DNA from: Armatimonadota bacterium
GTDB lineage: Bacteria > Armatimonadota > SYMT01
Direction: 5' to 3'
NCBI GenBank assembly: GCA_046292385.1
Contig: JBKBRF010000012.1
Coordinates: 1 to 64,000, forward strand
Length of the DNA stretch: 64,000 nt
Each line of letters starts with the position of its first letter. Positions within the stretch are counted from its first letter, which is position 1. Under the pieces are notes generated by a model. The model was not told the DNA's origin. It ran no database searches and worked only from the letters and a program-made list of their open reading frames with translations. Of the stretch, positions 1-64,000 are shown in pieces. A program made the position numbers and the translations under genes.

Positions 1-182
1 GTAAAGCGAGTACCCGCCCTGCAGCCGGCAAAACATACTCTGCGCCCCGGGGCGCACCAACTTTACAGCGTGTGACACTTGCCACCGCTTCCCCGCCAGG
101 GGAATCTCGCCGGAGTGCTCGATAGCCGGTAATCCTCCTGCCCTGCTGATTTCGCCAACAGTATCAGGGCACCGGGACACGA

Positions 183-280
183 CGGAACACCAGGTCGCCA
201 GCGAACAGGAGCACGAACAGGATCTCCCGTGTGCGGAGGGTTCGGCTTTAGCCTTTAGCCTTTTGACTTTAGCCTTTAAG
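183..280. repeat. Dispersed repeat copy ending in a GCCTTTA-type heptamer array
   Basis: Aligns by eye with 58989-59078; the array at 246-280 is the reverse complement of 58858-58892 with one mismatch. Confidence 0.8.
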
Positions 281-300
281 ATCCCTGATTCCGGCCGCCC

Positions 301-624
301 TTATCGCCAGGGCTCGCGAGGGGTATCGCGAAGGTTGCCGCCCGTGTCGGCAGCGGCGAGCTCGGGGAGCTCTTCGATCACGCGGCTCTCGCAGTCCGGG
401 CAGAGGTAGCTCAGCTCGTGCGGCATCGGACGGCCGAACAGCTCGCGGAAGAGGCGCTCGCACTTGGCGCGGTTCTCATAGGTCATCTTTACGCCGGCCT
501 TGCTGAACGCGATGCCGGGATGCCGCCAGTCCGGGTAGCCCTGCATCGTGATCTCGCCCTTGAACCATTCCATGAAGGTGGGCTGCCGTTCACAACCGTC
601 GCACCGCATCCGCGAGAGCCGCAT
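301..624 (-). CDS. Hypothetical protein, possible Zn-binding (CDGC...CPDC)
   Basis: ORF with normal amino-acid composition and two CxxC motifs, downstream of comEA on the same strand. Confidence 0.6.
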   Translation of the reverse strand: MRLSRMRCDGCERQPTFMEWFKGEITMQGYPDWRHPGIAFSKAGVKMTYENRAKCERLFRELFGRPMPHELSYLCPDCESRVIEELPELAAADTGGNLRDTPREPWR

Positions 625-699
625 GAATACCTGCCTGTCCAGAAGTCGAGTGGTCGATCCGATCGGGTGGGACGGAATGATCCGCCCGTCACCGCGGTC

Positions 700-1389
700 C
701 TACGGGGCCTGGATGTGGGGCCGCAGCCGCTCGAAGCGGCCCTGTGCGATGCCGCGCACGTTCATCAGGTCCTCCGGCTGCAAGAACGGCCCGTTCTCGC
801 GCCGGTACGCCAGGATCTCTTCCGCCATTGTCGGGCCGATCTCCGGGAGCGCGTCCAGCTCCTCCCGCGTGGCGGTGTTGAGATTAACTGCCCCGCGCGA
901 CGCTCCGGCTCCTGCTTGCTCCGCCGCGAAGGGGTAGCGGCCGCTGCCCTGGCCGCCGGCCCCGGGCGGTACCGGCGGCGGCTCCGGCGTGGGGACGTGG
1001 GCGGAGAGCGACTCGGGGCGACCCTTCACCGGAATCCGCAGCTGCTCGCCGTCCCGGATCCGGTCCGCCAGGTTGATCGCGTCGAGATCGGCCTCCGCGG
1101 TCGCTCCGCCGGCGCGCTTGACCGCGTCGATCACCCGGGACCAGGCCGGCAGAGCGTAGACGCCCGGCTTCTGCACGGCGCCGGCCACGTGGATGCGCAC
1201 GGGAGCGCTGCGGTCGAAGAGCCGCGGGGCGAGCGGATCGTCGCCTTCGGGGTCGGTCGCCAGGACGTCCGCCACCGTTCGCGGCGGCGGCACGGTACGT
1301 GCGCCGTTGATCGCCCAGGCGGCAGCCGTGAGCAGCGCGCCGGCGGCAAGCATCCCCAGAACCAGGCCCATCCGGTGTTGCAGGATCAT
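700..1389 (-). CDS. comEA: ComEA-family DNA-binding protein (SLBB + helix-hairpin-helix)
   Basis: N-terminal TM; HVAGAVQKPGVY SLBB motif; VNLNTATREELDALPEIGP...GPF...DLMNVRGI HhH motif. Confidence 0.9.
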   Translation of the reverse strand: MILQHRMGLVLGMLAAGALLTAAAWAINGARTVPPPRTVADVLATDPEGDDPLAPRLFDRSAPVRIHVAGAVQKPGVYALPAWSRVIDAVKRAGGATAEADLDAINLADRIRDGEQLRIPVKGRPESLSAHVPTPEPPPVPPGAGGQGSGRYPFAAEQAGAGASRGAVNLNTATREELDALPEIGPTMAEEILAYRRENGPFLQPEDLMNVRGIAQGRFERLRPHIQAP

Positions 1390-1484
1390 CCCGGTAAGAA
1401 ATCGGTCCCCGCCCGGCGAGCCGGTCCCCGGCGGCGCGGAGAGCTATTCTCTACAGATTCCGCGTCGGCCCGCCCGCTCCTCCG

Positions 1485-2240
1485 TCAGCCGCCCAGAACT
1501 GTGGGCAACTCTTCCGGCCGGACCCGCATCCCGGTGAGGAACGGGCCGAACTCCGCGTAGCGAGCGCTCACTTCGTCGAACCGCATCTCGTAGACCAGCT
1601 TCTTGAACTGGAGGGCGTCGTCGGCGAAGAGGGTGACGCCCCACTCCCAGTCGTCCAGCCCCGTGGAGCCGGTGATCATCTGCTGGACCACGCCGTGGTA
1701 CTTGTGCCCGATCGACCCGTGGCTCCGCATCATCGCGCGGCGGTCTTCCATCGGCAGGGTGTACCAGTTCTCATGCTCTCCCCGCCGCTTGTTCATCGGG
1801 TAGAAGACCATGTAGCGCTTGTCCGGCACCTGAGGCTTGAGACGGGCGCGGACGAACGGCACCTCCATCGGGTTCTCGATGGCGCCGCGAGACTGCGCCT
1901 CGTAGAGGCTCAGCTCCGTAATGGAGAAGTAGGAGTAGGGCCGGGTGGTGAAGTCCGCAAAGCGGGTGCGCGCGAAGGCGGTTTCGAGGTCGTTCAACTG
2001 CTCCGGCTCCGGACGCATGTGCAGGAGCATCAGGTCGGCCTTGTGCCCCACGATGCGGAAGAGAGCGCTGGAGCCCTCCGGCGCGTCGGCGTGCGCTTCG
2101 GCGGCCTGGAGCGTCTCCACCACTTCCGCCAGGATCTCGGCACGCTCGCCGGACGGGACCTGCTTCCAGCGGGTCCAGTCGATCTGGCGGAAATCGTGCA
2201 GGGCGTACCAACCTTCGAGTGTGCCGGGAACCTCAACCAT
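1485..2240 (-). CDS. chdC: Coproheme decarboxylase (HemQ/ChdC, chlorite dismutase-like)
   Basis: TLEGWYALHDFR, FYPMNKRR, HGSIG, GLDDWEWGVTLF, LVYEMRFDEVSARYAEFGPF; ATG at 2240 preceded by AGGAG. Confidence 0.88.
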   Translation of the reverse strand: MVEVPGTLEGWYALHDFRQIDWTRWKQVPSGERAEILAEVVETLQAAEAHADAPEGSSALFRIVGHKADLMLLHMRPEPEQLNDLETAFARTRFADFTTRPYSYFSITELSLYEAQSRGAIENPMEVPFVRARLKPQVPDKRYMVFYPMNKRRGEHENWYTLPMEDRRAMMRSHGSIGHKYHGVVQQMITGSTGLDDWEWGVTLFADDALQFKKLVYEMRFDEVSARYAEFGPFLTGMRVRPEELPTVLGG

Positions 2241-2338
2241 GTTGCCAACTCCTACGCCGCCGCCAGGGCCGCGGCGGGCTTCCGATCTATTATTCCCCAT
2301 CGTCGCGCCGGCGGGCCGAGCCGGTAGAATAGGAGCAT

Positions 2339-3574
2339 ATGGAGATTCCGGTGCACGACTATCCCCGCCTCCGGCCGCTGGAGGCGATCCGAGACTCCCG
2401 CTCCGGCCGCATCGTCCTCCGCGACCCCACCCAGCTGGCCACCGGCATGCTCCTGGTCGGCGAGGCGGAGCTGCGCGTGCTCACGCTCTTCGACGGCACG
2501 CGCACGCGCCTGGAGATCCAGGCCGCCAGCGCCCGGGAGCGGGGGCGGCTTTTGCTCGGCCACGAGCTCGACGAGATGCTGGAGACGCTGGCGACCGCCG
2601 GGTTCCTGGACGGTCCGGCGTTCGACGGCTACTACTCCCGCCTGGTGCAGGAATACCGGGAAGCCCCGTACCGCCCGCTGCGGGATCCGGATAGCTACGG
2701 CGCCCCGGCCGCACGCCTGGGCGACTTTCTGGACGAGGGGCTCAGCGCCGCCGGCGCCGAAGTCGCCGCGCTCGCCGGCGGGGGGCGGCTGGCGGGGATC
2801 GTAACCCCGCACCTCGACTTCCCCCGCGGAATGCCGTGCTACGCGGCCGGCTTCGGCGCCGTCCGCCGGCTGCTGCCGCGGAACGGCCGGGTGCGGGTCG
2901 TGGTGCTCGGTACCAACCACTTCGGGCGCTCCGACAGCGTGGTCGTGACCCGCAAAGACTTCCAGACCCCGTGGGGAGTGGCTCCCACCGACCGCGAATT
3001 CCTGACGAAGCTGGAGACAGCGTGCGGCGGCAACCTGGCGCCGTACGAGCTGGACCACCTCCACGAGCATTCGGTGGAGCTGCAGGTAATCTGGCTGCAC
3101 CACCTGCTGGGAGACCAGGTGACGGTGGTGCCCGCGCTCTGTCCGGACCCGAGCGGGCCGCGCGGAACCGCCGCGGGAGATCCGGGCGGCGTCGACCTCC
3201 GGCGGTTCGCCCGCAAGCTGGGGCAGCTGGTGCGGGAAGACCCGACGCCGACGCTGCTGATCGCCAGCGCGGACCTGAGCCACGTGGGCGGCTACTTCGG
3301 AGACGACTGCGAGCTCTCGGACGAGCTGCTGGAGCAGGTGCGGCAGGTCGACGAGACGGCGCTCCAACTCGTCGACGGCAACAGCTCGGAGGAGTACCGG
3401 CAGCACATGGCCGACACGGGCAATCCCACGAAGGTCTGCTCCGTCGGCTGCCTCTACGCGCTGATGACGGCACTCGGCCCGCAGGCGCGCGCCCACCGGC
3501 TCCGCTACCACCAGGCGGTCACGCCGGAGCTGGAGAACTGCGTCACCTCCGCCGCGTACGCATTCCTCACTTGA
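2339..3574 (+). CDS. MEMO1-family protein (AmmeMemoRadiSam protein B) with N-terminal extension
   Basis: TPHLD, GTNH, HLHEHSVELQ, ASADLSHVG motifs; AGGAG RBS. Confidence 0.85.
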   Translation: MEIPVHDYPRLRPLEAIRDSRSGRIVLRDPTQLATGMLLVGEAELRVLTLFDGTRTRLEIQAASARERGRLLLGHELDEMLETLATAGFLDGPAFDGYYSRLVQEYREAPYRPLRDPDSYGAPAARLGDFLDEGLSAAGAEVAALAGGGRLAGIVTPHLDFPRGMPCYAAGFGAVRRLLPRNGRVRVVVLGTNHFGRSDSVVVTRKDFQTPWGVAPTDREFLTKLETACGGNLAPYELDHLHEHSVELQVIWLHHLLGDQVTVVPALCPDPSGPRGTAAGDPGGVDLRRFARKLGQLVREDPTPTLLIASADLSHVGGYFGDDCELSDELLEQVRQVDETALQLVDGNSSEEYRQHMADTGNPTKVCSVGCLYALMTALGPQARAHRLRYHQAVTPELENCVTSAAYAFLT

Positions 3575-3665
3575 ACTGAGTGGGAGCAAGGGAGAGTCGG
3601 AGAGTGGGAGAGCCTCCCGACGGAAGCGTCTCCCACTCTCCCTTGCTCCCACTCACCCACTCAGT
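3575..3665. repeat. Inverted octamer arrays (GGGAGAGT-like / ACTCTCCC-like), long hairpin
   Basis: Ends ACTGAGTGGG...CCCACTCAGT are perfectly complementary; lies between convergent genes. Confidence 0.8.
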
Positions 3666-3669
3666 CTTC

Positions 3670-5871
3670 TCACCGGGTGGGCAGCGTGAAGACCACCGCG
3701 GTCGAGCCGCCGGCCCGCACGATGACGTTCAGCCGCACCGGTCTGAAGCCGGGTGCGGAGGCTTCTACCGTGTAGCTGCCCGCCGGGAGCGCCGCGAAGT
3801 GGAAGCGGCCTTCCGTGCTGGTGGAGCGGACCTCCCCCACGAACGCGCCGCCCACAATGACGACGCTGGCGCCGGACAGAGGCAGGCCATTCGAGCGCCG
3901 CACCTGGCCCGTGAGCGCCCCGGTGCCGGGCTGCGCCCGCAGCAGGAAGCTCCGCTCCGCGGTCTGGCCCGCCGCCACCGTGACGCCGCGCCACGCCTGA
4001 GACGTCATCCCGGCCGCGGAGACGACCACCTCGTAGCCGGAGCCCGGAGCGAGGCCGGCCAGCCGGAAGGTGCCGTCCACCGCCGTGCGCGTGGTCACCC
4101 GTCCTGCCGGCCCCGTCACTTCCACCAGGGCGTCCTCCACTCCCCGTCCCGCCGCGTCGCGGACGATGCCGGCGATCGCGCCGGTTTCTTCATCCTCCGA
4201 GTTACTGAGCCGGGCATCGGCCGTGGTGGTGCGGCCATTCGACACGACGAGTCCGGTCAGCGTGGCCGGCGCGAAGCCGGACTTGCTGAAGCGGGCGGAG
4301 TAGGTGCCGGGCTGCAGCGCCGAGACCCGATAGCGGCCGAAGCGATCCGTCAGCGCGGAGGCCTGGCGGACGCCGTCCCGCAGCACCTCCACCTGCACGC
4401 CAGCGAGCGGCGCGCCGTCCGTGGTGCGGACCAGCCCGGTGAGCGAGCCGCCGCCGGTCACTTCGGAGAGCACCACTTCCACGTAGGTGGTTTCGCCCAG
4501 CGCGACGGCGACCCCGCTCTCCAGATGGTCACCGTAGCCGCCTTTCAGGAACAGCAAGTTGTAGTCGCCGCTCGGCAGGTTGCGGAGGCTGAAGTCGCCC
4601 TCGGCGTCGGTCACCGTCGCCGCGCCCGCGGCCGGACCGTCGAGCACCCGCACCGCCACTCCCTGGAGGCCGCGCCCGGTCGGGTCGGTCACCCGGCCGG
4701 AGAGGCCGCCTTCCAGGAACGACCCTTCCCGGGTCAGGCTGAAATCCTGGCGCGTCTCCGCGTCGACGACGTTCACCGTCTCCACGACCCGGCCAAACCC
4801 GCGCGCTGTGGCGGCGAGGACGTAGCTTCCCGGCGCAAGCGCGGTGAAGGCGTAGGCCCCGTCCGGACCCGTGACGTCGGAGCGGCCCCGCTGCGGCCCG
4901 TCGAGGATCTCCACGCGCGCGCCGGTGACCGGCTGCCCCGCGGCGTCGACCACCAGGCCGGAGACTGCCGCCTCGGCCGCGGGAGTGTTGGAGAGGGTCA
5001 GGTTGACCGTCTGCCGGCCGCGCGGCTCCAGCGTGAAGGTCGCGGACGATGGCAGGTACCCGCTGGCGAAGACCTCCACCCGGTAGTCGCCCGGAATGAG
5101 GCCGTTAAAGTGGTAGCGCCCCTTCCCGTTGGTACGCGCGGAGCGGCTGCGGGAAGGACCCTCCACCAGCTGCACCCGGGCGCGCGGAACGACCTGGCCC
5201 CCGGCGTTCAGCACCGTCCCCTGCACGGAGCCGGCCTCCTTCCGGTTGGCCGTGAGCGCGAGCCGCGCCTCGGTCACCTGCCCGTCCACGACCCGGTAGC
5301 CGGACCGGGCGAGCGCGACGAAGCCGGTCTGGCTCACCCGCAGCCGGTAGGAGCCCCCCGGAAGGGAGGGGGCGCGGAAGAAGCCCGCGGCGTCGGTCGA
5401 AACGGTCACCGCCGTCTCTCCGCCCGCGATCTCGACGGTCGCACCCGCAACCGGTCCCCCGGCGCCGCGGACCGTCACGTATCCCTGCAGCACGCCGCCC
5501 GCAGCCGAGAGCGCGGAGAGGCTGAAGTCGGCGCGCGCCGAGCCGTCGGACGCCACCGTTACCTCACGCCGCTGGCCCGCGTAGCCTTCCGCGGCGGCGG
5601 AGAGCACGTACCGCCCCGGCTGCAGGCCGGCCAGGGCGTAGGCGCCGCCGCCGGTCGTCGTCACCTGCCGCCCGGCGACCGGTCCGGACTCCACGCGGAC
5701 GACGGCGCCGGCGACCGGCGCTCCACCCGCGGTTACGTAACCCCAGACACTCCCCGTCTGCGCCGCCGCGGGCGAGGGGACGAGCGCTCCGGCGAGCGCC
5801 AGCGCGGCCGAGAGGACGAGGCGCAGCGCGGCCGAAAGGCGCGGAGTGCCCGTGAAGGAAGAGACAGACAT
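3670..5871 (-). CDS. Secreted protein made of about 8 carboxypeptidase-regulatory-like repeats
   Basis: Signal peptide ending AAA-Q; repeated G.V.G.V...G.P..GA.V...T...G.Y....L.PG.Y...A..GF units. Confidence 0.85.
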   Translation of the reverse strand: MSVSSFTGTPRLSAALRLVLSAALALAGALVPSPAAAQTGSVWGYVTAGGAPVAGAVVRVESGPVAGRQVTTTGGGAYALAGLQPGRYVLSAAAEGYAGQRREVTVASDGSARADFSLSALSAAGGVLQGYVTVRGAGGPVAGATVEIAGGETAVTVSTDAAGFFRAPSLPGGSYRLRVSQTGFVALARSGYRVVDGQVTEARLALTANRKEAGSVQGTVLNAGGQVVPRARVQLVEGPSRSRSARTNGKGRYHFNGLIPGDYRVEVFASGYLPSSATFTLEPRGRQTVNLTLSNTPAAEAAVSGLVVDAAGQPVTGARVEILDGPQRGRSDVTGPDGAYAFTALAPGSYVLAATARGFGRVVETVNVVDAETRQDFSLTREGSFLEGGLSGRVTDPTGRGLQGVAVRVLDGPAAGAATVTDAEGDFSLRNLPSGDYNLLFLKGGYGDHLESGVAVALGETTYVEVVLSEVTGGGSLTGLVRTTDGAPLAGVQVEVLRDGVRQASALTDRFGRYRVSALQPGTYSARFSKSGFAPATLTGLVVSNGRTTTADARLSNSEDEETGAIAGIVRDAAGRGVEDALVEVTGPAGRVTTRTAVDGTFRLAGLAPGSGYEVVVSAAGMTSQAWRGVTVAAGQTAERSFLLRAQPGTGALTGQVRRSNGLPLSGASVVIVGGAFVGEVRSTSTEGRFHFAALPAGSYTVEASAPGFRPVRLNVIVRAGGSTAVVFTLPTR

Positions 5872-6036
5872 GTAGGGCTCCTGGCCGGGAGCCAGTCCGC
5901 GGGGAGTCGCGGGTTCCCGGAGGCCCTATCATAATGGTCAGTTCAGTACAGATAAAAGCGGCGGGCACGGGCTTGGGTGCCGTTCAGCAGCCCCGGTGCC
6001 TGCCCGCCGGGTCGGCGCCCGTACAGGCACCGCAGG

Positions 6037-7983
6037 CTACTGGAGGAGCTGCAAAATGACCGAAGTGGTGCGCCGCGGTGTCACAGAAATGCCCGATTTC
6101 TGCGTCGTCCGGAACCCCGCGGCACCGGCCTCCAGCGTGTAGATCCCCTGCGGCAAGGCCTGGATGCGGAAGCGGCCCCGGGTGTCGGTCCGGACCTCCT
6201 CCGGCAGCTCCTTCCCCTGGACCACCCGCACCCACGCATTTGCGATCGGCCTCTGGAGCAGGTCGACGACGCGACCGGAGATCGCCCCCACCCGCTTGCC
6301 GCGGCGGAGGGTGAGATCGACCGTGGTCGTCTCCCCGGTCCGCACTTCGACGCCGGTGACTCGCTGCTTTACGAAGTTCTGCTTGTTCGCTTCCACCTCG
6401 TAATCGTCCGCCGCGCGGAGGTTGCGGAAGTTGAACTCGCCGCGGTTGTTGGTGGTCGCTTCCAGCACCAGGTTTCCCCGCTGGAAGAGCTTCACCGTGG
6501 CGCCGGAGAGGGTCCCCTTCTTCCCGAACTCCCTCACGACGCCGGAGAGATGGCCCAGGCTCACCGCACGCGAGGTCAGCTCCGCGTCGACCTTCTTCTG
6601 CTCCCCCACCGCGACGGTGATGAGCGGGATGCTTAGCGCCTGGTAGCCTTCGCGGGTGAAGCGGAGGGTGTAGTTCGTCCCGGCGACCACATCCGGGATG
6701 TTGTAGCGTCCCGCGCCATCGGTCACGTCGGTCAACCCGATGCTGGGTCCCTGGATGATCTCCACCAGCACTCCGGGGAGCTGGGCTCCGCTCTGCGCGT
6801 CTCGCACCACGCCGCGCAGCGTTCCGGGACTGTTGGTACGGTTCTGAAGCGTGACGTTCGCGACCGTGGTGCGACCGGCCTTCACCTCCAGGCCCGCGCG
6901 GCCGGCGGCGGAGTAGCCGTCCTGCTCCGCCACGATCGCGTATCCCGCGCCGGGGGTGAGATCGCGCAGCACGTACTCGCCGTCCGGTCCCGCCTGCACC
7001 TGCTTGCCGGCGTCGACTCCAGCGGTGATGCGGATCGCGGCGAACGGGATCCCCTCCCCCTCCCGATCCGAGACGCGGCCGGCGATCGACCCGCGAGTCG
7101 GCGCATTGGAGACGAGCCGGAAGTCGAGCACCGTGAGCTGGTGCTCCCGGATGACGACGTTGCCGACCGTCTGCGTGGCGAAGCCGGGAGCCCGGACCTG
7201 CACGGAGTAATCGCTGCCGGGGATCAGCTTATTCAGCTCGTAGCGCCCGTCGCCGCCCGTGCGCGTCGAGCCGGAGGAGAGGCCGTGGAGGACCTCGATC
7301 GCGGCGTTCCGGATCGGCTCCCCGGAGGCGGCGCTGCGAACCACCCCGCCCAGGCGACCCACCTGGTTGACGTCCCGGGAGAGGCGCAGCGTCACGGCGG
7401 TGATCGCCCCGGCGCGCACCTGGAAGCTCCGGGAGGCGGCGGGGCGGAAGCCGGCCCGCTGCGCCTGGACCGTGTAGAAGCCCGGCGCCAGGCCGGGGAA
7501 GACCGCGGAGCCGACCTCATCCGACGGGATCTGCGTCAGAACCTGGTTGTTGGCGGCGAGCGCGACCACCGCCTCCGGAAGCGGGGCGCCGCCGCGCCGG
7601 TTGGTCACCAGCACCTCCACCGCCCCCGCGGCAGGCGTCGCCCATTCCAGCTTGAAGTCCTGGGTCACCGTCCCCCCGGCCAGCACCTCGTTCTCGGTGC
7701 GAAGCCGGGATACGTAGGCCGGCTTCAGGGCGAGGAGATCGTAGGTGCCCGGCGGGAGGTCGCTGATCCGGTAGGCGCCCTCGGCGTCGGTCCGGGCGAA
7801 CGCTTCGGCTGGGCCGACCTGCACGCGCACCGTCGCGTTCGGAATGCCCCGCCCCTGCGCGTCCTTCACCATGCCGGCGACATCCCCCGCCGTCGCGCTC
7901 GCGCCGGTTCCCGGCAGCGCCGTCAGGACCGCGGCGAAGCACGCCAGGTTCAGCAGTAAGAGAGGGCGTACGCGGGGGAACAT
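6037..7983 (-). CDS. Secreted protein made of about 7 carboxypeptidase-regulatory-like repeats
   Basis: Same repeat consensus as its neighbour; signal peptide from ATG 7983 (MFPRVRPLLLL). Confidence 0.85.
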   Translation of the reverse strand: MFPRVRPLLLLNLACFAAVLTALPGTGASATAGDVAGMVKDAQGRGIPNATVRVQVGPAEAFARTDAEGAYRISDLPPGTYDLLALKPAYVSRLRTENEVLAGGTVTQDFKLEWATPAAGAVEVLVTNRRGGAPLPEAVVALAANNQVLTQIPSDEVGSAVFPGLAPGFYTVQAQRAGFRPAASRSFQVRAGAITAVTLRLSRDVNQVGRLGGVVRSAASGEPIRNAAIEVLHGLSSGSTRTGGDGRYELNKLIPGSDYSVQVRAPGFATQTVGNVVIREHQLTVLDFRLVSNAPTRGSIAGRVSDREGEGIPFAAIRITAGVDAGKQVQAGPDGEYVLRDLTPGAGYAIVAEQDGYSAAGRAGLEVKAGRTTVANVTLQNRTNSPGTLRGVVRDAQSGAQLPGVLVEIIQGPSIGLTDVTDGAGRYNIPDVVAGTNYTLRFTREGYQALSIPLITVAVGEQKKVDAELTSRAVSLGHLSGVVREFGKKGTLSGATVKLFQRGNLVLEATTNNRGEFNFRNLRAADDYEVEANKQNFVKQRVTGVEVRTGETTTVDLTLRRGKRVGAISGRVVDLLQRPIANAWVRVVQGKELPEEVRTDTRGRFRIQALPQGIYTLEAGAAGFRTTQKSGISVTPRRTTSVILQLLQ

Positions 7984-8178
7984 GGATGAGGTAACCTCCA
8001 GAGGCGTCTGGCCCCCAGTATAGCAACCGGGCTCACCCGGGGCAACCGCTCGCTTCTCCGCTGGGCTGGGCGGGACCCGCAACTAAGGCAGGGAACGGCG
8101 GAGCCGCCGCGGAACTTGCGCCCGCGTGCGCCGTTCTATCGAGCGGCGACTCCGAACGATCGCCGCGGAGGTACCAGC

Positions 8179-8619
8179 GTGCACGAGATCGGCCCGCCCA
8201 CCGGCCGCCACTGCATCCTCGAGCTGTACGGGTGTGACCCGGACCGGCTCAACGACCCGGAATTCGCCCGCACCGCGCTCCAGGAGGCCTCTCGGCGCGC
8301 CGGTACCACGCTGCTGCGCGAAGTGATCCACGCCTTCGAGCCGGAAGGCATCACGGCGCTGGCGCTGCTGGCGGAGTCGCACGTGTCGATCCACACCTGG
8401 CCGGAGCACGGCTTCGCGGCGATCGACTTCTTCACCTGCGGGGAGCAGACCAACCCGGAAGCCGCGTGCCGCTACCTGGCGGAGGTATTCGCCCCCGAGT
8501 CGCACACGCTCCAGACGCTCCACCGCGGCTTCCCCGCCCCACCCCCCGGCGCTCCCCGCCGCCGCCCCGCGCCCCCGACGGCGTTCGCGCACCTGGAAGA
8601 CGGGGACACGTGGTGGTGA
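8179..8619 (+). CDS. speD: S-adenosylmethionine decarboxylase proenzyme (pyruvoyl-dependent)
   Basis: GRHCILELYGC, LLAESHVSIHTWPEHG (E-S cleavage site), DFFTCG; GTG at 8179 after GGAGG. Confidence 0.88.
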   Translation: MHEIGPPTGRHCILELYGCDPDRLNDPEFARTALQEASRRAGTTLLREVIHAFEPEGITALALLAESHVSIHTWPEHGFAAIDFFTCGEQTNPEAACRYLAEVFAPESHTLQTLHRGFPAPPPGAPRRRPAPPTAFAHLEDGDTWW

Positions 8620-8634
8620 CCATCCGGACCTGGC

Positions 8635-8714
8635 ACTCCTTCTCGTTCTCGTTCTCTTTCTCGAAGAGCCGTCCGAACCGGAGAACGAGAAGGAGTAGGA
8701 GAATGAGAAGGAGT
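8635..8714. repeat. Inverted hexamer arrays (TTCTCG / CGAGAA-like)
   Basis: ACTCCTTCTCGTTCTCGTTCTC...GAGAATGAGAAGGAGT between convergent genes. Confidence 0.8.
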
Positions 8715-8727
8715 CAGGAACGGGCCT

Positions 8728-10389
8728 CTACCTGGGCTTTCTCGGCAGCAGCCCCTCCCGCATCGCCGTCTGGTAGACGAAGGCGGCCATGATCACGGAG
8801 GCCTGCTTCAGGTCGTCCGCCTGGATCCGCTCGAGCACGTCCATGTTCGAATGGTGCGTCCGGCTGCGGTACTCCAGCGGGTCTTGGATGAACTGGAACC
8901 CCGGTAGTCCGACCGAGTCGAACGGGATGTGGTCGGTCGAGCCGGTGTTGGCGGCGCTGAGGGTGCTGGCGCCCAGGTCCCGGAACGGGGCGAGCCACTC
9001 GCGGAAGATCGGGCGCAGCGCCTCGTTCCCCTGCAGGTAGATGCCCCGGATGCGGCCGGTGCCGTTGTCCAGGTTGTAGTAGGCGGAGAGGCGGTCGTGC
9101 TCCGGCTTGCGCGGCAGCTCCGGCGCGGCGCCTCCCGGGCCGGCGGGTCCGCGGCCGCCGCCGAAGTGCTCCGCCACGTAGGCGCGGGAGCCGTGCAGTC
9201 CCTGCTCCTCTCCGCTCCAGAGCGCGACGCGGATCGTGCGGCGGGGGCGGAGGCCGAGCGACTGCAGGATGCGCACCGCCTCCATGCAGACCGCCACCCC
9301 GGCGCCGTTATCGGTGGCGCCGGTGCCGCCGTGCCACGAGTCGAGGTGCGCGCCGAGCATCACCACCTCGCCGGCGAGGTCGCTGCCGGGGATCTCCCCG
9401 ACGGTGTTGTACTGCATCGGGTCGTCGTCGTGGAAGCGGACCTTGAGCTCCACCTGCAGCCGCGGCGTCTGCCCGTGCTTCAGCATGCGCAGCAGGCGGT
9501 GGTAGTGCTCCACGGCGACCGTCACCTGCGGCGCGGTCTTCGCTTCTTTGCTCCAGGCGGAGATCCGGGTCCCCTCCGGCGCGTCCGCCGGCACCGGCAC
9601 CGACGCCCCCTGCACGAAAAGCGTCCCGCCGTCTCCGCGGCTGCCGGCGTCGACGATCAGCCCTACCCCTTCCTGCACCAGGAAGCGCAGCCGCGCCGCG
9701 GTGAAGCGCGGATTGGGACGCTCCTGGCGCTCCGCCGGACGGGGCACCGGCGGCGGGGCGCTGGTCGGGTTCTCGGCGGGCGGGGTCGCGGGCGGGAGAA
9801 GCCGGCTCTGGCCGACCGCAGCGTTCGCGAGGTCGAGCAGCGCGCTGTCGGAGTACCGCGCCGCCTCCGGCTCGAAGTGGGCAGCTACCTCGCGCGGCGG
9901 CGTTACCAGGACGATCTTGCCCTTCAGCTTGCCGCGGTACTGCTCCAGGTCGGCCTCCGTCTTCGCCTCGAGGTAGACGACGTCGGCCTTCAGCGTGCCG
10001 TTGGTGCCGGGCGACCACGCCTTCGGGTAGGCAATCAGCGGGATCGCCTGCGGCTCCGTCACCTGCATGGAGAACCGCTCCAGCGACCAGCCGCGGCCAA
10101 ACGGCCCCCACGGCTCCAGCTTCGCGTTCTGGAGCCCCCAGCTCGACAGCCGGTCTCGCGTCCACTCATTCGCGCGCTTCATCCCCGGCGAGCCGGTAAG
10201 GCGCGGCCCGATCGCGTCGGTCAGGTATTCCAGCGTCTCCATCACCTGGGAGCGCTGCAGTCCCTCTGCCCGGATCAGGGCGACGGGGTCCGGACCCGGC
10301 CGCTCCGCCGGCCGCTGCGCCTGTGACGGGAGCGCCACGACCCCGGCGGCGAGGAGTGAGAGTGCGGAGAGGAAGGTGCGTCGGTGCAT
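8728..10389 (-). CDS. Secreted M28-family metallopeptidase with PA domain
   Basis: GPRLTGS, GAHLDSW, GATDNG, WSGEEQGL, NLDNG, STDH, THHS; Tat-like HRRTFL signal. Confidence 0.9.
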   Translation of the reverse strand: MHRRTFLSALSLLAAGVVALPSQAQRPAERPGPDPVALIRAEGLQRSQVMETLEYLTDAIGPRLTGSPGMKRANEWTRDRLSSWGLQNAKLEPWGPFGRGWSLERFSMQVTEPQAIPLIAYPKAWSPGTNGTLKADVVYLEAKTEADLEQYRGKLKGKIVLVTPPREVAAHFEPEAARYSDSALLDLANAAVGQSRLLPPATPPAENPTSAPPPVPRPAERQERPNPRFTAARLRFLVQEGVGLIVDAGSRGDGGTLFVQGASVPVPADAPEGTRISAWSKEAKTAPQVTVAVEHYHRLLRMLKHGQTPRLQVELKVRFHDDDPMQYNTVGEIPGSDLAGEVVMLGAHLDSWHGGTGATDNGAGVAVCMEAVRILQSLGLRPRRTIRVALWSGEEQGLHGSRAYVAEHFGGGRGPAGPGGAAPELPRKPEHDRLSAYYNLDNGTGRIRGIYLQGNEALRPIFREWLAPFRDLGASTLSAANTGSTDHIPFDSVGLPGFQFIQDPLEYRSRTHHSNMDVLERIQADDLKQASVIMAAFVYQTAMREGLLPRKPR

Positions 10390-10429
10390 GCGCGGGCCTC
10401 GAAGAGGTGGCTCCAGGCGGAGGGGGACC

Positions 10430-10527
10430 GTTGCAGGTTAGCAAGTTGCAGGTTCCGAACCCCGCTTCCCCGGGGCGCCGACCTGAAACCTGAAACCTGA
10501 AACCTGAAACCTGTCAACCTGCTAACA
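10430..10527. repeat. Inverted arrays, CAGGTT-type left arm and (ACCTGAA)4 right arm
   Basis: GCAGGTTAGCAAGTTGCAGGTT ... ACCTGAAACCTGAAACCTGAAACCTGAAACCTGTCAACCTGCTAAC. Confidence 0.75.
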
Positions 10528-10528
10528 C

Positions 10529-10579
10529 GAAGGGAAGGGCTCCGGCAAACGGTTGCCCGCCGCCGGAGCCCTTCCCTTC
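10529..10579. terminator. 18-bp perfect inverted repeat downstream of rtcB
   Basis: GAAGGGAAGGGCTCCGGC ... GCCGGAGCCCTTCCCTTC; no strong U-tract. Confidence 0.5.
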
Positions 10580-10606
10580 CACCCGAAGGAGCGAGCGATC
10601 CGGAGA

Positions 10607-11977
10607 TCAGTCGCTGCCCTTCAAGCTGGCGATCGGCGTCAGCTCGTACGCCACCCGCGCGAGGCCGGCGGAGACGACGGCGTCGATCACCAGCGCCGAG
10701 TCCTTGTAGCACCCGGGCGATTCGTCGATCGGCACGTCGCCGCCGGCGTTCACCATCACGCCGAGCTCCTGCATCTGCCGGTTCACCCCGCTCTGCGTGA
10801 AGTTGTTCTTCGCCGCGCGGCGGGAGAGCCGGCGCCCGCAGCCGTGGTTCACGCTGAAGAGCGCCTTCTCCGCCCCCGGGAGGGCATAGAGGATGTAGGA
10901 GGTGTCTCCCATGCTGCCCGGGATCAGGATCGGGTGGCCCGTCTCCTCCCACCGGGTCCCCTGCAGCAGCTCGTGCCCCGGCGGCAGCGCGCGGGTGGCC
11001 CCCTTCCGGTGGACCCACCGCTGCTCCCCGTCGGTCTGCGGCTCGAGCTGCGCCAGGTTGTGGCTGATCTCGTACAGCAGCTCCGGCTCCTGCCCGAAGA
11101 CCCGCCGGAACGCCCGCGACACCTCTTCCATGATGATGAGCCGGTTGGCGATCGCGAAGTTCGCCCCGGCCGCCACCGCGTTCCGGTAGCCCTTCCAGTG
11201 CGGGTCGTCCGGCTCGAAGTAGACCGCCTCCGCGCTCACCTTCGGGCCGTCGACCTTCCCGCCGGCGCGCTTTTTCTCCCCCATCAGCCGGCGCCGGCCG
11301 ATCTCGATGAAGTGGCTCGCCAGCCCGTGGCCGAAGCCGCGGCTGCCGGTGTGGATCATCACCACCAGCTTGCCGTTCTGGTCATGCTGCAGCTCGATGA
11401 AGTGGTTCCCGCCGCCCAGGCTGCCGAGCTGGCCGAGGCCACGCCGCAGCGGGTTCTGGGGGATGTCCCAGTCGTCGTCGACCGGGATGTAGTCGCGCTC
11501 GCTGTTGTTCCGGCTGTAGCCCATCGCCTGGGCGCCGCCGCGGACGATCTCCTGGAACCGCTTCTCGTCGACGCTGTAGCCGCTCCCCTTCCCGGTGCCC
11601 ATGCCGACTCGCGACATCACCTCTTCGGAGAACTTGCGGCGCAGGCGGTCGTCCTTGCCCTTTTCCACCGGCACGTCGGAGAGGAGCGCCGCCATGCCGC
11701 AGCCGATGTCGTAGCCGACCGGCGCCTGGCAGAGCGTGCCGTTGGTCGCCATCACGCAGCCGACCGGTACCACGTAGCCGGTGTGCGCGTCCGGAGTCAG
11801 CACCACGTCGATCACGCCCGGGAACTGCGTCGCCGCGCGCGCCTGCTGGAGCACCTCTTCCTCGCACTCCTCGAAGAGCTGCGGGTTCATGAAGATCTTC
11901 ACCGGGACCTTCACGCCCTGCTGGAGGAGGTAATACCCCTCGCCCTTCACTCGCTTGCATTCCTTCTTCAGGCTCAT
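10607..11977 (-). CDS. rtcB: RNA-splicing/repair ligase RtcB
   Basis: PDAHTGY, VGYDIGCG, GSLGGGNHFIE, HTGSRG, HN, HRKGAT, PGSMG, SVNHGCGR, DESPGCYKD. Confidence 0.95.
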   Translation of the reverse strand: MSLKKECKRVKGEGYYLLQQGVKVPVKIFMNPQLFEECEEEVLQQARAATQFPGVIDVVLTPDAHTGYVVPVGCVMATNGTLCQAPVGYDIGCGMAALLSDVPVEKGKDDRLRRKFSEEVMSRVGMGTGKGSGYSVDEKRFQEIVRGGAQAMGYSRNNSERDYIPVDDDWDIPQNPLRRGLGQLGSLGGGNHFIELQHDQNGKLVVMIHTGSRGFGHGLASHFIEIGRRRLMGEKKRAGGKVDGPKVSAEAVYFEPDDPHWKGYRNAVAAGANFAIANRLIIMEEVSRAFRRVFGQEPELLYEISHNLAQLEPQTDGEQRWVHRKGATRALPPGHELLQGTRWEETGHPILIPGSMGDTSYILYALPGAEKALFSVNHGCGRRLSRRAAKNNFTQSGVNRQMQELGVMVNAGGDVPIDESPGCYKDSALVIDAVVSAGLARVAYELTPIASLKGSD

Positions 11978-12732
11978 ACTCCCACTCGCTCTCCTTTGAA
12001 CGACTCCACCTTCTCATAGACCGACACGTGCATCGTGCTCTGGGCGGTAAACGGCTCCCGCCGCCAGCCGCCCCACCGCTCCCGTCTCCGCAGCCCCGCG
12101 AGCCGTGCCATCAGGTCCAGCTCCGACGGCCAGGCATACCGGACCGAAACCGGATAGAGCCGGATCCCCGCCTCCGAGAGCACCACGTGCTGGCTCTCCG
12201 TCCGCTGCTCCACCGGATCGTGGCGCGAGTAATCGAGCATCACCCGGTCCGGCTCCACGCGCCGCGTGTCGGTTAACTGCCCCCGCGTGAACCGCGTCAG
12301 ATCCGGCACGAACACCTCCAGCGCGAAGCACCCGCCCGGCCGCAGGTGGCGCGTCACCGTCTGGAAGCACCGCACCTGCGCCTCCTGCGAGAGCAGCCCG
12401 AAGAAGGTGTTGAACACCACGTAGACCAGCGCGAACGGACCGCCCGCTTCGAACTCGGCGAAGTCCGCAAGCGTCACCGGGATCTCCGTCCCGCCGGGCT
12501 TCTCCCGCAGCCGCTCCACCATCGCCGGAGAGGCATCGACTCCATGCACCTCCATCCCGCGCGCGGCGAGCGGCAGCGCCACCCGGCCGGTGCCGATCCC
12601 CAGCTCCAGCGCCGGGCCCTCGCCGGCCAGCTCCGCCAGCCGCTCCACCATGGCCGGGTCGTGCTCCGTATACCAGTCGTCGTACACCCCCGCGATCCGC
12701 TCGCCGTACGTCGCCGAGTCATACCCATTCAT
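11974..12732 (-). CDS. Class I SAM-dependent methyltransferase
   Basis: ALELGIGTGR motif I, GVDASPAM, HLRPGG; GAGGAGG RBS; stop overlaps rtcB start (ATGA). Confidence 0.92.
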   Translation of the reverse strand: MNGYDSATYGERIAGVYDDWYTEHDPAMVERLAELAGEGPALELGIGTGRVALPLAARGMEVHGVDASPAMVERLREKPGGTEIPVTLADFAEFEAGGPFALVYVVFNTFFGLLSQEAQVRCFQTVTRHLRPGGCFALEVFVPDLTRFTRGQLTDTRRVEPDRVMLDYSRHDPVEQRTESQHVVLSEAGIRLYPVSVRYAWPSELDLMARLAGLRRRERWGGWRREPFTAQSTMHVSVYEKVESFKGERVGV

Positions 12733-12782
12733 CGCGCGTCCTCCTCGTCACGCGGTCTCCGCCGCACTTCGTCGTGCGGTCA

Positions 12783-12820
12783 GAAAACGAAAAGGCCCCG
12801 ACCGCTTCCGGTCGGGGCGC
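12783..12820 (-). terminator. Intrinsic terminator in the leader of methyltransferase-rtcB
   Basis: Minus strand GCCCCGACCG-GAAG-CGGTCGGGGC followed by CTTTTCGTTTT, about 50 nt before the start codon. Confidence 0.85.
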
Positions 12821-12849
12821 CTCCAAAGCTGCAGTGGTGCTCGCTCGAG

Positions 12850-12984
12850 CTACTCTCTGCTGTGGACGCGTCCCCTCCCGGCATCGCCGTTCCCCCGCAC
12901 GGACGCGGAGGCGCTGCCCTGCGGATAACCCGCGAGGCCAGGCGTGGCGGCCGTGATGAGGTTGTGCAGGGCTATGGTCCGCAT
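12850..12984 (-). CDS. Putative leader peptide, 44 aa (MRTIALHNLITAATPGLAGYPQGSASASVRGNGDAGRGRVHSRE)
   Basis: GGGAGA RBS, ATG at 12984, TAG at 12852-12850; lies between a promoter and a terminator. Confidence 0.55.
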   Translation of the reverse strand: MRTIALHNLITAATPGLAGYPQGSASASVRGNGDAGRGRVHSRE

Positions 12985-13031
12985 GGCGGTTCTCCCGACA
13001 CGTCAACAGTCCGAACAGAGCAAGTGGACCC

Positions 13032-13061
13032 AGCATAGAGCGTTGGCCGCCCGGCAGTCAA
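13032..13061 (-). promoter_or_regulatory. Sigma70-type promoter for the leader
   Basis: TTGACT-18 nt-TATGCT on the minus strand. Confidence 0.6.
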
Positions 13062-13156
13062 GCCCCGCCTGCGGGGCTGACGAAATGCGAGTCCGAACGA
13101 ACGCGAAGGCGCGAATCCAGCCGAAGGACGCGATGGGAGCCTGTAGCGGGCCGCCA

Positions 13157-13300
13157 GGCGGTTGAAACCACGGCAACCACGGCACGAAGTCCCCCTTCGG
13201 GGACTAACAAGGCCCAGTTCGGGCGTCCGGAGGACGCTTGGCCGAAGGCCGACCAGCGAGGTACTTCCAGTGCCTCGCGGCTCCGCGGGTATCAACCACC
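13157..13300. repeat. REP/MITE-like palindromic element
   Basis: Imperfect terminal inverted repeats GGCGGTTGAAACCACGG / CCGCGGGTATCAACCACC; internal hairpins AGTCCCC-CTTC-GGGGACT and GGCC-GAA-GGCC. Confidence 0.55.
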
Positions 13301-13604
13301 ACCGCGCTGTTGAGCGAGCCTTCATCGTACGCACGTGGAAGTACAAAGAAACAGGCCGGGCGCGGGTCCCGGCCTGCAGCGATCCCTGCGTACTCACGGT
13401 CGGCAGGCGCCTGCGCGTCTTGACGCGCGCCTCGTTGCCGTACCGCTCGTTCACCACCATTCTCGGCAGCAGGCGCGTCTCTGCCGGAATCCATTTCAAG
13501 CTCGCGTTCGCCTGCCTGCCGTGCGTGGACAGCCGCGAGAGTTCACCGGTAGACTTACGACGCACGGGGACGCTGTCGCATCGCCCCGCCGGAGGAAGGC
13601 CAGG

Positions 13605-14207
13605 ATGACGTTCCAGGAAGCGATCGACCGCCTGCGAGAGCGCACTCACGTCCCGATGTTCGCCGCCGCCACCTGGGACGCGGAGCTGGACCGGGCGCTC
13701 CACGACACGCCGCTGGACCAGCTTTTCGCCGGACAGGAGCTGCGGGACCCGCAGATGGCCGCGGCGGCGGTGGCGGGCATGCATCTCTGGAACGACAACT
13801 TCGGGGCGAGCCACTCGATCTGCCAGGGGATTCCCACCCCCACCGGCAGCTACTGGCACGGGCTGTGCCACCGCCGGGAAGGACACGCCGGCGAGGGGCT
13901 GGACGCGAACCTGAGCAACGCGAAGTACTGGTTCCGCCGTTCGGCCGGGCACCCGGCGTACGAGCCGGTCTACCGCGCCGCCCTGAACGCCCTGGATACC
14001 GGCGGCTCCGGCTTCCGCTGGATCACCGAAACCGCGGACCAGCTCCGCGCCGCCCGCGGCTGGGACCCCGCCGCCATGGCAGACTGGTTCGGCCAGGTAG
14101 AGGCCGGCACCCTCTCCCCGCAAAGCCAGGCGATCCTGGAGGAGATCCAGTGGCGGGAGATCGACGTCCTCGTCGACTGGTGCGTCGAGCGGGCGCTTCG
14201 CGGGTAG
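13605..14207 (+). CDS. Hypothetical protein, conserved-looking
   Basis: GGAGGAAGG upstream of ATG 13605; motif-like SHSICQ...SYWHGLCHRREG...NAKYWFRR. Confidence 0.8.
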   Translation: MTFQEAIDRLRERTHVPMFAAATWDAELDRALHDTPLDQLFAGQELRDPQMAAAAVAGMHLWNDNFGASHSICQGIPTPTGSYWHGLCHRREGHAGEGLDANLSNAKYWFRRSAGHPAYEPVYRAALNALDTGGSGFRWITETADQLRAARGWDPAAMADWFGQVEAGTLSPQSQAILEEIQWREIDVLVDWCVERALRG

Positions 14208-14350
14208 GGGCTCGGGGTCGGGGTATCGGACCGGCCGGGGCCTGCAAGGGTCGCGGCGACCACTGACTGGATCTCCCTGACCGGATCCGGGTGGGTGGGA
14301 CGGACGCGCGCTTTTCGTCAGCCTCTGCCGGGCGGAGTACCGGAGCCGCG

Positions 14351-14379
14351 TTGACACTGCATGGCCTTCCGGTTACGCT
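14351..14379 (+). promoter_or_regulatory. Sigma70-type promoter of the ppa operon
   Basis: TTGACA-17 nt-TACGCT. Confidence 0.65.
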
Positions 14380-14415
14380 ACACGCGTCGGTTCCGCCCCG
14401 GAGAATCCCCGCGTC

Positions 14416-14979
14416 ATGTCCCTGCTCTCGTACCCGATCGGACGCAACGCCCCGGTTGAAGTGCACGCGATTGTCGAGATCCCGAAGGGGAGCTCCAACA
14501 AATATGAGTTCGACCTCCACCACGAGGTGTTCTTCCTCGACCGGGTGCTCTATTCTCCGCTTTACTATCCGTGCGATTACGGCTGGGTCGCCGGCACGCT
14601 CTCGGAAGACGGCGACCCGCTCGATATCCTGGTGCTCGGGAGCCATCCCACCTTTCCCGGCTGCGTGGTGAGCGCGCGGCCGGTGGGCGGCCTGGCGATG
14701 GCCGACGAGCACGGGACCGACTTCAAGGTGCTGGCGGTCTCCTCGCGCGACCCTCGCTTCACCGACGTGCTCGACCTGCAGAGCCTGAATCCGCACCTGC
14801 TGCGGGAGATCGAGCATTTCTTCCGCGTCTATAAGGACCTGGAGCAGAAGGAGACCGACGTTCTCGGCTGGGTCGACCTGTCCGAGACCTACCGGGTAAT
14901 CATCGAATGTCACCAGCGACTCACCGGCCAGACCGTAGAGATGCCGCCGTTCCCGGGCCGCGCGGGGGGCGGTGCGTGA
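14416..14979 (+). CDS. ppa: Soluble inorganic pyrophosphatase, family I
   Basis: EIPKGSSNKYE, DRVL, YPCDYG, DGDPLD, D.K, HFFRVYKDLE. Confidence 0.95.
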   Translation: MSLLSYPIGRNAPVEVHAIVEIPKGSSNKYEFDLHHEVFFLDRVLYSPLYYPCDYGWVAGTLSEDGDPLDILVLGSHPTFPGCVVSARPVGGLAMADEHGTDFKVLAVSSRDPRFTDVLDLQSLNPHLLREIEHFFRVYKDLEQKETDVLGWVDLSETYRVIIECHQRLTGQTVEMPPFPGRAGGGA

Positions 14980-16229
14980 GCGCACGGAGACGGGTGCTCG
15001 GCCTGCTGGCGGGTGCTCTCGCGGGCGCGCTCTGCCTGGCCGGCGGCCCGGCGCGCGCGGGCGAACTGCGCGCGGGCGCGGCGCGAGTGGAGATCACGCC
15101 GCCGGTCGGCACCCCCCTCGGCGGCTACGGCGACCGGAAGGGTGCGGCCTCGACCGGGGTCCACGACCCGATCTTCGCCAAGGCGCTGGTGCTGGACGAC
15201 GGCACCGAGCGGGTGGCGATCCTGACCACCGACCTGGTCGGCACGCACCCGGAGATCGCGCGCCGCGCCGCGGAGGCCGCCGGCCTCCGGCGAGAGCAGC
15301 TGCTGGTCGCCTCCTCCCACACCCACTCCGGACCCGGCGCCTACTGGAAGGGGCCTTTCGCCCAGCTCGTGCTCGGGCCGTACGATCAGAAGGTCCACGA
15401 CCACCTCTCCGACGGGATCACCCGGGCTCTGAAGCAGGCGGTGGCCGCGCTGCAGCCGGCCAAGTTGGCCGTGGGCGAGACGGAGCTCCGGCGCTTCAGC
15501 CGCAACCGCCGCGGGAACCGGATCACCGACCCGGCGCTCACGCTGGTGCGAGTCGACACCGCGGAGGGAAAGCCGCTGGCGGTACTGCTGAACCTGACGG
15601 CGCACGGCACCGTGCTCGACGCCGACAACCTCCAGTTCTCCGGCGACTGGATGGCATTCGCCCAGGCGTACCTGGAGCGAGAGCTGCCCGGCGCGGTGGC
15701 GCTCTACACCAACGGCGCGGAAGGGGATATCTCTCCGAACATCCCGGACAACTCTTCTACCTTCGAGGGCGCCCGCGCGCACGGCGAGATCGGCGGAAAG
15801 GCGGCCATGGAGCTGTACCGTTCCCTCCAGCCGGCCGCGGAGGTGCGGCTGGGGTCGAAGACGGCAACTCTGGAGCTGCCGCAGACGCTGCAGTCGGCGC
15901 TGATCGGCGCGGGCAGCCGCACGCTCATCCAGACCGTGACGATCAACGACGCGCTGCTGATCTCCGTGCCGGGAGAGCCGATCGTGGAGCTGGGCCTCAT
16001 TTTGAAGGAGCATGCCCGCCGCCAGGGGGTGAAGCACCCGGTGATCGTGGGGCTGGCGAACGATCACCTCGGCTACTTCCTCACGCGCGCGGAGATGAAG
16101 AAGGGCGGCTACGAGGCCCGGGTCTCCTTCTTCGGAGAGGGCTTCGGCGAGACGCTCACCCTGGCGATCGCACGGCTAATCGGGGGCGACGCGGCACCGG
16201 TAGAGGCTGCGCTCCGTAAACAGGAGTAG
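14976..16229 (+). CDS. Secreted neutral/alkaline ceramidase-like protein
   Basis: AGAARVEITPP, HDPIFAKALV, SHTHSGP, AHGT, NGAEGDISP, PGEP, GLANDHLGY; GTG overlaps the ppa stop. Confidence 0.8.
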   Translation: MSARRRVLGLLAGALAGALCLAGGPARAGELRAGAARVEITPPVGTPLGGYGDRKGAASTGVHDPIFAKALVLDDGTERVAILTTDLVGTHPEIARRAAEAAGLRREQLLVASSHTHSGPGAYWKGPFAQLVLGPYDQKVHDHLSDGITRALKQAVAALQPAKLAVGETELRRFSRNRRGNRITDPALTLVRVDTAEGKPLAVLLNLTAHGTVLDADNLQFSGDWMAFAQAYLERELPGAVALYTNGAEGDISPNIPDNSSTFEGARAHGEIGGKAAMELYRSLQPAAEVRLGSKTATLELPQTLQSALIGAGSRTLIQTVTINDALLISVPGEPIVELGLILKEHARRQGVKHPVIVGLANDHLGYFLTRAEMKKGGYEARVSFFGEGFGETLTLAIARLIGGDAAPVEAALRKQE

Positions 16230-17587
16230 TGATGACACCTCTTTCCGGAATCCGCTGGCTCCGCGTGCTGCCGCCGCTGCTGGCTCTCGGCTGCGCCCTA
16301 CCGGCGATGGCCGGGGCCAATCTCTCCGAGCGCCTGCAGGACGCCGAGCTGAAGCGAGTGCGCGACGACGTGCGGCGCCACCAGGAGCGCGCCGCGGCTC
16401 CGGCTGCCCGTCCGGAGGCGGGTGCGCTCCTCGACGTGCGCTGCGCGATGCACGTCCACTCCGGCCTTTCGCACGACTCCCGCGGCACGGCGGAGGAGAT
16501 CACCGCCGCGGCGCGCCGGGCGGGCGTACGGGCGGTCTTCATGTCGGAACATCCTACGGAGGATCGCCGCTGGGCCACCGAAGGCCTGCGGGGCGAGCGC
16601 GAAGGCGTGCTCTTCATTCCGGGGGCGGAGCTGAGCGACGGGCTGCTGATCTGGAACGATCCGGGGACCGGCTGGACTCCCGGCATGAAAGTGGGCGAGG
16701 TGCTGCCTCGCGTCTCGAAGGATGCGGTCACCGTAGTCTCCCACGCGGAGCTGCGCGCGGACGATGCCTGGGACCTCCCGCCCTTCACCGGGTTAGAGAT
16801 CTACAATAGCCACGCGGACGCGGAAGACAACAGCTACGAGAAGCTGCTGGCCGACCTCCAGGGCAATCCGCTCAAGCTGTTCACGCTGCTCGGCACCCTG
16901 AAGCGCTATCCGCAGGAGTCCTACGCCGCGATCTTCGACGAGCAGACGGCGATCGTCCGCCGCTGGGACACTCTCAACGCAGCCAACCTGGAGAGTGGGC
17001 GGCGAATGGTAGGGATCGCCGGCAACGACGCCCACCAGAACGTGGGGCTCGCCGTCGTGGCGGCGGAGGAGACACTGGAAGTGCGCGATGCGCTGGGGCA
17101 GGTGCTGCGGGAGGTGCCGAAGAAGAGTGTCCCCGCCTTCCTGCTCGGCCCGCTCACGCCCGGCGCAACCGTGCTCGCTCACACCTTCGATCCGTACGAC
17201 GTGGCGCTCGGATACGTGAGCACGCACCTCCTCGCGGAGAAGGTGGAGCCGGAGGCGCTCTTCACCGCGCTCAGGCAGGGACGGGCCTACGTGGCGTTCG
17301 ACTGGATGGCGGATCCCACCGGCTTCCGGTACGAAGCGCGGACCGGCGACGCGCGCTTCGAAATGGGCGATACGGTGACCCTGGCGAGCCGTCCGGAGCT
17401 GAAGGTGACCACCCCGATCCCAAGTGACCTGCGGGTGCTGTGGAACGGAGCCGAGGTGCACCGCGCTGCCGGCAGTAGCGCCGGCTACACCCCCTCGGAG
17501 CCGGGCGTCTACCGCGTGGAGGCCCGGCTGCGGGTCGCGGGGCAGGACCGTCCCTGGATCTACTCCAACCCGATTTACGTCCGCTAA
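16229..17587 (+). CDS. Secreted PHP-domain metallohydrolase
   Basis: HVHS..SHDS, SEH, GAE, EIYNSH, GNDAH; C-terminal YRVEA...WIYSNPIYV. Confidence 0.75.
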   Translation: MMTPLSGIRWLRVLPPLLALGCALPAMAGANLSERLQDAELKRVRDDVRRHQERAAAPAARPEAGALLDVRCAMHVHSGLSHDSRGTAEEITAAARRAGVRAVFMSEHPTEDRRWATEGLRGEREGVLFIPGAELSDGLLIWNDPGTGWTPGMKVGEVLPRVSKDAVTVVSHAELRADDAWDLPPFTGLEIYNSHADAEDNSYEKLLADLQGNPLKLFTLLGTLKRYPQESYAAIFDEQTAIVRRWDTLNAANLESGRRMVGIAGNDAHQNVGLAVVAAEETLEVRDALGQVLREVPKKSVPAFLLGPLTPGATVLAHTFDPYDVALGYVSTHLLAEKVEPEALFTALRQGRAYVAFDWMADPTGFRYEARTGDARFEMGDTVTLASRPELKVTTPIPSDLRVLWNGAEVHRAAGSSAGYTPSEPGVYRVEARLRVAGQDRPWIYSNPIYVR

Positions 17588-17602
17588 CCCAGAGCTTCAT
17601 TC

Positions 17603-18805
17603 GTGACGGCCTGCCCCCACCATCCCGACCGCGAAGCCACCACGGTGTGCGATTATTGCGGTGGCGCGCACTGCGGCGCCTGCGTGGTGCCGCTGCTCGG
17701 GCGCTCCTACTGCTCCGGCTGCTACCCGCGGGTCTATACCCTCGCTACCGGCAAGACGCTTCCGAAACCGGCGGCGGGCGACGGTCCGGCTGCCGGTTCG
17801 GCAGTCGCCGGCGCGTCCCGTCTCCCGGGGTGGCTCAGCGCGCTGGCGTTCGGCGCCGGTCTCGTCCCGGTGCTGTGGCTCAGCCGCCTCGCCTCCGAAG
17901 CGCCGCTCCAGGCCGTGGCGAGCCTCGCCCGTCGCGCGGGAAACCCGACCGACCCGACCGGCAATCCGCTGGGGACCGAGGGAATCGGACTCGGCGTCTG
18001 GACCGCGCTGCTGTTCATCGCCGCGCTGGGGCCATTCGTCGCCGTCCTGCTCTATACCCACGTCATGGCGCGCGGGGTGGAGCGACAGTCGCTGCTGGCG
18101 CTGGGGCTGGAGTGGCCGCGGCGCGCCGGGCGGACCCTGCTCCTGGGCGGGGGTCTGGCGGCGGCGCTGGCGCTGATCGTCTTCGGCTACGCGGCCGGGA
18201 AGGGCTGGCTACAGGTCGACGCGCGCCTCGGCCTGCCGCAGGCGGTCGCCATGCTCGCCGGCGGAGTGCTCGTACTGCTCCCGCTGGCCCTGCTGGAGGA
18301 GGTGGCGCTGCGGGGCTATCTGCTGCGGAGCCTCGCCCGTTCCGCCGGTCCGGCCGCGGGCGTGGTCGCGGCGGCGCTCGCCTCCGTAGCGCTGCACGCG
18401 GCGAACTCCGGAGATCTCCCGATCACCCTCCCCCGCCTTCTCGGGATCGGACTCTTCGCCCTGGTGCTGGGCGTGGCCGCAGCGGCGACCCGGAACCTGT
18501 GGCTGTCGATCGTGCTCCACGGCGGGTGGCTGTTCGCGCGCGCCGCGCTCTTCGGGGCGGCCGCCTGGGGCTGGATGCTCCCCACTCCGGCGTTCGACGT
18601 GCGAGCTCCCGCGGCCGCGTCCGCCTGGACCGGCGGCATCGCCGGGCCGGAGGCGGGCGCACTCTTCTGGCTGGCGGTTCTTCCCATCCCCCTTCTGATT
18701 CTCCTGCTGCGTCCGCTCCTGATCGGCCAGAAGGAGCTCGCCGCGCCTGCGGTGCCGGAGCCTCCCGCGCGCGCCGTGCCGATCGGTCCCACCGCTCCAC
18801 GCTAG
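17603..18805 (+). CDS. B-box-like Zn finger fused to CPBP (CAAX/Abi) intramembrane metalloprotease
   Basis: CPHHPDREATTVCDYCGGAHCGAC...YCSGC; EEVALRG, H, and HGGW motifs; many TM segments. Confidence 0.8.
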   Translation: MTACPHHPDREATTVCDYCGGAHCGACVVPLLGRSYCSGCYPRVYTLATGKTLPKPAAGDGPAAGSAVAGASRLPGWLSALAFGAGLVPVLWLSRLASEAPLQAVASLARRAGNPTDPTGNPLGTEGIGLGVWTALLFIAALGPFVAVLLYTHVMARGVERQSLLALGLEWPRRAGRTLLLGGGLAAALALIVFGYAAGKGWLQVDARLGLPQAVAMLAGGVLVLLPLALLEEVALRGYLLRSLARSAGPAAGVVAAALASVALHAANSGDLPITLPRLLGIGLFALVLGVAAAATRNLWLSIVLHGGWLFARAALFGAAAWGWMLPTPAFDVRAPAAASAWTGGIAGPEAGALFWLAVLPIPLLILLLRPLLIGQKELAAPAVPEPPARAVPIGPTAPR

Positions 18806-18965
18806 CGCTTGATTGCCACCTCGCTTCGTGCCAAAGTAGGAAGTGAGCGAGCGATCTTGCGCCTTCCGATCGAGCGGATGCTCCCTCGGAAGGTAGAGAA
18901 ACGCCCGGCAGCTAACACTGGTCTGGCGGGCGCCGGTGAGCGTGGTTACGAGGGGGAGCACAGTC

Positions 18966-20858
18966 ATGACCGGTCGGCAGGCAGCAATGGGTGCGGAGTC
19001 TCGTCTCCGCCGATCCCCCTCGTTGATCGCCGCGGTGCTCCTCGTCGTCAGCGCGCTCACGGGCCTGAGCGCGTCGACCTCTGAGCCGGCGGAGAAGGAT
19101 GCGCTCCGCGGACCCGGGGCGAGTGCGGCAGTCGAGCTGACCAACGGAGACGGTGACGGGCGCGCGACCATGCGAGTCGACGCCTACGGCTCCTTCACCG
19201 ACCTGGAGTACGACCCCGTCGGTGAGGTCCCCGCCGCCGGCACCACCTTCTTCTCGGGGCTCTGGTTCAGCGGTATCAACCGCTCGGGCCAGGGCGGGGG
19301 CGGGCTCTACTTGAGCGAGGCGGCCCTGGGCGAGGGGAGCTTCTCGCTGGTGGAGAACACCCGCGCCCGCAGTGAATGGACCCACGCAGGCCTCGCGTTC
19401 GAGCTACTCCAGGAGATGCTGCCCGCCAGCGAGCGCGGAAGCACCTTCCGCCAGGTCTACACCATTCGGAACGCCGCGGAGAGCGAGGTGGCGTTCGACC
19501 TGATCCGCTTCCTGGACGGTGACCTGCGCTTCGACGAGAGCATCTCCGACTTCGGCGGGGTAGCCCAGGGCGGACAGCTCCTGTTCGAGTTCGACTCCGG
19601 CCAGAACCCTTCGGCGCCCACCACCTTCCTCGGCATCGACATGGACGGCGCCGCGAACCTGGGCTACCGGGTGGCGCAGTACCCCTTCGCCCCCACCATC
19701 TCCTCGCGGGGTGCCGCCGCGCTGAACAACACCCTTACCTTCGGCTCCGGCAACACCCAGAACGCCGACACCGACGGCGACGGCATCACCGATTCCGGCT
19801 ACGACGTCACGCTCTCGATGGGACGGTCGTTCCAACTCCAGCCCGGGCAGATAGTCCGGCTGATAGTGAACACGATCATGGGAGAAGGCGCGCCGACGGA
19901 GGTGGTGGTGGCGCCCAGCAACCTCTCCGCGGAGCCGGTGGCGGGACCCGCGGTAGAGCTCCGCTGGACCGACAACAGCACCGGCGAGCTCGGGTTCATC
20001 GTGGAGCGCAAGGCCGGCGCCCCGGATACGTCCGGCCAGTTCGCCGTCATCGGCCAGGCCGGACCGGACGCGGAGAGCTTCCGGGATAACGAGGTGACCG
20101 GCGGACGCACTTACACCTACCGGGTGAAAGCGTTCTTCAGCGAAGGGGAGACGGTCTACTCCGACGTCGCGACCGCCACCGTGCCGGAGCCGAACCTGCC
20201 GCCGGGCTTCGTCGGCCCGACCCCGGACCGCCGCTCACCCTTCTTCCTCCGCCCGCGCCAGGCGCTGGAGTTTACGATCCGCGCCGACGATCCCAACTCC
20301 GGCGACCCGGTAAAGCTGGAGGTGAGCGGTCTCCCCGCCACCGCCCGACAGAGCCCCGCGCTACCGGCGGTGGGCAATCCCGTCGCCAGCACCTTTACCT
20401 GGAACCTTTCGCCGGAGGACGCCGGCATCTACGAGCTGCTCTACACCGCCACGGATGCCTCCGAGCTGTCCGTCCAGCGCTTGATCCGGCTCGTGGTGAA
20501 CCGGATCGGGGTCTGCTTCGAAGGCGAGATCGACGGCTCCGAGCCGGTGAAGATCGACGGGTTCGCCCGGCTCCGCTACCGCGGCTCGAAGATCGACGGC
20601 GGCCTGACGGCAATCCACAAGCGGCGCAAACAGACGCTCCGCAGCACCTCCATCACGCGCCTGACGATCAACGGCCGCGTCTCCACGGTCGAAGGCACCG
20701 CCAAGATCAACGGCAAGCGCGGCCACACCTTCAAGCTGGTGGTGACGGAGAACGGCCCCGGCCCGAAAGACCGCCTGGAGACGCTGGTGGTGGACGGCGA
20801 GACGTGGGGCGCCGGGCGCCTGGTCCGCAAAGGCGACGTCCACTTCCACGCGCCGTAG
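18966..20858 (+). CDS. Secreted protein with fibronectin type III and Ig/cadherin-like domains
   Basis: Signal peptide; APSNLSA...LRWTDNSTGELGFIVER...YTYRVKA FN3; acidic DTDGDGITD motif; start uncertain. Confidence 0.75.
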   Translation: MTGRQAAMGAESRLRRSPSLIAAVLLVVSALTGLSASTSEPAEKDALRGPGASAAVELTNGDGDGRATMRVDAYGSFTDLEYDPVGEVPAAGTTFFSGLWFSGINRSGQGGGGLYLSEAALGEGSFSLVENTRARSEWTHAGLAFELLQEMLPASERGSTFRQVYTIRNAAESEVAFDLIRFLDGDLRFDESISDFGGVAQGGQLLFEFDSGQNPSAPTTFLGIDMDGAANLGYRVAQYPFAPTISSRGAAALNNTLTFGSGNTQNADTDGDGITDSGYDVTLSMGRSFQLQPGQIVRLIVNTIMGEGAPTEVVVAPSNLSAEPVAGPAVELRWTDNSTGELGFIVERKAGAPDTSGQFAVIGQAGPDAESFRDNEVTGGRTYTYRVKAFFSEGETVYSDVATATVPEPNLPPGFVGPTPDRRSPFFLRPRQALEFTIRADDPNSGDPVKLEVSGLPATARQSPALPAVGNPVASTFTWNLSPEDAGIYELLYTATDASELSVQRLIRLVVNRIGVCFEGEIDGSEPVKIDGFARLRYRGSKIDGGLTAIHKRRKQTLRSTSITRLTINGRVSTVEGTAKINGKRGHTFKLVVTENGPGPKDRLETLVVDGETWGAGRLVRKGDVHFHAP

Positions 20859-20952
20859 CCCGAGGCGGATGGACGAGGGCCTCAACGAGGCCGTCACGCG
20901 GCCTTGCCCATCCGTTCGTCTCCGGCTAAGCTCAGCGTAGGAGCCAGGACCC

Positions 20953-21255
20953 ATGGCATCTCACACGATCAAGGTTACCGGCGTGAGCGACGAGCTGCTC
21001 CGCCTGCTGGACGAGCGGATCCGCGCCAAGCACGCGACCGGCCGCGCCGAGTACATCCGAGAGCTGATCCGTCAGGACGTGCTGGCGAGCGAGAACGCGG
21101 GAGCGCGTCGGACGTTCCGTGAGATCGTGGAGCCGGTCCACGCGGCCGCACCGCCGGACGAGACGGAGGCGGAGAGTGAAGAGTTTGTAGACGAGCTGAT
21201 CGCCACCGTACGACGCGAGCGGCGGGAAGGCAGCGCAAGGCGCGGCGCTGCGTGA
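20953..21255 (+). CDS. Ribbon-helix-helix antitoxin
   Basis: TIKVTGVSDELLRLLDER...RAEYIRELIR; acidic C-terminal half; AGGAG upstream; stop overlaps the next GTG. Confidence 0.75.
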   Translation: MASHTIKVTGVSDELLRLLDERIRAKHATGRAEYIRELIRQDVLASENAGARRTFREIVEPVHAAAPPDETEAESEEFVDELIATVRRERREGSARRGAA

Positions 21256-21756
21256 GCCAGGCGCAGGCATCTCGCCCGCGCGTCGTATTTTGACTGCGGC
21301 GTTTTCCTGCAGGCAGTCTTGCGTCGTACCGCCCCTGCAGGCGCCTGCCTGGACCGGGTGGATCAGGGTCTCGTCGAGCTCGTCATCAGCGAGGCGGTTT
21401 TCGCCGAGATCCAGGAAGTACTCGAGCGGCCGGAGCTAAAACCACGACGGCAGGGACGGCTCACTTCGCTGATGACTGATGAGATCCTGGACTGGATCCG
21501 AACTCACTCGACTCTCGTGACGGACGTGCCGCGAGGTTTTTGGTACCCGCGGGACCCCGGTGACGAACCGTACCTCGATCTCGCCATCGCCGCTGGGGCG
21601 CGCTACCTCGTCTCCCGGGACAGGGACGTCCTGGATCTGCAAGCCCCGGATTCGCGTCCCAGTCAGGAGCTACGCGCGGTCGCGCCGGACCTGACTATCC
21701 TGGACCCGGTAGAGTTCCTTCGGGAGATCCACCGGACTGGGACGGAGCGGCCGTAG
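21252..21756 (+). pseudogene. PIN-domain toxin interrupted by a +1 frameshift at TTT-TGA-C (21288-21294)
   Basis: Frame from GTG 21252 reads ...PRVVF*; the +1 frame continues DCGVFLQAVL...E...RDPGD...YLVSRDRD; joined they give a complete PIN domain. Confidence 0.8.
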
Positions 21757-21772
21757 CGCCTGGCAGGCCGCG

Positions 21773-24403
21773 CTACATGACCGACTTCACCAGCGCGACC
21801 ACCTCTTCTCCGTAGGCGTGAAGCTTGGAGCGGCCGACGCCGGGGATGTCCGAGAGGGCGGAGAGGGAGCGGGGCTGCTCGGTGGCGATGGCGTAGAGCA
21901 CCCGGTCGTGGAAGATGACGTACGCGGGCACGCCTTCCTCGCGCGCCTTCTCCCGCCGCCACGCGCGCAGCAGCTCGAAGAGGGCGCTCTCCTGGTCCGT
22001 GGTGGGATGGAGCGCGGGAGCGCGGCTCGAGTCCCGGGCGCGGACCCCGGCCTCCGACTTCCGCCCGGAGCGGCAGTTGTCGCAGGCGCCGCAGCTCTCT
22101 TCGGCGGCGCCGCCGAAATAGCGGGCCACGAACTGCTGGCGGCATTCGTGCGTGGTGAGGTACTCGTTCAGCAGGCGGCGGCGCGCTTCGTCGCGCTGGC
22201 CCATCTCCTCCAGCTCCTTGCGCAGGTCGGCGGCGAGGTCGCGGCTGCCGGGGGCGCAGCGAAGGCCCATCCCGCGGGCGTTGGGCCGGTAGCGGACCCA
22301 GCCGGATGCCTGCCACGAGAGCAGGGTCTCTTCCGCTGACCAGGAGTCGGCTCCGAGCGCCGAGGCGAGGCGCTCCAGCGGCACCACGGCGGCGGCTCCC
22401 GGGCGCTGCAGTCCGACCGCCTCCATCACACCGCGGAAGGCATCGTCCCCACCCGATTGCCGCGCGATCCAGGCGGCGGCCGGAAGGTCGTAGCCCCGCT
22501 CCAGCGCGCCGAGCCGCTCCAGCAGGCTGATCCCGACCCGCAGCCGGGTCGGCTCCTGCTCGCACTCCCGCGCCAGCTCTTCGGCGGAGATCGGGCCGGC
22601 GCCGAAGCGGCTCCGCCGGGTGATGTTCCGGTGGAGGGAGAGCAGCTCCCCGGGGTTGATCAGGTCCATCTTGCCGCGGCGGGTCAGGTTGCTGCGGTCG
22701 TGCGAGGTATAGAGCAGCACGCAGCGCGCGGGCAGCCCGTCCCGCCCCGCGCGTCCCGCTTCCTGGTAGTAGGCCTCCAGGCAGGAAGAGAGATTGTAGT
22801 GCACCACCAGACGGACGTCGGCCTTGTCGACTCCCATCCCGAACGCCACGGTCGCCGCGATGACGCGGGTCTGGCCGAGCATGAAGCGGGTCTGGGTGGC
22901 GGCGCGGAGATCCGGCGGCAGTCCCGCGTGGTAGGCCTCCGTGGGAACCCCTTCCTGCCGCAGGCGGTCCGCCAGCTCTTCCGCCATCTTGCGGCGGTCG
23001 ACGTAAATGATCGCCGGTCCGCTCTCAGCGGCGAGGAGCTCCTGGAGCGCCTGCCACTTGTCCCCCGTGCCCGGGAGCCGCTGGACCGAGAAGCTGAGGT
23101 TCGGTCGCATCGTGCCGAGGTTGACGGTGCGGAACTGAACCCCGAGCTGGCGGCCGATATCTTCCTGCATCGGCGGCGTGGCCGTGGCGGTGAGCGCGAG
23201 CACGTTAGGGCGGCCGAGATCGTCCAGCACGCGGCTGATGAAGAAGTAGTCGGGGCGGAAGTCGTGCCCCCAGAGCGAGACGCAGTGCGCCTCGTCGATG
23301 ACGAAGAGAGAGACCCCGCGCTCCTGGAGCATGCGGACGAAGGCGCGCTGGCGAAGCCGCTCCGGCGCGGCGTAGACGAGCGACACCTCGCCGCGCGCGA
23401 CCGCTTCCATCCGCCGCTCCGCCTCCCCCGGCTCCAGAGAGCTGTTGATCAGCGTGGCGCGGCGGTAGAGGGCGGGCGGCAGGCCCTCCACCTGGTCTTT
23501 CATCAGGGCGATGAGCGGGGAGATCACCACCGTGGCGCCGGGCAGCAGCGCCGCGGGGAGCTGGAAACAGAGCGACTTCCCGGCGCCGGTCGGCATCAGC
23601 CCCAGCACGGCCTCCCCGCGCATCAGCGGCTGGATCACCTCCAGCTGCCCGTTCCGGAACTCGTCGTAGCCGAAGACCTGCTGCAGCGCGGCCCGGAGGC
23701 CTTCGGGGTCGGTCGGGGGCGGTCCGCTAGGAAGCGCGGCGGCGCCGTCGGCCGCGGCCAGGCCCAACGCCTCCAACAGCTCCCGGCGGTCTTCATCCAG
23801 AAGCGTCTCGAGCGTGTAGGCAGCGCCGCCGGTCTCCGTGCCCAGCACCCGGAACGCCTCCAGCCGCACCTGCTCCGCCTCGGGGTCGCCCGGCGCGGCA
23901 CTCTCCAGGAACGCCAGCGCCTTGCGTGGATCGCCGAGTGCGAGGCTCACGCGCGCCCGGCCGACCGGGTCGCCGGCCGCCCGGAACCGCTCGTCCGCGC
24001 GGTGGGGCCGCTCCATCGCCAGGAACACCTCACCGACCGCGCGGTTTCCCCACGACTCCGCCCCCGGCAGGTTCACCAGGTCGCGGGCGAGGTTGCGCGC
24101 CTCCTCCAGCCGCCCCGCGGCGAGCAAGGCGCGGCAGCGGTCGTACCCGTCCCGCGGGCCGGCGTCCGCCGCCGGCAGGATCTCCAGCGACGGCGCGCCG
24201 CCGCCCCAGCGGAGCAGGAAGCGCGCCACCCTCCTCCGTAGGCCGTCGGGCAGGGTCGAGACCTCCTCGGGCGTGAGGCCGAGCGATTCCAGGCAAACTT
24301 CAGCACCGGCGGGCGCGCGAGTGGTCACAGGCAGAGCGGTTCCCGGGGACGAGACGGAGTGGAGCGGCAGCCGCATGATGCCGTACCACGGCGGTAGAGG
24401 CAA
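21773..24403 (-). CDS. recQ: RecQ-family helicase with N-terminal helical extension and C-terminal HRDC
   Basis: MPTGAGKSLCFQ, IDEAHCVSLWGHDFRPDY, ATVAFGMGVDK, YYQEAGRAGRDG, CRQ...CGACDNC, VPAYVIFHD; start uncertain. Confidence 0.9.
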   Translation of the reverse strand: MPLPPWYGIMRLPLHSVSSPGTALPVTTRAPAGAEVCLESLGLTPEEVSTLPDGLRRRVARFLLRWGGGAPSLEILPAADAGPRDGYDRCRALLAAGRLEEARNLARDLVNLPGAESWGNRAVGEVFLAMERPHRADERFRAAGDPVGRARVSLALGDPRKALAFLESAAPGDPEAEQVRLEAFRVLGTETGGAAYTLETLLDEDRRELLEALGLAAADGAAALPSGPPPTDPEGLRAALQQVFGYDEFRNGQLEVIQPLMRGEAVLGLMPTGAGKSLCFQLPAALLPGATVVISPLIALMKDQVEGLPPALYRRATLINSSLEPGEAERRMEAVARGEVSLVYAAPERLRQRAFVRMLQERGVSLFVIDEAHCVSLWGHDFRPDYFFISRVLDDLGRPNVLALTATATPPMQEDIGRQLGVQFRTVNLGTMRPNLSFSVQRLPGTGDKWQALQELLAAESGPAIIYVDRRKMAEELADRLRQEGVPTEAYHAGLPPDLRAATQTRFMLGQTRVIAATVAFGMGVDKADVRLVVHYNLSSCLEAYYQEAGRAGRDGLPARCVLLYTSHDRSNLTRRGKMDLINPGELLSLHRNITRRSRFGAGPISAEELARECEQEPTRLRVGISLLERLGALERGYDLPAAAWIARQSGGDDAFRGVMEAVGLQRPGAAAVVPLERLASALGADSWSAEETLLSWQASGWVRYRPNARGMGLRCAPGSRDLAADLRKELEEMGQRDEARRRLLNEYLTTHECRQQFVARYFGGAAEESCGACDNCRSGRKSEAGVRARDSSRAPALHPTTDQESALFELLRAWRREKAREEGVPAYVIFHDRVLYAIATEQPRSLSALSDIPGVGRSKLHAYGEEVVALVKSVM

Positions 24404-24542
24404 GCCGTTTACGGGGCAGTCGAGCCGCTGCGAGGTACGAAGGGGGCAGCGAGCGGACGGTTACTGCAGGGCAACGTTCCATCCCCCTGTCTCCCTCCTA
24501 TCCCCCATCCCCTTTTCTTACACTCCCCTCGTACAACCCGGA

Positions 24543-24571
24543 TTGACAAGCCGCGGAGCCGTTGGTACAAT
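24543..24571 (+). promoter_or_regulatory. Sigma70 promoter of tRNA-Ser
   Basis: TTGACA-17 nt-TACAAT. Confidence 0.85.
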
Positions 24572-24586
24572 CGGGGCGAAACACAC

Positions 24587-24674
24587 GGAGCGATGTCCGA
24601 GCTGGCTGAAGGAACACGCCTGGAACGCGTGTAAGGGGGAAACCTCTTCCTGGGTTCGAATCCCAGTCGCTCCG
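24587..24674 (+). tRNA. tRNA-Ser(GGA)
   Basis: Acceptor GGAGCGA/TCGCTCC, anticodon arm CACGC-CTGGAAC-GCGTG, long variable arm, GGTTCGAATCC; no encoded CCA. Confidence 0.95.
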
Positions 24675-24735
24675 CTCATACCTCCCTCTTTTACTCGGCG
24701 ACCGCCGCGCCTCGCGCACCGGTCGCCGTTTTCTT

Positions 24736-25899
24736 TTGACCGACGTGGCACTCCCCCGCGCAGCGGCCCCCGGCTCCGGCGACCGCGTTCTCCTCGTCGC
24801 GCCGCATCCGGACGACGAGGCGATCGCCCTGGGCGGCCTGCTCCACGAGGCGGGACGGAGCGGGGCGGAGGTCCGGATCGCGTTCCTGACGGACGGCGAC
24901 GGGTTCCCGGCCTGCGCCCCCCTGCGCGGCTGGCTGCCGGATCGCTCGGCGATGCGCGCCCTCGGCCGGCTCCGCCGCGAGGAAGCCGTCCGTTCGGCGG
25001 CGCACCTCGGCATCCCGCCGGAGCGACTGACGTTTCTTGGCCTTCCGGACCGCGGCCTGGCGCCGCTCTGGATTCGCTGCTGGGGCTCCAGCACCCCTTA
25101 CACCTCACCCTACACCGGCTCTACCATCTGGGGTGCGACGGTCCTCGCGCAGGTCGAGGAGTTGCTCCGGACCGCGCGGCCGACCCACCTCTACTTTCCG
25201 GACGCGCTGGACGACCATCCGGACCACTGGGCCGCCTACTGCTTCGTCCGCGCGGCACTCGCGCGGCTGGAGCCGTCCGCCGCGCCGTGCTGGCGCACCT
25301 ACCTCGTCCACCGGGGGGTGTGGCCCCGGCCGCTGGGAGACTTCCCCACGCGGTCCCTCACGCCTCCTCCGGAACTGGCATTCCTGCGCCTGAAGTGGGA
25401 GAGCTTTCCGCTCACCGGGCCGGCGCTGGCTGCCAAGCGCGCCGCGGTACTGGCGCACCGCAGCCAGCAGCGCCTCGCGGGGCGGTTCTTGCGCTCGTTC
25501 TTGCGCGCGGACGAGCTGCTGATCGCGCCGCGCGACCGGCTGGCGTGCGGCGACGAAGCACCCGAGCCGGTGCGTGACCGTCCCGGACGCGCGCTGCTGC
25601 CGGGCGCAGACATCCGCTCGCTGCAGGTCGATCGCCATGCCGCCGGCTCAATCGTGAGGGTCCGTCTCCGCGGCGCGGTGGTGCCGGGACTGCGCTACCG
25701 GCTTTACGTGAAGCCACTCTCGGGCGCTATAGGGGAAATGGAGACTCGCCAGGTTGCCATGCAGCCACGCGATGGTGAGCTCAAGGGGGTGCTGCCGGAG
25801 GAGGCGGATGCGGCGGGAGGAGCGGTCCTGCTCGGCGCGGAGGTGTGGCTGGGACCGGTGCTGCTCGACCGCACCGCCTGGCACCTCTGGCGGTGGTGA
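24736..25899 (+). CDS. PIG-L/LmbE-family deacetylase
   Basis: VAPHPDDE, LTDGD, RREEA, LGLPD, DDHPDH, HRSQ; start uncertain. Confidence 0.85.
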   Translation: MTDVALPRAAAPGSGDRVLLVAPHPDDEAIALGGLLHEAGRSGAEVRIAFLTDGDGFPACAPLRGWLPDRSAMRALGRLRREEAVRSAAHLGIPPERLTFLGLPDRGLAPLWIRCWGSSTPYTSPYTGSTIWGATVLAQVEELLRTARPTHLYFPDALDDHPDHWAAYCFVRAALARLEPSAAPCWRTYLVHRGVWPRPLGDFPTRSLTPPPELAFLRLKWESFPLTGPALAAKRAAVLAHRSQQRLAGRFLRSFLRADELLIAPRDRLACGDEAPEPVRDRPGRALLPGADIRSLQVDRHAAGSIVRVRLRGAVVPGLRYRLYVKPLSGAIGEMETRQVAMQPRDGELKGVLPEEADAAGGAVLLGAEVWLGPVLLDRTAWHLWRW

Positions 25900-26058
25900 G
25901 AAGAGCCGGGATGGAGGTGCTCCGTCACGCCTCCGGGGCGAGGAGCAGCCAAACGGTGCCCGGCACCTCAGCCCGCGCAGGTATAGCCCCTGTACGGGGG
26001 CCGGGCTTTGCTCTCTGTAGCCTCGACTTCAGTCGCAGGCGGCACGGTGCTCCACGAT

Positions 26059-26877
26059 TCAACACCGCTCCACGGCGACTTCTTCCAGCGCAATCTGCTC
26101 TACGTGAGGGGAGACATCCTGCGTCATGATCGCGCTGGCGATCTCGATGAACTTGTAGGAGGCGTCGGTGACGTAAAAGCGGTGGCGCGGCTCGCCCCGG
26201 CGGCGCAGGCCGCGGCGGTCGAGCTCTTCCGCCAGCACCCGGACGGTCGGCTCCGCCGAATCGATCAGGCGGACCTCCGGACCCATCACTTTGCCGACCA
26301 CGTCTTTAAGGAGCGGGTAATGCGTGCAGCCGAGGATCAGCACGTCCGGACGCTCGGCTTCGAAGGCGCGCAGGTACTCGCGCGCCATCAGCTCCGCCAC
26401 CGGATGGTCCTGAAGGTTTTCCTCCGCGATCGGCACGAAGAGCGGGCACTCCCGGCCGGAGACCTCTACGTCGCCCCGTATGCCGCGCGCCAGCTCCCGG
26501 TAGATGCCGCTGCGGACGGTGGTGACCGTCCCGATAACGCCGAGCCGGCCGGTGCGGGTGGCGGCCACCGCGGCGCGGACGGTCGGATCGATGACGTCGA
26601 TTACGGGAACCGGAGACATCCGGCGGATGTCTTCTCCCGCGATGGCGGATATGCTGTTGCAGGCGATGACGAGGGCCTTCACTCCCCGGTCAAGCAGGAA
26701 GCCGGCAAGCTCTCTGGCGAACCGACGGATAGTTTCCTGCCCGCGCGGGCCGTATGGAACCCGTGCGGTGTCTCCGAGATAGAGCACGCTCTCCTCCGGG
26801 AGCTGGCGGAGCACCTCCCGCGCGACGGTGAGACCGCCCACCCCCGAGTCAAAAACGCCAATCGGTAGCTCGTTCAC
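26059..26877 (-). CDS. murI: Glutamate racemase
   Basis: IGVFDSGVGGLTV, PYG, IACNS, ILGCTHYP. Confidence 0.95.
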   Translation of the reverse strand: MNELPIGVFDSGVGGLTVAREVLRQLPEESVLYLGDTARVPYGPRGQETIRRFARELAGFLLDRGVKALVIACNSISAIAGEDIRRMSPVPVIDVIDPTVRAAVAATRTGRLGVIGTVTTVRSGIYRELARGIRGDVEVSGRECPLFVPIAEENLQDHPVAELMAREYLRAFEAERPDVLILGCTHYPLLKDVVGKVMGPEVRLIDSAEPTVRVLAEELDRRGLRRRGEPRHRFYVTDASYKFIEIASAIMTQDVSPHVEQIALEEVAVERC

Positions 26878-27144
26878 CCTCTGCGCTCCTGCCGGCTCCG
26901 CCGGAACGTTCGTTCGAACCCACAGCCTGGGTAGTACCCAGCCGGGGAATGCCGGGAAAGTCTACCCTCTCGCGGCCGAAGAGACGACAATCCGGAAGAG
27001 CCGGAGCAGCCGGGGAGCGGCGGGGGTCACTGGCCCCGCGGGCCGTCTCCCGCGATAATCGAGTCAGGTGCTCCGGGCGCGGTGGCGCTCGGAGACGGAC
27101 CGGAGCGGGCGGGGAAGTCCCCGGCGTCCGGTCGGGAGGACACC

Positions 27145-28311
27145 TTGGAACAGAAAATCGGACGTCAGCCGGAGGGCCTGGGGCAGTTCCGCACCCGCTT
27201 CCTGAACGGAGCGAATGGGAACGGAGCGGCCCACCTAAACGCGCAGCCAGCCCTGGTCCAGGTGCTGGATGACGACGGCGTCCCCGTGCAGCCGGTGGGA
27301 GACATCGCGGCCGAAGACCTCCGCTCGATGTACGAGTGGATGCTGCGGGTCCGCACCTTCGATACCCGCATGCTCAGCCTGCAACGGCAGGGCCGCATCC
27401 ACTTCTTCGTGCCGTCGTTCGGCGAGGAAGCCGCGCAGATCGGGACCGCCTGCGCGCTGCAGCCGGAGGACTGGGTCTTCCCCGCCTACCGGGAGCAGGG
27501 CGTGGCGCTCTACCGCGGTTACCCGCTGCAGAACCTGCTCTGCCAGATGCTCGGCAACGCCGAAGACTTTCTGCGGGGGCGCCAGATGCCGGACCACTTC
27601 GGCTCTCCGCGCTACCGCTTCGCCGTCGCCTCCAGCCCCGTCGGCACGCAGATCCCGCAGGCGGTCGGCGCCGCGTGGAGCGCGCGGCTGCGCCGGGAGG
27701 AGAGCGTGGCGGTGGTCTACTTCGGCGACGGCGCCACGTCCACCGGAGACTTTCACGCCGGCATGAACTTCGCCGCGGTGCAGCAGCTTCCGGTCGTCTT
27801 CGTCTGCAAGAACAACGGCTGGGCGATCTCTCTGCCGCGCGCCAAGCAGTGCCGCGCCGAATCGCTGGCGGACAAGGCCGCGGGCTACGGCATGCCGGGC
27901 GTGCGGGTAGACGGCAACGACATCCTGGCGGTCTACGAAGTGACCAAGGAAGCGGCCGAGTGGGCGCGCTCCGGCAGCGGCCCGATCTTCCTGGAGCTGA
28001 TCACCCAGCGGATGGGCAGCCACTCCACCTCCGACGACCCGACCCGCTACCGCGACCCGGAGCTGCTGGAGCCGTGGAAGAAGAAAGAGCCGATCGGCCG
28101 GTTCCGCAAGTACCTGGAGGCGCGCAAGCTCTGGTCGGCGCAGGACGAGCAGCGCGCGGTGTCGGAGGCGGATAGCCGGATCACGCAGGCGCTCAAGTGG
28201 GCGGAAAGCCTGCCCCGGCCCTCGTTGGAATCGATGTTCGAGGATGTCTACGCGGAGATGCCGTGGCACCTGCGCGAGCAGCTGACGGAAGCGCGCGGTG
28301 CCGGGGAGTGA
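27145..28311 (+). CDS. 2-oxoacid (pyruvate/branched-chain) dehydrogenase E1 alpha
   Basis: LQRQGR, GEEA, YRE, FGDGATS...NN TPP motif, HSTSDDP; TTG 27145 after GGAGG. Confidence 0.92.
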   Translation: MEQKIGRQPEGLGQFRTRFLNGANGNGAAHLNAQPALVQVLDDDGVPVQPVGDIAAEDLRSMYEWMLRVRTFDTRMLSLQRQGRIHFFVPSFGEEAAQIGTACALQPEDWVFPAYREQGVALYRGYPLQNLLCQMLGNAEDFLRGRQMPDHFGSPRYRFAVASSPVGTQIPQAVGAAWSARLRREESVAVVYFGDGATSTGDFHAGMNFAAVQQLPVVFVCKNNGWAISLPRAKQCRAESLADKAAGYGMPGVRVDGNDILAVYEVTKEAAEWARSGSGPIFLELITQRMGSHSTSDDPTRYRDPELLEPWKKKEPIGRFRKYLEARKLWSAQDEQRAVSEADSRITQALKWAESLPRPSLESMFEDVYAEMPWHLREQLTEARGAGE

Positions 28312-28320
28312 GGGGCTGAA

Positions 28321-29295
28321 GTGGCGGTACTGACCCTGATCCAGGCACTGAACCTGGCGCTCAAGGAAGAGATGCGCCGGGACGAGCGGATCGTGCTGCT
28401 CGGCGAAGACGTCGGGCGGCTCGGCGGCGTCTTCCGCGTCTCGGAGGGGCTGCAGCAGGAGTTCGGCGAGGAGCGAGTCGTCGACACGCCGCTCAACGAG
28501 TGCGGCATCGTCGGCGCGGCGATCGGTATGGCGATGACCGGCATGCGCCCGTGCGCGGAGATCCAGTTCGCCGACTTCATCTACCCCGCGTTCGACCAGA
28601 TCGTGAACGAGCTGGCGAAGGTCCGCTACCGCTCCGGCGGCCAGTTCACCGCGCCGGTGGTGATCCGGACCCCCTACGGCGGCGGCATCCACGGCGGCCA
28701 CTACCACTCGCAAAGCCCGGAGGCGTACTTCGTCCACACCGCCGGTCTGAAGGTGGTGATCCCCTCCAACCCGGTCGACGCGCGCGGCCTGCTGAAGTCG
28801 GCCCTGCGCGGCGAGGATCCCGTCATCTTCATGGAGCCGAAGCGGCTCTACCGCAGCGCCAAGATGGAGGTGCCGGAAGAGGAGACGCTGGTGCCGATCG
28901 GCGAGGCGAGCCGGGTCCGGGAAGGGGCCGACGTGACGGTGCTCTGCTACGGCGCCATGGTCCCTCCCTGCCTGCAGGCCGCGGACCGGGTGGCGGAATC
29001 CGGCACCACGCTCGACGTGCTTGACCTCCGCACCCTCTGGCCGCTCGACATCGAGGCGGTGGTCGCCAGCGTGCGGCGGACCGGCCGCGTCATCATCGTC
29101 CACGAGGCGCCGAAGGCGTGCGGCTACGGCGCGGAGCTGGCGGCGCAGATCGCGGAGCGCGCCATCGAATACCTGCAGGCGCCGATCGTCCGCGTTACCG
29201 GCTACGACACGCCGTTCCCGTTCACGCTGGAGGCGGAGTACCTGCCGAGCGTCGACCGCATCCTCAAGGCGGTGGAGCGGGTGCTCAAGTATTAG
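28321..29295 (+). CDS. 2-oxoacid dehydrogenase E1 beta
   Basis: GEDVG..GGVFR, DTPLNE, EIQFADF, HSQSPE, EPKRLY. Confidence 0.93.
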
Positions 29296-29323
29296 GCGTG
29301 CCTGGCCGGGCGGCGTGCGATCA

Positions 29324-29352
29324 TTGACGCGCCCTCGCGGGAGGGGTACAAT
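29324..29352 (+). promoter_or_regulatory. Sigma70 promoter for TPP riboswitch-thiC
   Basis: TTGACG-17 nt-TACAAT. Confidence 0.8.
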
Positions 29353-29353
29353 C

Positions 29354-29513
29354 CGTATTGCGTATTCCGTATTGCGTGACGGTGCGCAGCAGCCTTTTTG
29401 CAGCAGCTCCTGCCGGGCGGGGCGCTGCCAGCAACTCCTTCGCCCGGCACGATGGTCCGGCGAGCGGCACAGGCCGACCGCTACGCAATACGCAATACGC
29501 AATACGCAATACG
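29354..29513. repeat. Inverted heptamer arrays (CGTATTG)3 / (CAATACG)4
   Basis: Left arm 29354-29377, right arm 29483-29513, complementary to each other. Confidence 0.9.
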
Positions 29514-29518
29514 AGAGA

Positions 29519-29608
29519 ACTGCTGGGGGAGCTACGGCTGAGAGTCCCGAAAGGCTTCGGGACGACCCCTTGAACCTGATCCGGGTAATGCCGGCGCAGG
29601 GAAGCATG
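29519..29608 (+). ncRNA. TPP riboswitch
   Basis: GGGG...GCTGAGA...ACCC.TTGAACCTGATCCGGGTAATGCCGGCG.AGGGA consensus, upstream of thiC. Confidence 0.95.
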
Positions 29609-29743
29609 TCGACCTCCGCCATTCTGTCGGAACGCCGCTTGCCTCCTCGCAGGCGGCGTTGATTGCTTTCTGGGCGGCGGTCTCGCCGCGGCACGCTATT
29701 ACCAGCCGGGCAGCCCATGCGGTCCGCCTGGCGCAGTGAGTAA

Positions 29744-31522
<1,779 letters not shown>

Positions 31523-31534
31523 CGTCGCGGACGA

Positions 31535-31568
31535 CAGGAGGGGCCGCGATGCGGCCCCTCCTGCTTTC
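31535..31568 (+). terminator. Intrinsic terminator after thiC
   Basis: CAGGAGGGGCCGC-GAT-GCGGCCCCTCCTG-CTTT. Confidence 0.8.
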
Positions 31569-31675
31569 GGAGCGTCGGCTAGCAGGGCGGCGGTACTGCT
31601 CATCCCCTGAGCGGTAGGGCAAAGGGTACTCGCCAGTACCACAGAGAGAGGATGTCGCCCGCCGGTGCGGTTTTT

Positions 31676-31812
31676 GGAGTGCGGTAGCTTGCTACCGCTT
31701 TCGCCGCCGCATCCAACTTCGAACCGCCGCGACCGGAGAAACCTTGCCTTCGCTCGCAAGAAGCCACCGGGAACCGCGAGCTCCTCAAAGCGGAAGCGAG
31801 CTTCCGCACTCC
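31676..31812. repeat. REP doublet (REPIN-like)
   Basis: GGAGTGCGGTAGCTTGCTACCGCTTT ... AAAGCGGAAGCGAGCTTCCGCACTCC: two self-palindromic units in inverted orientation. Confidence 0.8.
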
Positions 31813-31947
31813 ACATGCCGTCCCGATGTGCCTTTCTCCGCCCTCGAGGTTGAGGTGAACGGCCCTCCGGAGGGGCTCCGGACGGTAAAACGAAAGAGTC
31901 CGCAATCCCGCGGATGTGGATCGTTCCGTCGGGAGCAGGAGCACGCC

Positions 31948-32532
31948 ATGGCGCTTCCACTCAGCGAGGTCAGCCCTCCGCTGCTCACCTATCAGGAGTA
32001 CCTATCGGAGGGGGAGATCCATGCCCGCTACGAGATCCTGGATGGAGAGCGGCTGTTCCTGACCAGTCCCACCCGCCGCCACCAGCGGATTCTGATGAAC
32101 GTCGCGCGGGTGCTTCGGGACTACGAGCAGGATACCGGGATGGGCGAGGTGCTGGTGGCGCCGCAGGACGTGCTCATCCGTAAAGAGCCGCTCCGAACGC
32201 GGCAGCCGGACGTGCTCTTCATCAGCCTCGACCGACTCGCGCAGTGCGCCCCGTCCGACGATCCCGCGCCGCTGCTCGTTGGCCCGGAGCTGGTCGTCGA
32301 GATCCTCTCCCCCAGCGAGAGCCGGCGGAGCCTGGCCGCCAAGATCGAGGACTACGCTGCGGTCGGCGTGCTGGAATGCTGGATCGTCGATCCGCGCGCC
32401 CGCGCGGTAGAGGTGCTCCAACTGACCGGCAGCGAGCTCGTTTCCAGCCTGACTCTGGGTGACGGCGCGGTGCTTACGTCCCCGAATCTCCCCGGCCTCT
32501 CGGCGGCCGTGTCCCTGTTCGTCGCGGAGTAG
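31948..32532 (+). CDS. Uma2-family PD-(D/E)XK endonuclease-like protein
   Basis: YEILDG, SPTRRHQ, RQPDV, PELVVEILSPS, K..DYA..GV.E.WIVDP; AGGAG RBS. Confidence 0.9.
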   Translation: MALPLSEVSPPLLTYQEYLSEGEIHARYEILDGERLFLTSPTRRHQRILMNVARVLRDYEQDTGMGEVLVAPQDVLIRKEPLRTRQPDVLFISLDRLAQCAPSDDPAPLLVGPELVVEILSPSESRRSLAAKIEDYAAVGVLECWIVDPRARAVEVLQLTGSELVSSLTLGDGAVLTSPNLPGLSAAVSLFVAE

Positions 32533-32677
32533 CCGAGGCGGGCGGCCAGCCAGGCGCCTGCAAACACCCGTTTTACATCCCGCTCCCGCTGCGGTAACAT
32601 AGGCGCCGCCGGAGTCCTGTGGTCGCGGCCACCCGCCCCGGGTGGAGAGCGGCCGGCGGGACGGGTGGGGAGTAGCT

Positions 32678-32944
32678 GTGGCGCAGGTTCTTTGCTCGGA
32701 GCAGGTCCAGGAGAGGCTGTCTGCCCTCTCGGATGAGGTGCGGGAGGCGGTCGAGCTGCGGCTCGGCTACCTGGAGGAGATGCCGCGGATGTACGCGGTC
32801 AGCACCGACGACCGCTTCCCGGGCTGCCGTACGTTCTGGGTCGATCCGTGCTACCGCGTCTTCTACATGGTCGCTGCGGTGGGCGACGACGTCTACGTGA
32901 TGGCGCTCGTCCAGGAAGAGATCGACCAGCCGGACGAGGAATAG
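32678..32944 (+). CDS. Small protein, possible RelE/ParE fold
   Basis: 88 aa; two helices then P...GCRTFWV..YRVFYMV.....VYV pattern; GGGGAG RBS before GTG 32678. Confidence 0.55.
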   Translation: MAQVLCSEQVQERLSALSDEVREAVELRLGYLEEMPRMYAVSTDDRFPGCRTFWVDPCYRVFYMVAAVGDDVYVMALVQEEIDQPDEE

Positions 32945-33017
32945 CGGGTAGCGTTTAGGTCTGTGTGCGGCAGACTGTGCCGCCTGACGGCGGGCTACTC
33001 CCCGTCTCCAGCCTGCG

Positions 33018-35030
33018 TCAGCGCGGGGTCCAGGCGGCGCCGTCTGGCGTGACTTGCAGGTCCCACCGCCTTCCGCGCCAGTGGAGGTTGCGCACGCGAA
33101 CCGCTTTCCAGTCCGGCGGCAGGCTCGGCGTGGCGCGGGGTCGCTCCGGATGCTCCGGGTCGGACTCCAGGCGCAGGCCGGCGAAGCCGTAGAGGACCGC
33201 TTCCACCACGCCGGCCGCGCCGGTAACGAAATAGAGGTTGTCGCGCGTCCGCTTCTCGCTGAAGAGCTGGAACGGCGGGCGGATGAACGGCCGGAAGCTG
33301 GCGCGGAACCGCTCCAGCGCCTCGTCATCGCGGCCCAGGCGCGCGGCGAGGATCGCGTGGACCGCGTCGGTCATCGCGGGGCCGGTGGGGATCACGTTCG
33401 GCGCGTACCGGTCGTACATCTTCCCCAGCTCTTCGGCGGAGAGCGGCTCCTCACCCGGATGCGCCAGCAGCAGCACGTCGGCCTGCTTCGCCTTCGTCTT
33501 CTCCGTGAAGCCGCGGTACGGCAGGATCAAGCCGGACTTCTCGTCTCGCAGGTAGGTGAGACCCTTCGCCACCTCTTCCCAGCGGGGGTTCACCGGCTGG
33601 CCGAGCGTCCGCGCGGTCTCCGCCGCGAAGCGCAGGTTCACCGCCGCGACGTGGTGCGTCCAGGCGCTGTGCTCCACCACCCCGGCCAGCTCATCCGGCG
33701 TGGTGACGCCTTCCACCACGTAGCCGGAGCCGCGCTGCTTCGCCCGGGCGACCCAGTTATCGGCCGTCTCCTTCAGGATCGGCCAGGCCGTCTCCTTCAG
33801 CCACGCGCGGTCTCCCGTTGCCTGGTAGAACTGCTTCAGCGCCAGGGCGAGGTCGCCGGTGACGTGCCGGCCGTGGCGGAACTCCTGCTGGATGATCGTC
33901 TCCTTACCGGTCGAGGCGCTCTCCCACGCGTAGCTGGCGCCGGGGAGCCCCTCCGCCTTCGCATTGGCGCGCGCGCCGGGGAGCGTGTCACGGCGGTAGC
34001 GGAGCATCGCCGCCGCCAGCTCCGGATGCTGCGGGAGCAGCGCGGGGAAGATCCAGCTCTCCTGGTCCCAGAAGACGTGCCCGTTGAAGGCGGGGGAGCT
34101 CAGCCCCATCGGCGGCACGCCCCACCGGTTCTCCGGGCGGGTGCTGGAGAGGAGGTGGAAGAGGCAGGCGCGGACCACCTGCTGCGCTTCCGGGTCGCCG
34201 TCGATCTCGATGTCGGCCGCCCAGAGCCGCTCCCAGGCGGCGCGATGATCTGCGAGCAAACGCTCCACGCCCGCGGTGGAGAGATCGGGGGGGATGCTCC
34301 GGACCTCCACGTCGGAGACGCGAGTCCAGAGGGCGAAGGTAGCTGTCTCGCCGGCCGGCACGGCGTACTCGTCGCTTCCCGCCGATCCGAGATCGGGGCG
34401 GTCCACCGGGAGTAGTCTCCGATAGATCATCCCGAGCTGCGGCTCCGGCAGGCCGGCTGGGATGCGGAGCTGCACCGGCGACGAGCTCCGGTTCTCCACG
34501 CGCGCCTGCAGCAGCGCCTGCCCCGGAAGGTGGCGCAGCGGCACGAGCCGCAGCTCCAGGTCGACCCGCCCGCTGCCGTTGTTCCAGCCGGCGCGGGTGT
34601 AGAGCAGCCCTTCCTTCAGCCGCAGCTCCTGCCGGTACTCCTCCACGTGCGACGGATCGCCTCCGTAGACCCGCTCTCCCGTGCGGATCTCCAGCGGCGT
34701 CAGCGGGGGCAGGCTGACCAGCGCTTCATTCTTGTAGAGCCCGGCCATGAACGCCGGCTCCGCGGCGGCGGGTGACCACCCGATGCCGGTCTGGGAGACG
34801 CGCTGCCCCAGCATCCCGTTCCCCAGGTAGGCGCCGCGGTAGTCGCCGTTCCACGAATCGGTGGAGAGGACCCACGGGTCGGCCGAGACCGCGACCGGCG
34901 CGGCGGGCCCGGTAGCGCGGGCCGCGAGCAGGCCCGGCTCCTCCGGACCGGACTCGGTGCGGCAGCCGGCGGCGGAGAGCGCGACCACGGCGCTGGAGAG
35001 CAGGCAGAGGGTTAGAGGGAGCTTTCGCAC
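33018..35030 (-). CDS. Glycoside hydrolase family 65, putative lipoprotein
   Basis: GNGMLG, GHVFWDQE, HVTGD, PDE, KQAD; LSAAGC lipobox after GTG 35030. Confidence 0.85.
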   Translation of the reverse strand: MRKLPLTLCLLSSAVVALSAAGCRTESGPEEPGLLAARATGPAAPVAVSADPWVLSTDSWNGDYRGAYLGNGMLGQRVSQTGIGWSPAAAEPAFMAGLYKNEALVSLPPLTPLEIRTGERVYGGDPSHVEEYRQELRLKEGLLYTRAGWNNGSGRVDLELRLVPLRHLPGQALLQARVENRSSSPVQLRIPAGLPEPQLGMIYRRLLPVDRPDLGSAGSDEYAVPAGETATFALWTRVSDVEVRSIPPDLSTAGVERLLADHRAAWERLWAADIEIDGDPEAQQVVRACLFHLLSSTRPENRWGVPPMGLSSPAFNGHVFWDQESWIFPALLPQHPELAAAMLRYRRDTLPGARANAKAEGLPGASYAWESASTGKETIIQQEFRHGRHVTGDLALALKQFYQATGDRAWLKETAWPILKETADNWVARAKQRGSGYVVEGVTTPDELAGVVEHSAWTHHVAAVNLRFAAETARTLGQPVNPRWEEVAKGLTYLRDEKSGLILPYRGFTEKTKAKQADVLLLAHPGEEPLSAEELGKMYDRYAPNVIPTGPAMTDAVHAILAARLGRDDEALERFRASFRPFIRPPFQLFSEKRTRDNLYFVTGAAGVVEAVLYGFAGLRLESDPEHPERPRATPSLPPDWKAVRVRNLHWRGRRWDLQVTPDGAAWTPR

Positions 35031-35470
35031 TGGAGCCACTCTTCGTAGGTCTTCTGGGGAGCCTCGCCGTAGCGCCGCATCGCGGCGAGCGCGCCCTCGG
35101 CGGGTGCCGGAATGCGGGCGATGGGGCACGGCAGCCACTCCACGTGCCCAAAGAGACGGCAGACCTGCGGGCGCACCGGGTAGATCGAGCAGCACCCCCG
35201 CTCCACGTCGCGGAAGCGGCACGCGGTGTAGAGCACGCCGTCCTCCATCTCCGTGCCGGGATACGGGACCACCTTGGGAAGCAGCTCCACCCGCCGCGCC
35301 TCCGCCCCCTCCTCGCTCTCGAGGAGCTCCCGGATCGCGCGGAATTCCGGCAGCAGCATCGGGACGCCGTCGATGCAGCGGGCGCCGCACTCGTCGCAGC
35401 CGTTGCAGGGCGACTGGTCGATCCCGGAGACGAAGCGCTGGACGTCGCGCAGTACGGTGAGCTCGTGCAT
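35012..35470 (-). CDS. YkgJ-family cysteine-cluster (Zn/Fe-chelating) protein
   Basis: CNGCDECGARC...CRF.....CSIYPVRPQVCRLF. Confidence 0.85.
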   Translation of the reverse strand: MHELTVLRDVQRFVSGIDQSPCNGCDECGARCIDGVPMLLPEFRAIRELLESEEGAEARRVELLPKVVPYPGTEMEDGVLYTACRFRDVERGCCSIYPVRPQVCRLFGHVEWLPCPIARIPAPAEGALAAMRRYGEAPQKTYEEWLQCESSL

Positions 35471-35530
35471 GGGGGGCTGGGGAGCGGCTTACTAGTACTC
35501 CGTCAAGCTGAGATTGATGGGCGGGAACGG

Positions 35531-35618
35531 CAAGGGAGAGTGGGCGAGAGGGGGAGCTTGAGAAGCTGCTTACGAGAGCGGCGCTCCCACTCCCCCACTC
35601 CCCCTTGCTCCCACTCCA
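35531..35618. repeat. Inverted octamer arrays (GGGAGAGT-like / ACTCCCCC-like)
   Basis: CAAGGGAGAGTGGGCGAGAGGGGGAGC ... GCTCCCACTCCCCCACTCCCCCTTG; same unit family as 3575-3665. Confidence 0.75.
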
Positions 35619-35685
35619 ATCCATCAGGAGTAGCGGGACACCACTAGAACGTTTTACCGCGTCGGCTCACGTGGAGTTCCGAAGG

Positions 35686-35925
35686 CTACCCCTGCAGCCG
35701 GCGCGTGAATTCGCGGCGGGCCAGCAGCACCCGGCGGCCGCAGGTATCGCACAGGAGCCCCACGTCGGCTCCCAGGCGGGTCACGGTCCATTGGTAGCCG
35801 CCGCACGCGTGCGGTTTGCGCAGCGCGACGTGGTCGCCGACCGCCGGTACGCGTGAAGGACCGGACCCCTCGCGGGGCCCGGTCCCGGATTCTTCCGCTC
35901 GTTCCGGCGTCTCGTCCGGAGGCAT
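35686..35925 (-). CDS. DUF951 family protein
   Basis: [37 protein letters not shown] overlaps the upstream TGA. Confidence 0.85.
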
Positions 35926-36929
35926 CAGCGGTCGTTCAGCGGCGGGGATACGCGCACCCGGCCGGAGCGCAGTGTGCGGTCCGTGTCGACCTCGCTCCGC
36001 ACGACGCGCCGCTTCGGCTCGCCCCAGTTGGGGTTCCGCGCCCAGCGCTCGTGCACCGGGTCGTAGACCCACGGGCTGTTCTCCCCCTCCACCGGCATAC
36101 GCGCCCGGGCCGCGGCGGCGGTCCGGTTGTCGGCCGGGCCGTTCATCGCCATGTCGGTGCCCAGCGGCATGTCCGCCCCGGGCGTGTTCCCCGCGCCGAT
36201 ACCCGCGCCCGCGACGGAGCTCATCATTTCGGGAGTCCAGACCGTGTTGCCGGAAGGAACCACCGGCATCCGGGCCTGGTCCGCGCGCCGCCGATCCTCC
36301 GGGTCGAGCCCCATCTTCTGGAGCGGCGACAGCGTCGATCCGAAGTCGGGCGTCGAGGGAAGGACCGAGAACCGGGCCGCCACCTCCGCCCGGTCGGACC
36401 GCCGCATCATCTGCTGTACGGTCGCCATCTGCGGCGGCGCCAGCACTTCCGGCTCCGGCTGCGGTTTAGGCTTCTGCGGCCGGCGCTCCGGCGCGGTGTA
36501 GCCGAGCGGCGGCACCGGGGCGGGCGTCATCGAGACGGGCGTCGTGGGCGTCGATACATACCCGGCGCCCCCGCTCCAGCTCGGCGTCGGGCTCGGGAAC
36601 TGGGTAAAGCCGGGAGCGGCGGCAGGGGTCGTCCCGCCGGTCAGGGGAGCAGTAGTGACCGGAGAGACGATCGACGCCGTAGAAGCGCTGGCCGGGAGCG
36701 GCGCGGGGCTCTGGGCCTGCCGGCCCGATCCACCGCCGGACATCCACCCGATCAGGAGCGCGATGGTGACAATCCCGCCGGCGCCGGCAGCCACGACCCA
36801 CCGGTTCGGTCCGCTCTCTTCTTCCACGTAGCTGCCCATCATCGTCGCCTCGTCTTTCAGTCCGAGGCCGCACTTGGGACAGAATTTCGCGTTGGGGTGA
36901 ATGCTATCGCTGCAATAGGGACACTTCAT
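35925..36929 (-). CDS. Zinc-ribbon, single-TM, Pro-rich protein
   Basis: MKCPYC...NAKFCPKCG, one TM segment, low-complexity remainder. Confidence 0.8.
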
Positions 36930-37076
36930 CAGAATCCTCGCTCCCCGGGCTCCCCCGCCCGGGCCCGCGCTATCAGGTAATTATCGGCGCCAGGCCGGAC
37001 TACGGGAGATACGTGCACTTAGACTGCTCCGGACCCGTTCGGGTTCCCCGGAGCCGGTTCTAGCAAACTGACTGGA

Positions 37077-38039
37077 TTAGAGGCCCGGCATGCCTCCGAG
37101 TCCGGTGAGCCCACCGAGCATCGACGAGCCGCTGCCGGTCTGTATGCGGAACTGCTGGTTCAGTCCCCGCCCGCGATAGACCTCCGAGAGCGCGAGGTTC
37201 GCCTGCCCGAGGTTGCGGTCGATCCGGGCGACGCCTTCGCTCCCCGCCCGCTTGATCGCCCCGATGTCGCCCGAAGCAAGCCCCTGCATCACCTTGGGAG
37301 TCGCCTCGATCTCTTCCTTCAGAGCGGCGAGGTAGAACTGGTCCAGCGCCTGGCAGTCGGCCGGCACCTGCGGCCGGGTCCGCATGATGTTCTGCTCGAA
37401 CGCGTGCATCGCCTGAACCGTCTTGTCGAGCCGCGCCTGGATCCGCCGCTGGAACTCCATCCCGTCCGCGTCCGGCTCCGACTGCGCCAGCATCGCCTGG
37501 AGGTAATCTTCCACCACCGAGTAGACCTGCGTCTCGCCCAGGGCCCGCAGGCCTGCCCGTTCGTCTTCCACGAACTTCAACCAGGCCAGGTACTTGTCGA
37601 AGTCGGAGTTGTCCCGCTGCGCCACCGGCTCCGCCGGCTTCTCCGGCCGGGACGGCGCGGTAACGATGCTCGAGCTCTCCTTCTCCGGTCGTCCCGGCAT
37701 CGCCACCATCGACGGTGCCTTCTTGGGCGCCGCGCCCGGGGCCGCCACCACGGAAGAAGCAGCGGCGTTCTTGAAGTAGACGCCGGCCCCCACCGCGCCG
37801 ACCAGCGCGAGGGCGATCAGCCCGGAGATCAGGATGATCCGGTTGTTCTGCGAGGCTGCCGCCGGAGCGGGCGGCGCGTACGGCGGCGGTGAAGGGGCCC
37901 CGTACTGGCCGGTCGCGTGCGGAGAGTGGGCTCCGCCTTGCGGCGCGTGGGAAGGCGGCGCGGCGGCGACGGCGGCCCCGCAGGCGTTACAGAAGCGACT
38001 GGCCGGCGGCAGACCGGCACCGCAGTTGGAGCATCGCAT
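37077..38039 (-). CDS. Zinc-ribbon, single-TM protein
   Basis: MRCSNCG...SRFCNACG, TM segment, helical C-terminal domain; GGAGGG upstream. Confidence 0.8.
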   Translation of the reverse strand: MRCSNCGAGLPPASRFCNACGAAVAAAPPSHAPQGGAHSPHATGQYGAPSPPPYAPPAPAAASQNNRIILISGLIALALVGAVGAGVYFKNAAASSVVAAPGAAPKKAPSMVAMPGRPEKESSSIVTAPSRPEKPAEPVAQRDNSDFDKYLAWLKFVEDERAGLRALGETQVYSVVEDYLQAMLAQSEPDADGMEFQRRIQARLDKTVQAMHAFEQNIMRTRPQVPADCQALDQFYLAALKEEIEATPKVMQGLASGDIGAIKRAGSEGVARIDRNLGQANLALSEVYRGRGLNQQFRIQTGSGSSMLGGLTGLGGMPGL

Positions 38040-38536
38040 TCCACCCTCCGCTGTCGTTCCGCGCGGGATCATGGCCGGAGCGCTGCCGCCCCTCTGCCGG
38101 GATGATAGGCCGGACGGGAGCTGCAAGTCAAAAGAATGCCAGCCTCACTCGTTCCTACCGGCTCTACCGCGGTTCGGTTCCGGGCCGGCTCTTCCCGCGC
38201 CCCGATAGGCTGTTAGACGACCGAGATGCTCCCCACGTTTCAACCGGAGTGCAATCGCGCCGGAGGCGGGAGCAGGCAAGCGGTTTCCGAGCCCGGAAAA
38301 GTGTGACGGCATTCCGGCGCTAGGAGAGAATGACGGGGGAAGCAGGCACTCGCTGCGCTCGGGCGCCGCCAGTACTTCGGCTCTTCCCGCGTCCATACGG
38401 CCCGCGCTCGTCTTGCGGCGCAGTCTGCCGCGCGCCGGGCGACCGGTCGACACACACCTCCCAGTGCGGCGTCCTGGACGCCGGCACTCGCCGGCGCCGG
38501 GGGCGTTTTCGCAACTTGTAGAGAAGGGGTACACCA

Positions 38537-38785
38537 ATGCCGTACGTGATCTGCGAGCCTTGCGTCGGAGTCAAGGACAAGGCGTGCGTGGAGATCTGCC
38601 CGGTAGATTGCATCTACGAGGGCAGCAAGGAAGGGTTTCCGGACCAGCTCTTCATCCACCCGGATGAGTGCATTGACTGCGGCGTCTGCCAGCCCGAGTG
38701 CCCGGTGAACGCCATCTTCCCGGAAGATGACGTGCCGGAAGAGTGGAACAACTACATCGCCATCAACCGGGACTTCTTCGCGTAA
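38537..38785 (+). CDS. Ferredoxin (7Fe, FdxA type)
   Basis: YVICEPC...[12 protein letters not shown]...[22 protein letters not shown]. Confidence 0.93.
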
Positions 38786-38813
38786 GCGGCCCCGGATCGG
38801 CTCTAGAACGCAG

Positions 38814-38843
38814 CGGGCGCGGTCTTCCGGACCGCGCCCGTTT
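38814..38843 (+). terminator. Intrinsic terminator after ferredoxin
   Basis: CGGGCGCGGTC-TTCCG-GACCGCGCCCG-TTT. Confidence 0.7.
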
Positions 38844-38921
38844 GCCGTCTCGCGGTCCGGTTTACCGGCTCCGCCCCGTGGAAAGCCTGTAGCAGGTCAC
38901 ACGTTAGCCGGGTTTCTCTCC

Positions 38922-39893
38922 ATGCCAGACACCGTCCGCCACGATCCCGTGATGCTCCGGGAATGCCTGGATTACCTGCAGGCCGGACCCGGCAAGACGC
39001 TGGTCGACGGCACCCTGGGCCTCGGGGGCCACTCGCTGGCGATGCTGGAGCGGGTACGGCCGGGCGGGCTGGTGATCGGGCTCGACCGCGACCCGGAAGC
39101 ACTCCGCCGGGCGGAGGCGCGGCTGCGCGCCGCCTGCGACGAGCGGGGCTGGAGAGACTGCCCCTTCCGGACCGCCCGTACCGACTTCCGCCACCTCGCC
39201 GCCGCCCTGGACGAGCTGCAGGTGCCGGCGGTGGATGGATTCCTCTTCGACCTGGGGGTCTCGTCGATGCAGCTCGACCTCCCCGAGCGCGGCTTCAGCT
39301 TCCGTGCCGAGGGGCCGCTCGACATGCGGATGGACCTCACGCAGGGAGAGACCGCGGCGGACCTGGTGAACGAGCTTCCGGAAGAGGAGCTGGCCGATCT
39401 GCTCTGGACCCTGGGCGAGGAGCGCTACTCGCGGCGAATCGCCCGCCGGATCGTGGAGCGCCGCCGCGGCGAGCCGCTGCGCACCACGCGGGACCTGGAG
39501 CAGGCGGTGTGGTCCGCCTACCCCGCCGCGGAGCGCCACGGCCGCATCCACCCCGCCACCCGCACCTTTCAAGCGCTCCGGATCGCCGTGAACGACGAGC
39601 TCGCCGCCCTGGAGCCGGCCCTCCTCTCCGCCGCCGACCGCCTGCGCCCCGGCGGTCGCATCGTGGTGCTCTCCTACCACAGCCTGGAGGATCGGATCGT
39701 CAAGCGGACGCTCGACTTCCTGGCCGGCAAGTGCCGCTGCCCGGAAGAGGTGCCGATCTGCGTCTGCAGCGCGACCCGGCGCATGACGGTGCTGACTCGC
39801 AAGCCGCTGCAGCCCGGTGCGGAAGAGGTGGAGCGCAACCCGAGGGCCCGCAGCGCGCGACTGAGAGCGGCGGAGCTGAAGGCCGAGCGATGA
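38922..39893 (+). CDS. rsmH: 16S rRNA m4C1402 methyltransferase RsmH (MraW)
   Basis: HDPVML, DGTLGLGGHS, DLGVSSMQLD, GPLDMRMD, HPATRTFQALRIAVNDEL, HSLEDR, NPRARSA. Confidence 0.96.
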   Translation: MPDTVRHDPVMLRECLDYLQAGPGKTLVDGTLGLGGHSLAMLERVRPGGLVIGLDRDPEALRRAEARLRAACDERGWRDCPFRTARTDFRHLAAALDELQVPAVDGFLFDLGVSSMQLDLPERGFSFRAEGPLDMRMDLTQGETAADLVNELPEEELADLLWTLGEERYSRRIARRIVERRRGEPLRTTRDLEQAVWSAYPAAERHGRIHPATRTFQALRIAVNDELAALEPALLSAADRLRPGGRIVVLSYHSLEDRIVKRTLDFLAGKCRCPEEVPICVCSATRRMTVLTRKPLQPGAEEVERNPRARSARLRAAELKAER

Positions 39894-39917
39894 AGGATGA
39901 ACGATGAATGATGAATC
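39890..39917 (+). repeat. (GATGAAN)4 heptamer array starting at the rsmH stop codon
   Basis: GATGAAG GATGAAC GATGAAT GATGAAT; no clear partner arm. Confidence 0.7.
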
Positions 39918-40079
39918 CGGACCCTCCGTGAACGGGAGGTCCTACTCGCTGGCGGCCTCCGGTGCTCCGGCGCGGGTTCGGATCCGGTGACGGATCCCCA
40001 CGACCTCCATCCCCAGGCGGCAGGCTCGGCTCGGGCCGAACAAGAACCAAAAGCCCAGACCCTCTCCCCCGATCAAAGC

Positions 40080-40088
40080 TGCTATAAT
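40080..40088 (+). promoter_or_regulatory. Extended -10 promoter upstream of ftsL
   Basis: TGCTATAAT. Confidence 0.6.
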
Positions 40089-40218
40089 CGCTCCATCCTC
40101 CCGGGCGGGTGTCCGCCTCCCGCACTGGCAAGCAGTCGCTTGCCGGCCGTAAGAACGCCCTCTTTTTCCCTGCAGGGAAGTGGGCCGCCCACCGATGATT
40201 CGTATTGGAGGTTGCGCC

Positions 40219-40656
40219 GTGCCCCGCTCCAGTGCCGCCCGTCAGTACCGCTATGACGACGAGGATGAAATGAGCCCCGACGGGCCCATCCCGCCCAGCG
40301 AGCAGTCGCGCTATGAGCCGCGATTCCGGGTCGTCACCCGCAAGTCGCTGGTGGCGCCGCGGCCGTACGCGCGGACGGTCTCCGCGCAGCGCATGGTTCT
40401 CCTCGTCGCGGTGCCCGGGGTGTGCCTGGTGCTCTACGTGATGTTCTGGACGATGGCGATGCGCGGCGGATACCTGCGCGGGGAGCTGGAGCGGCAGATC
40501 CGGGAGGCGCGCGTGGAGCGCGCCTCGCTGGAGGCGGAGAAGCAGCGCCTGCAGTCTTCCGAGTTGATCCTGGAGAAGGCGAAGAAGCTGGGGATGGAGC
40601 CGCCGGCGATGAACCGCGAATTCGCGCACACTCCGGAGACTGCCGAGCGGCCGTAG
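40219..40656 (+). CDS. ftsL: FtsL-like cell division protein
   Basis: One TM then coiled coil ending LQSSELILEKAKKLGM; position between rsmH and ftsI; GGAGG RBS. Confidence 0.7.
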   Translation: MPRSSAARQYRYDDEDEMSPDGPIPPSEQSRYEPRFRVVTRKSLVAPRPYARTVSAQRMVLLVAVPGVCLVLYVMFWTMAMRGGYLRGELERQIREARVERASLEAEKQRLQSSELILEKAKKLGMEPPAMNREFAHTPETAERP

Positions 40657-40857
40657 CCGCCGGGACGTCCGGCCTCCGCCGGCGGCGCGTCGCTCGCCGC
40701 GGCCGGGCCAGAATGGAAGCCTTTACGCGTCCTGGGGACGCGGTCCGGGTGCGCCCCGGCCGCGGCAGCCCTCGGGACGCGTGCCTGTTTTACGTCCGCG
40801 CTGACCGGCAGGCAGCCGGGAGCGCGGCGCCGAGTTCGAGACGAGGATCGGAGCGTT

Positions 40858-42642
40858 ATGAGCATCCCGCGCCGAAACGAATTCACGCTGGTCCGCAAGC
40901 GCATGGAGGGGGTGTTCATCCTCTTCATCCTCGGGCTCATCTTGCTGGTCGCCCGGCTGGTCGACCTCCAGGTGCTCAAGGGGCCCGGGTTCGAGCGGCT
41001 GGCGACCCGGATGCACGTCCGGACGCGGACGATCGACGCCGCGCGCGGCATGGTGCTGGACCGCAACGGCAGCGAGTTGGCGCGGGACGTGCTGTCGAAG
41101 CACGTCGCGATGAACCCGCGCATCCTGGAGAGCCCGGCGGCGACGGCGGCCCGCCTCGCGTCGCTGCTGAAGCTCGATGAGAAGCAGCAGGAAGCGATCC
41201 GCAAGCGCCTGGCCGTCGGCGCCAAAAAGCGGCGCGCCTACTCCCAGGTGCTGCGGAACCTCGACCGCAAGGTCGCGGAGGATCTCTACGAGAAGTCGCG
41301 CAAGGACCCTCTCCTCGAAGGACTCTGGCTGGAAGACGCCCCGCTCCGGGTCTACCCCTCCGGCCGGGATGGTACCCAGATCGTGGGGCCGGTCAGCTCG
41401 GACGGGCGCGGCATCGAAGGGATCGAGCTGAAGTTCGACTCGGTGCTCCGCGGCCACGACGGTCAGCGCGTGGTCCGGGTCGACGCCGCCGGTAAGGTGA
41501 TCCCGGAATCGGAGCAGATCCGCTCCCATCCCGTCGACGGCGCGAACGTGAAGCTGACGATCGACCGGGACATCCAGCACTTCGTCGAAGCGGAGCTGCT
41601 GAAGGTGGCAGAGGCGCAGGAGCCGGACGCTGCGACCGCCGTGGTAATGGACGTGCGAAACGGCGACGTGCTGGCGATGGCGAACTGGCCGAGTTACCAC
41701 CCGGACGATAAGAAGATCACGCCCGCCCAGCGACGGAACCGCGCGGTGACCGACCTCTTCGAGCCGGGGAGCATCTTCAAGGTGATCACGGCGGCCGCCG
41801 CGATGGAGGCGGGAGTCAAGCTCGACGCCACCTGCACCGGCGGGCGGCAGATCGGCCGGTACCGCGTGCGCTGCGCTCACGGGGCGAACCACGGGCACGT
41901 GCCGATCTCCGAGATGGTGACGGTGAGCTGCAACCTGGCGGCGGGAGCCCTGGCGGAGCGCGTCGGTCCGGCCGGCATGTATGACTACATGGATAAGTTC
42001 GGCCTGAACCAGAAAACGGGTATTGAGTTCCCCGGCGAGGCGTACTGGCCGCACGACAAGCCGGACACCTGGAAGACGATCCGGACCGTGAACGTGGGAT
42101 TCGGGCAGGGAGTGAACATCTCCCCCATCCAGCTGGTGGCCGCCTACGCCGCCATCGGGAACGACGGGGTCTACAACCCGCCGCGCCTGGTACTGGAAGC
42201 TCCCGGCGCGAAGCTTCCGCCGCGGGAGTCGCGGCGGGTGATGAGCGCGGAGAACGCTCGAAAGCTGCGGAGTTACATGGAGTCTGTCGTGGTAGGCGCC
42301 GGCGGCACGGGTAAGAACGCGAAGATCGCCGGCTACACCGTCGGCGGCAAGACCGGCACGGCGCAGATCGCGATGAACGGGCGCTATGGAAGCGGCTACG
42401 TCGCCTCCTTCGCCGGATTCGTACCGGCCCGGGAGCCGCGGCTCGCCATCCTCGTCTCCGTCTGGCATCCGCGGCACGGGCAGTACGGCGGCGCCGTGAG
42501 CGCCCCGGTCTTCCGGGAGATCGCGCGGCAGAGCGTGGCGTTCCTCAAGATCCCGCCGGACGCGCCGACCGACCACCGCGACGGCGCCGACCCCGCCAGC
42601 TTCTATCGCAAGGTAGCCGCTGCGGAGGAGAGCTATGACTGA
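40858..42642 (+). CDS. ftsI: Class B penicillin-binding protein FtsI
   Basis: RGMVLDRNG, EPGSIFK (SxxK), SCN (SxN), KTGTAQ. Confidence 0.92.
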   Translation: MSIPRRNEFTLVRKRMEGVFILFILGLILLVARLVDLQVLKGPGFERLATRMHVRTRTIDAARGMVLDRNGSELARDVLSKHVAMNPRILESPAATAARLASLLKLDEKQQEAIRKRLAVGAKKRRAYSQVLRNLDRKVAEDLYEKSRKDPLLEGLWLEDAPLRVYPSGRDGTQIVGPVSSDGRGIEGIELKFDSVLRGHDGQRVVRVDAAGKVIPESEQIRSHPVDGANVKLTIDRDIQHFVEAELLKVAEAQEPDAATAVVMDVRNGDVLAMANWPSYHPDDKKITPAQRRNRAVTDLFEPGSIFKVITAAAAMEAGVKLDATCTGGRQIGRYRVRCAHGANHGHVPISEMVTVSCNLAAGALAERVGPAGMYDYMDKFGLNQKTGIEFPGEAYWPHDKPDTWKTIRTVNVGFGQGVNISPIQLVAAYAAIGNDGVYNPPRLVLEAPGAKLPPRESRRVMSAENARKLRSYMESVVVGAGGTGKNAKIAGYTVGGKTGTAQIAMNGRYGSGYVASFAGFVPAREPRLAILVSVWHPRHGQYGGAVSAPVFREIARQSVAFLKIPPDAPTDHRDGADPASFYRKVAAAEESYD

Positions 42643-44122
42643 GTTGGGTGAGCTAGCGAAGGCGGTTCCCGGGAGCCGCCTCTCCTCTCCGGACGCCGCG
42701 CGCCTGCAGGTGCGCGGCGTGGCTTATGATTCCCGGGCCGTGCAGCCGGGTGATCTCTTCTTCTGCGTGCGCGGATTGAAGACCGACGGCCGCCGCTTCC
42801 TCCCCGCCGCCGTGGAGCGAGGCGCCCTCGCCGCGGTGGTCGATGCCGAAGTCGAGAACCCCTCGGTCCCGCTGCTCCAGGTGCCGGACGTCCGGAAGGC
42901 GATGGGGCCGGTCTCCGCGGAGCTGTACGGTCACCCGGCGCGACACCTGGCCCTGGTCGGCATCACCGGCACCAACGGCAAGACGACGACCAGCTACCTG
43001 GTCGAAGCGATCGCGCGAGCGGCCGGGCGCCCCACCGGCGTGCTCGGCACCATCGGCGCGCGGCGGGGCGACGAGCCGCTGGAGATGGAGCACACCACGC
43101 CGGAAGCGCCGGACCTGCAGTCGCTCCTGGCCCGCATGCGCGAGGGCGTGGAGCGGCGGGTGGTGGCGATGGAGGTCTCCTCGCACGCCCTGGACCAGGG
43201 CCGCTCCCTCGGCTGCGAGTTCGACGTCGCCGCGTTCACCAACCTGACCCAGGACCACCTCGACTACCACCCGAGCATGGAAGACTACTTCCAGGCGAAG
43301 GCGCGGCTCTTCACGGAGTATCCACGCGCCAGCGAGAAGGCGTTTACGGCGGTGGTGAACGTCGATGACGAGTACGGCCGGCGGCTCGCCCGGATGGCCG
43401 AGGGCCGGGTGCTTACCTACGGAGTACGGGAGCCCGCCGACCTCCGGGCCGGAGAGATCCGCGCCTCGGTCACCGGGCTGGAGTACACGCTCACCACGCC
43501 GGAGGGCGTCTTCCCGGTCCGTCTCCGGATCGGCGGGCTGTTCAACGTCTACAACAGCCTGGCAGCGGCGGGAGCAGCGCGGGCGCTCGGGATCGACTGG
43601 CAGACGATTACCGCGGCGCTTTCGGAGGCTCCCGGCGTGCCGGGCCGTTTCGAGAGTGTCTCGGCCGGGCAAGACTTCGGCGTAATCGTCGACTACGCCC
43701 ACACGCCGGACGGGCTGGAGAACGTGCTGCGCGCCGCCCGGGCGCTGGAGCCGCGGCGGGTGCTGACCGTTTTCGGCTGCGGCGGGGACCGCGACCGCGG
43801 CAAACGGCCGATCATGGCGCGGATCGCCGCGGAGCTCTCCGACGTGGTGGTGGTGACCTCCGATAACCCGCGCAGCGAGGATCCCGACGCGATCATCCGC
43901 GAGATCCTGACCGGAATTCCCGCGGGCGCGGGCACGTGGGTGGAGACGGAGCCGGACCGTGCCCGCGCCATCGAGCGCGCGGTGTCGGCGGCGGAGACCG
44001 GCGACGTGGTGGTGATTGCCGGAAAGGGTCACGAGGATTATCAGATCTTCGCGGACCGCACGATCCATTTCGATGACCGCGAACAGGCGCGGAAGGCCCT
44101 GAATGCTCGACTATCCTCTTGA
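42635..44122 (+). CDS. murE: MurE ligase (meso-DAP type)
   Basis: GITGTNGKTT, MEVSSH, DHLDYH, DYAHTPD, DNPR specificity motif, AGKGHE. Confidence 0.96.
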   Translation: MTELGELAKAVPGSRLSSPDAARLQVRGVAYDSRAVQPGDLFFCVRGLKTDGRRFLPAAVERGALAAVVDAEVENPSVPLLQVPDVRKAMGPVSAELYGHPARHLALVGITGTNGKTTTSYLVEAIARAAGRPTGVLGTIGARRGDEPLEMEHTTPEAPDLQSLLARMREGVERRVVAMEVSSHALDQGRSLGCEFDVAAFTNLTQDHLDYHPSMEDYFQAKARLFTEYPRASEKAFTAVVNVDDEYGRRLARMAEGRVLTYGVREPADLRAGEIRASVTGLEYTLTTPEGVFPVRLRIGGLFNVYNSLAAAGAARALGIDWQTITAALSEAPGVPGRFESVSAGQDFGVIVDYAHTPDGLENVLRAARALEPRRVLTVFGCGGDRDRGKRPIMARIAAELSDVVVVTSDNPRSEDPDAIIREILTGIPAGAGTWVETEPDRARAIERAVSAAETGDVVVIAGKGHEDYQIFADRTIHFDDREQARKALNARLSS

Positions 44123-45548
44123 GCTCCTCGCCCGCGTAATGGGCGCATCGCTCCGCTACCCCGAGGGCGGCACCGCGCGCGGGCCGGTTACCGGCGCCTG
44201 CACCGACTCTCGCAAGGTCCAGGCCGGCTTCCTCTTCTTCGCGCTGGAAGGCGAGCGGGTCGACGGCCACCGGTTCGTTCCGCAGGTGCTCGCCGAGGGC
44301 GCCGCCGCGGCCGTGGTCCGTGCCGGCTATACCCCGCCCGCCGATCTTGCCGGGCCGCTGCTCGAGGTGCCCGATCCGGTGCTGGCGCTCGGCGAGCTCG
44401 GCCTCTGGCACCGCAACCGCCACCCGGTGCGGGTGGTGGCGGTCACCGGTAGCGTCGGGAAGACCACGACCAAGGACCTCGTCGCCGCGGTGCTGGGGCA
44501 GCAGTTCCGCACCCTGAAGAGCCCGGGGAACTACAACACCGAGATCGGGCTGCCGCTGGCGCTGCTGGAGCTGCGGCCGGAGCACGAGGCGGCGGTGGTG
44601 GAGCTCTCCATGCGGGGTCCGGGGCAGATCGCCTACCTGGCGCGCCTGGCTCGACCGGAGGCGGCGATCATCACCAACATCGGACTCTCGCACCTGGAGC
44701 TGCTCGGCTCACAGGACGCGATCGCCGCCGCCAAGGGCGAGGTGCTCGACTTCCTCCCCACCCGGGGCGCGGCGATACTGCCGGCGGACGACGCCTACTT
44801 CGAGACGCTCCGCGGCCGCCTGCTGCCGGACGTCCGCTGTATCGCGTTCGGAGAGCAGTCTCGCGGCGGGGAACAGGTCTCCGGCTCTTACTTCGGCCCC
44901 TCCGCTCCTCCCACCGGCCGGGGCACCAACGGCGCGCTCGGGTCCCGGTTCGCGCTCCACCCGCGCGGCAAGCCGACCCAGAGGGCGTGGATGCCGCTGC
45001 TGGGCCGGCACAACATGCGCAACGCGCTCGCCGCCGCCGCGGCGGGCGCCGCGCTGGGGATCACCTGGGCTCGGATCGCGCGGGGGCTCGCGCAGGCCGA
45101 GATCTCCGGCATGCGGATGGAGACGCACCGGCTGAGCGACGGCTCTCTAATTCTGGATGACGCCTACAACGCGAGCAGCCCGGAGGCGATGTTCGGTGCT
45201 CTGGAGGTACTACGGGAGGTCGACGGCCTTCGCCGGACAGCGGTGCTCGGAAGCATGCTGGAGCTCGGTCCCGCCTCCGAAGACGCCCACCGGCGGGTCG
45301 GCGAGGCGGTCGCGGCGCACCCGCCCGGGTTCCTGGTCACGGTCGGCGAGGGCGGGCGGCTCATCGCGGAGGCGGCGAAGGACGCAGGCTACTCGGACGA
45401 CCGGATCGCCGTCTGCGCCTCCAACGACGAGGCGATCGAGACCCTCCGGGAGCGCCGCAGGCCCGGCGACGTGATCCTGGTGAAGGGGAGCCGCGGCGTG
45501 GCGATGGAGTCGATCGTGCGCGCGCTGCGCGAGGACGCCGATGCCTGA
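44103..45548 (+). CDS. murF: MurF ligase
   Basis: VTGSVGKTTTK, NTEIGLP, DDAYNAS, MLELG, VKGSRG. Confidence 0.95.
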   Translation: MLDYPLELLARVMGASLRYPEGGTARGPVTGACTDSRKVQAGFLFFALEGERVDGHRFVPQVLAEGAAAAVVRAGYTPPADLAGPLLEVPDPVLALGELGLWHRNRHPVRVVAVTGSVGKTTTKDLVAAVLGQQFRTLKSPGNYNTEIGLPLALLELRPEHEAAVVELSMRGPGQIAYLARLARPEAAIITNIGLSHLELLGSQDAIAAAKGEVLDFLPTRGAAILPADDAYFETLRGRLLPDVRCIAFGEQSRGGEQVSGSYFGPSAPPTGRGTNGALGSRFALHPRGKPTQRAWMPLLGRHNMRNALAAAAAGAALGITWARIARGLAQAEISGMRMETHRLSDGSLILDDAYNASSPEAMFGALEVLREVDGLRRTAVLGSMLELGPASEDAHRRVGEAVAAHPPGFLVTVGEGGRLIAEAAKDAGYSDDRIAVCASNDEAIETLRERRRPGDVILVKGSRGVAMESIVRALREDADA

Positions 45549-46587
45549 GCTGAGCAGCCTGTTCGTGCCGTTCCTGCTCGGCCTGGTTGCCGCGCTCGCC
45601 GGCGGCGCCTGGATGATCCCGGTCCTCCGCAGGCTCAAGGCGGGACAGACGATCAGCACCGACGCGCCGGAGCGCCACCTGGCGAAGGGCGGCACGCCGA
45701 CCATGGGCGGCGCCATCATCCTGTCCGGCGGCCTGATCGGCAGCCTGGCGGTGCTCGGCTGGGCGCCTCGCGACTTGCGCCTGCTGGCCGCCGTGGGGCT
45801 CTGCACCTTCGGTTTCGGGCTGATCGGGTTCATCGACGACTACCTGATCATCAAGCGGGGCAAGAACCTGGGCCTCCGTGCCCGGGAGAAGCTGCTGCTC
45901 CAGTTCCTGGTCGCCATCGCGTTCGTCTGGTGGCACTACGTGGAAGCGGGCTCGCCGGGCCCCTGGGTGGCGGCCACCGATCCTGTGGCGCTCGGACCTT
46001 TCGGCGGCTTCCTGAAGCTCATTTCGTGGCCGCCGCTGGTGCTCGCCTACGAGGTTCTGCTTCTGGTCGGCATGTCGAACGCGGTCAACCTCACCGACGG
46101 CCTCGACGGCCTGGCAGCGGGTGTCAGCCTGCCGGTCTGGATCGGGCTGGCGCTGCTGGCGGCGTTCGGGGCATTTGCCACGATTCGACCCGGCGAGCAG
46201 CCGGTCTCCTATCCCGGCGTCGCCACCTTCTGCGCGGCGATGGCGGGCGGCACGCTCGGCTACCTCTGGTACAACGCCCACCCGGCGCAGGTCTTCATGG
46301 GCGACACCGGCTCCCTGGCGATCGGCGGCGGGATCGCCGCTGCTGCGATTGCCTGCGGGCATGAGTGGACGGTGCTGCTGCTCGGGCTGGTCCACGTCGT
46401 CGAAGCCGGCTCCGTCACGGCGCAGGTGATCTCCTTCAAGACGACCGGACGCCGCATTCTAAAGATGTCCCCTCTCCACCACCACTTCGAGCTGTGCGAC
46501 TGGCCGGAGACGCGCATCGTGGCGCGGTTCGCGATCGCCAGCACGCTCTGCGTAATCGGGGCGCTCGCCTGGGTGATGCGCGGATGA
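45541..46587 (+). CDS. mraY: Phospho-MurNAc-pentapeptide transferase MraY
   Basis: KGGTPTMGG, IDD, NAVNLTDGLDGL, FMGDTGS, PLHHHFE. Confidence 0.96.
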   Translation: MPELSSLFVPFLLGLVAALAGGAWMIPVLRRLKAGQTISTDAPERHLAKGGTPTMGGAIILSGGLIGSLAVLGWAPRDLRLLAAVGLCTFGFGLIGFIDDYLIIKRGKNLGLRAREKLLLQFLVAIAFVWWHYVEAGSPGPWVAATDPVALGPFGGFLKLISWPPLVLAYEVLLLVGMSNAVNLTDGLDGLAAGVSLPVWIGLALLAAFGAFATIRPGEQPVSYPGVATFCAAMAGGTLGYLWYNAHPAQVFMGDTGSLAIGGGIAAAAIACGHEWTVLLLGLVHVVEAGSVTAQVISFKTTGRRILKMSPLHHHFELCDWPETRIVARFAIASTLCVIGALAWVMRG

Positions 46588-47990
46588 GCCACGCCAGCGA
46601 ATTTGCCGGAAAGAAGATCGCCGTCATCGGCGCGGCCGCCACCGGCCTGGCGGCCGCGCCGGTGCTCTCTCGGCTCGGGGCCGCGGTTCGCGTCTACGAC
46701 TCCCGTCCCGCCGCGGAGCTGGGCGCCGCTCCGGAGAAGCTCCGCGACTTCGCCGAGCTCCGGCTGGGCGATCCGGGCTATCCCGGTATCGAGGAGTGCG
46801 ACCTGATCGTGCCCAGCCCCGGCGTGCCGATGGACGCGGAGGTGCTGCAGGCGGCGGTCCGCCGCGGCACCCCGGTCCTCTCCGAGATCGAGGTGGCGTA
46901 CCGGCTCGCCCGGGCGCCGATCGTCGCCGTGACCGGCACCAACGGCAAGACCACCACCGTGATGATGTCGGCCGAGGTGCTCGGCGCCGAAGGCGGGGCG
47001 GTACAGGTGGCCGGCAACGTGCTGGCGGGCGGGTTCCAGGTGCCGCTCGTGCGCGCCGCGGAAGAGGTGCCCGCAGAGGCCTGGATCGTCTCCGAGGTGA
47101 GCAGCTTCCAGCTCGAGTGGGTGGCGGGTTTCCGTCCCAGAATCGCCGTGATTACCAACATCACCGCGGACCATTTGAACCGACATAAGACGGTGGAGCG
47201 ATACGTAGCGGCGAAGGCGCGCCTGCTCGAGTCCCAGACCGCCTCCGACTGGACCGTCCTCAACCTGGAGAACCCGGCGACCCGCGACCTGATGCCGGCG
47301 GCCCGGGGACGCCTCCTGCGGTTCGGCCGGAGCACCCACGAGTGGGAAGGCACCTGGACCGAAGAGCGCGGCGGCCGGCGCTGGATCCGGGGCCGGCTGC
47401 GAGATCGGGTGGTCGACATCGCCCCGGTCGATGCGCTGAAGGTACCCGGCGAGCACACCGTGGAGAACGCGCTCGCGGCGGCGGCGGTCGGGCTGGCGGC
47501 GGGCATTGCGCCGGAGGCGATCGGCCGGGCGCTGGGCGAGTTCCGCGGCGTGGCCGACCGAATGGAGCTGGTGCGGCAGATCGACGGCGTCGACTATGTA
47601 AACAACACGATGTGCACCAATGTCGACGCGGCGGTCCGAAGCATCGAGGCGTATTCCCGGCCGGTGGTGCTGATCGCCGGGGGGCGGAACAAGGATCTCG
47701 ACCTGGAGCCGCTGGGACGCTGCATCGCGGAGCGGGTGAAGAGCCTGGTCGCCATCGGTACGGACGGCCCGCACATTGCGGAGAGCGCGCGGCGCCACGG
47801 CTTCGACCGGATCCGCACCGCGGGCTCGATGGAAGAGGCGGTCCGCGCGGCGCGGGATGAGGCGGAAGCCGGCGATGTGGTGTTGCTGGCGCCCGCCTGC
47901 GCCAGCTTCGATTGGTACAGCAGCTTTGAGGAGCGCGGACGCGACTTCCGCCAACAGGTGAACCGGCTGGTTGAAAACCGGCCCCAATGA
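46584..47990 (+). CDS. murD: MurD ligase
   Basis: PSPGVP, AVTGTNGKTTT, EVSSFQL, DHLNRH, LAPACASFD...ERG; ATG 46584 overlaps the mraY stop. Confidence 0.94.
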   Translation: MSHASEFAGKKIAVIGAAATGLAAAPVLSRLGAAVRVYDSRPAAELGAAPEKLRDFAELRLGDPGYPGIEECDLIVPSPGVPMDAEVLQAAVRRGTPVLSEIEVAYRLARAPIVAVTGTNGKTTTVMMSAEVLGAEGGAVQVAGNVLAGGFQVPLVRAAEEVPAEAWIVSEVSSFQLEWVAGFRPRIAVITNITADHLNRHKTVERYVAAKARLLESQTASDWTVLNLENPATRDLMPAARGRLLRFGRSTHEWEGTWTEERGGRRWIRGRLRDRVVDIAPVDALKVPGEHTVENALAAAAVGLAAGIAPEAIGRALGEFRGVADRMELVRQIDGVDYVNNTMCTNVDAAVRSIEAYSRPVVLIAGGRNKDLDLEPLGRCIAERVKSLVAIGTDGPHIAESARRHGFDRIRTAGSMEEAVRAARDEAEAGDVVLLAPACASFDWYSSFEERGRDFRQQVNRLVENRPQ

Positions 47991-49210
47991 AAGAGGGACG
48001 AGGTAGTATGCAAGCCGTCCAGGAACGACAGCGCTGCGATTGGCAGCTACTGATGATCACCGTCCTGCTGCTGATTCTCGGCACGGCGGTGGTCCTCTCC
48101 TCGAGCTGGGTGCTCGGGACGGAGTCGTTCGGCAACGATGGCTTCTACTTCTTCAAGCGGCAGGTCCAGTGGGCCGGCCTGGCGCTGGTGGCGCTCACCC
48201 TGACCCTGCGATTCCCCTACTGGCATTTTCGCGATTGGAAGCTCTGGGGCGTCGGGCTGGCCGCGGCCTTCGCACTGCTGGTGGCGGTGCTCGTCATCGG
48301 CAAAGAGGTGAACGGCTCCAAGCGCTGGATCAGCGTCGGCCCGATCGGCTTCCAGCCGTCCGAGTTCGCCAAGGTAATGATGGTCGTCTTCCTCGCCCGC
48401 TACTCGGAGCTGTGGCGCGGCCGCATCCAGCACCTCACCAAGGGGTTCTTGCCGCCGGTCATCACGGTACTCGGCCTCGGCGCGCTGGTGGCGAAGGAAG
48501 ACCTCGGCACCGCGATCGTCCTGATCGGCACCGGGCTGCTGATGATCGTGATGATGGGCGCCCGCAAGCGGCACGTGGCCGGGCTGATCGCCTTTGCGGT
48601 GCTCGCCGGGTGCGTCTTGATCGCGGTGGAGCCCTACCGCCAGGAGCGCATCAGCGCCTGGATCAAGGTCGTCTCCAATCCGGTCGCGGCGTATCAGGAT
48701 GCCGCCTACCAGCCGTCGCAGGGACTCATCGCCCTCGGCAGCGGCGGGCTCAAGGGCAACGGCGTGATGCTCGGCACCGCCAAGCACCTCTACCTGCCGG
48801 AAGCGCACACCGACTACATCCTCTCCACCGTAGGGGAGGAGACCGGCTTCCTGGGCTGCGTGGCGCTGCTGCTCCTCTTCGCCTGGCTGCTGATCCGCGG
48901 GCTGACGATCGCCCACCGGACGCGGGACTGGTTTGGAAGCCTGATCGCCGCCGGAATGACCTCCATGATCGCGCTGCAGGCGATGCTGAACGTGGCCGTG
49001 GTCACGAGCATCTTCCCCTGCACCGGCGTGCCGCTGCCGTTCATCAGCTACGGCGGCACCTCGCTGCTGTTCACCGCGGTGGCGATCGGAATGGTGTTGA
49101 ACGTGTCGCAGTATCCCGGAGGGCCTCCGGCGATGGCGAGGGAGAAACGTCGACGTGAGAGTCGTGCTGACGGGTGGCGGAACCGGCGGGCACATCTATC
49201 CCGCTCTTAG
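47987..49210 (+). CDS. ftsW: SEDS peptidoglycan polymerase FtsW
   Basis: NGSKRW, FQPSEFAK, LPEAHTDY, GEETG, TGVPLPFISYGGTS; start may be 48008. Confidence 0.95.
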   Translation: MKEGRGSMQAVQERQRCDWQLLMITVLLLILGTAVVLSSSWVLGTESFGNDGFYFFKRQVQWAGLALVALTLTLRFPYWHFRDWKLWGVGLAAAFALLVAVLVIGKEVNGSKRWISVGPIGFQPSEFAKVMMVVFLARYSELWRGRIQHLTKGFLPPVITVLGLGALVAKEDLGTAIVLIGTGLLMIVMMGARKRHVAGLIAFAVLAGCVLIAVEPYRQERISAWIKVVSNPVAAYQDAAYQPSQGLIALGSGGLKGNGVMLGTAKHLYLPEAHTDYILSTVGEETGFLGCVALLLLFAWLLIRGLTIAHRTRDWFGSLIAAGMTSMIALQAMLNVAVVTSIFPCTGVPLPFISYGGTSLLFTAVAIGMVLNVSQYPGGPPAMAREKRRRESRADGWRNRRAHLSRS

Positions 49211-50222
49211 CGTGGCGCAGTGCCTGACCGATGCCGAGCTGCTCTACGTCGGCACGGCGGAGGGGCCCGAAGCGCAGATCGTGCCCCGCTCGGGGTTGAC
49301 GTTCCGCACCGTTCCGAGCCGCAAGCTGAGCCGCCGGCCCTCGCCGGGGGCTCTTCTCGCGCTGGCGGTCTCTACCTGGGGCGTGCTGCGCGCTGCCGCG
49401 CTGCTGCGGAGCTGGCGCCCGGACGTCGTCCTCGGCACCGGCGGCTACGCCTCGGCGGGCGTGATGTTCGCCGCGGCGCTGCTCCGAATCCCGACGGTGG
49501 TCCACGAGGCGAACGCCGTCCCCGGCCGCGTCAACCAGCTCCTCGGCCGGCTCTGCACCCGCGTCGCGATCACCTACGCCGCTTCCGAACGCTACTTCTC
49601 CGGCGCCCGCACCGTGCTGACCGGCCTGCCGGTACGCGCCGGCCTCCGGACCGCCGACCCGACGTGGGCGCAGCAGGAGTACCGTCTCGACCCCGCCCGC
49701 CCCACGCTCCTGGTGACCGGCGGCAGCGGCGGGGCGCAGACGCTCAACCGGGCGGTGGTGCAGGCGCTCCCCCGGCTGGGCGTGCAGGTGGTGCACCAGA
49801 CCGGTAAGAAGCTGCTCGCCGACGTCCGCGCGGAGGTCGGCCAGGTGCCGGAGTGGTACCACCCGACCGACTACGTGGAAGACCTTCCCTCGCTGATGGC
49901 CGCTTCCCGTCTGATCGTCTGCCGCGGCGGCTCCTCCACGCTTTCCGAGGTCACCGCCGTCGGCCGGCCCGCCATCGTGGTCCCCTACCCGTACGCCGTG
50001 GCCGACCACCAGACGAAGAACGCGAGCGCCCTGGCGGACGCCGGAGCGGTCCTGCTGGTGCCGGACGCCGAGTTGGACGGAGCCCGCCTGACGCGAGAGG
50101 TGGAAGCGCTGCTCGCCGATCCCGCCCGCCTCCAGCGGATGCAAGACGCGAGCCGCGCGCAGGGCCGTCCGGAAGCGGCACGGGAAGTGGCGGACCTCCT
50201 GCGGGAGGTAGCGCGGCGGTGA
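49155..50222 (+). CDS. murG: MurG glycosyltransferase
   Basis: GGGTGGHIYP, GTGGYAS, HEAN, GGSGGA, RGGSST..E, DHQ..NA. Confidence 0.96.
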   Translation: MRVVLTGGGTGGHIYPALSVAQCLTDAELLYVGTAEGPEAQIVPRSGLTFRTVPSRKLSRRPSPGALLALAVSTWGVLRAAALLRSWRPDVVLGTGGYASAGVMFAAALLRIPTVVHEANAVPGRVNQLLGRLCTRVAITYAASERYFSGARTVLTGLPVRAGLRTADPTWAQQEYRLDPARPTLLVTGGSGGAQTLNRAVVQALPRLGVQVVHQTGKKLLADVRAEVGQVPEWYHPTDYVEDLPSLMAASRLIVCRGGSSTLSEVTAVGRPAIVVPYPYAVADHQTKNASALADAGAVLLVPDAELDGARLTREVEALLADPARLQRMQDASRAQGRPEAAREVADLLREVARR

Positions 50223-50322
50223 TAACGTGAGGTGCCTGGGTAACTGCCGGGCGGTTGCCGGATGGCGGAGCTGGCCTGCCGCAGTCCTCTCACGCCCTCC
50301 AGGCTAGCGGACTACTCCAGGC

Positions 50323-50508
50323 GGGCTCTTCGCAGGTCAAGATCAGGCTGCGCTGCGATGTGGCAATGAGAGCCAGGGAGCCTTCGGCTTCCTGGCAGCC
50401 AGGAACCAGGGCGCCTAGAAGGCGCCACCTGTGAACCCCCCTGGGCGCAGGGGGGTTCGCTCGAAGGGTCGGGAGACAGCCCGTGAACTGAGCCGCTGCG
50501 GAGATGCA
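50323..50508 (+). ncRNA. ssrS: Probable 6S RNA
   Basis: About 185 nt; ends pair (TCTTCGCAG/CTGCGGAGA, GGCTG/CAGCC); GGGAGCC...GGCGCCACCTG...GGGTTC resemble conserved 6S elements. Not tested with a covariance model. Confidence 0.6.
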
Positions 50509-50780
50509 CGCTTTGGCGCGGGAAGAGCGCCTCGGGCCGCTCTCCCGGAGCGGCCCGCTAACGGAGCGAAGCGGAGTGTGAAAGGGCCGGCGGAGGGCCC
50601 TCGTCGCGGGAGGGCTGACTCCCGGCACAAGGGCGCGGGGTCGGACCCTCGGTCCCGGCGCTGCCTGACGTAGAGCGATGGCCGGAAGACGAGCAGAAAA
50701 CAGACCGCCGGGACGCATAGTCTTCCCCCACAGACGGAATATCCACCGCTGAGAATCAACGCAAGAACGAAGGCGCGAGA

Positions 50781-52169
50781 GTGATGGGCGAGAGTTACCA
50801 CTTCATCGGGATCGGCGGCTCGGGGATGAGCGGCCTGGCGCGGCTGCTGCTGGCGGACGGCGTCTCCGTGACCGGCTCGGACGTGAAGGAGAGCGAGACG
50901 GTGCGCTCCCTCCGGGCGGCCGGCGCGCGGATCGAGATCGGGCACCGGGCGGAGAACGTGGCAGAGGGCACCACGCGGGTGGTCTACACCGCCGCGGTGA
51001 AGGACGACAATCCGGAGCTGCAGGAGGCCCGCCGGCGGGGGCTGCCGGCGATTCTGCGCGCGCAGATGCTGGGCGAGGTGATGGCCGGCAAGACCGGGAT
51101 CGCCATCGCCGGGACGCACGGCAAGACCACCACCACCGGCATGGCCGCGTCGGTCTTCCTGGCGGCGCAGACCGACCCGAGCATCCTGATCGGCGGGGAC
51201 TGGTCGCTCCTCGGCAGCAACGCGCGCGGCGGGCGGGGACGTCACTTCCTGGCGGAGGCGTGCGAGGCGTTCGACTCGTTCCTGGAGCTGAAGCCGCACG
51301 TCGCGGTGCTGACGAACGTGGAGGCGGACCACCTCGACTGGCACGGCTCGCTGGAGGGCGTGATCCGGGCGTTCCGCCGGTTCCTGGAGCGGGTCGACGC
51401 GGACGGGTATGTGGTCGGCTGCGCGGAGGACGAGAACGTCTGCCGCCTGCTGGGCGAGATCCCGCAGCGGACCGTCAGCTACGCGATCGACTGCGACGCC
51501 GATTACGTGGCTTCCGAGCTGAACCTGGAGCGCCGGCAGCCCTCCTACCGGCTGCTGCGCCGCGGCGAAGCGCTGGGCCTCGTGCACGTCGGCGTGCCGG
51601 GACGCCACAACGTCCTCAACTCCCTCGCGGTGGCGGCGGTGGCACTGGAGGAAGGCCTGCCGTTCGAAGCGGTGGCGGAAGGGCTGCGGCGCTTCACCGG
51701 CGTGGAGCGGCGCTTCGAGACGCTGGGAGAAGTCGACGACATCCTGGTGCTCGACGACTACGCCCACCACCCGACGGAGGTCCGCGCCACCCTGGCGGCG
51801 GCGAAGGCGAGCCTGGGGCGGCCGCTGACCGTCGTCTTCCAGCCGCACCTCTTCAGCCGCACCCAGCTGCTCCTGGACGACTTCGCCGTCAGCTTCGGCG
51901 ACGCGGATCGGCTCTTCGTGACCGAGATCTATCCCGCGCGTGAGCAGCCGATCCCCGGCATCACCGGAGCGCTGCTCGCCTCCCGCGTCCGGGAGCACGC
52001 GCCGGGACAGGTGGAGCACGCGCCGGACCGGGCGGCGCTGCGCGAGCGGCTGCTGGCGGAGGCAAAGCCGGGCGACGTGATCATCACGATGGGCGCGGGC
52101 GACGTGCGGGAGCTGGGAGAAGAGCTGGCGGAACGGCTGCGGGAGCGGGGGGCGGTATGTCGAGGATAA
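50781..52169 (+). CDS. murC: MurC ligase
   Basis: HFIGIGGSGMSGLA, AGTHGKTTTT, DHLD, DDYAHHPTE, FQPH. Confidence 0.96.
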   Translation: MMGESYHFIGIGGSGMSGLARLLLADGVSVTGSDVKESETVRSLRAAGARIEIGHRAENVAEGTTRVVYTAAVKDDNPELQEARRRGLPAILRAQMLGEVMAGKTGIAIAGTHGKTTTTGMAASVFLAAQTDPSILIGGDWSLLGSNARGGRGRHFLAEACEAFDSFLELKPHVAVLTNVEADHLDWHGSLEGVIRAFRRFLERVDADGYVVGCAEDENVCRLLGEIPQRTVSYAIDCDADYVASELNLERRQPSYRLLRRGEALGLVHVGVPGRHNVLNSLAVAAVALEEGLPFEAVAEGLRRFTGVERRFETLGEVDDILVLDDYAHHPTEVRATLAAAKASLGRPLTVVFQPHLFSRTQLLLDDFAVSFGDADRLFVTEIYPAREQPIPGITGALLASRVREHAPGQVEHAPDRAALRERLLAEAKPGDVIITMGAGDVRELGEELAERLRERGAVCRG

Positions 52170-53248
52170 GGGTCGCGGTGCTGATGGGCGGGACTTCTTC
52201 GGAGCGGCGGGTGTCGCTCTCTACGGGACGGCAGGTAATCGAGTCGCTCGATCCGGAGCGGTACGAGGCGTTCCCGATCGACACCGCCTACCTGAACCGG
52301 CCGGCGCTTTCCGGCGGCGGCGGGAACGGGGCCGGCACACCCTCCCCGGCGCTGGAATCCGGAGCGCAGCAGACCGATAATCTAACCGGACCGGCACGAG
52401 AGCTGCCGGACCCCTCCCTGCCGCCGCTGGTCGGGCGGAACCGTCCGGACGTGGCGGTGATCTGTCTCCACGGAAAGCATGGCGAGGACGGCACGATCCA
52501 GGGCATGCTGGAGCTGCTCGACATCCCCTACACCGGATCGGGCGTGCTCGCGAGCGCGCTGGCGATCGACAAGCTGATGTCGAAGAAGGTCTTCGAGTGG
52601 GAAGGCATTCCGACGCCGCCCTCGGTCCCCTTGCGGAGCTGGCGGGACGCGGAGCGGTTCCTGGCGGAGCTCGCGGCGGGCGAGGCGCGGGTGACCTGTC
52701 CGCTGGTGGTGAAGCCGAGCCGGCAGGGCTCGACGATCGGGATCTCGATCGTGCACGAGCCGGCCGAGGTGCGGCTCGCGCTGGAGAAGGCGTTCGAGTT
52801 CGACAGCGACGTGCTGGTGGAGGCGTTCGTCGAAGGGATCGAGATCACCGGCGCCGTGTTGGGGAACGACGACCTGCTTTGCCTGCCGCTGGTGGAGATC
52901 GTGCCGGCGAGCGGCTTCTACGATTTCGAAGCGAAGTATACGCCGGGGGCGACCGACGAGATCGTCCCCGCGCGGATCCCGGAGCCGGTGACGAAGCGAG
53001 CGCAGGAGCTGGCGCTGCGGGCACACCAGGCGCTGGGATGCCGCGGGTTCTCCCGCACCGACATGCTGGTGCGCGGAGAAGAAGTCTGGGTGCTGGAAAC
53101 CAACACCATCCCGGGAATGACGCCGACCAGCCTCCTGCCGCGCGCGGCGCAGGCGGCGGGGATCCCATTTCCGCAGCTGGTAGAGCGGATGATTGAGCTT
53201 GCCCTGGAGGGGCGCGACGGTGGCCCGCAAGACAAAGCCAAAGAGTGA
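52157..53248 (+). CDS. ddl: D-alanine--D-alanine ligase
   Basis: GGTSSERRVS, LHGKHGEDG, YDFEAKY, ETNTIPGMTPTSLLP. Confidence 0.96.
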   Translation: MSRIRVAVLMGGTSSERRVSLSTGRQVIESLDPERYEAFPIDTAYLNRPALSGGGGNGAGTPSPALESGAQQTDNLTGPARELPDPSLPPLVGRNRPDVAVICLHGKHGEDGTIQGMLELLDIPYTGSGVLASALAIDKLMSKKVFEWEGIPTPPSVPLRSWRDAERFLAELAAGEARVTCPLVVKPSRQGSTIGISIVHEPAEVRLALEKAFEFDSDVLVEAFVEGIEITGAVLGNDDLLCLPLVEIVPASGFYDFEAKYTPGATDEIVPARIPEPVTKRAQELALRAHQALGCRGFSRTDMLVRGEEVWVLETNTIPGMTPTSLLPRAAQAAGIPFPQLVERMIELALEGRDGGPQDKAKE

Positions 53249-54044
53249 AGCTGCCGCCCGTCGGGAACGACGGGACCGCAACCGCCGGAAGCCGGACTTG
53301 CTGGGCGCGCTGCGCACCGCCCTGGTGCTGGCGCTGATCCTGCAGGGAGTCCGGGTGGCCTTCACGTCTCCGCTCATGCGCCTCCAGGAAGTGGAAGTCG
53401 CCGGCTCGGAGCGGTTCACTCCGGAAGAGCTCGTCCGCAAGGCGCACATCCCGCTGGGAAAGAACATTTTCGCCGTCAACCTGGTGCAGGTCTCCGACCG
53501 GCTGCGGGAAGAGCCGGTGCTGGAAGACGCGGTGGTAACGCGGCAGTTCCCACAGGGGCTTCGGATCAAGCTGACCGAGCGCGAGCCGGAGCTGCGGGTG
53601 AGCAGCCGCGGCCGCATTTTCCTGGCCGACGGGGCCGGAGTGGTCTACGAGCCGCAGGATAAGCCGCGCCCGGAGCTGCCGCTGCTGGAGATCGCGGAGA
53701 AGGAGCTTCCGCCGCTGGGACAGGCGCTGAAGCCGGAGTGGGTCAGAGCGGTGCGCGAGTGCGTGCGGCTCGCCGAGAAGGAAGGGCTGACCCTGGGCAA
53801 GATGCGCGTTGACGCCTCCGGGGAACTCTGGTTGAATGTCGAAGCTCCCCAGGCCAGAGGGACGGCGCCGGCGATCCTGAAGGTGCGGGTGGGACGCGCT
53901 ACGGAGCTGCCGGAGAAGTTCCGGGACATCCGGCTCGCCCTGGCCAGCCGGCCCGATCTGCCGGGCTCCGCCTCCTACCTCGACGTGATGTGCGCGGGCC
54001 GTACCGCCTACGCGCCGCTCCCGAAAGAGGACCGCACTCAGTAG
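53220..54044 (+). CDS. ftsQ: Cell division protein FtsQ/DivIB
   Basis: Basic N-terminus, TM, POTRA-like EVEVAG...V.RQFP..L.I.L.ER; position after ddl; GGAGG RBS. Confidence 0.8.
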   Translation: MARKTKPKSEAAARRERRDRNRRKPDLLGALRTALVLALILQGVRVAFTSPLMRLQEVEVAGSERFTPEELVRKAHIPLGKNIFAVNLVQVSDRLREEPVLEDAVVTRQFPQGLRIKLTEREPELRVSSRGRIFLADGAGVVYEPQDKPRPELPLLEIAEKELPPLGQALKPEWVRAVRECVRLAEKEGLTLGKMRVDASGELWLNVEAPQARGTAPAILKVRVGRATELPEKFRDIRLALASRPDLPGSASYLDVMCAGRTAYAPLPKEDRTQ

Positions 54045-54222
54045 CAACCCGGCGGGGTGATTCTCTCGTATTCGGGGTGTGGGTCGGTGTCGGGCGCGGA
54101 ACGGTGTCATCGCGATCGAACCGCGGCGCGGTTTCGTGGCACTAACAGGTGACGGCGGCGTCTCGCCGCGCCCCGACCCCCTCTCCCGATCCCTGCCTGT
54201 CCGGCGGAGCCGAGGTGCTGGC

Positions 54223-55077
54223 ATGAGCTTGCTGGACGAAGCTGAAGCGGTAAAGAACCCAAACGCGCCCGCTCCGCCTGCGGCGCGGCGTTTCTCCGAT
54301 ACTGCCTGGATCTGGCAGGTGACGGCGCTCAGCGCGGTGCTGGGCGTGATGCTCTCGCTCGCCATCACCACTACGGACCAGTCCCGGAACGCCAACGTTC
54401 CCGGAAACCGCCTGAGCCTCTCGGCCTCCTACGAGGCGATCTTCCGGGAGCAGAACGCCCGGCTGGAAGACGAGATCAAGGACCTCCGCGCGCAGGTGGA
54501 CGGCTACGTCGCGACGATCGACGACAGCAGCCGCGTGACCGAAAAGATGAAGGCGGAGTTCGAAGCGCTGCGCCGGGAAGGCGGGCTCTCGCAGGTAGAA
54601 GGGCCGGGTCTGCGGATCCGACTGCGAGACAAACCGGAAGGCGGCGGTGTTGGAGATTACCAGGTCAACCTGATCCACGATCAGGACCTGAACAACATTC
54701 TGAACGAGCTCAAGGCAGCCGGCGCGCGGAACATCGCGGTGACCGGCGCGGATACGGACCGCTTGCAGCGGGTGATCGTCACCACCACGGCGCGCTGCGT
54801 CGGTAACATCGCGATGGTGAACCACACGCCGCTCGCCGGCCCGTTCGAGATCCTGGTCCTGGGCGATCCACGGGAGCTGCGCGCAGCGCTGGAGCGTCCC
54901 GAAGGCTATATCCGCGAGCGAGAGCTCGACACGCGCCAGATGGTGGAGCTGGAAGAAGCCCCCAGGCTGGTGCTCCCGGAGTATGCAGGGACCCTGACCA
55001 CCCAGTATGCCGAGCCGGTAGAGCCCTCCGCGCAAGACGCGAGCGCCGAATCCGGTGAGACTGCCGCTGCGTCCTAG
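54223..55077 (+). CDS. DUF881 family protein
   Basis: TM, coiled coil, V.GPG..I.L.D, IHDQDL...NEL.AAGA, PFEI...G. Confidence 0.85.
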   Translation: MSLLDEAEAVKNPNAPAPPAARRFSDTAWIWQVTALSAVLGVMLSLAITTTDQSRNANVPGNRLSLSASYEAIFREQNARLEDEIKDLRAQVDGYVATIDDSSRVTEKMKAEFEALRREGGLSQVEGPGLRIRLRDKPEGGGVGDYQVNLIHDQDLNNILNELKAAGARNIAVTGADTDRLQRVIVTTTARCVGNIAMVNHTPLAGPFEILVLGDPRELRAALERPEGYIRERELDTRQMVELEEAPRLVLPEYAGTLTTQYAEPVEPSAQDASAESGETAAAS

Positions 55078-55106
55078 CACCCTGAAAGGCACGTCCGTTT
55101 ACTACG

Positions 55107-55931
55107 ATGTCTGTCACTGCCGCCGACAAGGGTATGGAGAAACGCGCTGAAGGCGCCGAGAATTCCTCGGCGGCCGCCGCGCCGGCCGCGGGTGCCTCCG
55201 GCTCGCACTGGATCTGGCAGGTGACCGCGCTGAGTGTCGCCATGGGCGTGCTCCTCGCGCTGGCGCTGCGCACCACCGGCACGCTGGAGGACCAGGGCCT
55301 CTCCGCCCGGCTGGGGGTCTCCCCCGCCTCGCTCTCCCAGCTCCGGGAGCAGAGCAGGCGGCTCCGCACCGAGATCAAGCAGCTGCGGGAGAAGTCGCAG
55401 GAATTCCGCACTACCGGCAGTGACTCTCAGAAGGCGGCCAAGCTGCTGAAGGAGCAGATCGCGGATTACCGCGCCATTCTCGGCTTCGCGGCGGTCAAGG
55501 GACCCGGGGTGAAGATCACGCTGCGGAACAGTCCCAAGGTGGTGCCCCCCGGATGGGATCCGCGCCTGGTGCAGACCAACGATCAGGACGTGAAGGGCCT
55601 GGTGAGCGAGCTCTGGGCCGCCGGCGCGGAAGCGATTGCGGTAGCGGGAAGCAATACCGGTAAGTTCGAGCGAGTGGTCCTTTCGAGCGTCGTCCTCCCG
55701 GCGGAGGGCGGGATCGAGGTGAACGGGCGCGTGCTCTCCGCGCCGTTCGAGATCCAGGCGATCGGGAACTCGAAGACGCTGGAGGCCGCGCTGGAGATGC
55801 CAGGCGGGATCATCGACAACCGCGAGCTCGAGTTCTTTCAGATGATCAAGATCGAGAAGGCGCAGACCCTTGTCCTACCCGAGTACTCAGGCATCCGGCG
55901 GGCCCGTGGCCCGGCCCCGGCGAACCCATAA
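55107..55931 (+). CDS. DUF881 family protein, second paralog
   Basis: Shares WIWQVTALS with the upstream gene; VKGPGV.ITL, SELWAAGAEAIAV, APFEIQAIG, LEMPGG. Confidence 0.85.
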   Translation: MSVTAADKGMEKRAEGAENSSAAAAPAAGASGSHWIWQVTALSVAMGVLLALALRTTGTLEDQGLSARLGVSPASLSQLREQSRRLRTEIKQLREKSQEFRTTGSDSQKAAKLLKEQIADYRAILGFAAVKGPGVKITLRNSPKVVPPGWDPRLVQTNDQDVKGLVSELWAAGAEAIAVAGSNTGKFERVVLSSVVLPAEGGIEVNGRVLSAPFEIQAIGNSKTLEAALEMPGGIIDNRELEFFQMIKIEKAQTLVLPEYSGIRRARGPAPANP

Positions 55932-56289
55932 GATCTGGTGGCCGATCCTCGGCTTCACCGTGGGGTTCGCCGCGACGTTCTTCGTCTTCCGCGCGGGGGT
56001 TCCGCTGCCCGCGGCGGGATACCTGTCGCTCGCGGTGCTGGCGGGGCTCGACTCGGTCTTCGGCGGCATCCGGGCCGGCGTGGAGCGCCGGTTCCAGAGC
56101 GACGTCTTTCTCAGCGGCTTCCTGGTGAACATGCTGCTCGCCGTGCTGCTGGTCTACCTGGGCCAGAAGATCGGCGTGCCGGACCTCTACCTGGCGGCGG
56201 TGGTCACCCTGGGCGGCCGCATGTTCCTGAACCTCTCCGTCATCCGGCGGCACTGGCTGGAAAAGAGCCCCACCCGTGGCGAAAAGTGA
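55906..56289 (+). CDS. sbp: Small basic protein Sbp (DUF1290)
   Basis: YLSLAVLAGLDSVFGGIRA...F.SGF..N.LLA...LG...DLYLAA...G.R.F.N; start uncertain. Confidence 0.85.
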   Translation: MARPRRTHKIWWPILGFTVGFAATFFVFRAGVPLPAAGYLSLAVLAGLDSVFGGIRAGVERRFQSDVFLSGFLVNMLLAVLLVYLGQKIGVPDLYLAAVVTLGGRMFLNLSVIRRHWLEKSPTRGEK

Positions 56290-57508
56290 GCTGGTCGTAG
56301 CTCTGGACATTGGCACGACGAAGGTCTGCACGCTGGTCGCGGAAGTTACGGGCGAGGAGCAGATCGAGATTCTCGGGATCGGGCTGACCCCTTCTCTCGG
56401 CATGAAGAAGGGGGTGGTGGTCGACATCCCCGCCACCGCCGCCGCGATCCGGGAATCGGTCGATAAGGCGAGCCGGATGGCCGGCGTCCACATCGCCACG
56501 GTCTACGTGGGGATCACCGGGGAGCACATCGCCTCCCTGAACAGCCGCGGACGCGTCGGCGTCCCGCAGGAGATCGGGGACGACCACGTCCAGCAGGCGC
56601 GCCTCTCCGCCCGCCACCTCGACCTGCCGCCCGACCGCGAGGTGCTCCACAACATCCCGCGGCAGTACATCGTCGACGGCCAGGAAGGCGTGCGCCATCC
56701 GGTCGGCATGTCCGCTACGAAGCTGGAAGTGGAGACGCACGTCGTCACCGCCGCCTCCAGCTTCGTGGAGAACGTGGTGAAGTGCGTCACCCGGGCGCGG
56801 CTGGAAATCGACGAGATCGTGGTGGAGCCGCTGGCCACCGGCCTGGCGGTGCTCACCGACGCGGAGCGGCAGCTCGGCGTGGCGCTGGCCGACATCGGCG
56901 GCGGCACCACCGACGTGGCGCTCTTCGAGAACGGCGCGGTCACCCACACGAAGATCATCCCGGTGGGCGGAAACCACCTGACCAACGACCTCGCCATCGC
57001 CTTCCGGCTCGACCCGGAGCAGGCGGAGAAGCTGAAGGTCGCTTCCGGTGCCGCGCTGCCGGAAGACGTGGCCCCGGACCAGTACGTGGAGATCCGGATG
57101 ATCGGCGAGGAGGAGTCGCGGGAGATCCCCCGGGCACTGCTGCCGGAGATCATCCAGCCGCGCATGGAGGAGCTGTTCGAACTGCTCCGAGAGCACATCG
57201 AGGCGGCGGCAAAGGACGGCATCTACGTCTCCACCTGCGTGCTCAGCGGCGGCGGGTCGCAGCTTCTCGGCGCGGCCGAGCTTGCGCAGCGGGTGCTCGG
57301 GATGCCGGTGCGGCTGGGACGACCGCGAGAGATCATCGATCCGCGCGGCCTGGCCGGGAGCCCGATCTGCGCCACGGCGGTAGGCCTGCTGGCCTATGCC
57401 TCCCAGCGCCGCGTCGGGCGGCGGCGCGTCAAGGAGCCGAAGGCGCTGCACGTGGCCGCCTTCGCCCGCCTGGCGCGCCTCTTCCGCCGGGGGCCCGCGC
57501 GAAAGTAG
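56276..57508 (+). CDS. ftsA: Cell division protein FtsA
   Basis: ALDIGTTKV, DIGGGTTD, GG...T.D, AEKLK, LSGGGS. Confidence 0.96.
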   Translation: MAKSELVVALDIGTTKVCTLVAEVTGEEQIEILGIGLTPSLGMKKGVVVDIPATAAAIRESVDKASRMAGVHIATVYVGITGEHIASLNSRGRVGVPQEIGDDHVQQARLSARHLDLPPDREVLHNIPRQYIVDGQEGVRHPVGMSATKLEVETHVVTAASSFVENVVKCVTRARLEIDEIVVEPLATGLAVLTDAERQLGVALADIGGGTTDVALFENGAVTHTKIIPVGGNHLTNDLAIAFRLDPEQAEKLKVASGAALPEDVAPDQYVEIRMIGEEESREIPRALLPEIIQPRMEELFELLREHIEAAAKDGIYVSTCVLSGGGSQLLGAAELAQRVLGMPVRLGRPREIIDPRGLAGSPICATAVGLLAYASQRRVGRRRVKEPKALHVAAFARLARLFRRGPARK

Positions 57509-57576
57509 GGCATCTCCCGTTCCGGAGCCGCCGTGGGAGGAGTCTGCCCGCGGGCGCCGGAACCAGAAAAAGTGTT

Positions 57577-57605
57577 TTGACGCAGGACGTCCGCTGCATC
57601 AGAAT
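57577..57605 (+). promoter_or_regulatory. Putative internal promoter for ftsZ
   Basis: TTGACG-17 nt-CAGAAT preceded by an A-rich tract. Confidence 0.5.
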
Positions 57606-57717
57606 CGGCGTTGGGCCGCTGCCGGGGGCTTGCGGCGCCTCTTTTTTCCAGATTCGCGAAATTTATGCGGTGCACGAGACCGCCGTGTGCCGACCAGTTA
57701 TATCGGGGGAATCGTAG

Positions 57718-58845
57718 ATGGCTGATCCGAGGGGCTCGAACTACGCAGTTATCAAGGTGGTGGGCGTTGGCGGCGGTGGCACCAACGCGGTCAACCGCAT
57801 GATCGAGGCCGGCGTCTCCGGCGTCGAATTCATCGCGCTCAACACCGACTTCCAGGCGCTGGAGATGTCGCTGGCGCCGACTCGCCTGCAGATCGGCGAG
57901 GCGCTCACCAAGGGGCTCGGTGTCGGCGGCAACCCGGAAGTGGGCCGCAACTCCGCCGAAGAGAGCCGGCAGGACATCAAGAAGCTGCTCGAAGGCTCGG
58001 ACATGGTCTTCATCACCGCCGGCATGGGCGGCGGCACCGGCACCGGCGCGGCGCCGGTGGTGGCCGAGATCGCCCGCGACATGGGCGCGCTCACCGTCGG
58101 CGTGGTGACGAAGCCGTTCAACTTCGAGGGCCCGCGCCGCCTGCGGCTGGCCGAAGAAGGCATCGCCACGCTGAAGACCAAGGTCGACACCAGCATCGTC
58201 ATCCCGAACGACCGCCTCCTGAGCGCGGTCGAGCGGCGGGCGAAGCTGACCGAGGCGTTCGGGATGGCCGACGACGTGCTGCGCCAGGGCGTGCAGGGCG
58301 TCTCCGACATCATCACCATTCCGGGTCTCATCAACGTCGACTTCGCGGACGTGAAGGCGATCATGAGCAACGCCGGCACGGCGATCATGGGCATCGGTAT
58401 GGCGGCCGGCGACAGCCGCGCCGTCCAGGCCGCGGAAATGGCGATCGAGAGCCCGCTGCTCGAGGCGAGCATCGAGGGTGCCCGCGGCGTGCTGCTCAAC
58501 ATCAGCGCCGGCAGCGACCTCACGCTCGACGAGCTGTACGAGGCGGCGAACGTGGTCTCCCGCGCTACGGACACCGAAGACGCCTTCATCATCACCGGCT
58601 GCGTCATCGACGACACGCTGGGCGACGCGGTCCGCGTAACGGTGCTCGCTACCGGCTTCCAGGGCCAGGGCGGCCCCGGCGCGCTGTTCCAGCCGGAGCC
58701 GGCGGTCCAGCGCACGCCGATTCGCCCCGCCGCCCCCGCGCACCACCACACCCCGGCCGCGCAGGCGCCCAGCAGCCCCGCTCCGTCCGGCCAGGCAAGC
58801 AACGAGCTGGACATCCCGCCGTTCCTTCGCCAGACGCGCCGGTAA
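57718..58845 (+). CDS. ftsZ: Cell division protein FtsZ
   Basis: [26 protein letters not shown]-terminal LDIPPFLR. Confidence 0.98.
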
Positions 58846-59078
58846 AGGCAGAAGGCCCTTAAAGGCAAAAGTCAAAAGGCTAAAGGCTAAAGGGGGAGCT
58901 ACCGGAAACGGTCGGCTCCCCCTTTTTTGCGATCCCGGAACCACCGAGATCGGAGTGCAGTCGTTTGACGCGTCTGTCGAGGACGTGCCGGAACGCGAGG
59001 CTCGCCAGCGAGCAGGAGCAGGACCTCCCGTTTACGGTGGGTTCGGCTTTAGCCTTCTGCCTTTAGCCTTTTGCCTTC
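58843..59078. repeat. Inverted heptamer arrays (AAAGGCN / NGCCTTT) enclosing the ftsZ terminator
   Basis: Left arm 58843-58892, right arm 59045-59078; right part resembles 183-280. Confidence 0.8.
58892..58928 (+). terminator. Intrinsic terminator after ftsZ
   Basis: GGGGGAGC-TACCG-GAAA-CGGTCG-GCTCCCCC-TTTTTT. Confidence 0.9.
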
Positions 59079-59365
59079 TGCGGCGCGTGTTTGCCTTGCT
59101 GGGTTGTGGGAATACTAATCGGCAGTGACCTCTGCCGCCGCTGTGTTCCCGAAGTCGCAGCCGGCTCCTCTGCCGTTCCCTGCAGGAAAGGCATGTCCGC
59201 TCGCCCAAGTTACCCGGGTGTGCTCCCGCGAGCGCACGCAACCCATTCACCATACCGCTCCGGCAGCGTGGCCGGCGCCAGCTTGGGACTCCTCCCCGGG
59301 AGGGCCTGGCGGCACGGCTCGTCCTGCCTCGCGGTCCGATCATCCAACAGGAGATCTCCCAGACC

Positions 59366-62062
<2,697 letters not shown>

Positions 62063-62096
62063 TCTGCGGCGTGGCGGTGGGCTCCCGGGGCCGTTG

Positions 62097-62125
62097 TTGA
62101 CGCACCCCGGGGCTCTACCTATAAT
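62097..62125 (+). promoter_or_regulatory. Sigma70 promoter of tRNA-Leu
   Basis: TTGACG-17 nt-TATAAT. Confidence 0.85.
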
Positions 62126-62161
62126 GCGGGAAGCGCGGACTCCGGTCCCGCTTCCCCACCG

Positions 62162-62245
62162 GCCGAAGTGGCGGAACAGGCAGACGCGTCGGTCTCAAAA
62201 ACCGATTCTCGAAAGAGAGTGCGGGTTCGATCCCCGCCTTCGGCA
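62162..62245 (+). tRNA. tRNA-Leu(CAA)
   Basis: Acceptor GCCGAAG/CTTCGGC, anticodon arm TCGGT-CTCAAAA-ACCGA, variable arm CTC-GAAA-GAG, GGTTCGATCCC. Confidence 0.95.
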
Positions 62246-62269
62246 AGCCGCTTTTCGTGGCTGGAAAGT

Positions 62270-62303
62270 GAGAGAGGGTACGTCGCTCGACGTACCCTCT
62301 CTC
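62270..62303. terminator. Hairpin between tRNA-Leu and the integrase
   Basis: GAGAGAGGGTACGTCG-CT-CGACGTACCCTCTCTC perfect inverted repeat. Confidence 0.6.
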
Positions 62304-62369
62304 CGCATCTGGGGGCATTTGTCGCCCATTTGTCGCCGAAACCTGCGGGAACCCTTCTCCAGCCCGGTT

Positions 62370-63578
62370 TTACGGCCCATCCGTGCCGGTCTGGGTGCCG
62401 CCCTTGTCGCCCTCTTCGGCCTCCTGCATGGCCCGCCGGAACGCCTCCTCATTCCGGAGCGCCGCCGCTCTCTCCATCCCCTCCAGCACGTGCCCATAGA
62501 CCCGGAGCGTCATTCCGGGATCTGCGTGACCGGCGCGGTCCGCCACCACGTTGACGGTCTCCCCGTGCTTCAGCAGGTGGCTGATGTGTGAGTGCCGGAG
62601 GTCGTGGAAGCGAATGTCCAGACCGAGCCGCCGGACGTGCTCCTTGAAGGTCTGGGTCACCTGGTTGGGGACCATTGGCCGGCCGTCCTCCCAGCAGCAG
62701 ATCAATCCGTGGTCCTCGTACGCCGGTCCGAGGGACAGCTTGTGCTGAGCCTGCCTCCCCTTCTCGCGGATCAGCGCCTGAATCAACATCGGCTGCAGCG
62801 TGATGGTGCGGCGGCCGCGCTGGGTCTTGGGCTCCTTGAATCCCAGAGCGGACCGGCCGCCCTTCAGCTCTTGTAGCGAGCGCCGGATCTTCAACCTGCC
62901 AGTCTGCAGGTCGACGTCCTCCCACTTCAGCGCCAGAACCTCGCCACGCCGGGCGCCGGTCAGCACCGCCAGCAGGGTCGGAAGATAGACCGACGTTCCC
63001 TGGATCGCGGAGAGCAGCCGGACCGTCGCGCGTTCGTCGATCGCGGTGGGCTCCTTCTGCGTCACCCGCGGCGGGTCGACCAGGTCCGCCACGTTCCGCG
63101 GTAGTATCTGCCACTTTACGGCCTGCTCCAACGCGCTCCGGAGCACGCGGTGGTAGTGGTTGACCGTTCGGGCGGAGAGTCCCCCCTTCCCGTCCAGGCG
63201 TCCCGCTTCCAGGGCCTCCCGGTAGTACCGCTGGATGTGCTGGGGCTGCAGCTGGGAGAGCTTGTGGGCGCCGAGGCCGGGTATGAGGTGCCGCTCGACG
63301 ATGTCCTCATACCGCTGCCAGGTCTTCGCGTTGACCTTGGCCTTCGCGTGATCGTCAAGCCACTGCCGGAGGTATGCGCCTACGGTAGTGCGGTCCGGCT
63401 GAATGTAATCCCCGCGATTCAGCTCCGCTACCAGGCGTGTAAGCTCCGCCTCGGCTTTGCGCTTGGGGCCGCGGAAGGTGTGGTAGGCACGCTTCCGATT
63501 CCCTGTGACTGGATCGACGCCCAGCTCAAGGGTGATGAGCCAGGTGTCCTTTCCTCGTGGCCGAACGTGACCGCTCAC
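62370..63578 (-). CDS. Tyrosine recombinase/integrase
   Basis: Arm-binding N-terminus, SAM-like core-binding domain, TGARRGE, PKT, FHDLRH, AGH, catalytic Y (RVY). Confidence 0.95.
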   Translation of the reverse strand: MSGHVRPRGKDTWLITLELGVDPVTGNRKRAYHTFRGPKRKAEAELTRLVAELNRGDYIQPDRTTVGAYLRQWLDDHAKAKVNAKTWQRYEDIVERHLIPGLGAHKLSQLQPQHIQRYYREALEAGRLDGKGGLSARTVNHYHRVLRSALEQAVKWQILPRNVADLVDPPRVTQKEPTAIDERATVRLLSAIQGTSVYLPTLLAVLTGARRGEVLALKWEDVDLQTGRLKIRRSLQELKGGRSALGFKEPKTQRGRRTITLQPMLIQALIREKGRQAQHKLSLGPAYEDHGLICCWEDGRPMVPNQVTQTFKEHVRRLGLDIRFHDLRHSHISHLLKHGETVNVVADRAGHADPGMTLRVYGHVLEGMERAAALRNEEAFRRAMQEAEEGDKGGTQTGTDGP

Positions 63579-64000
63579 GTGTGAGGTCTCCTGCGGGGTG
63601 AAGGGACGTGGTCAACGGGATTGCTGACGAGCATCTGCCAGCGAACCGCCTGGTCCAGGGCGGACCGGAGCACGCTGTGAATGGTGGCGAGAGTGTGCGA
63701 CGAGAGACCGCCGTTCCCTCGAGTACGCCCCTCCGTGGCGGCCCACTCGAAGTACCGGACGACGTGCTCCACGCGGAGCTCCGCGAGCGCGATCGCGCCG
63801 AGGCCGGGTTGGAGCTGCTTGGAAACGATCTCCTGATAGCGACGGAACGAGCACTGGGTGAGACGTGGCTGCGCCGACTCCCGCAGCCAGTAGGTCAGGT
63901 AATCGCCCACGGAGATCGGCCCCAGGTCGACCCGCGGTCCCTGCCAGATGTCTCGGTAGCGGCGAGCCAGCTCCGCCTCCGCCTCTTCGCGCGTGCCGGA
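63575..64000 (-). CDS. Integrase N-terminal (SAM-like) domain protein without catalytic domain, 5' partial
   Basis: Frame open to the window end: SGTREEAEAELARR...VGDYLTYWL...GGLSSHT...VLRSALDQAVRWQMLVSNPVDHVPSPRRRPHT*. Confidence 0.8.
   Translation of the reverse strand, partial: SGTREEAEAELARRYRDIWQGPRVDLGPISVGDYLTYWLRESAQPRLTQCSFRRYQEIVSKQLQPGLGAIALAELRVEHVVRYFEWAATEGRTRGNGGLSSHTLATIHSVLRSALDQAVRWQMLVSNPVDHVPSPRRRPHT

Follow-up and report, generated by a model that had tools for sequence, protein, structure and literature searches.

A candidate ribosome-mediated attenuator upstream of a methyltransferase-RtcB operon in Armatimonadota

We analysed a 64,000-nucleotide stretch of Armatimonadota DNA (the window), in which the genes for a methyltransferase and the RNA ligase RtcB are preceded on the minus strand by a promoter, a ribosome binding site (RBS), a 44-codon upstream open reading frame (uORF), and an intrinsic terminator, in that order. 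We read this leader as a ribosome-mediated transcription attenuator that would turn RtcB on when translation fails, and we put the probability of this reading at roughly 0.55. We observed directly the elements themselves, how they are ordered and spaced, that they recur upstream of RtcB, and that RtcR is absent. Given that related soil bacteria have the same layout, the ligase is probably induced by faltering ribosomes.

Organization of the leader and operon

The original prediction had placed the promoter, RBS, 44-codon ORF, terminator, methyltransferase, and rtcB on the minus strand, and our coordinates for them agree with it (Table 1). Two promoter-like sites were found in positions 10300-14500, against 0.3 ± 0.6 in shuffled sequences, and the TTGAC-18-TA...T form also stands 5′ of the leaders at three other loci, G001, L052, and L127. 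An operon promoter downstream of the terminator had been named as evidence that would count against attenuation. In a scan with the σ70 consensus, which leaves non-σ70 promoters outside its reach, the interval from the terminator to the start of the methyltransferase gene was free of promoter-like sites in the window, L052, and G001, as was the interval from terminator to RtcB start in L127, which was scanned to 60 nt past that start. The gap from the end of the stem to the start codon is 34 to 62 nt across leaders. Unless it is regulated, a strong terminator in this position, between the genes and their sole promoter-like site, would keep them silent.

Table 1. Features of the leader and operon in the window
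Feature	Position	Strand	Details
σ70-like promoter	13061-13032	(-)	TTGACT (13061-13056), 18-nt spacer, TATGCT (13037-13032); 9 of 12 consensus matches
Shine-Dalgarno-like GGGAGA	12996-12991	(-)	6 nt 5′ of uORF ATG
uORF, candidate leader peptide MRTIALHNLITAATPG...	12984-12850	(-)	44 codons, ATG start
uORF codons 5-12, ALHNLITA	12972-12949	(-)	sole block common to other uORFs; His7-Asn8 at 12966-12961
Originally proposed pairing segment GCGCCUCC	12914-12907	(-)	possible extra partner; not chosen in MFE folds
Candidate antiterminator 5′ strand CCGGGAGGGGACGCGUCCA	12881-12863	(-)	11-29 nt before uORF stop; pairs with 12825-12808 in predicted folds
Shared strand UGGAGGCGCCCCGACCGG	12825-12808	(-)	predicted antiterminator 3′ strand, including terminator 5′ arm
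Intrinsic terminator	12818-12783	(-)	GCCCCGACCG-gaag-CGGUCGGGGC, then CUUUUCGUUUUC; -22.6 kcal/mol
Shine-Dalgarno GAGGAGG of methyltransferase gene	12746-12740	(-)	
Class I SAM-dependent methyltransferase, CcbJ-like	12732-11974	(-)	252 aa; Pfam Methyltransf_25, E 6.8e-16
RtcB RNA ligase	11977-10607	(-)	456 aa; Pfam RtcB (PF01139), E 6.6e-99, profile 1-426 of 426
Long G+C-rich hairpin, probable operon end	10585-10529	(-)	seen only under chance Rfam matches

The leader region comprises the 330 bases 5′ of the operon. No riboswitch, T-box, or leader model of Rfam 15 matched 12733-13061, either at the gathering threshold or with E up to 10; the rows returned there with E up to 10 were chance miRNA and atpB matches only. 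In a blastn search against 60 relatives, the leader part of the query gave a single 29-nt match (E 9.4e-4) and nothing else, while many other matches of that query came from an upstream repeat rather than from the leader. A mobile-looking repeat lies 90 nt upstream. Contigs from four soil and root DNA runs, compared over 11900-13200, had no listed differences in 12692-13200, and this comparison is therefore uninformative on constraint.

The stop codon of the methyltransferase gene overlaps the rtcB start by 4 nt (ATGA). The best PDB match of the methyltransferase is CcbJ (4hgy, E 4.6e-57, residues 1 to 242), followed by YunM and CypM (E 5.1e-17 for the latter), and its NCBIfam matches, including one to a daptide methyltransferase, all fall below cut-off. 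By sequence, the protein is thus nearest to small-molecule and peptide N-methyltransferases. We collected 80 loci with methyltransferase homologs, 70 with at least 300 nt downstream and 77 with at least 150 nt upstream. RtcB stands beside the homolog in L052 only, 1 of the 70, and the other 69 lack both RtcB and a small ORF with terminator. Among the 77, a strong terminator near the methyltransferase start is again found in L052 only; L044, L105, and L113 have weak ones. Overall, 79 methyltransferase loci that lack RtcB also lack the leader layout. In a quick tree of 84 methyltransferases, it was not resolved whether the three linked to RtcB group together as a clade. The operon had originally been labeled one of RNA repair, methyltransferase included. 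Given the CcbJ-like similarity and the 69 of 70 loci without RtcB, that role is unsupported for the methyltransferase.

RtcB itself is a single-copy gene, with one match in the genome. The protein aligns over its full length with Pyrococcus horikoshii RtcB (E 4.4e-62) and keeps PDxHxGY, GYDIxCG, GNHF, HTGSRG, HRKGATRA, and HGxGR; His378 aligns with His404 of the P. horikoshii enzyme, and we take the conserved motifs to be the metal-binding and nucleophile ones. It is of the archaeal/eukaryal-like type and scores 118.6 bits against TIGR03073, the PrfH-coupled model, whose cut-off is 271.8. The probable operon-end hairpin has a poor T tract and for that reason did not appear in the terminator scan; the next gene past it encodes an M28 peptidase, and there is no adjacent prfH. 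No regulator gene had been noticed in the original prediction, and this holds on a wider search: RtcR (PF06956) had 0 matches in the 98.45% complete genome, with a positive E. coli control, and a scan of seven neighboring ORFs found no regulator gene and no other maturation or export genes. The rtcA gene of the same genome lies on another contig (C19), unlinked to rtcB, and has no such leader.

Recurrence of the layout and the uORF

The promoter, uORF, and terminator layout is present in all three methyltransferase-RtcB operons that we could reach, those of the window, G001, and L052. In G001, whose RtcB and methyltransferase are 81% and 66% identical to those of the window, the leader consists of TTGACG-18-TATCCT, a 31-codon ORF, and a 13-bp terminator, followed by the methyltransferase. 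The metagenome locus L052 (RtcB 85%) has TTGACA-18-TATCGT, GGAGA 8 nt before an ATG, a 40-codon ORF, and a terminator. Two further families carry RtcB-only operons with such leaders and no methyltransferase. In L127 (family f11), a scan-confirmed promoter and terminator flank a 46-codon ORF directly before RtcB, with AGGAG 9 nt before its TTG start; in L137 and L142 (family f27), 48-codon GTG ORFs and terminators precede RtcB, on looser criteria. The terminators of the window, G001, and L127 were found by the standard scan; it missed those of L052, L137, and L142, which came from a separate scan, with looser criteria for the f27 terminators and promoter. The same ordered set is therefore seen at six loci in three families with diverged sequence. 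The leader is nonetheless rare, being present in only 4 of 40 RtcB upstream regions of a phylum sample and missing from five of the six further genomes surveyed in the window's own family; L149, with 35 nt only, was left out of the survey. Some of these few instances are related to one another, with one pair from a single genus, and a widened search of families f11 and f27 yielded no new RtcB loci.

A 44-codon frame at about 70% G+C is unremarkable in itself, since many overlapping ORFs are listed in such DNA. A second leader ORF (12884-12780, 34 codons, running through the terminator) was dropped, as inspection by eye showed no conservation in G001. The uORFs of the window's family, f1, carry coding-like signals. 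GC1/2/3 of the window uORF is 0.66/0.64/0.82, and GC3 of the three f1 uORFs (0.82, 0.87, and 0.78) exceeds GC1 and GC2, with neighboring genes at 0.78 to 0.96. Differences in the shared block fall at codon positions 1/2/3 as 3/3/8 and 5/4/9. Five of 11 residues of this block are identical between the window and G001, four of them through different codons, and five of 11 between the window and L052, three of them through different codons. Such signals are confined to the three f1 uORFs, which are candidates for translation. The shared motif is [His/Tyr]-Asn-x-[Ile/Met], searched as [HY].?N.[IM]; a match in L131 was discarded because it spans a stop codon.

Conservation stops there. The uORF peptides range from 31 to 48 codons and have only a short N-terminal block in common; that of the window belongs to no Pfam or NCBIfam family, and in a search of 5.8 billion proteins its sole match was itself. 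Alignment of leaders across homologous operons, suggested earlier as a check on uORF conservation and covariation, bore out the layout in three of three methyltransferase-RtcB operons and the short N-terminal block, but the rest of the peptide proved poorly conserved, and RNAalifold, run on three poorly aligned leaders, recovered the terminator alone and no conserved aptamer-like structure.

Terminator, competing stem-loop, and alternative readings

The terminator stem (12818-12795) has 10 bp, 9 of them G-C pairs, and is followed by CTTTTCGTTTTC to 12783. A uORF segment, GCGCCTCC, had been proposed as the antiterminator partner of GGAGGCGC (12824-12817) at the base of the 5′ arm. The 8-nt complementarity is an exact reverse complement, as claimed, but the predicted folds pair the 5′ arm with 12881-12863 instead, and it is this stem-loop at the end of the uORF that recurs. 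The gap between uORF stop and terminator stem is 31, 32, 26, 26, 26, and 39 nt in the six leaders, that of the window being 31 nt. In truncated folds of five of the six, the partner of the terminator 5′ arm is a strand whose end lies 7 to 13 nt before the stop, which places the stop codon inside the competing stem-loop. In the whole-leader truncated fold of L052, the arm pairs with the 5′ end of the leader instead; there, the stop-enclosing pairing was found in a segment fold and a duplex search only. In all three f1 leaders, the best arm-uORF duplex involves the 43 nt at the 3′ end of the uORF.

The two states are nearly isoenergetic in the window (antiterminator, -42.8 kcal/mol; terminator, -45.0 kcal/mol), and the terminator state is more stable by 5.5 to 17 kcal/mol in five of six leaders. 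The fractions of shuffles that matched the arm-uORF duplex were 0.36, 0.12, and 0.08 for the three f1 leaders with the whole uORF and 0.087, 0.03, and 0.02 with its last 43 nt, a range picked after seeing the folds; they were 0.062 for L137 and 0.476 for L142. For any single leader, the predicted antiterminator is statistically weak. Equilibrium folding with ribosome-sized masks left the 5′ arm paired alike with no mask, a mask at codon 7, and a mask at the stop, and no clear four-segment scheme with an anti-antiterminator appeared in the folds of the leaders.

The switch could be real and yet be set by a factor other than the ribosome, such as an RNA-binding protein, a tRNA, or a small ligand acting through a riboswitch not described before, the frame being incidental. 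An untranslated frame need not, however, end at a fixed distance from the terminator and inside the competing loop, as the uORF does in all six leaders, and the f1 uORFs have gene-like GC3 and third-position-biased differences. Open frames are admittedly frequent at such G+C content, the ORFs of f27 and f11 lack a GC3 signal and have GTG or TTG in place of an ATG start, the G001 uORF has no convincing Shine-Dalgarno, and the terminator and competing stem-loop recur while the peptide is barely conserved. Still, no Rfam model matches the leader up to E 10, the seven neighboring ORFs include no regulator, and RNAalifold gave the terminator only, with no aptamer-like structure. We consider this alternative unlikely.

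It is quite unlikely that the uORF is an independent small gene, whether for a small protein, for a precursor of the CcbJ/CypM-like N-methyltransferase, or for an sRNA, with leaky readthrough setting the product ratio and no sensing involved. The same layout directly precedes RtcB without a methyltransferase in L127, L137, and L142, and 69 of 70 methyltransferase loci have neither RtcB nor a small ORF with terminator. Peptide clusters commonly have a terminator behind the precursor gene, a conserved N terminus with a variable C terminus resembles leader/core precursors, and the solved relatives of the methyltransferase include peptide N-terminal methyltransferases (the CypM match; the daptide match is below cut-off); against this, there are no maturation or export genes nearby, and the peptide has no relatives among the 5.8 billion proteins. 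Chance assembly, in which a promoter-like site and a frame happen to lie upstream of a terminator that an earlier rearrangement left behind, with no regulatory role, is highly improbable: the methyltransferase-RtcB junction is lineage specific, a mobile-looking repeat is close by, and the elements are singly unremarkable, but the ordered set recurs in six diverged loci of three families, and an unregulated strong terminator would silence the genes.

Proposed mechanism and known systems

From the parts and their recurrence, we infer uORF translation, a switch, and its signal, and with them the induction of RtcB by stalled translation put forward in the original prediction. In the ribosome-mediated attenuator that we favor, a constitutive σ70-type promoter would start a leader transcript with a short translated ORF. 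The last 7 to 29 nt of the uORF would pair with the 5′ arm of the terminator 26 to 39 nt downstream, forming an antiterminator with the stop codon in its loop. When translation is healthy, the ribosome trailing the polymerase would reach the uORF end and cover this strand; the terminator would form, and the operon would be off. Slow, stalled, or missing ribosomes would let the antiterminator persist, and readthrough would yield methyltransferase and RtcB. Candidate triggers are broken tRNA or rRNA, ribosome-targeting antibiotics, and starvation, and the likeliest site of stalling or sensing may be codons 6 to 11, where the [His/Tyr]-Asn-x-[Ile/Met] motif is conserved.

In the trp, his, thr, and pheA attenuators, a promoter, a translated leader ORF, alternative hairpins, and a terminator are arranged so that ribosome position decides readthrough. 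Unlike these leader-peptide attenuators of amino acid operons, as outlined in the sources cited (PMC1183508, PMC3082878), the window leader lacks a string of one regulatory codon and serves an RNA ligase instead of biosynthetic genes. A terminator before stress or resistance genes is also relieved by ribosomes stalled on a leader ORF in bmrCD with the BmrB leader (B. subtilis), mef/mel, and yxjB, as those reports describe them (PMC4191407, PMC4335068, PMC6851288). The cargos of such antibiotic-sensing uORFs, in these accounts, are efflux pumps or rRNA methyltransferases, whereas here they are RtcB and a protein like lincosamide/peptide N-methyltransferases.

The closest precedent concerns RtcB directly. 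The original prediction knew of no description of such an arrangement, but one exists: in P. aeruginosa, the PA5471.1 leader peptide is described as controlling armZ (PA5471), an RtcB-like RNA ligase gene, together with prfH (PA5470) (PMC12057347). The armZ gene is reported to rise in expression when ribosomes stall, by a proposed transcription attenuation (PMC12057347, PMC3516279). As described there, the two systems share a short leader peptide and downstream terminators before an RtcB-family gene (PMC12057347). By the same description they are set apart: PA5471.1 has 13 residues and lies ~250 bp upstream, against 31 to 48 codons in Armatimonadota; the Pseudomonas cargo is ArmZ with the release-factor homolog PrfH, against RtcB with a CcbJ-like methyltransferase or alone; and the output given for Pseudomonas is de-repression of the MexXY pump. 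Unlike that of the armZ module, the RtcB found here, in Armatimonadota, is not of the PrfH-coupled subfamily. Leader attenuation of an RtcB-family gene has already been proposed for armZ; what differs is a canonical RtcB in a distant phylum. A literature search on RtcB with leader peptide, attenuation, stalling, antitermination, methyltransferase operon, or terminator returned only the MexXY/armZ papers as relevant, and none of the papers found treats a leader attenuator in front of a canonical RtcB gene. The RtcR/σ54 rtcBA systems of E. coli and Salmonella are likewise described as inducing RtcB after damage to the translation apparatus (PMC9650030). In contrast to those, the genome has no RtcR and an unlinked rtcA, and RNA and the ribosome, instead of a CARF-domain activator, would exert control in cis.

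Cuts by ribotoxins of the colicin E5 type are said to leave 2′,3′-cyclic phosphate and 5′-OH ends, which RtcB seals. The His/Tyr-Asn pair at codons 6 to 9 (CAC-AAC, UAC-AAC, CAU-x-AAU) is read by tRNAs with QUN anticodons, which the sources consulted give as those cut by these ribotoxins (PMC1635277, PMC1669751). The leader peptide could be a direct sensor of anticodon-nuclease damage: ribosomes starved of these tRNAs would stall at the pair, the antiterminator would persist, and the ligase would repair the same tRNAs. This version is a long shot. If true, it would be a loop in the style of the trp operon, in which broken tRNA is sensed and RNA repair is the response.

For the sensing site, the His/Tyr-Asn block is a specific candidate that can be mutated, and the coregulated CcbJ-like methyltransferase hints at a testable link to ribosome-targeting natural products. 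If ribosome-mediated attenuation is correct, the armZ precedent extends to canonical RtcB ligases of a phylum that is distant and for the most part uncultured. In bacteria without RtcR, a leader of this kind, acting in cis, would couple RNA repair to translation failure with no protein regulator.

Parts of the leader and their recurrence

The original prediction placed a leader-peptide attenuator ahead of the methyltransferase-RtcB operon. All of the elements that it listed, together with the complementarity between 12914-12907 and 12824-12817, are present on the minus strand of the window. The 4.2 kb scanned holds two promoter-like sites, including that of the operon, against 0.3 +/- 0.6 in shuffles. 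The 44-codon upstream frame (uORF) is unremarkable by itself given the G+C content of this DNA, with dozens of overlapping frames in the ORF listing of the window.

Features of the window
Feature	Position	Strand	Source
Promoter-like TTGACT-18-TATGCT	13061-13032	minus	promoter scan
Ribosome-binding-site-like GGGAGA	6 nt 5' of uORF ATG	minus	sequence
uORF, 44 codons	12984-12850	minus	ORF listing
GCGCCUCC, exact complement of GGAGGCGC	12914-12907 and 12824-12817	minus	
Candidate antiterminator pairing	12881-12863 with 12825-12808	minus	folding
Terminator hairpin, 10 bp, 9 G-C, then CTTTTCGTTTTC	12818-12795	minus	terminator scan
Second ATG frame, 34 codons	12780-12884	minus	
GAGGAGG, then class I methyltransferase, 252 aa	12732-11974	minus	ORF and domain search
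RtcB, 456 aa, overlapping the methyltransferase stop as ATGA	11977-10607	minus	ORF and domain search
Long hairpin 3' of rtcB	10585-10529	minus	sequence
Perfect tandem array of the heptamer ACCTGAA, 4.7 copies (gene strand: TTCAGGT)	10481-10513		
Interspersed repeat, ~140 nt	13150-13289	minus as read	
Terminator-like hairpin with T-rich tail	13351-13377	minus	
Divergent frame, 290 codons	13335-14207	plus	
TPP riboswitch	29515-29619	plus	

The window holds several other elements. The interspersed repeat lies 90 nt upstream of the promoter. Its own genome carries 39 further matches (76-91% identity), and shorter fragments turn up in further genomes from the phylum. The predicted fold of the repeat comprises several hairpins (MFE -74.4 kcal/mol, z -2.4), and it resembles an element of the REP or MITE type. 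Within the divergent intergenic region is a terminator-like hairpin with no minus-strand gene upstream. The divergent frame matched no Pfam or NCBIfam family and had no tblastn counterpart in six fetched methyltransferase loci of relatives. The heptamer array sits just past the hairpin that ends rtcB, and the TPP riboswitch scores 71.1 bits (gathering score 54.3).

The leader DNA itself found no match among 60 relatives, and we therefore compared operons. The same parts recur in five further loci, but the peptides are alike in one short block only. Two of these loci carry methyltransferase-RtcB operons: G001, a related genome, and L052, a metagenome locus, whose leaders belong with that of the window to family f1. 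The other three are RtcB-only loci of other Armatimonadota families. In the f27 loci, the standard scan missed both the promoter and the terminators, which were recognized by visual inspection and with a looser scan.

The six leaders and their computed states (kcal/mol)
Leader	Parts	Antiterminator state	Terminator state
Window (f1)		-42.8	-45.0
G001 (f1)	TTGACG-18-TATCCT, 31-codon ORF, 13-bp terminator with tail TTGCGTTTTG; the window's parts in different sequence	-31.8	-49.0
L052 (f1)	TTGACA-18-TATCGT, GGAGA, 40-codon ORF, terminator	-21.6	-35.5
L137 (f27)	GTG ORF of 48 codons, directly before RtcB	-27.8	-36.7
L142 (f27, same genus)	GTG ORF of 48 codons, directly before RtcB	-25.1	-30.6
L127 (f11)	TTGACA-18-TAACAT and 12-pair terminator (both tool scan), AGGAG, TTG ORF of 46 codons, directly before RtcB	-34.2	-42.4

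Competing folds and possible reading of the uORF

We consider that the leader is probably a ribosome-mediated transcription attenuator, at a probability of about 0.55. When translation is healthy, a ribosome would reach the end of the uORF and cover the 5' strand of the antiterminator, the terminator would form, and the operon would be off. With ribosomes slow, stalled or absent, the antiterminator would remain and polymerase would continue into the methyltransferase and RtcB genes.

The anatomy of the six leaders is consistent with such a switch. The stop codon precedes the terminator stem by 31, 32, 26, 26, 26 and 39 nt. When folds were ended at the terminator loop, the 5' arm of the terminator paired in five of the six with a strand whose end lies 7-13 nt short of the stop codon, which places that codon within the loop of the competing stem. 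The 5' arm of L052 pairs with the 5' end in the truncated whole-leader fold, and its stop-enclosing stem appears only in a segment fold and a duplex search. The antiterminator first proposed for the window had to be replaced, as no fold chose 12914-12907 as the partner; the strand at 12881-12863 pairs instead, and 12914-12907 may be a further alternative partner. As for a promoter downstream of the terminator, none of the leaders scanned (window, L052, G001 and L127) has a promoter-like site between the terminator and the start codon, and only 34-62 nt separate the end of the terminator stem from the start codon. The second ATG frame of the window starts within the antiterminator strand, crosses the terminator and stops just past the T tract; visual comparison with G001 showed no equivalent frame there.

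Some signs point to a translated uORF. GC at codon positions 1/2/3 is 0.66/0.64/0.82 in the window, 0.68/0.45/0.87 in G001 and 0.53/0.57/0.78 in L052, a pattern close to that of the adjacent genes (GC3 0.78-0.96). Differences within the sole shared block, ALHNLITAATP in the window, ALYNPMPKAMP in G001 and PRHNSITALYT in L052, fall on codon positions 1/2/3 as 3/3/8 between window and G001 and as 5/4/9 between window and L052, and identical residues use differing codons in 4/5 and 3/5 cases, respectively. The motif [HY].?N.[IM] within 12 codons of the start, defined post hoc, has two real cases among 40 RtcB upstream regions, L127 (AHLNRI) and L142 (YNRII), both with terminators. A match in L131 was an artefact that crosses a stop codon.

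Other results we counted against the attenuator. Duplexes between the arm and the uORF are weak against shuffles over the whole uORF (fractions 0.36, 0.12 and 0.08 in the three f1 leaders, 0.062 and 0.476 in f27); the f1 values reach 0.087, 0.03 and 0.02 only within the last 43 nt, a segment picked after the fact. A ribosome-sized mask at the start, codon 7, the middle or the stop did not alter pairing of the 5' arm at equilibrium, so the switch, if real, would be kinetic. The G001 uORF is without a good Shine-Dalgarno, the f27 and f11 frames have no compositional sign of coding, and a search of 5.8 billion proteins found no relatives of the peptide. Near-identical DNA from four other runs showed no variation in the leader, and no RNA run covering the leader and operon was found. 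The identical RNA switch, with the same competing folds, might be set by a protein, a ligand or a tRNA, which we regard as possible but unlikely.

Association with RtcB

The window RtcB covers the entire Pfam model (positions 1-426 of 426, E 6.6e-99) and can be aligned over its full length with RtcB of Pyrococcus horikoshii (E 4.4e-62). It retains the conserved motifs of the family, with His378 opposite His404; these motif residues presumably have catalytic roles. Its closest relatives with named records are Armatimonadota MAGs. The source genome, 98.45% complete, has this single RtcB; its rtcA lies on a different contig, with no comparable leader before it, and the genome search found no archease. 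RtcR was not found either (the E. coli control was positive), in agreement with the prediction that no regulator gene is in view.

Of 401 genomes sampled from the phylum, 49 have an RtcB ortholog. Among 40 RtcB upstream regions (29 + 11), three besides G001 have promoter, ORF and terminator directly before RtcB: L127, L137 and L142. Five further genomes, the remainder of the window's own family, have an RtcB 79-88% identical but lack the leader. Other arrangements were also seen. In L151-L157, mostly of family f13, a conserved GCGATAC[AT]GT-like box, in most cases with TTTACC ahead of it, lies 5-10 nt upstream of the RtcB start. Such a box points to a promoter immediately next to the start codon and a leaderless or near-leaderless mRNA, which would be another mode of RtcB expression within the phylum. 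L133 has four tandem copies of the 15-nt unit TTTGATTCTATCAGG in the last 70 nt before RtcB, between a terminator-like hairpin and the start codon.

The nearest solved relative of the methyltransferase is CcbJ (E 4.6e-57), followed by YunM and the cypemycin N-terminal methyltransferase; we take CcbJ to be an N-methyltransferase in the biosynthesis of celesticetin, a lincosamide antibiotic. Every NCBIfam match was under its cut-off, and from its sequence an RNA enzyme is not evident. Orthologs (E <= 1e-20) occur in 6 of 61 genomes, the window's own included, and among the fetched loci of relatives only G001 has RtcB downstream. A metagenome scan gave 80 methyltransferase loci at 57-67% identity. 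RtcB is present in 1 of the 70 with at least 300 nt downstream, L052, where it is 85% identical. Of the 77 loci whose upstream sequence reaches 150 nt or more, L052 alone has a strong terminator near the methyltransferase start; L044, L105 and L113 have weak ones. In the closest loci without RtcB, other coding sequence extends up to the gene. This recurrence before RtcB, and the absence at methyltransferase loci without it, suggest that it is RtcB, not the methyltransferase, that the leader accompanies, though in a patchy way. That promoter, uORF and terminator are instead a small gene of their own whose terminator leaks, for example one encoding a peptide precursor for the CypM/CcbJ-like methyltransferase, is somewhat less likely than a switch set by a protein, a ligand or a tRNA, and chance is very improbable.

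Precedent and possible sensing of tRNA damage

The literature on RtcB with leader peptides, attenuation, ribosome stalling or antitermination leads to work on MexXY. In Pseudomonas aeruginosa, according to excerpts of two papers, transcription attenuation through a leader peptide of 13 residues, PA5471.1, has been proposed as the means by which armZ (PA5471) responds to ribosome-targeting antibiotics, and the prfH homolog PA5470 is adjacent, in the same unit (PMC12057347; PMC3516279). An excerpt of the review terms ArmZ an RtcB-like RNA ligase (PMC12057347). Thus, the idea has already been published for one RtcB paralog. Unlike that system, the window RtcB is of another subfamily, below the cut-off of the PrfH-coupled model, and prfH is absent; the leader ORF is longer and unrelated-looking, the partner, in one lineage, is a methyltransferase, and the phylum is Armatimonadota.

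The conserved pair in the uORF is His or Tyr, then Asn. Four amino acids have tRNAs with QUN anticodons, which are cut by colicin E5, as excerpts of PMC1635277 and PMC1669751 describe; His, Tyr and Asn are three of the four. By stalling at these codons, the attenuator might sense colicin E5-type tRNA breaks, a suggestion that we hold to be doubtful because His to Tyr is a one-base change and there are only six leaders. If stalling at the His/Tyr-Asn codons does set the switch, the tRNA break sensed would be of the very kind that RtcB is thought to repair.
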